Below the pieces are notes generated by a model. The model did not search any database, was not told the DNA's origin, and was given only the letters and a program-made list of their open reading frames with translations. Both the position numbers and the translations under genes were made by a program. Positions 1-47,458 of a DNA stretch of 47,458 nucleotides are shown piece by piece; within the stretch, counting starts at the first letter, position 1; the number at the start of each line of letters is the position of its first letter. The stretch spans positions 1-47,458 of the forward strand of contig FLMG01004506.1 in the NCBI GenBank assembly GCA_900088475.1, written 5' to 3'. The stretch comes from Hyphochytrium catenoides. Lineage: Eukaryota; Protista; Hyphochytriomycota.

Positions 1-999
1 CTGGGGGCAGCTCTAGGGGCTCCTGGCCGTTTGGGTTCCGCTAACTTTATGTGCAGAGGAAAAGTAGAGGAGTTTTGAATCCTCTAAATTTGGCGGGAGG
101 CGCAATGATTTTTTACTCCTACAGTACAAGCCTATTCCATACATTTATTTAGCTCTCGTACAGTTGTATGAAGGACTGTGCTGCCCACTTTGTAGTTCGT
201 TCATCGGCAACCTGTTTCATCATATGTACAGTTTGACAGTAAATACTACAACTACACGATTAGTCATGGGTTATCATTTGCAGAGGTTAGGTTATCATAG
301 GAATAACTGAAGGTCGATCCCTCTGTTTTTGGTACGAGATCAGCATCTTGTGTTCTTTCAACTGGAGGATGGGGGGATCTTTGGCTTTTGGTGTAGAACT
401 AAAGGTGTATTTAGGTAGAACTCAAGGAGAACTGATCTCCCTCTCAAGTCCCTCGAGGTTCTTTACTCTGTACTATACAGTTCAGTGTCGTACTTCTGTA
501 GTTGCCTCCGGTTCTCATCCATGATTTGGAATACGTAATGCAAGAACAAGGAAATGATCGACAGTACCCAGTACTGTACAGGTTTAGAGAATCCAAGATA
601 CTGTACTCGTAGAACCATCAAGGAGAGGAGAGAGGTGAGCAAGGGAAGAGAGAGTGTGAAGGCTTATGTTCTTCGCCAAGATCTCTATATTCGCAGCTGT
701 ATGTGCACGGATCTCAGCAGCAGCTTGCTTTACAGGACCTCTTTATAAAGAGAATGGGGAGGACAGCAATCCGACAGCCCACAAGTAGTCGTGGAGTCTC
801 TTCAGTTGAAGGAAAGTCATTGGGCCGGTGATGAGAAACCCTAGTGATCGGCTGCCATAGACTGTTATCGACCAATCAAGGGCTACCTTCACTTTTACTT
901 TAACCACGAACGTTGCAACTACTTGCTCAAGCAATCCTGTAGACAGCCATAGCCCTGAACCACCACCATTGACGGAATATCCCATTAGATTCACTCCCG

Positions 1000-2171
1000 A
1001 TGTTGCTCCTAAACTGGCTACTGTTGGGCCTGCTGACGGCCGAAGGCGTCATATGTGTCATTCTCATATTGCCGTTTGGAGGCGTCACAATCAAAAACAC
1101 TATCCAGGCCCTTGATGATGCCCTTCGCCCAGTTCGCGTATATATCAACACAGTTCGGTAAGTAGATTCTCCTTGCGATTGCCCAATATCATCCTAAGGT
1201 TTCACTCACGATCTACTGAACCGTGCCACACCCCATCCCATTCGTATAGGAATGTTCTCCTTGCGATGATTGTCCTGGTCTTTGCAAGTAAGAGGACTGG
1301 TATTGCCCAACCTGCATTCACCTAGAATAACATATCTCTCTCAGGCAATTTACAGACTACATGGAAGTTCACCTATGGTGACGACGGGAGTTCAGCTCTA
1401 AGCGACGGAATGAGGCTACGTTTATTGCTTTCACAACGAGATGTATACTTCTCTGGAGCAGCTCTTTTTCTCTTCATGTCAGTAGTACAGCAATCCCTTC
1501 TTCAGAAATAGCGCCACACTCAAGGAAAATGCTCAAAATGTGGCAGGCTCTTGCAACTAATCTACGCCCATCTAAAGGACAATGTCAGGCTGCAAAAGAG
1601 CCTTGAGGCTATGACTAAACAAGCTCAAAGTGCAGCGGACGGTTACAAGGCTATGCTAGCTGATTCAGAAAGATTGACTGCGGAGAACAAGAAAATGAAG
1701 GTTGGACCTAAACTAAACATACAGTTCTCCACCCACTAAGCTCAATCTGGTGCGCTGCACAGGAGGTGATCGGCGAGGGTGAAGGCGAGAAAGCTCTCCA
1801 AACACTTCTTGACAACAGCCGGGAGCTAGAGAACAAAGTTCAGGAGCAAGAAAAAGCATTGAAGCGGAAAGATGATGAGGTATGACTTGAAACTTGTACT
1901 GCTAATAAGCACATCGCCCTCTAACAGTTTACCCCGTCGGTAGATTGAACAGATAAAAAAGCAATCTCAATCTCAAGGTGATGCCTTCAAAATGATGGTC
2001 GATGACAGGGAGGCTATGGCAAAGAAGGTGGACTCACTTAATGCTATGAAAGAAAGCCTTGAAAAGGAACAGCATAAGAGTGCAGAACTTCAAAAGGAAG
2101 CCGCGGCGTTGAAGAAGCAATTGGAAGACTACGAGTTCATGTTTGCTGATGAGCTAAAGAAGAAAAAGTAG
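1000..2171 (+). CDS. BAP31: B-cell receptor-associated protein 31/29 family ER membrane protein (spliced, about 6 exons)
   Basis: Spliced translation MLLLNWLLLGLLTAEGVICVILILPFGG...LLLSQRDVYFSGAALFLF (cf. BAP31 'AQRNLYISGFSLFL'). Three hydrophobic segments, then a coiled coil, and a C-terminal ...ELKKKK* di-lysine ER-retrieval signal. GT-AG introns, e.g. 1158-1249. Confidence 0.88.
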
Positions 2172-3366
2172 GGCACCTTGCGATATAGAAGCAGTCGTCT
2201 TCAGCTTCCAATCTATTCTTTACAATGTTGTTTATTTTGATAATTATCATGGAGCTAGAAAGGAACTGGTTCCAAACTTCAATCATCTCAGAAAGGACCG
2301 GCACTTCGGATGGGGTGATTGTACTCGTATAATGGGGAGAGATTAGATCACTAACAGATTGTGGAGCACCACGTACTCTGACTGTGAGGCTGGTGGCCAC
2401 AGTAACATAGAGTGTTAGCGAGAACCCAGAACAGATAACCCTAGGACAGGGCCGTTATCTATCCCTTGTAAGTTGCGCGTTTGTAGGCCTAGAGCGTTCT
2501 ATCGAATGGTAATGAGGCCACATAACATGTAATACTCACTGAAACACAACCTTTTCGTGAAGTCATCTCCTTAGCGTAGTAGCCAAGCTCATCAAATGAT
2601 GATGGCTGATGGCAAAGCATCTTCACATCGTCCGACATTGTCATCACCAGCCCTTGCTCGCTTGTTTCGCAAACCTCTTCCAGGCTGCTGTACGGGTAGA
2701 AATACTACTATCGCAGCAGAGTAGGGTAGTAGGGAAACCTGCAGCAATCGAAACAGACCACTATTGAAAGAACAACCTTGTCCGTCGTAGACTGCTTCAG
2801 AAGCTGCTGCAGACTTCAGACTTCTTGCTCCTTCTGAATGCATTCTGGAGCTTCTTCGCCGCCCTTCGCCCCTCCCTCGAGGTTCCTAGTTCCTAGTCCA
2901 AGACATCGCAGATTTGGAGCAACCAAGCTGGCACCAGTTGCTATTCAGAACATGAGAAAGCTAATTCCGGATAGACTATCCGTTCATCCCGGATATCGTA
3001 ATGCCTTAACGAATCGGACTTTTAATGAGCTATCATTAGTTTCCTGACAGAGGTTACTCCGAGATTAGAAAGACCTATCGGACATACTACTAATTTGATA
3101 GACAGACTGAGAAGAGCTGTCAGCTGGAGATACCATATTATATGTCCGTTGTATGGTGAGAATTCGACCAGGTTCAGAGCCAGTCTTTGGTCCACACTTC
3201 CTAGGAAGCAATTGGGGGATAGAGCTCAAGAATTGTCAGCCTGTCTGCAGACAATCCAGACAGAGCTTTATAGATTTCATCGATCACGAGCCTATCGGCA
3301 GAAGACTGCGAGCTCATTGTACTTCAAAGCCAACTAGACTGTACATCTAAACTAAAATTAGGCAAG

Positions 3367-3807
3367 ATGAACCGCTTTGCAGTACCTCTCAAGACTCTCG
3401 CTAGGAGCTCCTTCACTAGAGCCGCAGTTCCTAGGCAGACAGCGCTGAGTGCTTTTGGGTCTCAAAGATTCTTTGCTTCAGCTGGTGCACTTGACCGGAA
3501 AGGTAGGAGCGACAGGATGAATGTGTGAGGCCGTTATATCACCCCTGATGGTGTTCGTCCCTTCTCTTCAGAGGTTACCGACCGCGTTCTCACAGTTCTG
3601 AAGAACTTTGAGAAGGTAGACCCAGCAAAGGTCACTCCTACGTCACACTTCATCAATGACCTTGGCTTGGACTCTCTGGACGCTGTGGAGATCGTCATGG
3701 CTTTTGAGGAGGAGTTTGTAATAGAGATTCCTGATGCTGAAGCTGAGAAGATTCAGTCTACAAAAGACGCCATTGAGTTTATAGCCTCGCACCCACAGGC
3801 TAAGTAA
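3367..3807 (+). CDS. NDUFAB1: Mitochondrial acyl carrier protein (complex I subunit / mtFAS ACP), 2 exons
   Basis: Arg/Ser/Ala-rich presequence MNRFAVPLKTLARSS..., then EVTDRVLTVLKNFEKVDPAKVTPTSHFINDLGLDSLDAVEIVMAFEEEFVIEIPDAEAEKI...HPQAK*, with the phosphopantetheine DSL motif. Confidence 0.96.
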
Positions 3808-4056
3808 GCAGCATGAATAATATAGGTAAGCTCTTAGACATCTTATGCGAGCCTATTCTTCTGTAGTAAACGAACTCTTGATGATAGGGAGTGGAGTGCC
3901 GACACTGAGAAGCACTAGTAGAAACGAAGGTAAAGGGCAATATGCCCCTCTAATAACAGATTCACAAAAATAGCCATTTCTGTTCCAGCAAACTCCTATC
4001 AATCTTAGTAATAGTGTTAGGGTGATCGGGTAGTCTGGAATCGTCTATGTATGCAG

Positions 4057-4598
4057 TCACTGGGATCCAGCGCTCTCTGCGAGTGTCTTGGCTTCCTGTA
4101 GGAGCTCATGCCCCTGAAGGTCCTCGTTGCCTTCATTGGCAGCCTACGACACATTGGAAGATTATTAGCGGATGGAGGGAGGAAAGATTTACTGTTCACT
4201 ATCCAACCAGAAAGTTTCTAAGGTCCTGAAGAGCCTTTTGGATACGTTGTCTGCAATCAGGCAGCATGACTTCTGTCTCCTCTAGCACTTCTCTCTGCAG
4301 AAGGTAGAGGTTCAGAGCTTAACATAATGCCGCTCTGTGTAGTTCCCAAATAAGATTGACCTGCTTCTTGATACTGCTCTCGTCCGCCTTGTCATCTATT
4401 AGCTTCTCTATGCGCTTGAGCTGTGCCGCTTTCTCCTTTTCGTAGAAGCTCAAATCCTTCAGAGATCTGGCACAGATCAAGGTCAATCACCACAAAGGAG
4501 AATCCACTTAAGCCCTAAATAAAGCACCTTTTGTAAACATTAAGAACTACTCTTAGATCCTTCAAAGTCGCTGCTGATGTGCCTTTAGAGGTGGCCAT
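4057..4598 (-). CDS. TBCA: Tubulin-specific chaperone A (tubulin folding cofactor A), 4 exons
   Basis: Spliced translation MATSKGTSAATLKDLRVVLNVYKR|SLKDLSFYEKEKAAQLKRIEKL...SIKKQ|REVLEETEVMLPDCRQRIQKAL.. matches the TBCA pattern 'KE..YEKE...IKKQ.E.L.E...MIPDC..RL'. Confidence 0.9.
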
Positions 4599-4929
4599 TT
4601 TAAAATCTTACTACGCGTGGGTAAGCTAGAACCGCGTCCCTGGATGCCAAATCACCTCTTATGTGAGCGCACGTCTTGTGGCTCACTAAAGAAGAAGAAC
4701 AGAGGCAGCTAAGCTTAGGGTAAATAAACCTCAGTAACTGATCCCAAGCAGAACAAAGCAGGGCAATGCAACTCAAGTTGCAAGCCGAGGACAATGACAG
4801 GCCAAGAACGAGTAGTGACAGCTTCTTCATACAGGTACAAGTCCATCCATCATCTTCCTATGATGACCACAGCAACAAGGAGACAACCACGATTAATCTT
4901 CACAAAAGCTACGAGTCTTCTTCCAGCGC

Positions 4930-5325
4930 CTAGTAGCGGTTACCGTCCCTGAAGGAGCCGTTTGGGGAAGGAAGAATTTGAATTGAACGCTGTAGAAGGG
5001 AAGGGTAGTGGTTCTGTGTTGCACCGGCAGGAGCATACTATTAGCTACCCTCTACTTTAAATGACGGCTTTGGGTGATCCTCGTGCTCTTATTATGTGTG
5101 TCTCATTGTTTTCTGCTTTCGCAATAGGACGCGCTCCGCCTGATAGAGATCCAGAGCTGCAGATTGCTGAGGTGAGAGAGATTATTGAGATCAGCGGTAC
5201 GGGCTTACACGTTTGAAATTCATTCTCTCGTATGCCCAGTGCCTCTTTTCAGAGATTATCTGGGTGCTAGTTGTAGCTTAAGTGCTACTTGGCTTCGCAA
5301 CAAGGCCCGACAGGTTTGAAAGTTT
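4930..5325 (+). promoter_or_regulatory. Divergent TBCA/TPX2 promoter and TPX2 leader with candidate MYB/MSA-like and CHR elements
   Basis: GCCGTTTGGG at 4957-4966 (AACGG core on the minus strand), TTTGAA at 4977, 5212 and 5315, TTTAAA at 5056. Function is inferred from the animal and plant consensus only. Confidence 0.4.
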
Positions 5326-5390
5326 TCTAGGAGTGACAGAGGGAACTAGGAAAGATAACTCTTCTCCTGCGCTGTAGGTAAGCTCTTGCC

Positions 5391-8300
5391 ATGGAGTTTG
5401 GGTTAAGTACGAACGTAGCGGAGGACCCCGCCTGGGACATTGCGGCACCTCAGTTTCATGACTTCATGGCAGAGGAAGCTGACTTGGCGTTTGTAGATAA
5501 CTCTGACGGCTTTTTCGGTAAGCATATGACACTGTCTGGTCACAGAAGCTATGGGATAAATGAGCTCTTTTACTTCTTAGGTGAGCAGAGACGAAGTTCA
5601 GCTTATGAGCTGAAGCGCTCACCAAAGGAGCGACGCTCTCCGGGTTCTTCTTCCCAGGAGGAAGTCAGAGAAACTACTATCATCGACCATTCGGTTGATG
5701 ACGGGCCCTTCAAAAACAAACTCTTCTCCTCTCCCTCTACCTCCTTGAAGGACAAAAACCAAAGCCCAACGGAAGATCTTACTCCCCGGAGAAGACCTCT
5801 AGCCGATATGAACCTTAACAGCTTGCTGACGCAGGACGAAGCTAGCCCGAATGAAGTCAGGCCTCTTGGGGTCCCGCCAGCAGCTTGTGACCTACCCTTG
5901 GGCCCCCAAAGTGGTGGGCGGGAGCAGCAGACAAAAGAGAGGTCGGAAGCTAGGAATTATTCACTGGAGAGAGGCCGCCGCTTGACGCGAGATACTGCGG
6001 GTTCTTCTCTGCGCACGGCGAGGCGATCTGCTTCTCCTTCAAGTCGTCTTCTCCAGCCAACCCAGGCTTTTGCTGCCAAAGCTTCTGTGCGGAGCCGAAG
6101 CCACAGTCCTTCTGGCAGAAGCAGCCAACAGGCAGCCCACAAGCTAACAATTCCTCACAGTCCGGTTCTGCGCACTTCCTCTCGAGAAGTGATCCGAGAC
6201 TTTCAGCCTAAACTGAGCACAACTTCAAGAGAGCTTCTAGAGATTAAATCTCACCTCGAAAAGGTGAAGCAAGAGAGAAAGAGAGCTGATGCCTTACGCC
6301 AGCAGGCACAACTGGGGATCCGCGGTTTGAGCACCGTCGCTCGCTCCACGAAGCCACTGACCCTGCCGCACGAACCAATTCTGCGTACTACCATGCGTTC
6401 CAAACATTGTGAGAGCAGCGTTCCCGCCCCCAAAGTAAGTCCTTCAATAAAGAGTAGAGGTTTGTAGGTTTCCTGTGGAATGAGGACTCATCTTCTATGG
6501 TATCAATTGCCATGTTCCTAGACTCATGCTCCTCTGCCAGTTGAGAAGCTGATCGGAAGGTCCACCAGGACAGAGCCCCTGCCCGCAGCAACCAATCCTG
6601 TCTTAACGAACCCTAAGCCATTCACTCTAGTAAGTGATCTGCGTGCTCGCCAGCGGACAATGGTCAACCACAACCGCATCGCCAACGAAAGCCGGGAACC
6701 GTTGACCCCCCTCGCAGAGAAGGTAACTACCCGTCCCGCTCTATGAAGATAATGTCTGCAGGTCTGTAGGCATGCCGCCCGCTGCCCCTCTAAACCCCTT
6801 CTGCGCTGGTAGGTCATGAAATTCCAGAACAAGACCCCCCAACGGTTCCATACCAAGCCCAAAACGAATCCAAGCATCACACCTCCACAGCCTTTCGTCC
6901 CAAAACTGACTGAGCCTGAGTCTCCTAACTTACATAAGCCCATGCCACGGCCAAAACACTTTTTGTCAAAGGAGGAAGAAGAGGAACGGCTTATGGCCGA
7001 GATCAAGCCCTTCAAGGCTCGTCCTGTCTCCCACAAGGTCAGTCCTCCTACCCTCGCTCCCACCACCTACGCTGATCTTTATACGCCCCAGCAACGATAT
7101 CTATGTGTTCCCGTGGTGTCTTTTTTCCATTCTCCATAAACTACCTCAGCGGTGAGTTGATGCTACAGCTGTATCCTTTACTTAAACATGCTCTTTTGGG
7201 TTCAGGTCCTACACAGCGCTGGAGATCTTGGGGTACCGAAGGTGGAGAAGCCCAAGCCAACTGAAGCCCAACCCTTCAACTTCAAGACCGAGCAAAGAGC
7301 GAAGCTGCATCCCACTCTCCTGGAAGCAGAAATCCTGGAAGCAGAAATCCAAGAGGTAAATCCAGCTCCTCCGTCACACCAGAACCATACTAATGGCCCT
7401 CGAGGCATCACTGTGGTAAGATAATCTGCATTTGCTGTTTCTGTTAATTTATTTGTCTCACTTTCTCGAACTACTTTGCCGTGCACTACCTAGCCTCAAT
7501 CGCCAGCGTTGCAGACCAAGATGCGATCCTCAGTTCGTCCGCCCTTAGTTCATGAGGATGCAGTGGCTTCCTCACAATTCAGAGCCAGACCCGCTCCAAA
7601 AATTCAGGTACGATGTGCTCTGATTGATCATGGGCATAGGTGCAAAGAAGGATATCGAGGAGTAAAAATAAGGGCACTACAGGCTAGACAGGTTTGGCTC
7701 GTCTGAAGGGGGACAACCGTGCAAAAAGGAAAGCTGATGGTAGTGAGATATAAACGAGACCCCTTGGACATTTGGTTCACAAGTTTGTATCCCTCTTTGT
7801 CTTAAGCCTCCAAGGCCTCCTCAGTCAAGCTATTCCAAGGAGCTAGTCATTCCGGAGTCGCCCCAGCTTCAAAGCCTGCAGCGTCACAAGCTATATAAGC
7901 AGCGTTTCGACGAGAAGGTGAAGAGTCTCTTATGATAGCACCAAGTTTTCATGGTCTTGGCTCAACGACAAGAGCAAAAGGACTGCGTTACTGATGACTA
8001 AGCTTCTCTTAATTCTCAGGTTGCTATGGATATGAAGCTTGAGCAGGACCAGAGATGCTTCAAGGCTCAGCCTATGCGAATCGTTGAGCCCATGGTACCG
8101 AAACCTTCCGAAAGAGAATTGACTGAGGTCGAACCTTTCAACATTATCAGTGAAAAACGTCACCAGATGGCCAAGGTACAAGTCCGATCAATGGCGTAAA
8201 AGTTAGAGTGTCCTGTTGATCTCTATAAAGTTTTGGTCCCCCAAACGCCCCATCAGCCTGCCTAAGATGCTCATGGTCATACCGTTATGCGCATGGTGTC

Positions 8301-9030
8301 AATAGGCCAAATTGGACGCTCAAATTCAAGCAGAACTTGAGAAGCAGCGCCAGGATGCCGTACCGAAGGCTCGACCTATGTTGGATGTAGCTAAAGTCTT
8401 CGTTCCCAGAAAAAGCACGAAGCCTCTCACCGAAGTCCAGCCTATAGTGCTGGCCAGTGACTTGCAGTCCGAGCATCGACAAGAGTTTGAAGAGGCGAAA
8501 GAGAAAAGAAGACGAGAAGCGGAGGAGGCAAGAAGGAGGGAGCAGGAGGCCAAACAGGCAAGTACTATTTACTACTTCGTCAGTATCTGGAAGCAACGGC
8601 CGCCCTGAACTAAAGCCGCTTCCATCTCTGCCATTTCTGTCTCGTATGCATGTTTGCTCGGTAGCCTCTATCCATCAATTGTTAATCTGTTCACAGTCTT
8701 TTATCCCCACCAGTACTTCTCTCATTTAGAAGTGTTTGAAGAATGATCGCTATCCGAACCACTCTATACGTCGTTGTCAATACTCAGCACTAATATGCGT
8801 CAAACCCTTTTCCTCTTCACGGTATCTCAACGCTTCGCTAGCGGGCTGAGGAGGAGGAAATCCAACGATTGAGGCGCGAAGAGTTGGTGTTCAGGGCTCA
8901 GCCGATTCGCTGGGAGACTCAAGCCAGCCTCCCGAGGCCTGAGCCTCGGGAACTCACTATCCCTGAAAGCCCAGCCCTAATAACTAAGCAACGCTCTATT
9001 ATGCGGGGTGGATACTCCGAAGCTGCTTAG
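5391..9030 (+). CDS. TPX2: Targeting protein for Xklp2 (TPX2), spindle assembly factor, multi-exon
   Basis: N-terminal WDIAAPQFHDF...DGFF (Aurora-binding-like). Repeated LT.P.SP/EP and FKARP motifs. C-terminal exon RAEEEEIQRLRREELVFRAQPIR...PRELTIPESPAL, typical of the TPX2 domain. Stop TAG at 9028-9030. Confidence 0.9.
7319..7348 (+). repeat. Perfect 15-nt tandem duplication in a TPX2 exon (LEAEI x2)
   Basis: cctggaagcagaaat repeated twice, in frame. Confidence 0.9.
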
Positions 9031-9252
9031 GACGGCATACACGCCAATGTAATCTAGTCAGGGAAAACTGCAGATCCGCTAAGGTTCTGCGCTGTCTTGT
9101 TGGAGAAATGTGTCCATGCATGGGTTCAGGTAGCAGATTAAAGAAGCGAGTCATTGCTCCCACCAATAGGAATGTTATTCGTCTCGTAGGGTTATAATAA
9201 CAAGCAATGGTCTTTTTCTTTTCTCACTTCTGTACGTGCCCAATATCACTGC

Positions 9253-10696
<1,444 letters not shown>

Positions 10697-11084
10697 ACTG
10701 CCGTTGCCCCAGGAGCTAGGTTGCACGACAATAGGTAAGCGATGTGCTACAAGTAGCGTCTGAAGATGACAACGAAATCGATAGAGCAGAAGGGAGCAGA
10801 GGGTGAGGCAAAATAGAAACTAACGGCGTTATAACGATGGAGATCGCGACGGCCCCTTAGTAACTAAGGCTTACTGTTCTGTCTCGCTGCCCTCCTCAGC
10901 GCCAGGTAATCTCCTGCTTTAAACTCACTTAGGAACTCGTTCTTCTCCCTTCAAGAGGGTCGCAGATGCCAGTCTGATGGGCGTTGAAGCAGACAAAGCT
11001 GGAACTGGTTAACGAAGATGCAAAAGTCTTCAGAGTGCAATGGCATGGGAAACAGATGAAGATTGCGCAAGATTATTGAGAAAC

Positions 11085-11285
11085 CGAAGACAGAGAGAAC
11101 AGAGAGAAAAAGAAGAGAGAGAGAGAGAGACAGATAGACAGACCGATCGATCGAGAGAGAGAGAGAGAACACAGAGCAGGACAGACATATGAGTTCTCAC
11201 AGAGAATATGGGAGACAGAGATCGATGAGATAGGGCAAGATAGGTGGAGATCACCAGAGAGAGACAAAGAGAAAGAGAGAGAAAC
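11085..11285. repeat. GA-rich low-complexity / (GA)n microsatellite upstream of Rab11 (CT-rich on the Rab11 strand, probably 5' leader)
   Basis: Runs of gagagaga with interspersed gaca/gatc. The overlapping Leu/Ser ORFs are artefacts. Confidence 0.9.
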
Positions 11286-12032
11286 ACTGTCAGACAACGG
11301 TCTGATACAGCATTTCGTATAACCACTGGCTTTATTCCGGACCTCTCAACCTAGACACCTCGAGACATCCCATCTTCGGAATCCAAGCTGGGCCTCAATA
11401 GCAGAAGTACCAAAAAGTGGTGCGTTTACATCTACAGAAGCAAGGTGGGTAGGCCGCGCGTTCCTAGAATATTCGGGAAATGAATCCGTTATTGGTTGTT
11501 TGTCTCTTTCACTTCCACGCTCGCGCCTCTGATGGCCGCGCCTCCGCCCACCGCACTCACCGACCAGCGGCAGTCCAACGCCCGCAGTACCAGCAGCGGC
11601 ACTGTCGGCAGCCAAACTCCACAGAGAGATTATAGGACGTTAGGAAGCCCTGTTAGCCAGGATCTTCGTCTGTGGCGGTCTATTGCAGAGGATGAGGGGC
11701 AAACAGGGGAATGGAGATGGAGATATCAGGACATAATTGCGGCGCTGGGGTCAATAGTAGTCCAGCCATGCGTATGTCGTGCTTCTTTACTGGTACGAGA
11801 TTATTAGTCTGAGATCATGAACGTTTGAGTTCTCTTCAATGATAAACAACGACCAAGTGTTGCACGGTGCGCCTGTAACGAGGATGCTGTGGATTCTTAT
11901 GGCCATATCTCTGCGCTCCTGCTTACACTTACACATGTTCTTTCTCTGAGGCTCGGCCATGGTACTAACCGCTATTAAATACACGAGGACACTTCACACT
12001 TCCGTCCTTTGTAGCCAGGCCTTAGTGCCGTA

Positions 12033-15000
12033 CTACGAATCCAACTCTGCTCTCTTCTCGGCCCTCTTAACTCCTGCTCCTTGCTGCTCTGCCTCTCCGG
12101 CCGTGAAAAGGACCTGACCGGAGGCTGGTACGGTAGGCTTGGCCGGGATAGCAGCCTCAAATTCGTGTCCATCGTGGAAAGAGTGATGGAATGAGGTTCT
12201 GGCTTCTTCCTCTTCAGCAAACCCACCCAGCTTATCTTCTTCCTCGCTGTAGTGTCTCGGAGACATTCGCTCCTCCTCGCCCACTTGGACGTTCTCTTCC
12301 TCGTTGACATAGTGCGTTACAGCTGTGTGCAAGAGAAGACTGTCGTCTAGCACTGGGGACATGATCTCGTCCGTCACGATGCTTTCCCCTGCCTCTGCAC
12401 CGGTCTCTGGCACTGCCCAAGCGGCGTGAACTGATTCCTCCTGTCTATCAGGCAGCGGCGCTTGAACCAAATCGCCTTCCAACGTCTTGTCTCTGGCGTG
12501 TGCTAAGAAGGGGAAACAGAAGGATTAGGTGCCTAAGTTTTCGCCCCGCCTACCTACAGCTCAGTTTGGCGAACCCTTAGCTGAACTTCCCTCCTGCTGC
12601 ACCTCAAACTTGTTTAGCAAGTACCGACTCACTCAAGACCTGTAGCCACTCTGTCTCGTGTTCCCTGAGCGCTACAATGCGGGTCTTAATCGCTTTTCCC
12701 CGTTCCTCTCCCCTGGTACCCCAGAGATCCCGCATCCTTCCTTGTTAATTAATCTTTCCCTTTCCAATCCTATTCGGGGTTGTAATCTCTGCAACACTGA
12801 TAAAGTCATTGGTTGGGCCTACCATGAACGTCCTCCAGCTCTCTTTCAGTCTGAGCTCCAAGCTCCACTGCGTCCATATCAGCCGTGACACCTTTCTCAG
12901 ATGGTCCTGCTCAGGAAAAAGAGAATCCCCTAAGCTTGTTCTGCGCGCTAGCCATGGTTCCACCTTCACTCTACTCCCATCCTTGGCATGCTCTCGCCTC
13001 CCCACTTACTCCAGTATCATGTGTGCGAAGTAGCCTTTTTCTATCTTCCAGGCATCGGCCACTAAGACTCACCTTCAGCCTGCTCTGGCGTCTCCATGGC
13101 GGTTTCCAGCACTCGGGTGACTTCCCCAAAGGTCTTGAAAGCCCCAAACTTTTCCTCTCCTGTTACAAGTTGGAGGAGGTGACAGAGAAAGGTTGACAGT
13201 GTCAGCAGAAGGATGGGTTACGGAAGACAAGAGCAGCACAAAGTCAACGCTTCCTAAGTAAAATAGCAGACATATGGATACGTAGTCAAGGACGGGCCAT
13301 AAGGGTGACCTCGAGCTATTTGCGAAAACTTGAGCGTGCTACCATGCTCAATAAGAAACAAAGAATCCAGGTAAGGCCGTCAGCGCTTACAGAGACGCCT
13401 TACCATGTCGGGGTGAAGAGATTGAAGGAGGATGTGGCGACGGAAACTTTCTCTCGGGAGCGGGGCCTTGCAAAGCCTCCACGAAAACGAGATACTGAGT
13501 TGGGAACACAAAGACAACAGCATTTTGCGCTTGCTTCTGTCCTGTGGCTTCAAGTAGACATCAGTGATGGATCCCGACGAAAGAGCGTAGAAGAGACTAT
13601 CAATGCAAGACACTTGAGAGTAACTTCCGTAAACAAAACAAAAAATGATATAGGATGCCGTGGCGCATAGGACCAAAAGAGGGGGTAGCGAGCAGGGTGA
13701 GAATTTAGCGTGAGAAGCCCAAAGGCCAAGACGTTACCTGAGGGGGCATTTTCCACCACAAAGCGGAATCTGTTTAGGTTGAACACGCCGGGACAAGGAA
13801 AGCAAGCCTGAAGAGAAATCTCTTCTACGCCTCCTGGCGCAAGCGAATGAACCTTCTTTCTCGTTGTTCCAGACCAATAGATCCGGGGAGCCGGCGTTTT
13901 CGTCTGTCCTTGCGGTGCATGAACACCCCGACTATCATACGGCTGCAGAGTCTCGAAGGAAAATGTGATGGGAGGTGAGGATGGGGCCGAGCCATTCCGT
14001 ACAAGCAGCTTAACGGGAATTTGACAGAGGGAGTGGTGAGAGTGGAAGTCGTGTTGTACGTGCGTGCTGTGCAGCACGTTGATAGTGAGCGGGCAGTAGC
14101 GGGTATTCAGCTGAGGGCGCACTGTGACGCCGCGGACAAAGTGTTGTCCCTGGACCGCTGTCGTCTGTCCAAGGGAGAGAAGAAAGATGATTATCGGAGT
14201 TTGCGTTAAGGATTACAGAGCCCCCAGTTGAATTGCAACCCTTCTCCCCATTATAGCCAGAGTGCCACCATCCAGCATGTCTGACTTTATCCGACTAACT
14301 TCTTTTCGGCGTGGGTCGGAGCCGTCGGTAATCCAAAGGAGGGTTTCATAACGCTGTGGTCATACCTTCATAGCTGTCCTTAACATGAGGGCATGGGCCT
14401 GTTCAGTCCCCACATCAGCACTCCAGGATATTGCTAAATGAAGTTCCGAGTTGTTCATCGTCAACGCCTTAACGGGATCAAGTATGTTAGTACGTCGATG
14501 AAGAGAAAGGGGGAAGCTAAGAAGGACACCAAATGTAGTGACTGGTGAAGGTTCTGAGATCGAAAAAGCCAGGTAAGAGCATAATTACTACCTTGACGTC
14601 CGTTGGACAAGGGGTTAAATCAGGTGAATAGGCGAAACCTTTCAGCTTATTCTCTCTCCTGACCGAGGAGATGCTCTTGGGCATACTGTTGGCTTGTGAC
14701 CGCCGTTCTTCCTTTTTCCTTTGCTTCAGTAACAAAAGGGATATGTCAGCTTTAGCATACCAGCCTCTCTAACTCCAAAGCTTCTTCGTCACTTCGCTTT
14801 TCCATTCTGTCGTCTTGCCTCCTCCGCCACTGCCTGACACCTAAAAGCACCCAGCATCTTCTTCCCTCTTCCACTCATAACCCCCTTCTCCATCCTGTGC
14901 TATCAGTCCAACAGGTTGAAACAAGGTGATTTGTCACCTTACCTTATAGGACTGCATCATGGACGCAGCCTGCTCCAGGCACAAAAAGTTCAGCATGGGA

Positions 15001-18000
15001 GAAGGACAAGACTCTGAAGTGGCTACGGCATATCTAAGATTGTCGTTGGAAGCAGAGGATATCGAGTTCTCCTTTTCCTTCCTCTCATTGGCAATGGAGA
15101 TAAAAGAGTAACGCAGTCCTTCCTCTGGATTTTGTTCGGGCAAAGCATGCAACCGGAAGTAGAGTGTACAGCTTTCCCTCCAGTGTAGTACCACCTCTCC
15201 TCCGGGTCCTTTCTCCTTTTTTTTGCTTGACTGGGCAAAGGGTCCATCCGCGATGACCTCCATTGCCTTCCTGTTCCTCTCGGCAACATCGTATTCACCA
15301 ATCTGCCAGTTTTTGCTTACTGATGTGATCTGGAGAGAAAATACAGAGAGAGAAGTCAAACAGACGGTCCTTGTCAACTGAGTTGCACAAAAGAAATGCT
15401 GAGGACTTCCTGACAGGCAACGTTTAGTCAGGAAAAGCTAAGTAGAGAAAGTGGAAGAAATAAGGGGATGTCAATATGAGTACGGAAGCGAAGTCAAAAG
15501 CTGACCTGATGGATTCTGATTGGCTTGTCATTGACCTTGCCGTCCCCTCTGCAGTTTGTAAGAGAAACCCCAAGGACATAGTCTCCGCAAGTATCGTAGC
15601 TAGGACGAACAAACGCTGAAACATTGATAGAAGACCGAACCACGACCTGTCACGAGAAGAAGAAGAGAATGACTCTTAAACAATGAGCGAATAGAAGCGA
15701 TAAGACTAAGCATGTTCTAGGGAGGATAGGCATTACATTAATGGAGCCCATAACACCACGACAGATATTATCCTAACTATCGCGAAGGAAAGTAGTCATG
15801 AGAACAAGCTCTACCTGGAAAGAGAACCGAAGAAGTCGGCCCTCCTCCTTCCCGTCAAGGCCACTAACAGCAGTCGCGGTCCCAGAGTTCTCACCCACAG
15901 CCTTATAGCGGAACAGCATCCTTAAGACTTGCTTGTCATTACCGACGCCACGGATCCACAAAGGCAATGTGACCTCTTCTGAGGGCTCTAATTCTAGTGC
16001 CCCCAGGTCGATCAGCGTGCCGCTCGGCCCAAGGGTTGGGGCAATCTCATTGTTGCTCACAGAGAGCAAGGACGTCAAGGAAGTCTGTTCACCCTATAGA
16101 ACCGGTGTCAGGTGGTAGAGTTATACATTGAGAGTTGGTGGGTATGGAAGAGATCGAGCTAGGACGTCATCGTTTTCATGAAGCTCTGGGGCCTGAGAAT
16201 GTCTCTTTACCATGGGTCGTCGTCCTATACAGAGGATGGGCGAATCACACTTGACTCTGAGGCCTCCGAGCTTAGCGGCACCGCTATTACGAAGCTGTAG
16301 GTGTAAAGTCCTTATTTCACCAGCAATCAGAGTCTCTGGAGATTCCTTTAGCTAGGTCACGGCGCAGAGAGGTGCCAGCCGGAGAACGGCGGTGAGGCAG
16401 GGGGAGAACGATGAGCCAAGTTTGTCCACAATGGGCAAATGGGAAACAGATAGTGAGCGGATAGGGGGAACTATTGGGAGGGGCGCCCAGAAAGTAAGAT
16501 AGATAAGTAGCGGTATAGCTTGCCTTGGGACGTTTAAATGCTCAGAGAAGATAGGATGAACTTTTGTAAAACGACACTAACCTTAACTCCCAGCAACGGC
16601 ATCGGTTCACTGATGCTGAACCAAAGAGTAGTGTTGGGAGCTCTGGCACCAGTAGCACGATGCTCGCGAGTATCGTGCAGCAATGGACCACGTAGCTGAA
16701 ACTCCCTTGAGCCCCAAACCTCTCCAAAGAGGAGCCAACGCAGCCCAACGATGCGCAGATTGCCGACTGCTCGGGGAATAAGCTTGAAGCGAACCTACAA
16801 TGTGTGAGGAAGCTAAGTAAGCACCTCACGAGGCAGGTATTATATATAGGGGGATGATGTAAACGAGGGCTACTTTCACTCTTTTGAAGGCAAAGTGGCT
16901 AAAAGGTGCCCAGTGGCCACAGCTGACCGAAAGGATAGATCTGCACAGATTACGGATGGCACGCGGTAGGAATGGAGATAAGGGAGCCATAATAGTTACG
17001 TACCACTGCCTTTTCCGCCGCAGGGATGGATATTGCAACTTTTTCCACAGTTAACTTCTCCGCATCGGCCGGAATAAATGCACTAGGCTCGTTCTATATA
17101 TAGGCAACACGGGAGTGGTTGAATGTACAGTTTATGAGATTGGAGACTAGGAGAGCACTTTGTCTTTCAGAATGCTTACCGGAGAACTATAGATTCCGAG
17201 CAGCTCTGCTTCAGTGATATCCACCGGCACGGAGAGAGGGTTCTTCAGCTCAACATCCACTGCAATCTCTTCCCCCACGACTCGCTGTTTGGGTGCTCCT
17301 AGTACCCTCTTTCGGCCAAGCCGGCCCCTAGGTAAGCGTAAGAAAGGATGCTAGAAATATATGTCTAGTTGATTGAACCCTGGCAAATCTCTTACTCAGC
17401 CCTCGCGGACCCTCTCGCTATGCTCATAGCTAACAAATGTTTGGTCTTGGGTGTACAACAGGCGCCATCTTGCCATGGCTCTCATTGACCTTTGTAAGAT
17501 GTTCCCTTCCGACACCTTTTTGCTTGGCACTGGGCAGCGACTTTAGCTCTATACCCACCTGAATCTGGCTTCGGCGGGCGGATCGAACCAGTTGGACAGA
17601 CCTTGTGAAGCCTTATCATGAATGAGCTCATCATCTGTCATGCTGTTTTCAAGTGAGTTCCACTCCTTATCCTCAGGCACCTCCGCTTTCTGAGCGTCGG
17701 AAACCAAAACAGGGTGGTCTCCCAGAGCATTCTCAAAAACATATACTGATGTCATCGTTAAGCACCACAAGGAAGCCGTACATAGCGGAAGGAAAAGTAG
17801 CAGAGGCATAGTCGTTAGTCACGTCAAGGTTGAGGACAGTCGCGAGCCTAGATGCACAGCAATGATGCTAAACATATGTGATGGAGTACTAGATCTGTAG
17901 CAGTGATCAATGGAACAGGGCAGAACCATAAAGGACATAGGGGAAGTTTGCACACACACGGCAAGAGTGTAGAATCTTAGGAAAGGCAAACAACAGCACA

Positions 18001-21000
18001 GAAGCAACAGGGTAGAGTATCACGAAGTAGCTACAATGAGGTAGAGAGGCGTTAAAGACATGCGGACAACGCAAAAGAGCGATGATAATAGGGACAATGG
18101 ACCTTTAACTGAGTGATCTTCCACCAAAGGGAGACAGAGATTTGGGATGTTAATAGGTCCAGTTGTCTCTGTGTTCATCTGCTGCGTCGTTCGCACCACA
18201 TAGAGAAATTCTCTGAGAAAGGTCGCTTGCTGCTGCTGAGGCTGTCTTCCGGAAGCAATAAGCTTTAGAAAAAACCTGGAGATGCCAATAACAAAGGACG
18301 CTTAGCTCCTGGAGGATTGTCTCGCTCCTTGCCCTCCCACCCCGATCCTTCGAGAATCTAGAGCAAGACGCCGCTGGCTAAAGAACGAGTGGTCAGTCAT
18401 CACTCCCTCTACGGCATGGATTTCCCTTCCTAATCATATCGCATCTCTACTTTAGCTACCACGCTTCCACCAATACCTAATGGCTGCTTGAGGGTTACCC
18501 AGCGAAAAGAGCTGTCTTGCAAGCGTAAAGTTAATGTGGTCGTCAATGTTAACCCATTTTTGCCCTTCGTATACGCCTGACAAAGCAGCAAACAGGGGTG
18601 GAGTTCTTAGAGCAGATACAAGTATCTCTATAGGGAGGTACATGTCCGTATGAACAGTACTCCTTTGTGGAGTCTCACCCAGAAATACCTCAGACGCGAC
18701 GCCAGAATGGAAAGGAATGGCAAGAGGTGAATTCCCGCATAGGAGAGTTAGACAAGAAGGCTTACCAACGGAAGCAGCATAACAGCGGACCGCATGCTTG
18801 TCCTGATTACAGGTGTGGTAGGTATGTCCTGCCATCACCAAATGAAAAGCATATTTTCGAAAGAGGGAAGGCTGGTTTTGAAGATCACAGATCGCAGCTC
18901 TCTCCAAGAGCAAGGCGGCAGGAAGCGCCTGCTCTGATGTAGAGGCCCTCAGTAGTATGATTGACGCATCGTTCATGAAGCCTGCATAAGGGGCAGATTC
19001 ACTCATCGCCCTGAATATCTCTGAGGCAACCACAGCATTGCGTGTGGCTAATCTGGCAAGGGGCTTCGACTGCAGCACACCGCGGCTATAGGCGCTAAGG
19101 GAGATTTCTAATAAGCCAGAACGAGAGCTCTGTTCAGTATTAGGCACCAGTTTGGCAGGCCAAGATACGGCAGCCCATGCTTATTTACACAACGGCATCA
19201 CCGTTGGTCAAACGCGACGTTTGCCTCTGACAGAACCGACGAGGCAAGTCAAGACGAAGGGAAGACGCTCACCCTTGAGAGGGCACATGAGACGAAAGGG
19301 AGAACACAGAAAGGAATAGAGGCTAAGAACATAATAGGAAGTCCGAAAGAAAATTTTCACAGCCTACCAAGTGTGGCGGCAATATCTCGCTTGCTGCCGT
19401 TGCCCATGAACATACAGAGAGCGATCATCTCGTTGACATGGGCGAAGTGTAACTGCGCCTTATCTGATTTGAAGTCCTCTCGCACCAGGCGATACATAGC
19501 CTGCGCAAAATCGTAGTCTCGTAGGATGAATGCCGTATCGGCAAGAAGCCTAATCTGAGACTCAATAGAATCAAAACGATAGAGGACAGAGCTCGCTCCA
19601 AATGTTGAGGTCGACTCCTTTGGTTTCCTCCACCATGACTAGGAACAATGGAGGGAAAAATGTCATGACAAGAGTGAGAAGGACTCATAGAAAAAGAGTA
19701 ATAGTGAAATGAAGTAAGGGTGGCCTTTTAACAAGGAGAAAGGGCTAAATGATGATAGGATAGCCCACATCCATCGACTGGCCTTTCAGCTATGGGATAT
19801 TTGAGGACGGGGAGAGAGGATAGCTCAGGTGCATCCGACCGCTAACCTTTAGTTGATTCTTTAGCCCCTTCCTGACTGCAGATACAGTGGCATTAAGGTT
19901 ATGGAGCCGTGACTCCAGCGCGGGTAGCACGCCTCTCAAAGCCAAGTCCCACACGAAGTTCCTCAGCTCTTCTAGATCTCTGTGGTCCAGCAGACATCCC
20001 GGGCGGTCGGTGACAGGTGGGTTTCTGGATCTCATAGCCTCCGGAAAATAAGGCTTTCGGACGTATGGATGGGACGACCAAAGGTCATATTGTTGGGTGT
20101 CTGCCCGATCTGGAGGTAGGGAATTGATCCTCAACACCTTGCAAGCCGAAGCGGAGAACTGTCCCCTCATCTATAATACACCAACAGTAAGAATATATCC
20201 TTTGGAGGATTGCACCACAGTCTAGTTACCTGGGCGAGGATGTTTAATGGGTCTATGTTGCCAAACTCTGTCACATCATGAACGATGACATAGAACTTGG
20301 GAATGTTTGGGTCGTACTGTCCCTGAAGTGGTGAAAGAGGAGATGTAAGCACGGTTGTACTTAACAGATGGCCAAAGGGGCTTCGGGCTGCTAAGAGGAT
20401 GGCGACTAGAGGAAGAGGATGTGCTGCTGCATATAAGAAAGGCAGAGAGTGTATCCCAGTTTTCTTATGTGTTCAATGCGAGGGGCGGGGCCTACCTGTT
20501 GAAATACCTTCGGCAGGTAAAATTCATGGCTCAGCTCGTGCGCCAGCTCTACACAGTTAGTCTCTGAGGACGCAATGGCACAAATCATCGCTGCCGGGCA
20601 GTGGAACATATCTTGCTCCTAAAGACAAGTTCAGGCCACGAAAATCATCAAGCTGTAGGACTACAGGTACTATCCAGCCCCATACCTGGCATCGAAAAGC
20701 TTCGACAACTTCATTTCGAAAAGCAGTGAACCATGGCGTGGGGTCCGGACCCAAGGATTGGGCGAAACGCTCTGCGTCCAGCGCATCGCGCATTTGTGGG
20801 TGGTCCAGCAGATTGTCGTCTGGCGGATAGCGTGCCACGGCATCGGTAATAAACTACGCGCAGGGTATAATGGTAAGAAGGAGGAAAAGTTTACTGCTCC
20901 CAAACAGGGCAAGGACCTTGTCAATCGTTTCCAAAGGAACTGGAGCAAGTTCAGTTGCTGGAAGGAAGCGAATCCTGACATCCGTGAGGTTATAATGGTG

Positions 21001-21260
21001 GGTGACGGTTCTGACTGGAGCATTGGCCCCTTCTACAAAAGAAAATGCACTGGAAGTGGTGGCCATGAGTTAGGGCTATGGCCCCACCTTGCATCTGACG
21101 GCAGCTCAAAGGCTCATGTTGTCAAAGCCGTAGACTCTCACCTGATGAGCTCCGTGAATGTGAGCCCATTCTTCTGACAGATGCGCTCGACCTCCGCTGA
21201 TGCTGAGGTGATAACTAGGGGCACAAAAGTCTCCTCCACCCAGTCCCTGAACTGAACCAT
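12033..21260 (-). CDS. TRAPPC8: TRAPP III complex subunit TRAPPC8/Trs85, many exons; the 3' end (13404-12033) is less certain
   Basis: MVQFRDWVEETFVPLVITSASAEVERICQKNGLTFTELI; DPTPWF; SWWRKPK...ESQIRLLADTAFILRDY; LLLERAA...FRKYAFHLVMAGHTY; DDHINFTLARQ; GVFNLNRFRF...FVFPTQYLVFVE. Consistent phase-1 exons extend it to TAG at 12033. An alternative stop lies near 13390 if the 13403 donor is not used. Confidence 0.9.
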
Positions 21261-22282
21261 TCTATCCTATCCGGAGGTTAGGCTACTTGTGTTTGATTGT
21301 GGGACCTTCCGAGGCGGCAGCCTGAGCGACTGCGGTTGTGTACTAAGACCACGCCATGCTTTCACCCTGTGGGAGAAGCAGAACAAGCCCAGGATAGAAG
21401 CATGCTGAAGACCGCTATTGAACCCACAACGAACCAGAGGAACAGCAATGTCGGGGTCTATGTGCTTCCACCTGCCACCATTACAATGAAGTTTAATGGC
21501 TCCAACAAGGCAGGAAATGCCCCCAATGATGACTGCACTTGGCAAGTAGGTTATCCTACGAGTAGAAAGAAGAAGGTAGGCTCAACCGATGAGGAGCCGA
21601 TGACAGAGCCGACGAGGATGCGAGTTGAGCTCACTAACAAGCTGGCGAGAGGCGACATCAAGGCTGAAGATCAATGCAAACGATGTCTTCTCAACGTTGA
21701 GTTATCAAAATGTACCCATTAGTAGTTATCTAGGTTGAACGCTACATATCACATAGGTGCGTTAAACGAGAAAGAGTTGCGCAAGAATGTGAAACAGAGT
21801 CATTTAGTTTTACGAGGAATGCAAGTATATCAGTATGGTAGATATATGAACAAAAGACACAGGAGATATGGGGGGTGTGGGTAGGAAAGATCGTCTGTCG
21901 AAGCTGAAGCTGTTATTATTGGCAAGAAAAAACGACTCGAAAGCTCCATCAACTGTCTGCCTTCAGTCTGTCATCGCATTATTCTCAGACATTATTCATA
22001 TAGAGCTCGATCCAGACGAAGACGCTGGGCTATCAACGTAGCTTAAGGCGAAAGCCCATCCGTAGGTATCCAGAAGGAAGCTCAACCTTGGCACTTGTCC
22101 TGGAAGAGTATCAACACATTGCATTTATCCGCACTTATTCTTGTCAGACCTGTCAAGTTTATCTATATCTTCAGCTCCAGAGCCAATAAGCTCCAAGACG
22201 CTTTATACTCTAACCTCTCGGAGGAGCAGACTCACGAATCTATCGGCGGACTTCGACAATCACCAAGTCACGAAGGATAAAA

Positions 22283-23889
22283 ATGCAAGTGCTTTTAGAC
22301 CATAATTATCGGTGGCTCAGTCTTAGCGCGGTAGATACTAACCCTGGTCCGGCAACGTAGGCTGCTACATATTCCAAAGAGAAAAGAAGCAGATAATGAG
22401 GCCCCAGCCCTAGATGAGCAGTTTTTGGATCAGATTCTCAGTGGTGCCTCAAGCGTTACTAGGCCATCAAGAAGTAAAGCAGGAACCGTAGCGAAAAGCA
22501 AGGCAGGTCCTTCAGCACAGCCCAAGGGTAAAGCACCTGCTCCTCGTAAAGCAAAACCAGACAGGGGTGTCCTTGGAGACGGCCCCAAAGCAGCTCCTTT
22601 AAGAGCTGCTGCCACCTCGGTTGCTATTCCAGTGCAGTCTACGCTGACATCTGCTGGCGTCACTGCTCGACCACCAAATAATTCCAAAGACCGCAGCGAC
22701 CTAGTCGGAAGACCACTTGTCCCTTTTTTCGATGACGCCCAGAGGGTGAATGAAGCTCACATAGTGCCAAAGTCAAGGTTAGAGAATATCGCACTTTCCA
22801 GGGTCAGCCGATACAACTGACATGAAATTCCCCTCTTCATAGTGAGAGGGAAGAGGTTAGGGTTGATGCCCGGGTGTGGAACTCAGAAGGCTACTTCGAA
22901 TATCCGGATGAGAAAGCCCCAATGACAGAGGAGGAAGCTAACGGTAAAGGCGCAACCCAAGGAACCCGGAAGAGCAGCAAAAAGGGAGCTAAGCCAGCGG
23001 CAGGAAACCCCAACCAAGGTGACAGGAGCTCTCGTAAGAAGAAAAATCCCTCCTATGAGTTGCCTGAGCAACAGAATACTTCATTGTTGAGCCTGCCACC
23101 TGCCACAGATGGAGTGGCAGCTGGCGCGGCATTGCTTGCGCTGATCCAAGGAGGCTCAAAGGCGTCGCAAGCGGAGGTAGGTTCTGTTATCCGTAGGGAC
23201 TATCTTTTGAAGAAGCCAATGCACTCTTTGGTCTCAAGCAGGGTGAACCTAGCACTGATGCCGGCACCCAGTCAACGTGCAATGGTGGCACAGAGTTTAA
23301 AACCCCAAAAAAGAGCTCAAGAGGAAAGAAGCGCCAGTCAAATAAGGGAGATGCAGTCACTCCCAATGCAGCCGTACAATCCACACCTGCGCCTAGCAAG
23401 CCCCCTCCGCGTGCACCTCCTTCCTCATCAAAGAAGAGTAGACCACCCAAAGTTGCTCCTACCACACCTGCCATAGCTACGGTGCAAACCAAGTGGGCCT
23501 GGTCATCCTTTCAGTCGAGTCCCGATCCCAAGACTCTTCCACTTCCAGTGTTCGGGCCAGAGTCTCCTGCAATGTCAGAGGCTAATGAGATGGGGGAATT
23601 TGAGGAGTCTGTAGAAGCTATCATTGGGTCCAGTGGTCTCCATGCAAGGGTACCAGCAGACAGCGCACCAACAACGGCTCCCAAACAGAAAACTCCGCTC
23701 CTTTCACCGGCGCTACTTGCATCCAGTAACATGGACAGGCTTAACCTGCTTGCACCGTCACTCGAGCCGACTACTTCCCTTGCTACTGCTCCAAGCGATC
23801 CTCCGAGTGGCTCTAACCTTACGTCGGCTCCCTCTTTGGAGGAAAAGATGAGTCTTGACCTTAAACGAATGCTGAATCTTGGGACTTGA
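22283..23889 (+). CDS. Low-complexity protein with a PNRC/Edc1-like motif and a C-terminal helical leucine-rich motif (putative mRNA decapping coactivator)
   Basis: Spliced, K/P/S-rich disordered protein. KWAWSSFQSSPDPKTLPLPVF (23491-23553) resembles PNRC 'YAG..F..[SP]P.P..LP.P.F'. Ends SLDLKRMLNLGT*. Confidence 0.7.
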
Positions 23890-25234
23890 TGGCTGTGCGC
23901 ATTCTTTCATGTCGCCTAAAGTTTGGGAGCGCTCAAAGATCATAACAATTCCAACTCATGGCCAAGAAACTCAAGCTTGTCCCATTGGTTTAGTCACCTT
24001 AGCAACAGAGGATGGTCCTCCGTTATGGTGATAAGCTTAGCGTTTGTCCAGGAAGTTATAAGGAGGATGAGTGATGGGCGTTGGACAGCCCCAGCCGCCT
24101 GCTTTGATCATTCATCATTACTGTTTAGGACTTGCCTCTTTCTTCTAAACTTTACTCCGTCCCATGGAGCATGGAGTTGTGCCCGCTGGCAACCACGTTT
24201 TTTCTCCATAAGACGTGCTCAGATATCCTGGTTCACTCTTTAATGGCAATGATCGATCGTTAGGCGGGTCTATGAACAGTAATCAGTCCTTGGGTCACGC
24301 ATCCATGCCTCCTATATTTAAGGACTTAGGCTACTAAGGAGGCTTATAAGGCACGTGAATGTGGAAGGACGTTTTCCCCAATAGGTGTATGCTTGATGCT
24401 GAGCGCTGTGGCTGCGGATGACAGCCTTGCGAAGTCTCCTATAAAAAATCCCTTAACGCTAACAATAGGCCTGTGCCGAGTAGTCTAGCACAGCACATTG
24501 CCACAACCGGAAGCGGGGGGATCCCCGCCATTTACCGAAAACCGAGAGGCTTCCTAATCATCTGTCAGTTGAATAAAATAGCATCAACTAGAGCGGTATG
24601 GCCATAGCTTTCCAGCTCCAGCGACGAGGTTTGAGAAGACGAGGAAAAAACCCTTCAATTCTCTTTTATGACGGGAGAATCGTATTTGTGTGTCTGAGAG
24701 AGCTTTGCCCGCATATCTGATTTGCGGGCTCCCTGCCCATAACCTCTCTCAGACAAGTTCTTTTGGAACGAGTGCCCCTTCAAGAGCTGAGGGCCATACT
24801 TACATGCTACTTAGCACTTTTTTACCCCGTACCCGGTCCCGTCGTTGTCGATCTTGCAACCCGCGGAGTTTCCCTTCCTGCCCCTTGGTCGCCTTCCTTC
24901 TAAGTACGGCTGCTCTCCCTCACTCATCAAACAACCTTCGCCCTCAACGCTGGCGGCGCGGTTGATCCTCCTTTCCTCCTCCACCTTCGTCTCCGGCTCT
25001 GTGAGAGCTTGACAACTTGACAACCTCGGGCTGTAACGACCAGTAACGGCCCTCTGAGGATGGATCCTCACACAACTTTCTTAGATCAGTAGACCCACAA
25101 TAATACGCTTCCCCGGCTGGCTTGTTGGTATGGGCATAAGTATTATTACGAAGAACTGGTCCAAAGGTGGAGGAGAGTACATCTCTTTGGGCTTCTCGCC
25201 CGGTCTCCTCCCTCTGTCATCAAACAACTTCCTT

Positions 25235-25310
25235 TCTGTCTCTCTCTCTCTCTCTCTCTCTCNNNNNNNNNNNNNNNNNNNNNNNNNNNNNNNNNNNNCT
25301 TGTTCTTATA

Positions 25311-25352
<42 letters not shown>

Positions 25353-25530
25353 TTATACTCTTGTCTCTATTCTCTCTCTTGCTCTCATCTCTCTCTCTGT
25401 CCTCTGTTTCTTCCCTCGCTATCTACTTGCTCTTCCTCTCTTCTTCAAAACTGTTCTCCATCTCTATTGATCTCGGTCCTGTCTCTTCAGTCTCTTTTCT
25501 CAGTCTTCTCTCAATTCTCCCTCTCTCCCT
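25235..25530. repeat. (CT)n microsatellite / pyrimidine tract containing a 36-N assembly gap (25263-25298)
   Basis: ctctctct runs flank the Ns. cttgttcttatactctt occurs twice (25299 and 25346). Confidence 0.95.
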
Positions 25531-25706
25531 TCGTCCTCGTCAGCGATCAGTATCAGCCCCAAGGTACCAACAGAATCAGCCAGCACCAGAAGCCATCCGT
25601 GGACCAGCATCTGGGCCGAGGCTCAATAGTCCTGTGTGTCTCCCCATTTTCTAAATCTCCGCAAGCTCTTCAAGGTATCGTCCGAGCGACGTCCCCAAGG
25701 AAGAGC

Positions 25707-28005
25707 ATGGGGTCTCCTTCAGAATCAGCAGAGGCGCTAGGGCTAGAGCCCTCAGTCCCCACTCATGATGACGGAGGAGGCGCTCCGCATCCTCCTCTCA
25801 AACGGCGGAAGACGGATAGCGAGGCGATACTTCAGTATGTTGAGCAGCTTGAGGCCAAGTATGCGTCAGAGCTACGAAGAGAGACAGATGTTGCACATAT
25901 CGTTGAAGAGGTGGAGCGGACAACTACGGCTGTTTGGCGGGTGACGAGCTGGGCCGGGCAGCTCATCTGGTGGCTCCAATTGCCTGGGATGTGGACCATC
26001 CAGTTCCTTCGACTGCTTCTATTCGTTGTGGCGCTGCTTCCCGCGTTCCTTCGTCTAACCTACCACTATTGGATGCATCCGTCAGTTATCAATAACATCC
26101 CCTATGGCTCACAGCCGCGCCAGTCTTTGGACGTGTGGCTCTTCCAGCGGCCAGCACCTGAGACGGCTGCGGATACCGATAGTTCCGGATCGGAAGAAGA
26201 TGAAGGGGCGGACGAGAGGAACAAGCTCTGCCCGGTAGTGATATTTGTGTCTGGCGGAGCTTGGATTATCGGCTACAAAATGTGGGGTAAGTCGACTATG
26301 ACAGAAGAAGCTCCTTTGCCTGGCTGTGTATGTCAGGGAACAGAGAAGAAAGGCCAATATGGTGAGAGAGAACAGAAAGAGCGGATGAATGAGGAAGAGA
26401 TTGTTATCAGGAAGATGAGAGGAGGGAAACATAGACTTCATTCCAATGGATGGAGCAGAAGGAGGCAGAGGAAGGTAGAGCGCGCTCCTCTGACTACCAT
26501 TGCTCGCAGGCTTCATGATGGGCAAGGTTTTCCAGAATAATGGCATCATATTTGTCACTTTAGACTATCGCAACTTCCCGCAGAGTACGATCTCTGGCAT
26601 GGTGAACGACGTTGCGTTGGCGGTGGAATGGGTCTTCAAAAATATTGAAAAGTATGGAGGGGATCCGGATGCGATTACTCTGATGGGTCAGTCCGCGGGA
26701 GCACACATTAGCAGCCTTGTCACACTTAGACAGGCAGAGGCGGAGGCAAAGGGAGAGAAGCTAAGGTAAGAGTCCGTGAAAGTTAGTCTATTTGGCCTCT
26801 TCTCCTTCCTTCTGAGCTCGTTAGTTAACTCGCTTGGGTGCCTTACCGCTGATCTACTCAAGTCTCGACACTATGTGCTGCGCACAGCGTCCATGATACA
26901 TAGCTAATTCGATTGTGGACACTTAGATCTTCCCTCAGCATGCCCTCTCAATCATCGTATTCTTCACCCTCTGACGACCCATAATGGTTACTCCTTGTTA
27001 TTTCAACTCAGTTGGATTGTCCTCTTCCTTTGTGCTTTGCTTTTGACTTATAAAGCTAACGCCAGAATGTGTTCGCCTTCCTTCAGTTGGACCTCCTCAA
27101 GATTGGTGCAGTACATTGGGATCAGCGGGCCCTATGACATTGTGCGCCTAGCCCCGAAAATCCATGCGCGAGGGCTGCACCATCGGGTAGGTGCTTAGAC
27201 TTCTTTCACTCCGTTCGCTTCTTGGGGGTTGGACTTGGCACTTTGGGTCGTCTGCATGTTCGTGACTGCCTTCGCTCACAAGTATCACCATTGGGAGCTA
27301 CTCAGCGACTGGGTAGTCTCAATGTATTGGTGGCCCTACTGATGGAACTGGTTGTTCCTTCGTAGGTATTGCGTCGTGTGATGGATGGTGATCCTGAAGG
27401 CAATTCTCCCACCTTACGCGTTCAGAACTACAAGCCCAAGGAGAGAGCAGCGATCATGCGGTATGACCCTGGGATCTCTTGATCCTGCCTCTGTCTCTGT
27501 CGCGGCTCTGCGCTGGCTCCGCCCAAGTAGTCAAGAGATGAGAACCTAACATGAGCTATGCCGTCAGGTGTTTGCCGGCATTGCACCTCTTTCATGGCAC
27601 GAGTGATGCTACTGTTCCTTATGACCAAACAACTGGCTTTGTAGCTGCTTTGAAGGATGCAGGCGCCCCAGCAAAGGTCACATTGTATAATAAGAAGAGC
27701 CATACAGATCCGGTAAGGCGCGTATTGTTCTCTTTTTTGACTACAGAAAGACCGTGAAAGAGAAGAGTATGTGGATTGAAATCTGTGCTGCTCCCAGAAG
27801 GCAAGTGAGCTTCTAGTCTAACGGTCCATGGTCTCAGATTCTTGAAGATCCAATCGCAGGGACGGATCCCCTGATGCTAGATCTCCTGGAGCTGATCCAT
27901 CTCAAATCCTCCCGCAATCACGTCGACAGTAAGAGAGTTCTGCTTCTACCTCGTCTGGCGCCAGAAGCCTGCATTAGGTTCGGCAAATGGATCAACCCTT
28001 TTTAG
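25707..28005 (+). CDS. ICME: Isoprenylcysteine alpha-carbonyl methylesterase-like alpha/beta hydrolase
   Basis: TM segment [42 protein letters not shown], nucleophile elbow [31 protein letters not shown], ending WINPF*. These match plant ICME motifs. Confidence 0.88.
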
Positions 28006-28646
28006 CCTTCTTTTCCCTCTGCATCCGCCTATCGGGGAGTCTTTATAACGGTGGCGTTACAACTGGATAGGGGAAGACATTCAGTTTCCCATCGAGCTGT
28101 CTGCCACAGCTCCTCGGAGGAGATTCCCATTACTACTTCTGCCTTTCCTAGACCGTGAGAGCGCCGTCACGAACTCTATATACCATCAAAGCCAGCCGGC
28201 TTACCAGCGGCATCTGCACATATGTGAAGGAGCAGGATGAGACTAACTTATTAGAAATGAACGACATGACTCTCAAGAACTAATCAATACTCGTGGCAAT
28301 ATCCTCAAGTCTAGATATATCCTGTCTTCCTATCAGTAGGGAATTTAGACAGCCTCGACCTAGCGTCAACCTCCCTCCCTCAGTCTACATCTTAGCCGTC
28401 CTGCGTAAGGCTTAAGAAGTCACTGAGGAGCCGGCACCAGTCTTCAATAACTTCACCTCGCTGCTCCACGATACATCTCGGCTCACCCTGTGTCGACCCT
28501 GTAATACTTTGGCTCTTAAAAGGATAAGGCTGGATGAGGAGAGAGAATTTATGAGCCCTTTGATCTATTCAAGAAATAAGTATGATGGCCAGAGAGCTAA
28601 GGATTCTGTCCCATTAAGTCCTTTAGTCGTCCTCTTCCATCTAGTT

Positions 28647-31600
28647 TTATATTGCCAATAAATAGTCCTTCACAATCGCGTTCAATTCCTCCAGAGCTTT
28701 CTCTGTGTGAAACAGGGTCACAGGGTCCGAAGAGGATAGCTGCGCGGCCTTCAATATCCGGTAGACGTCTTTCAAATGCTCAGGCACCACTTCAAACAAC
28801 CCCACTCCCAGCGCCTCGAGAACTCTAACAATAATGTAGACCGCACCTCGTCGCACGGGAAGGTTGACTGGATGCTCCCTTTCAATATCAATGATACCCG
28901 CGCAGCAAGTCAAGATGTCGGTTGCATAGTTATGAATGCCCCAGCGGAGAGTAGCACAAACCTCTGCAAGGTTTGAGAGGCAACTCGCTCTGAGCATTGC
29001 CACATGCTTCCTATATGGACTTTCCAGGTCTTCTTCGCCTGTGGCCTTTGCTTCAGAGGTGAGGGATGGGTCTTCCTCCTCCACCGGCTTATACTCCGCT
29101 TCGTTTGTGTCCTTCTCTGTCTGACTCTCTCCCTCTTGATCAGGCTCAGCTTTTATCTCCTCCACCATTCTCTTGCCCCTTCGTCGATGATAAGTGGGTC
29201 CATTTTGCCCTTTCTTGCCCACATTTATAGGGAATATGATCGCGTCCTTCCAACGTGGCGCCCTGACACAGTCGAGGAGAACGCGGACAAGAGGCCCGGC
29301 ATAGGGTCCGATGGTGTCGCCACATCGTCTCACGGTAAACATTAATGCTTCAGACATCTTAATCTGCTTCTCCAGCTGTCCTTCTGCAGTCTTGAATGAG
29401 GAGATGAGAAGCGGAACAGCCTTTCGAGGCAGAAGATCTGCTAGAACAGCCAATCCTTGAACCGCAGCCAGGTAAACGTAACTGTCCTGGTCTAGGAGAC
29501 AGTCTTCGTATATGCCTAGTAATGACTCAATTCTTCTGGTCACAGTCTCTTCCTGACTCTGCCGACCATCCTCTTCTTGTTCGTTGATCTCTATAATAAG
29601 ACCCGCACTCTTTTTGTCCTGTTCTGAGAGGGATAAACGGGTCCTTCTGACTAAACTTGTAAGCGCAACGACTCCTCGTGCCCTGATGGGTACCAAATCA
29701 CTCGCAAGATCCGTCTTTGCTTCTGCCAATGTCTCCTCAAAGGTCTTTGGAACCGCCGACGGCTTCCTCTCTTCCTGGCTACCACTGGGAGACAATCCAA
29801 CGGCGGACCCGCTTAAAATCATCACTCGCAATTGTGAAGCCATCTCCGCAACGTGGGATGAGTGATATTCTGAAAGAGTTTCAAGAGATGGGAGTAGTCG
29901 TCGCAGGAACTGCTTTTCTTTCTCTAGTCGCTGACTCATAGCTGCGCCGAACTCTAGGATAGTGGTAAGAATGCCTAGGGCGACGGAAAGGAGGTCATCA
30001 ACCTCCTCACCAGCGCCAGAAGCAGTCGCATCTTCCATGCTTCCAAATCCTATTTCTTCCTCTTTGGTCCTGGTAAATCTGGCGGCTGATGCCTCGATCG
30101 AAAGTTGTAAGATTTCCAGGACCTGTTCTGCATTCTGAAGCATACTGGGTCCGGCCATATCAATAAGTTCTATTAGTAAGAGTAGGGCTTGCTGATACTC
30201 TGATGCATCACGGGGTAGGCAGTCATATTGAGAGAAGTGATATTGTGCCTCCATGGTGTCTTGGTCACCTTCCCCCCTTGTAGTGATGGAAGAAGTGCTC
30301 GTTACTGCTTCGCCGGTCTTGTACGCCGTAACAGCTTTGAGGATAGAGAGGAAGAAGTTGCCACTCACAGGTGACTCCACCAGCTCTGACCTTTTCAAAA
30401 AGCTAGTGAGCATAGTTCCGACAGCAAACTGTCCTTCTCCTTCCTCCTCATGCACGCCTGTCTTGGATATCAGCCGAGCGTGCTGGCCTTTCGTTATTAG
30501 AATTGCATCAGCTGCAGTCACATTCTCGTTGAGCGACAAAATGATGCCACCTGAAGGACCAGGTCGCACCTCTGGCATCCTACACCAAGCTACTGCCCAG
30601 CCTTTATCTAGTGTGTACCTAGCAGCCTGGGGATACATGGACAAAGGAAAGACGACTCTATTCGGGAATAGACTTGCCACAAGGATATCCGTGCTGCCAT
30701 CCGCCACCCTAAGGAGCCCCTCTATAATAAAGTCCAGTTTGGCTTTGGTATGACTCTTCATTGCGGACGCCTTGCTATAAAGCATTACAAGCGGTCGAAG
30801 GAGTGGGAGGAAGTATTGAGAAAGCGACCGCTCAGCCGTTGCTTCGACCACCATCTTTAGAAAGGAAAGAGCCCGCTCTACCGCCCCTTCACTTTCAATG
30901 GCCCTTCGGACTATTTGAGAGGGCAAATCGGGAGACAGCTCAGCTAGCTTTTGCTCTAATCTCCGTGCGAGCCTCAGCTTCAACGCATCTCCATCGAATT
31001 CGTCTTCCTCAGGCAGAGCGCTATCCGCGTCCATAAGAAATCTGGGATCACAGAAAAGGAGGAGAGGGTGCAAAAGGTCCCTGAAAATGGCCGCATTGGC
31101 TAGGTCAGGATGTTGTGAGGCCATCCTCGCCGCAATATGCACTGCCATCCTGCTTAGGGGAGCGGTTGTACCCTCTGACTCCTTGAGGCTCAATAGCTCC
31201 CGCAGCTGCGGGCCCACACATAGATAGTAGTCGGACGGAGACAGCTTCTCTGGAACAGAAGAGATGAGGTCAGCAATCCTCATAATTGCTTGAGTGTTCC
31301 CAGGGGGAAGAGAGGAGCACATCACATCCACAACCGCAGCCACTCCTCCCTCCTTCCGTAGACATTCACTCATCAGTAGCCCGCACTGTTGCCTGAAGCT
31401 GCGGAGACCGCTATCTTTTGCTGTCGATGAGAGAAGCTGATGTAGAGAAGAGACAACAAGAGAGAGAGGGATGTCTTGGAAAACCTTATCTAGCAGTCTA
31501 TCGGCCTCCGTTCTGAGATATGTCTTGTTATCTCCTCCTTCTATTCATCCACAGCAATCGGGTAGTTAGCGCAGAGCGGTCTCAGTGAAAGGAGAGAGGC

Positions 31601-32597
31601 GTTGTGCGAGGCGGAAGAGGTGGCCAACAGGGTAGAAGAATGGGTGAAGGAAGATATTTGAGGCCGATAAGCGTGTTGGCAAGAAGCAAAGCTTGCGGAG
31701 AGGCAGACAGGCCTTCTTCGTACAGACAAGGAGAGACGCGTAGTGAAGCCATCACAAGGACCGATTACCGATTTAGAAAGCAGAGAAGAGAGATTTATAA
31801 GAGAGAAAGAGAAGGATCAGAGAGTAGCAGTGGCTGCTCACTTTCTCACCTTGTCGTGTATACAGCACGAACCCAAGAACATCCCGGCTATACCTAGGCA
31901 TCAGCATCGCTTTTAACTGAGGAAGAGAGACGAACTCATAGACGGCGATCACCATCGTTAGCAGCCGTTGCTGGGAGCAACTTTGACATGGAGGAGCAGA
32001 CGACTTTACTGGGGTGTTGGACAGCAGCTGCGCCTGCCCACAGTCCAGGACAGCCTCCGAGATCTTCATAGTCTTTGGAAAGACTCTCTTTCCTACGCAG
32101 AAAGTAGGAGGACAGAAAGATGCTGACACCGCACCCCAGCAGATAAGCAGCTCTAGCGCCGATTGAATGTTCGTATAGTCCACAAGGCTCAGCAGCCCTG
32201 GAGGAGCTTTGCTATCGTCGTTGGTGGTCCTCTCATTCCCTTCCGTTGCTGCATGTTCCGCAAAGAAGTGGAGGACTCGAGCTAAGGCTTTCAAAGTTGG
32301 AAAGAGGATTGCAAAGACAAGCCTTGACACGTCCGGCAGAGACTCTTTTGAAGTGGAGCACGAGCTGCAAGAGTCTTCCATGGAATCTTTTGGCGTGTGC
32401 TTCTCCTCATCTCCTTCACTCTGAAGAGTGAGAAGTCCTTTAACAGCAGTGCGCAGTCTCGCCGCCGATTCTGAGCTCCTCACGTCCAACTTTGATACGG
32501 GAACAATCCGGAGTTCTTCTATGATGTCATTGAGTTTCTTGGTCAGCGATCTCAGGATCCGCTCCTGGGCCTTGACCTCTGCTGGCGCTGTCTCCAT
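28647..32597 (-). CDS. TANGO6: TANGO6 / Rtp1 (RNA polymerase II assembly/import) HEAT-repeat protein, 2 exons (intron about 31541-31849)
   Basis: Helical repeat protein with YYLCVGPQL, VPIRARGVVALTSL, LLDQDSYVYLAAVQGLA, LRASCLSNLAEVC and VRRGAV motifs typical of the RTP1_C1/C2 regions. Confidence 0.85.
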
Positions 32598-32969
32598 AGT
32601 AACACTTCTGAGGCCAAGAAGGCCCACACACTACTGGCCAGTAGCCAAGCGCGGCCTAAGGTTCCCTATCATGGTATTGCTGGCAGTGCCGCTCTTGAAG
32701 CGGATGATGACACCTACAGAGCTTGTTACATCCGAGACCTGAGCTTTCACTTTCAGAAGCAGCTGAAGCTTCAAAGCGCGGCTGTGAACAATGCTTTCCC
32801 TTGGCCACATCACCAACACGATACATGACGCATATCGGGAATAGGCACGGGTAGCCTCAGGAATAGAGTTACAAACTTGTCAATGATCAGGAATGTGTAT
32901 GACGGTGGATCAGAACGAAAGAGTTTTCACAGGTGCGAACAGTGGATGGATCTTCGGCTGGCACCAGTG

Positions 32970-33026
32970 TCCTAGGTCCAGCGTCCTGGCTCCTGGATCC
33001 TGGGGTCTTGGCACCTGGCTGCTGGC
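32970..33026. repeat. Degenerate heptamer tandem array (TCCTGGN)x8 in a divergent promoter
   Basis: tcctagg tccagcg tcctggc tcctgga tcctggg g tcttggc acctggc tgctggc. Confidence 0.75.
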
Positions 33027-33157
33027 AGCCAGACCGGGAGTTCTGATTGCTGACAGTACCATCCCTCCGTTTAAAAGGAAATCTCTGGCGTAAGCGCGTT
33101 ATATTGCCCATTGTGAGTCAGGAGAAAGGACCCTGACACTGTTGAGGTCATTCCATT

Positions 33158-34071
33158 ATGGTCCTCGCACGCTCATTGCGAACACTAATTGCTCGACGAG
33201 GTAGTGGACCCCATTTTGCAATGGCACATGTGATACTGACGCCGCGCTTGGGCATATGCCGCAGCTCATGCTCGGTCTCTGGCTTGTCAAGTGAATGCTA
33301 CTCGCTATGATGGACTGGGTGGATTGTCCCGTCTTGCATCGACCAAAAGTGGACTGAGTCCAGATCCATCCAAGGCCATTATAATCCCTCTGCCCAAGCT
33401 GTCGCCATCCATGGTACCCATACTTCACATTCTACGCGTTATTACGCTGACGTTGTTTTTCACGGTACTCTCGTCTTCCCAGGAGGAGGGCAAGATTTTG
33501 AAATGGCATGTGAAGGAAGGAGAACTAATCAACCAATATGACCTCATTGTCGACATCAGAGCTACGAACTTGATCAGCGGCTCCGGTAAAGTGAGTGCCT
33601 CCCTGGTGGCTAAGGGCGCCAAGATGAGAGCGCTGAGTCTTATACTCACTGTCCGGTTAGGCCACCGACATGGAGATCGAGGCAGTGGATGATGGCTACT
33701 TGGCAAAGATTCTTGAGCCAGAGGGTTCGGTAAGCTTGACCTCTGCATCTGTCTTCCGGAGAGAACCTTCTAGGCGCTGCGCCAAAACCCTCGCGTGACC
33801 TGTGCTCATTTAGACAAAAGGATGCGCAGGGAGTTCTCCCGCAGGTAATGCAGTGGCATTGCTCTCCTAAGACCCCTTCTCCGTTCCCATTGTTGTTTAT
33901 GAGACTGTCAAGGTCGGGGAACCTATTGCCATCATGTGTGAAGAAGAAGAGGATGTTAAAGAGTTCTCAGGCCTAAAGGAAATTCCAAGCAGCTGGGACA
34001 AGTATGACACGACGTTCCAATGGCAGGCCTACAAGAAGAAGAAAGAGGGTTCGAGCGTCAGAGTGGACTAG
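33158..34071 (+). CDS. Stand-alone biotin/lipoyl-attachment-domain protein with a mitochondrial-type presequence
   Basis: MVLARSLRTLIARRA|HARSL...IIIPLPKLSPSM|EEGKILKWHVKEGELINQYDLIVDIRATNLISGSGK|ATDMEIEAVDDGYLAKILEPEGS|..VGEPIAIMCEEEEDVKEF...FQWQAYKKKKEGSSVRVD*. One E2-type lipoyl domain, with no E1/E3-binding or acyltransferase domain. Confidence 0.85.
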
Positions 34072-34370
34072 GTAAGAGGTTAAGCCAAATGGTGTGGCTG
34101 TCTGCACGGGCTGTCCCTCCCAGACATACTGCTGGTAGGCAGTTCTTCTCAAGATGATTGTAGATCCTATCATAGTTAGTCGCGGTGGTTCTCCAGCATC
34201 TTTCTGTCTATCTGGGAAGGGGGGAGAGCGCATATGTTGAACTCGGCTCGCAGCTTCCAAGCAGGACCACGGACTAGGGGAGCATGAGGCCCAGCTCGTC
34301 CTGCTGTGAGCTCTGATGGGATAGCTAATGTGTGGCCATCAACTTTTCTTAATCTTTAGCTCACTATGTG

Positions 34371-35580
34371 CTAGGGAAGAGGCTCTTCAGCATCCCCGAT
34401 CCTAGTAATGTGAAGGTATGCGTCCGTGCCGTAGCCCTCCATTGAGATGACCTGCAGATCTCCACCAAAATAACGAGCGAATAGCCTACTAATGGGTAGT
34501 CCATATCCCAACCCTGCCAACGGAGCATCCATGCCAAAATCCCTAACGCCATCTAGCATTTCGAACGCGTTGCTGTCAGCGGTCGTGAACATGTAGGACC
34601 AAATCCGGTGCAGCTGAGACCTCGGGATACCTCCGCCTTCATCTGATATTTTTATGCACACGTCTTCGTTTTGCTCTGCGTCAGCTATGACTATGCGGAT
34701 TGGCGGGAGCTTATTGTCAATGCCGTGGGTCTCACAAACTGCACGCATAGAGTTCTTCAAAACCTCGAACAGGATGTGATGCAGATGACTGGGGATGAAG
34801 GGAATAGTGAGATCTGTGTGGCCGTGGATCGAGACCTCGGGAGCTTCTCCATATTGCCGAAGGCAGACGTGATGAGCACTGTCGACTGCTGCTAGAGCCA
34901 CTTCAGCTGGTGATGTGCTTTCGCAAATGCAACCGACCCAACCGGGCTCATGCTCATGCAGAGCGATATGCTGACCAATCAGCATTCGAATGCCTATTCT
35001 GCTCATGTAGAAGGCATCCAGGAAGCGATGTATTTCTTGCATATCGGTCAAGTCGACCTCTCTTGGAGAAGAGAACTTGGACTGATTCTTTCTATAAAGA
35101 TGGTTCTTGAACTCCCACACACCTCTGGCCATTGTAAACAGTGTACCTTTAGAATGATAAGACACAGAGTCACTCTGTCAAATTTGTAAGTTAAGACCTT
35201 TGTAGTGTGAAGTGTATACCTGCGTGCCTATCTTTGATCCCAGCTATGAGCTCTGTAAAGTGGTCTTCGTCGGTGGTCGTTTGAATCTTAGGGAATCGCA
35301 TAAGCTCGTCGAAGGACTGGATGTACCATTCCTTCACATTATTCACCGAAGGCATATCCGAGAGTCCAAAGGGTAGATCGTCTAGGTCACGTACACGATG
35401 TGCTAACCGGATGGGGAGTTCATGATGAAGAAACTGCGCAGCCTTGACTAGAGTTCTGGGCTGCGGGTTTCCCCCGAACTCTAACAGCTGCTTAAGACTG
35501 ACGCCAGTCTGAGGTTTTCTCGCAGCAGTGTGAATCTCACTCCTAAGAGCGGTCTTCGATGCCACAGATCTGACTGCCAT
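34371..35580 (-). CDS. PDK: Mitochondrial pyruvate dehydrogenase kinase (BCKDK/PDK family), 2 exons
   Basis: QTGVSLKQLLEFG, HELPIRLAHR, FYMSRIGIRMLIGQH, FEVLKNSMRA (N box), DEGGGI (G1), LAGLGYGLPISRLFARYFGG (G2), MEGYGTD, ending EEPLP* as in plant PDK. Confidence 0.93.
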
Positions 35581-36546
35581 TACTGCTGCGATAGAGCCCG
35601 GTTCCAGTTGGTACTCAACAAAGATTCCTAACTCCGACACATCCGTGCCTAGATATGAGGCCAGTCAGATTGGAGTTCCCCAGGTGGGCTATTGAATATA
35701 GCCAATGGCGGCGACTGTATGAGCCTTCCACGACGACACCTCAAGAAAGCTAGCACGGTTGAAGCGCTACGGACGATGAAGCTACTGCCTTGTGGCCTCT
35801 CTCGTGCTCCCTTCAACCGTTTTAATAAACCCACCGCGCTCGCTTTCTGGCCCGTGTTTCCTCTAATGACTCCCGCAGTCTGATGATGGCTTGATGGGCC
35901 TGGACGACGTGGGAAGATAGTAGGTTGTGAGGCTGAGGAGGCCAGCAGAGAGAAGCGTGAGGACGATGTGAAGGTGGTCTGTCGGTCTGGTCCAAGGCTC
36001 TGATGAGAGGGAGCAGCCAGGATCATCAGGGCAGAAGGGAAGTGCTTCGGCCTCCAGAAATTTCAGTTCAACGAAAAGTGTGGAACGGCAACCTTGCTCA
36101 AGGGGACAATAAGTTTTTGTAACTCTTCAAACCTGAGCTGAAAGAGCGACGCTCCAGAGTCACCTTCGTATAAGGGTCGGGTCAACAAAGTCAAGATACA
36201 CACAAATAATCAGCCATTGATTACTACGACCGCATGCTATCTCTCCAGGGGGATGCCTGTTCACCGTTAGAACAGCCTAAAGCGATATTATTACTATCCC
36301 TGAAAGACTGAAATACTAGTTTAAAAGGGAAAGATAGAACCATATTATTACTGCTGGGACGAAGCAGTGGTTGATCCTTCTCGTTTTCTTCTCTCTGGAA
36401 AGCGCTGCCCGGCGTCCACATTCTATTGAGAAAGAAGCTTCAGGATTCTCCAGATCTGTCTGAGATAGCAATCGTGCTTTGAACTTGACATCTCCATTGC
36501 TTTGTACTGAAGCTTAACTTGAGCCCCGGTCGTGGATTGGCTAAGT

Positions 36547-37573
36547 ATGGACGACAGAGATAACAGAGATGACAGAGAGGATAGTCGGAGGGACGACAGA
36601 GAGGATCGCGGCAGGGATGATTATAGAGAAGAGAGGGGCCGCAATGGTGATGACAGAGATGACGGACGCAAAGAGCGCCTGAAGCCTCCGCCGGATGTCA
36701 ACGAGATGTTCACCCTGAAAGTCGACAACGTTTCTTATCGCGCTACGTAAGTACAATATCTTGTTTGTAAACCCGCAAAAAAGTGTCATACATTAATATG
36801 ATGCTCCTTACAGAATTGAGGAGATAAGAAAACTATTTGACAGGTAAGATACAGGTACCCCTGGTCTTCGGTTTACCTGGCCTAAGAGCTGTTATGGCAG
36901 GTTTGGCGAGGTGGGAGACGTCTACATTCCCAGAGACAGATTTACTATGGAGTCAAGGGGCTTCGCCTTTGTGCGCTTCCACTCTAAGCGGGACGCTGAG
37001 GACGCAATTGAGGTAAGGACATTCGGTGGGAGGTGTGCGCTCTATCTAATCTTCCCTTTGATAGGCAATGGACAATTACGATTTTGACGGCCGCCGTCTT
37101 CGAGTCCAGTTTGCGAAACAGCGTCGTCCTGAGAACCCAAGAGAGTTCTACTCTCAACGCGATAGGGACCGTCGTGGAGGCGGATATCGTGGCCACCGAG
37201 GCGGCCCGCGAGGACGGTATGCACTGTTACTGGTCTTTGGGTTTAACGTCCTATTATATCCTAATTGGTGTTATCTAGGTCTCCTCCTCCCAGACGTCGT
37301 AGCCGCAGTGCTTCCGGTGGGCGGTGGAATCCGGGAAATAGCAGAAGCCGCAGCCGCAGGTAATTATTCGTGTAGTCCACTCTTGCCCTGCTGCATCTTA
37401 ACAAGCTCTTCTCTTCAGCCCTCCGAGGCGCAGAAGCCGCAGCCGTTCTTTCGATAGGCGGCGCTCAGACAGGCGGAGCAGGTGGGTCGTGGTCCATTTT
37501 TACCCAACGCTTGCTCTCTGAGCTATTGAACCTGACCTTCGTGCAATGCAGATCCCCCTCTCCTCGCCGCTAG
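36547..37573 (+). CDS. SRSF2: SR splicing factor SC35/SRSF2-like (RRM + RS domain), about 7 exons
   Basis: [69 protein letters not shown], followed by RS repeats. Confidence 0.93.
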
Positions 37574-37619
37574 TACCAGAAGCTAAGGACTGCCCGATGC
37601 TACCCACTGGAAACCAGTC

Positions 37620-37661
37620 CCCGAGTGGAGCGTGTACTAGTTCCCGACTGGAGCGTATACT
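37620..37661 (+). repeat. Imperfect 19-nt direct repeat in the SC35 3' UTR
   Basis: cccgagtggagcgtgtact / cccgactggagcgtatact (17/19 identical, 23-nt period). Confidence 0.8.
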
Positions 37662-38553
37662 GATCCTGCGTCGTGATGTTGTGCCTGAGCCTGCAAAGAG
37701 ATCTTCAAAACACTAAGATTGCTTACCAGAAAAAGTTACATCCTGCCAGATCGTGTCACACATTGTCTCCTGATGGTGCCTGAGTCTACCCTCCCGTCAC
37801 ACTAAGTGCCAGCGCTCATTAGCAGATGCAGAGCCTGAGAATATATCCGGTAGACTAGACAACCTGACATAGGGGAAGCAGCAAGTGCGCAGTACTAATT
37901 TCCAGATAGCAGAAGTGGGCTAGACTGTATAAACTTCAGCTATTCTGCAGTTCACGTAATTTACCCTCGCGGTGGACTGGGCTCGATTCAGGAGAATCTT
38001 TGAGCGATCGCACCGCAAGCATATCTCTTGAGCGGAGATAGCAGCATGCGCAACCAGCTTGGCCCCATAGCACCGAAGGCTTATAGTTCTACCTACTGCG
38101 AGTTTAGATGCGCTCCTAGTTGGAAATGGCGGGATCCGAAGGACCAGATCCTCCTGATAAAGCGACAGAGCAGAAACCCTTGAAGATGAAGTGAACCAGC
38201 TTGGTCAATTTCTTCGCATATCCTGCTGCTACTCTAGATGCGCTCTTAGAAGCTTGGCGGTACCATGATGACCAGCCCATCCTGATTAAGTGGCAAGGCA
38301 GAAACGTGGAGTTGAAATGCCCATATGGGATAAGGAGGAGCACGAGCGGCGTCTGCAGATGGTGCCATGCCCAGAGTCTATTCTTTTTTGCAAACATCAA
38401 GGACAACTGCAATCTTTCCTAAATATGTACTCTGGCCTTCGCAAACGCCTGCGTCACCTTAAGCGGTGTAAGGGAGAGGGAGAGGGTACCTGCTTGATCC
38501 TGCGTCGCTAGGTAATTGAGCTTCCCAATGGAGGGCACAGTTGTATCATATTG

Positions 38554-39168
38554 TCAATGACCCTGGAGGCTCCTTCTCTGGCTTTGGTAATCTCTACAAA
38601 GTACAGCAGTAACAATCGCAGGATCGATGTCTGAGATTTCTGGGGACGCTTGAGTGACCTGGTCTAGAAGCGTTGTATCACCTGGAAGTTTCCGAGTCCA
38701 CGTGTCTGAAGCGCGTAGCTCATTAGTGGCAGCTCTACGTCACCCACAGCAAGGAAAACCCACCGCAAATAGTTCTCGTGGAGGTCAACGGTGCAGTGTT
38801 CATGAGGTTCAAGGCGGCAGTGGTGATGAAGGCGAAGACCATGAGGCTGAGGCCGTACGAAGGCAAAGCTAGCGCCCAGTACTTGGACGGGTAGTATGTG
38901 ATGCCATACGACTGGATAAATTCGTCTGGAATGTAAGCCCAAGCCAAGAATAGGGCTGGGTTGCAATATAAGTTGTTACCCAATCTTAGGTGTTAATATT
39001 ACTCTGACACATACCGAGGCCAATTGAGCTCATTATCCACAGGAAAAAGCCGAAGACCTCCATTTGAATTGCCCCCGCCTTCTCCTCCTCAGTAATAGCT
39101 AAGAATGCAGGCGAGTCCTCAGTCTCCTCCTGCTGCTGGCTGGACTTTGCCACCGGTGCAGACACCAT
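38554..39168 (-). CDS. PIGP: GPI-GlcNAc transferase subunit PIG-P / Gpi19, 3 exons
   Basis: EVFGFFLWIMS..LFLAWAYIPDEFIQSYGITYYPSKYWALALPSY..NLMNTAPLTS.RTI.D..PEISDID; PIG-P signature 'G.TYYP.KYWA.A.P'. Confidence 0.92.
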
Positions 39169-39835
39169 TTTTTCCTTGAAATCTGTCAAGCTGAAGGAGC
39201 AAGCCTATCTAGTTCACATGGAGCGCGGAGATTCGGCAAGTCTCAACTGATTACTGCTCTACCATGACTGACAAGAACTTCTAAACTCGACGGCGCCATA
39301 ATAATACCCTCACAGTGTACTTATTGAACGGGCCGCCGGTCTGGTGTCTGCTCTGCTTGTTGAGCTTATTGCCAAACACTTGTGATCGATCTCCGTTGAC
39401 AACTTCCACAGTAAAATGACAGAGTTTTATCGTGCACTTGTACGAGCTACAGACGATCTCATGGAGATTCTTGACATGTGAGTGGGGATGATTTGTTTGT
39501 AGTAGTACGCCACAGTAGTACAGCGATAGGTTAGGAGTGTGATAGCCGGTACCCGCTCCTCATCACTTTGCATTGACTGCATTGTCTATATTACTATTAC
39601 TCCCTTAGCTCCCTTCAGCCCTGACTGTAGTGAGGGGCTACTATTATCTATCGTCAGCGTCAGTGAATGGGAGACAATGAGTTTCTGCAGCTCCACAGAG
39701 TGTTTGGGGATATTATAGAGCTTAGCGAACTAACAGAGATTTCTTGAGCTCAGTCATCACCTCCGCGCGCCATACATATATCGCCAAAGACGTACACGTA
39801 GCACTGGCCTTTGAGATAACTTTCATATTACAAAG

Positions 39836-40394
39836 ATGCAGCTGCCATTTCTCAATTCCCTTCTCAAGTCTGCTTCCAAGTATTATAAAAGATCTCAGGC
39901 ACGCGAGCTCGCCAAATTTGGTACGTACATGTGGGGACGCTGCTGACAGTCCGGCTAATTTTCAAAGTTCGTTACCTGTTGTCCAAGAACGAAGGCATGC
40001 ATGATTGCAGTGCTAGGTTCATCTCCTACTTGACAAAGACTTCCTTTATATCCGTCGCTCGTAATCGGCCCTTTGCTACTAGCTCTCTTGGAACTTGTCG
40101 AATGAACAACGCGTCAGAGTGAATAAGCTCTGTTTTTTGATGGCTACTGTAGGACTCAAGTATGAGGACATCTTAGTGGATACGCCACTCGTGCAGAGAG
40201 CAGCTCAATGGCTCCCAAAAGAAGAGATGATGAACAGAAACAGAAGATTGGTGCGAGCCATCGATCTTGGTCTCAAGAGAGTAGACCTTCCAGAAAACCT
40301 TCAGGCTATGCAGAGGCCATATGATTTCTACCTCCAGAAGAATCTCAAGGAGGCCGAAGCACTACACCTGGAGCGCAAGGAGCTGATGTCTTAA
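39836..40394 (+). CDS. QCR7: Cytochrome bc1 complex subunit 7 (14 kDa), 2 exons
   Basis: MQLPFLNSLLKSASKYYKRSQARELAKFG|LKYEDILVDTPLVQRAAQWLPKEEMMNRNRRLVRAIDLGLKRVDLP...PYDFYL...ERKEL; QCR7 'GL.YDD...A..RLP...R..R..RA.DL' pattern. Confidence 0.9.
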
Positions 40395-40678
40395 GCTGTT
40401 TATAGGAAGCGGAAGGCTGTGACCAGGTACAAGTTTAGGGCTACTCATAAAGCCAACACCTTAGTGGAGCGGAACTGAGTCGCTCCTTCGAATAGTATGA
40501 GGCAAAAGGGGATAATGAGCCAAAGGGCAGTTGCCGCCTGGAAAACAAGGGAAAGTGATGGCTAAAAGTAAAGATGAAATCGCAGTCCTCCTATGTTAAG
40601 CAGATTGCTGAGCTTCGTTGTAAAGTCCCAGAAACCAGATTTCTGCCTACGCCTACGATGTCCTCACATTCTTAAGCG

Positions 40679-43624
40679 TCATCTTGATAAGCCAAACTGC
40701 TCAAGAATCTGCTCCGTGTGCTCACCGAGCCTCGGACCGGGATCCTGTTGAGGGCTCGCTCCTGACATGTGAATGGGTGTTCTTATGACAGCGATATTCT
40801 CGCCCTCACACTGCGCAGTTCGTTAGAACAATATCGGTGGAAAGTAAAAGAGCAAAGAGCAAGCAAAATGCTTGTGAGATGACTTGTCTCCGGCCAATGA
40901 CACTGCAAGTCCTTACCTCGATCTCTACTTTCATGCTTCTATGCATTAGCTGCTGGTCGTGCGATGCTTCCTGGGGAGAGTTGATCTAGTAAAGGAGTTT
41001 AGTTTCTCGCATCAATCTAATGTCTCAGCCTTTGGTGGAGCTTCCCAGAACAGTCTTCTGTCGCTTCATCGCGTTGTAATTCTACTACGATGTCTTCATA
41101 GTCGTCTCCCCTCAGTGGATGCTCTCGCCTACCTTTTCTACCGGTACATCTAGACCATGGCAGGTATCCAGAATTTCTTGTGTCGAGAACTTAATAAGGT
41201 GGGATTGCAGCCTGTCCCGGATCATCTCTCCCTTCCTGCCTTGTGCAATCCCATCATCTGGCTTGAGGTCTGTGAGCTTCATGGCCTAGAGAACATCAGT
41301 GCAGGGAGTGGAGCATTGTGAGTCATGCTAATACTTGTATCGTGATGTTACTAATAACCCCGTATGATCCGAGATGAAAGGATCAGGCTGACTCCTATCC
41401 CTTCTCGATCTGTTCAGATAGGCTAAAAGAGAAAGAGGAATCTATTGTGGAACGGAATGGCGTGCAAGTCCGACGGTGTGATTGCAAACCGCGGAACAGC
41501 AAATAGACACCAGGTGAAAACAATTCAACACTGACTGGTTAGAGCAAAAACGAGAGAGCAAGCGGAGACAAGCCTTACCTTGCAGAATTGGATCCAGAAC
41601 TTCGGCTCCAGAGTACCTAAAGCGATGTGACCATCGCTTGTCTTATACACGCTATATCCAGGAATTCCTCCAGCCAGCATGTCCTTTCCGCCACCGACCT
41701 CTTCTCCAGTGTAGGTACACCGCGATGCCGGAAGAACTGATAGGGAAAAGGGCCACGCCACACATTAGTGGAGACCATTACGTTCTATAACATCTCACGA
41801 ACAAAAAACAGAAGAAGATAAAAAGAACACAAGATCGCTGTAGGCTCTAGGAGAAACTGTTCATATTATGGTGGATGACTCTCAAGAGTGAGGAGCCGTA
41901 GGCAAACCAACCAAAAGAACAGCCACTGAGGGTAATACAGATATGGAAAATCTATCACTATCGACGATAACCCAATTCGCAAAGACTCGGAGACTCTCCT
42001 CACCTGTTGTCGCATAAGCTCCATCAGTGAGGGAGACGTCAATGAGACAGCCTCGCCGGTATCCACTATCCGACTTAGCCTGTCGAGCGTTGCGCAGCAA
42101 AGCAGCCAATATCTGGGTGACAGCAGGCCAAGAGCCACCACAGAGGTCTGCCACTTGTATGGGAAGCACCGCAGGATCCTTCATCAGCCCCAAGACTCCA
42201 GCTTTTGCACAATAGTCCAAATCATGCCCTAGGTAGCAGGTAGGAGTCGGATCTTAGACCTTTGTCAATCAGTGGCTCCTGCCAAAGTCGTTTCAATGTC
42301 TTCCGTCAAGCACTCAACCACTATCCCCTCGAAGTTGTCCTGACCTTCGCCTAGGCACACTGAGACTTACCTGGATGTTGGGCTGAGGGCCCGCCTTGTC
42401 CATAGCCCGAAATTCTGCAGATTATCAAATGCGGAAACTTATGCTCCAGCTCGGGTGAAGACTGCACTCCAAGAATGTCTTCGAGAACTCCAGGACGAAA
42501 GCTCTCGACGAGCACATCTGCGTACAGACGAATCAGATCAACATCAGCTTTATACATAATTTCCTCTCCTTGCCCCGCCTAGCAACTACCTCACAGGCCT
42601 CCTTCCGTATATTAGTCATATTTTCTAATGTTTCTTAGTTCTCGGCTGGCTTCTGGATGCCCCTCTGCCTGCCCCGCTCTCTGTTTGACGTCTGATATTC
42701 CAGTTCCCAAAGTTCTAAACTCTACCTGACTTCTTTATAATCTGTTCAAGCAAGGCAACGTCGGATTGTTCCCTGAAGTCCAATGCAATGGATCTAAACG
42801 GATTAGCGACGAGGCGTCAGCATTTCCCAGAGAAGAATTGTAGAAGGAAAGCAACATCTATGAAAGGACATGAGAAGTATCCACCAAGGTCGCTAAGGCA
42901 AAGAGAAAGAACGCCAAGAACGAGATCTGGCGACAACTCGAGTTAGAAAGCCTTTCCTCCTTCTACTTTAAGATCACTTTGCTCTCTCTGTCTCTCTCTT
43001 TCTATCTCTCTCTCTCTCTCTCTCTCAATAAGCATGAAAGTTCTTCTTTCTCTTGCCTTCGGTTTACCTTTTTCCTCGATTGAGAGCATGAAACATGACC
43101 GAGTTCTTGTCTTTGGCCAACGGTGGATAGTATCGAGTACCATCTCCGCCCTGACTCTCCACCTTTATAACGTCCGCACCTAGGTCTGCCAGCTATTTAT
43201 GGCAAGGGGTAGGACGATTCCAAAGAAAGGCAAGACGGAGTATTAGCTGATGCAGCAAGAACGCTGACTAGAAACGAAGGGAGAGATAGCAAGCAAGGAA
43301 GAAGTACCAGCGAGAAAGAAGTGGCAAGGAACTGGAAGTGTAAAAGGAGCCAGCCTGTCTAAGGGGAAGAGCCTATGTAGGGGTTACAATTTGAGTAGCG
43401 TATGGGCCTGGCAGCAAGCGGGAAAGGTCAAGAACTTTCACGCCTTCAAGGGGCGGACGCATCCCGGGGCAGACCGTGGAGAAGCTTGTGGACAACAAGG
43501 AGGCAGGCTGGTTAACCGCGACAGCTGGATGCTGTCCTCTTCCTATTGAGCTTCCGCAAGCCACCCCTCTCACCAGTAGCCTCCCTCTAGAAAGAGAAGC
43601 ATAGGTCTGAAGTCTGATGAGCAT
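40679..43624 (-). CDS. Family III CoA-transferase (CaiB/BaiF, alpha-methylacyl-CoA racemase-like) with a mitochondrial-type presequence, multi-exon
   Basis: [114 protein letters not shown]. Confidence 0.92.
42980..43028. repeat. (CT)n microsatellite inside a CoA-transferase intron
   Basis: ctctctctgtctctctctttctatctctctctctctctctctctc. Confidence 0.9.
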
Positions 43625-44366
43625 AATGGCGGGGGCTTGTCACAATGGAAGCTAAGCATTCAGCGTTAGAGACTCTCCGGGAGACCACAGCTTTGGGGAG
43701 AGAGAAAGGGATTAGTGAAGAGGAGACAGGCAGAACAGCGTAGACAATCCCGCTACCACTAGCAGCGTAGCGACGAAGGCTTACAAGATAGAAGCCTCGC
43801 TTAGATGACAGGCTAACTGAGGCGCAGCGGATCGAGACAACCTCCAATAATACATATCCAAGCCAAGGAAGATATAAAGAGCTGCCTGGCGCGGAAGAAG
43901 GGCATCCGAAGCTCTTGTGCTCTTGAGCTTCAACATCCCGATCCTAGCCGTTCGAGGCCCCAATAATCTAGCTCAGCTGCCATTGTCTAGCGGTTAGAGG
44001 CTTCACTCCTTCATGCTTCAAGGTTTTTTCTCATCAACAAGAATGATTGCGGCGGAGATACTGAGAGTCCGCAGCGGCATCACCATGAGAAAGAGCTATT
44101 ATGGAGCAGAGAGCGCAGCATCGCTGTCTCCAGTCTTCTTCTCTTTCATTCCCTCCTAGTTTTCCCTTCTGCTGAGCCACAGGTTGAAGCGTCAGACGAG
44201 CATCTAGATGCTACATCTGACTCTGACTGCTGCTGCTACTACTCCTAGCTTCACGGCGCATCAGCTACGGACTACGAAGGCCCAAAGGTAGCGATAGGGT
44301 TGACTACTCTTAGTCTTGGTTAACGTGGCCAACGCGTTTCTCAATAATCGAGAGGCAACTGCAAAT

Positions 44367-47300
44367 ATGAGCGGCGAGGATGGCAATAAGCTTGCCACAG
44401 ATTCCACTCCCTTACTCTTAGATAGCTTCAGGGAGGTTCTGATTCGACAAGAAGAGACAATTGTCTTCGCTCTGATTGAGCGAGCACAGTTCCCCCTCAA
44501 CTCTTCCGTGTATGACAAAGGACAAACGTGAGTGCGACGGTGACAAGCGCTATATCCTTTGAGCGCTACACTTTCTGTCCCAGCATCTCGCTGTCGTTAT
44601 GCCTCCGCCTCTGCCTCATCTTTCCTCCTCTCGATCCCTAGGTACTGTCTTACCTCATCGTACTTCTAGTCGAATACACTTTGGTCTTCTTCTCGCTCTT
44701 TGTGCCCGGGCCTCTTACGCTGTCTTTTCTACGTGCCAGAGGAGTGATAGGTGGAATCAATATACGAGGACCCAAGTTTGATGGAAGCTTCTTGGTAAGT
44801 GATTGCTAACAATCTTGGGCCAGAGGCGCCAGCCAGGCCCAAGGGAGATGACCCAACGAAGCAAGAGTCAAGGAACTAAAAAGGTCTCCCCTGATGTGTG
44901 ATTTTAGGACTTCCTCTTTAGCGAGACAGAGCGCTTGCACTCCTTAGTGAGGCGCTATACGTCTCCAGATGAGCACGCCTTTTATCCGGACTCGTAAGTA
45001 ATAGACGACCCAGACGAAGATAGTCGCAATCTAGCTAGTTTTCTGGGTGATGGGGCGATCATTGAGCAGAAGCATAAAAACTGAAGGGAAGGCTGGTTGG
45101 GAGCTCATCCAAGTAGTAGATAGATGCAAGGTGTCATTCGTTTGGTCGTATATTTTTGGCGATCGCGTTGTCTGCTTTCAAATTGCTTGCTTGTCTTAAT
45201 GACGCGGTCGACTTGGTTCTCGCCATGTGCTGCTCTCGTCCGGAGCTACCGTGTAGCTCTTCCAGTGCTTGGATCTATCCATGCTGATCTCGTTCCTTGC
45301 GGTTCTAACCTCCCGCATTGACATGTCCATCTAGCCTTTGTGAGCCGATGCTCTCGAATGTCAACTATCCTGCCATTCTGAAGCCTAACGCCATCAACAT
45401 AAATGACCGGATAAAGACCATCTACCTCAACAAGATTTTGCCATCGGTCTGCCAGCCAGGAGAAGACTCTAACGAGGTGAGTTGTTTGTCTAACACTACC
45501 TGCTAGAGAGCTCCATTTTATAGAACAAAGGAGCGTTTATAAATAGAAAGTGAGTCTGGGGCACGCCACCATTCTTGGCTTAATGTGAGACCTTAGAGTC
45601 GGCTAGGACGTCCTGCCACACCTTTCGCTTACTCTTCCATAGTATGGTTCCACTGCTTGTGCGGATATAGCTGTGCTACAGGCTCTGTCCAAGCGAGTCC
45701 ATTACGGAAAGTTCATCGCGGAGGCAAAGTTCCAGGTTAGTTACTAGCTTGAGGTTCTGAGCTTGGAAAGTGGAGTCCGCAGTACCAAGGGAGAGATGGG
45801 CTATAACCTCCCTGTTATTGACACCCGAACTTGGCAGGAAGAGCCCGCAAAGTACACTGAACTGATTATGAAGAACGATGCTGAGGGTATAATGCAGGAG
45901 CTGACCAAGCCAGTAGTCGAGGATGTAAGTCCATCAGCATAGCCCTCTAGGGCCTCAAGGATCTCAATAACAACTAACTTCTTGCTTTATTTCTTCAGAG
46001 GGTCTGCCGCAGAGTCAAACTAAAAGCCTCAAGCTATGGTACAGAAGCTAGCTTTGTTTGCGCGGTCACTCTCTGCTTATGTGACTTCTCTCGCTGCCCT
46101 TTTCGACTCGCATATCAGGTCAAGACATCGATGTCGACAAGCGGCCACTTGAGAATCCCCGCTACAAAGTAGATCCCGACCTAATCTCTAATCTCTACCG
46201 GGTGCGTGGGCGCGCTTTTTAGAAATATTATATCCCTCCTTGCATCAAGCCCTTTTCAGAGTCCTTTTGATCTTTGGAGCTAACAGAGTCTATTTAGGAC
46301 TTTATCATGCCTCTAACAAAGGAGGTCCAGGTGGAGTACCTCCTGCAGAGACTTGATCATGACTCCGTAGCGTACTTGGGTCCAGAGGATAGCTCTTGCT
46401 TTCAGGCGGTAAGGCCTTCACTTCCAACGACGCTATCCCACTCTGCCAAGCGTCTGCATCCCTGGCGATTGGAAATTCAGGGTCCGCTGCATGCCGTTAC
46501 CTCCCGATCTATCTTACTCTATCTTGAGAGTCTGTGTTTGCCACCATTTCTTAGGCTCCTTTATTCTATCCGTTATTACCTCCACGCTAAGCACCATTTC
46601 GACTGGCAGGCTCTGGACCACTTCGGAAACCCTGCGAGCCGTAATTTTGTGGCACTGAAGTCTGTTTCGGAGGTCTTTAACGCCGTGATGTCGAACCACT
46701 GTGCATACGGAGTAGTGCCTCTAGAGGTTTCGAGAACAGGCATGGTCAAGGTTACCCAAGAGTTGCTGATATCAAGGTGAGGGGAACGTGGCTGCTCTTA
46801 TAAACCTGGGCGCTGGAGACACAAGGGAGAAAGCAAGCAAAGGGAGCCCTAAGACCCCTTCAATCTCAAAACCAAGCATTATGGGAAAAGCTTTGCCCCG
46901 GGGATCAAAAAGGAGCGTGAAGTAAGGAGATGGAGGAGTCGGAGATGGAGGAACATCCCGGGCTACAAAAGCACAATAGCGTTGACGGCTTGATAAAGGG
47001 TATGGTCAGCTTTTGGTGTTGGGTCTCGATCATCCATTGGGCGAAGTTACAGCGACGGCCAAGACTGCCCTTGGACAGTTTGCCCATTAACGTCGCCCTG
47101 TAGTTCTCTGTACATGTCAGCGGAGCGTTACATCAAGGAGAAGCATGGGTTGGCGGCGATGGCGCCGCTTCCAGGGCATTTGGAAGGGGTGGAGCAAGTT
47201 TTTGTCCCAAGAAGCCTCTTTCCTGAGTGCCGGCTTTGGGTTAGCCAAAATTTGCCACGCGCCGAGGTGACACTAGACCTGGATTCTCGTCTTGTCTCTT

Positions 47301-47458
47301 CTGCATTGTCTGACCTCAGGCGTATACCGTGTCAAGATTCCTTCCTCGCTGTTCACTCCATCCAAAGGCTTGATTCCGACCGTTTCCCTCCAACCCGTCC
47401 AATGTGTCAGGGTGATTAGCCATAACCTTCACACTTTCTTCCAGGTCATCACGGTCGA
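44367..47458 (+). CDS. Eukaryotic (Aro7/AroQ-beta type) chorismate mutase fused in frame to a prephenate-dehydratase-like domain; 3' truncated by the window
   Basis: [60 protein letters not shown] and [17 protein letters not shown] are followed directly, in the same exon, by [14 protein letters not shown]|ALDHFG...SEVFNAV...[12 protein letters not shown]. Confidence 0.9.

What the first reader, a model, noticed from the sequence alone, without database searches (positions are those of the whole stretch)
33158..35580. Catalytic-domain-less lipoyl-domain protein with a remodelled lipoylation turn, tail-to-tail with pyruvate dehydrogenase kinase: candidate PDK decoy or adaptor
Seen: a small protein with an Arg-rich presequence and one E2-type lipoyl domain. 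The canonical 'EIETDKATMEVE' turn reads 'DIRATNLISGSGKATDMEIE': the DK position aligns to TN, or the Lys is displaced by an insertion of about 7-8 residues. It has no subunit-binding or acyltransferase domain and ends in a distinct FQWQAY motif. Its stop (34071) is 300 nt from the PDK stop (34371). Established: mammalian PDKs dock on the E2 inner lipoyl domain and are regulated through it, and lipoylation needs the Lys at the tip of this beta-turn. This PDK ends at EEPLP like plant PDK and lacks the mammalian C-terminal tail. Inference: the free domain could be a non-lipoylatable competitor, anchor or regulator of PDK, i.e. an undescribed regulatory module of the PDH complex. Adjacency alone is weak evidence in a eukaryote.
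Basis: partly seen in the sequence, partly recalled or inferred. Interest (0 to 1): 0.78.

Follow-up and report, generated by a model that had tools for sequence, protein, structure and literature searches.

The report
Conserved lysine-less stand-alone lipoyl-domain protein
This small mitochondrial protein belongs to an undescribed family, found in green algae, haptophytes and stramenopiles, that keeps the shape of the pyruvate dehydrogenase "swinging arm" domain but has lost the turn that carries the cofactor; its position next to a kinase gene is not shared by any relative examined.

Summary
A five-exon gene (33158-34071, +; 178 aa) encodes a basic presequence, one complete E2p/E3BP-type lipoyl domain (Pfam 48.5 bits) with an enlarged lysine turn, and a tail containing WQAY. 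It has no binding or catalytic domain.

An exhaustive HMMER search found about 50 stand-alone relatives of 110-210 aa in green algae, haptophytes, chrysophytes and metagenomes. They share:
- a turn 7-18 residues longer than normal, with no fixed Lys;
- a family-specific Cys after "PIA" (44 of 51);
- the WQAY motif, which AlphaFold2 models as an extra strand (pLDDT about 93);
- usually a Cys next to the C-terminus.

The family forms one clade inside E2p-type lipoyl domains. No Pfam family, solved structure or paper covers it.

The PDK-decoy reading is not supported. No kinase lies near the gene in 8 other lineages, and no such gene lies beside the kinase in 3 relatives. The genes converge. The kinase lacks the mammalian C-terminal tail and scores slightly closer to BCKDK.

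Best reading: a non-lipoylated docking or regulatory subunit of the pyruvate dehydrogenase complex, comparable to BADC. This mechanism is inferred.

The scan noted similar lysine-less or lipoyl-plus-KGD4 proteins elsewhere in this genome (s1-345846, s1-331058).

The parts
33158..33200 (+). Exon 1: start codon and first 14 codons of the Arg-rich presequence
   Evidence: It holds the only upstream ATG found that a GT-AG intron (33201-33264, 64 nt) can join in frame to the domain-coding frame. This is the least certain exon.
33265..33413 (+). Exon 2: rest of the presequence and first strand of the domain (IIIPLPKLSPSM)
   Evidence: Frame analysis and splice sites. The PxLSPxM motif is nearly invariant in the family.
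33483..33590 (+). Exon 3: N-terminal half of the lipoyl-type domain, ending in the enlarged turn
   Evidence: Pfam Biotin_lipoyl profile 10-38. Among the listed GT donors and AG acceptors of the 33591-33660 intron, only this pairing restores the frame.
33567..33590 (+). Remodelled turn NLISGSGK (N93-K100) in place of the tight D-K-A lipoyl-lysine turn
   Evidence: HMMER alignment to PDC-E2 shows a 7-residue insertion. AlphaFold2 models an 8-residue loop between lengthened strands. The equivalent span is 17-28 residues in the family against 10 in human L2, with no fixed Lys.
33661..33729 (+). Exon 4: strand ATDMEIEA (with the family-invariant Glu) and GYLAKILEPEGS
   Evidence: Pfam profile 42-62. 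Glu invariant in 51 of 51.
33904..34071 (+). Exon 5: last strands of the domain, Cys135, acidic run, tail with WQAY, stop
   Evidence: The only phase-0 acceptor found that gives a complete domain. Relatives align through it.
33937..33939 (+). Cys135, a family-specific Cys after PIA
   Evidence: Cys in 44 of 51 family members.
34021..34032 (+). WQAY motif (W163-Y166), modelled as an extra beta-strand
   Evidence: Found in 35 of the 50 relatives aligned. It forms a strand with pLDDT about 93-94 in both AlphaFold2 models.
34124..34138 (+). Candidate terminal mini-exon (T-Y-C-W-stop), unproven
   Evidence: A 61- or 67-nt intron from 34063 or 34057 to the acceptor ccctcccag at 34123 would place a Cys next to the C-terminus, 10 or 12 residues after WQAY, as in 26 of the 35 WQAY-bearing cluster representatives in the hit list. 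The donors are weak. Emiliania and Ochromonadaceae have no intron at this position.
34072..34370 (.). 299-nt spacer between the two convergent stop codons
34371..35146 (-). Kinase exon 2 (end of BCDHK_Adom3, HATPase_c, stop); ends ...EEPLP
   Evidence: Pfam. 66-72% identical to oomycete PDKs. The 73-nt intron 35147-35219 was derived.
35220..35580 (-). Kinase exon 1 (presequence and N-terminal helical domain)
   Evidence: Pfam BCDHK_Adom3 profile 2-96. PDB matches: BCKDK 60 bits, PDKs 43-49 bits.

Best explanation
The gene encodes a mitochondrial member of a conserved, so far undescribed family of stand-alone 'pseudo-lipoyl' proteins derived from the lipoyl domain of the pyruvate dehydrogenase E2/E3BP type.

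Shown: the barrel and its PxLSPxM face are kept. The tight turn that presents the lipoyl-lysine is replaced by a loop 7-18 residues longer, with no conserved Lys. A family-specific tail forms a short helix and a WQAY strand, and then ends in a flexible arm that usually carries a Cys next to the C-terminus.

Inferred: the family does not carry lipoate. It acts through protein-protein docking, most likely as a non-catalytic accessory or regulatory subunit that occupies a site made for E2p lipoyl domains (on E1, E3, kinase or phosphatase). This would parallel the lysine-less BADC proteins, which take the place of BCCP on plant acetyl-CoA carboxylase.

The neighbouring kinase gene is a local accident of gene order, not a functional pairing.
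For: Identity:
- The spliced product gives a full-length Biotin_lipoyl match.
- The best PDB matches are PDC-E2 and protein X domains, for the window protein and for the family profile (E 8.6e-45, against 3.6e-4 for the E2b domain).
- Foldseek's top hits are human L2.

Family:
- Exhaustive HMMER returned about 50 stand-alone relatives of 110-212 aa that align through the tail.
- They form one clade among 259 lipoyl domains (FastTree support 79).
- Named members come from Pyramimonas, Botryococcus, Emiliania, Calcidiscus, Mallomonas and Ochromonadaceae. Several are transcripts, two of them marked as complete ORFs in the records shown, so the stand-alone form is expressed.
- N-terminal extensions are basic (16.8% R+K, 3.6% D+E).

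No lipoate:
- The turn span is 17-28 residues against 10 in the canonical domain, and Lys has no fixed position.

Fold:
- Two AlphaFold2 models (pLDDT 91.7 and 88.9) show a lengthened hairpin, a helix, a confident WQAY strand and a flexible end.

No kinase link:
- synteny; kinase features.

BADC precedent: PMC12706156.
Against: - No binding, localisation or expression data exist for any member, so the partner is a guess based on ancestry.
- The window protein does have a Lys (K100) where the loop meets the next strand, and 12 of 51 members have a Lys 6 or 7 residues before the invariant Glu. Lipoylation of some members is therefore not excluded.
- Cys135 and the C-terminal Cys are conserved, which points to thiol or metal chemistry that a pure docking model does not explain.
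- The model coordinates could not be inspected, so where the WQAY strand docks is unknown.
- The window gene model lacks RNA support.
Confidence: 0.5

Rival explanations
1. PDK decoy or adaptor. The free domain binds the neighbouring kinase in place of the E2 inner lipoyl domain and so tunes E1 phosphorylation.
For: The domain is of the E2p type, the type that mammalian PDKs dock on (PMC4059968). Its closest solved structures are L2 domains crystallised with PDK2 and PDK3. The two genes lie 299 nt apart.
Against: Adjacency is absent in all 8 other family loci and all 3 other kinase loci examined. The genes converge, so no promoter is shared. The kinase lacks the mammalian C-terminal tail and scores closer to BCKDK (238 against 215 summed bits). 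No lipoyl group is available to fill the kinase pocket. From my own knowledge, L2 binding to PDK3 depends strongly on the lipoyl group.
Confidence: 0.1
2. Thiol-arm protein. The lipoate arm has been replaced by a flexible C-terminal peptide arm with Cys (often CGCS) that, perhaps with Cys135, performs redox, persulfide or metal/Fe-S chemistry. It may be served by E3, as thioredoxin reductases use a C-terminal Cys arm.
For: Cys135 is present in 44 of 51 members. A Cys lies 7-12 residues after WQAY in 26 of the 35 WQAY-bearing cluster representatives in the hit list, almost always one residue from the end, most often as CGCS. The last 9 residues are flexible in both models. The two Cys features co-occur (Fisher p 0.03).
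Against: The co-occurrence does not survive a phylogenetically independent test, which found only 1 supported pair. About a quarter of members, and the window protein in its primary gene model, lack the terminal Cys. No chemistry has been shown.
Confidence: 0.2
3. Ordinary lipoate carrier. K100 at the end of the loop is lipoylated and the protein shuttles or stores lipoyl or acyl groups.
For: K100 is followed by A-T, as in the canonical K-A-T, and lies at the start of the following strand.
Against: Lys at this position is not conserved in the family. The tight turn is replaced by an 8-residue loop. From my own knowledge (Wallis and Perham 1994), shifting the Lys by one residue in the turn abolishes lipoylation.
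Confidence: 0.07
4. Recruited structural subunit of an unrelated mitochondrial complex (ribosome, respiratory chain or import), with the lipoyl fold reused as a scaffold.
For: Loss of the cofactor site together with gain of a new conserved tail is typical of domain recruitment. The tail has no known family.
Against: A family profile finds no chain in any solved structure other than E2, E3BP and biotin carriers. This only covers organisms with solved complexes.
Confidence: 0.1
5. Decaying paralogue or gene-model artefact.
For: There is no RNA evidence for this organism. The word-index protein search found no relative.
Against: The frame is intact across five exons and the domain is complete. 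Similarity to a monophyletic, widely conserved family runs through the tail.
Confidence: 0.03

Closest known systems
Lipoyl domains of mitochondrial PDC-E2 (L1, L2) and E3BP/protein X
   Same: Same fold and clear sequence homology (34-49% identity to E2 and E3BP lipoyl domains). The PxLSPxM, KW, GYLAKI and PIA motifs are kept. These are the best PDB sequence and structure matches.
   Different: It stands alone, with no subunit-binding or catalytic or core domain. The lipoyl-lysine turn is replaced by a longer loop with no conserved Lys. It has added family-specific Tyr, Leu and Cys positions, a WQAY strand and a C-terminal Cys arm.
BADC proteins of plant plastid acetyl-CoA carboxylase (non-biotinylated BCCP look-alikes)
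   Same: A carrier domain of the same superfamily that has lost its modifiable Lys yet is conserved. BADCs associate with the enzyme in place of the true carrier and regulate it (PMC12706156).
   Different: Different parent (BCCP, not E2p), compartment, lineage range and partner. For the present family no interaction has been shown.
KGD4/MRPS36 and the lipoyl-plus-KGD4 proteins noted elsewhere in this genome
   Same: A small mitochondrial accessory protein of a 2-oxoacid dehydrogenase complex. The protist forms reportedly also carry a lipoyl-type domain (scan note s1-331058; untested here).
   Different: None of the 51 family members matches a KGD4 Pfam family even at E up to 5. The tail motif is WQAY, and the domain is E2p-type rather than E2o-type.
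N-terminal lipoyl domain on PDH E1-beta of some alphaproteobacteria (own knowledge)
   Same: An E2p-type lipoyl domain outside E2. One Emiliania member is auto-annotated as 'E1 beta'.
   Different: The bacterial domain keeps the Lys and is fused to E1-beta. Any relationship was not tested.

Membership tests
Biotin/lipoyl attachment domain superfamily (PF00364), E2p subtype | Significant full-length match to the profile | tested here: met
   48.5 bits, E 7.7e-13, profile 3-73 of 73. Matches PDC-E2 at E 2.8e-25.
Biotin/lipoyl attachment domain superfamily (PF00364), E2p subtype | Flattened beta-barrel fold | tested here: met
   AlphaFold2 pLDDT 91.7. Foldseek top hits are human L2, probability 1.00, TM by target 0.80-0.83.
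Functional (lipoylated) lipoyl domain | Lys in a D-K-A type tight turn at the tip of the beta4-beta5 hairpin | tested here: not met
   The turn is an 8-residue loop with a 7-residue insertion before G-K-A-T. Lys has no fixed position in the family.
Functional (lipoylated) lipoyl domain | Covalently bound lipoate | not testable with these tools
   Needs an anti-lipoate blot or mass spectrometry.
2-oxoacid dehydrogenase E2 / E3BP | Peripheral subunit-binding domain plus acyltransferase-type core domain | tested here: not met
   No PF02817 or PF00198 hit. Only 299 nt remain before the convergent kinase gene. Relatives are 110-212 aa, and two MMETSP transcripts are marked as complete ORFs.
KGD4/MRPS36 | KGD4 C-terminal motif (Pfam Kgd4-YMR31) | tested here: not met
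   No hit in any of 51 members at E up to 5.
WQAY pseudo-lipoyl family (defined here) | Basic presequence, PxLSPxM, enlarged turn with conserved Leu, Cys after PIA, WQAY strand | tested here: met
   The window protein has every feature: L94, C135 and W163-Y166. 33-44% identity to members.
WQAY pseudo-lipoyl family (defined here) | Cys next to the C-terminus, 7-12 residues after WQAY | tested here: inconclusive
   Absent in the primary model. Present if an unproven 61- or 67-nt intron and the 34124-34138 mini-exon are used.
BADC-like pseudo-carrier regulator (works-like, not homology) | Competes with the true carrier for a site on the enzyme complex | not testable with these tools
   Needs binding and activity assays.
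PDK/BCKDK kinase family (the neighbouring gene) | BCDHK_Adom3 plus HATPase_c | tested here: met
   E 7.4e-34 and 1.8e-13.
Mammalian-type PDK that docks on L2 | C-terminal cross-over tail beyond the kinase core | tested here: not met
   The ORF stops at ...EEPLP. The alignment ends 38-44 residues before the ends of PDK2 and PDK3.

The most novel reading that the evidence does not exclude
The family is a lipoate-free 'swinging arm'. The lipoyl-lysine has been replaced by a flexible C-terminal peptide arm ending in Cys or CxC, held on an E2p-type docking domain by the WQAY strand. E3 or another lipoyl-domain client would then oxidise, reduce or load a protein thiol instead of lipoamide. That would amount to a new mitochondrial redox or sulfur relay built on the pyruvate dehydrogenase scaffold.
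Probability: 0.12. Interest if true: 0.85.

Novelty: new variant of a known kind. Interest (0 to 1): 0.55.

Why it matters
Lipoyl domains are textbook cofactor carriers. This is a monophyletic family, conserved across several eukaryotic supergroups, that keeps the E2p docking surface but has lost the cofactor turn and gained its own tail. That implies an unrecognised accessory component of mitochondrial pyruvate metabolism in algae and stramenopiles.

It gives a concrete candidate for biochemistry. The obvious questions are whether it co-purifies with the pyruvate dehydrogenase complex, and whether it inhibits, tethers or performs thiol chemistry. It would also be a mitochondrial counterpart to the BADC paradigm.

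The result also corrects the attractive but unsupported PDK-pairing idea.

Tried and rejected
- **Word-index protein searches.** The unspliced ORF gave nothing. The spliced mature protein returned only a canonical bacterial-type E2 fragment with an E3-binding domain (P0121). The family shares too few 5-residue words, and only the exhaustive HMMER search found it.
- **RNA evidence.** Two runs hold only short kinase fragments and none of the lipoyl gene.
- **Alternative splice choices for the turn.** No other GT/AG combination restores the frame or yields an ETDK turn.
- **Joining the downstream CGC or CTGC codons (34090-34115).** This would need introns of 15-36 nt, so it was rejected.
- **KGD4 or E3-binding tail.** No Pfam support.
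- **Solved complex containing the family.** None.
- **Tail-only Atlas search.** No hit.
- **Bacterial homologues via genome contigs.** The alignment was too divergent for the tool.
- **Metagenome scan for close relatives.** Only generic lipoyl domains came back.
- **Correlated loss of the two Cys features.** The raw Fisher test gives p 0.03, but there is no power after correcting for phylogeny.
- **AU test of monophyly.** It did not finish; FastTree was used instead.
- **Primary PDK-L2 structure papers.** Not held.
Full report
**Gene model and observation**

ORF listing and three-frame translation of 33100-34400 show a gene split by short GT-AG introns.
- The exons are 33158-33200, 33265-33413, 33483-33590, 33661-33729 and 33904-34071. 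The introns are 64, 69, 70 and 174 nt.
- Joined, they give a 178-aa protein.
- Among the GT donors and AG acceptors I listed around the 33591-33660 intron, only this pairing restores the frame. The phase-0 acceptor at 33903 is the only one found that completes the domain.
- Unspliced pieces only reach sub-threshold Pfam scores. The spliced mature part matches Biotin_lipoyl over the whole profile (48.5 bits, E 7.7e-13).
- Intron-less relatives align without a break across residues 54-174, that is, across all three internal junctions.
- No RNA data exist for this organism. The two runs found hold only kinase fragments.

- The presequence is basic (9 R+K against 2 D+E in 52 residues).
- The turn reads DIRATNLISGSGK/ATDMEIE.
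- There is no binding or catalytic domain.
- The tail contains FQWQAY.
- A convergent kinase gene stops 299 nt away and ends ...EEPLP.

**What the domain is**

- phmmer against the PDB puts mammalian PDC-E2 lipoyl domains first (E 2.8e-25), then protein X. E2o and E2b domains score far lower.
- HMMER aligns the Lys of G-K-A-T with the lipoyl-lysine. It places seven extra residues before it and one after it.
Both registers are valid because the insertion sits in the turn itself.
- AlphaFold2, run with a 51-sequence family alignment, gives pLDDT 91.7. It models lengthened strands 36-43 and 52-59 of the mature numbering around an 8-residue loop, NLISGSGK.
- Foldseek's best matches are human L2 domains.

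**It is a family, not a one-off**

The word-index searches failed. The exhaustive HMMER search of 1.84 billion representatives gave 6146 hits.
- Among the best 150 are about 50 proteins of 110-212 aa that align with the query from the first strand through the tail.
- Their shared architecture runs as follows:
  - a basic N-terminal extension (34 members, 16.8% R+K against 3.6% D+E);
  - PMPxLSPxM;
  - KW;
  - a family-specific Tyr where E2p has Gly;
  - an enlarged turn with a conserved Leu;
  - MEIE with an invariant Glu;
  - PIA followed by a family-specific Cys (44 of 51);
  - an acidic run, a variable linker, and WQAY.
- In 26 of the 35 WQAY-bearing cluster representatives in the hit list, a Cys follows 7-12 residues later, almost always one residue from the C-terminus. 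The commonest ending is CGCS.
- From the conserved Ile/Val before the turn to the invariant Glu there are 17-28 residues, against 10 in human L2. Lys occurs in the loop of 29 of 51 members but at no fixed place: 6 members have it at -7 and 6 at -6 relative to the Glu.
- In a FastTree of 259 lipoyl domains cut from the hits, the family forms one clade. That clade has 48 labelled members plus 2 that my label missed, with support 79. An AU test did not finish.
- Named members come from Pyramimonas and Botryococcus (green algae), Emiliania and Calcidiscus (haptophytes), and Mallomonas and Ochromonadaceae CCMP2298 (chrysophytes). The rest come from marine and freshwater metagenomes and metatranscriptomes. 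Two MMETSP transcripts are marked as complete ORFs.
- So in relatives the mRNA ends after the tail and does not continue into an E2 core.
- A second AlphaFold2 model of a CGCS-bearing member (pLDDT 88.9) repeats the architecture: lengthened hairpin, short helix, WQAY strand at pLDDT about 93, and a flexible last nine residues.
- Nothing known covers the tail. Pfam gives only Biotin_lipoyl and no KGD4 or E3_binding in 51 members. A family profile finds only E2, E3BP and biotin carriers in the PDB. Full-text searches turned up no description.

**The kinase link**

The neighbouring gene (35580-35220 and 35146-34371, minus strand, 378 aa) has BCDHK_Adom3 and HATPase_c.
- It is 66-72% identical to the full-length oomycete PDKs listed, and 93% identical to one Logan contig. 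The organism is therefore a stramenopile outside the sampled oomycetes.
- Synteny fails in both directions.
  - The close relative's contig runs 620 nt past the kinase without any lipoyl exon.
  - Saprolegnia and Pythium have a 720-740-aa gene and RPN7 at that position.
  - tblastn finds no kinase in the family loci first fetched (L004-L013). These include a 32-kb metagenome contig (L004) and three other environmental lineages (L005-L013).
  - For Emiliania (two scaffolds, 10 kb each side), Ochromonadaceae and a 56-kb environmental contig, the called genes listed around the family gene include no kinase.
- The two genes converge, which is the orientation least suggestive of co-regulation.
- The kinase's alignment to PDK2 and PDK3 stops 38-44 residues before their ends, so the mammalian C-terminal tail is missing.
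- Summed over both exons, the kinase scores 238 bits against mammalian BCKDK and 215 against PDK2. Even its assignment as a PDK is not secure.
- Mammalian PDKs do dock on E2 lipoyl domains and sense the state of the lipoyl group (PMC4059968). This family offers no lipoyl group.
- I therefore rate a kinase-specific role at about 0.1.

**How it most likely works**

Shown: E2p ancestry, the retained barrel and first-strand motif, loss of the cofactor turn across a conserved family, and a new structured tail.

Inferred: the family does not carry lipoate (about 0.8). It acts by docking on a protein that normally receives E2p lipoyl domains, as an accessory or regulatory subunit of the pyruvate dehydrogenase complex (about 0.45-0.5). 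The nearest precedent is BADC, the non-biotinylated BCCP look-alike that associates with biotin carboxylase (PMC12706156).

The conserved Cys135 and the C-terminal Cys arm are not explained by docking alone.
- A thiol- or metal-based role is the main rival (0.2).
- Their co-occurrence is significant in a raw count: 24 with both, 4 with neither, 4 and 3 with one only, Fisher p 0.03.
- That result is not supported once relatedness is considered, because only one supported independent pair exists.
- I could not inspect the model coordinates, so where the WQAY strand docks is unknown.

**The 3' end**

The primary model ends ...KKKKEGSSVRVD and lacks the terminal Cys.
- A phase-0 donor at 34057 or 34063 and the pyrimidine-rich acceptor at 34123 would remove 67 or 61 nt, which is typical here. 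They would add T-Y-C-W-stop.
- That places a Cys one residue from the end, 10 or 12 residues after WQAY. Both values fall within the family's observed range of 7-12 residues.
- The donors are weak, and Emiliania and Ochromonadaceae have no intron there.
- I rate this alternative at about 0.4. RNA data would settle it.

**Verdict**

It is a non-lipoylatable, undescribed module probably tied to the pyruvate dehydrogenase complex, with no evidence for pairing with PDK.
- Novelty: a new variant of a known kind, namely a conserved pseudo-lipoyl family.
- Other notes of this scan report lysine-less or KGD4-tailed lipoyl proteins on other pieces of this genome. I could not compare their sequences.

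Noticed in passing
window 34057-34138: A possible fifth intron (61 or 67 nt) and a 15-nt terminal exon encoding T-Y-C-W-stop would give the protein the family's Cys next to the C-terminus. The donors are weak and no RNA data are available.
   Followed up: partly
window 34084-34130: Just past the stop, two other frames encode W-C-G-C-L and C-T-G-C-P, which resemble the family's C-terminal CGCS and CTGCS endings. No plausible splice reaches them. This may be chance or a relic.
   Followed up: partly
window 34371-35580 (-): The 'PDK' scores slightly better against mammalian BCKDK than against PDK1-4 in both halves (60 against 43-49 bits, and 177.7 against 172.5 bits). It also lacks the PDK C-terminal tail, so its substrate complex is not settled by sequence.
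   Followed up: partly
window 33414-33482: The 69-nt intron is in frame and has no stop, so retaining it would insert 23 residues into the first strand region. It also makes ORF finders fuse two exons into a 133-aa ORF.
   Followed up: no
ESM Atlas clusters: Bacterial (Pseudomonadota) 'hypothetical protein' clusters of 119-123 aa are the best structural and feature matches to a family member, and the match includes the tail region (TM 0.79 by target; 193 of 256 features). They may be a bacterial counterpart whose operon context could hint at function. Their sequences were not retrievable.
   Followed up: no
ESM Atlas cluster: A 148-aa 'Biotin-requiring enzyme domain' cluster from Zoopagomycota fungi scores 0.91 by features. 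The family may therefore extend to early-diverging fungi.
   Followed up: no
L014 9727-9915 (Emiliania huxleyi): A 63-aa thioredoxin-domain gene call lies directly upstream of the family member on one of the two Emiliania scaffolds but is not called on the other.
   Followed up: no
L014, L016 and window 33591-33660: Emiliania, Ochromonadaceae and this organism each have an intron within or just after the enlarged turn, immediately before or within the MEIE strand. The position may be an old shared one.
   Followed up: no
window 36532-37090 (+): An Arg/Asp/Glu-rich low-complexity stretch is followed by an RRM-like segment (RGFAFVRF). It looks like a gene for an SR-type RNA-binding protein with introns.
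   Followed up: no
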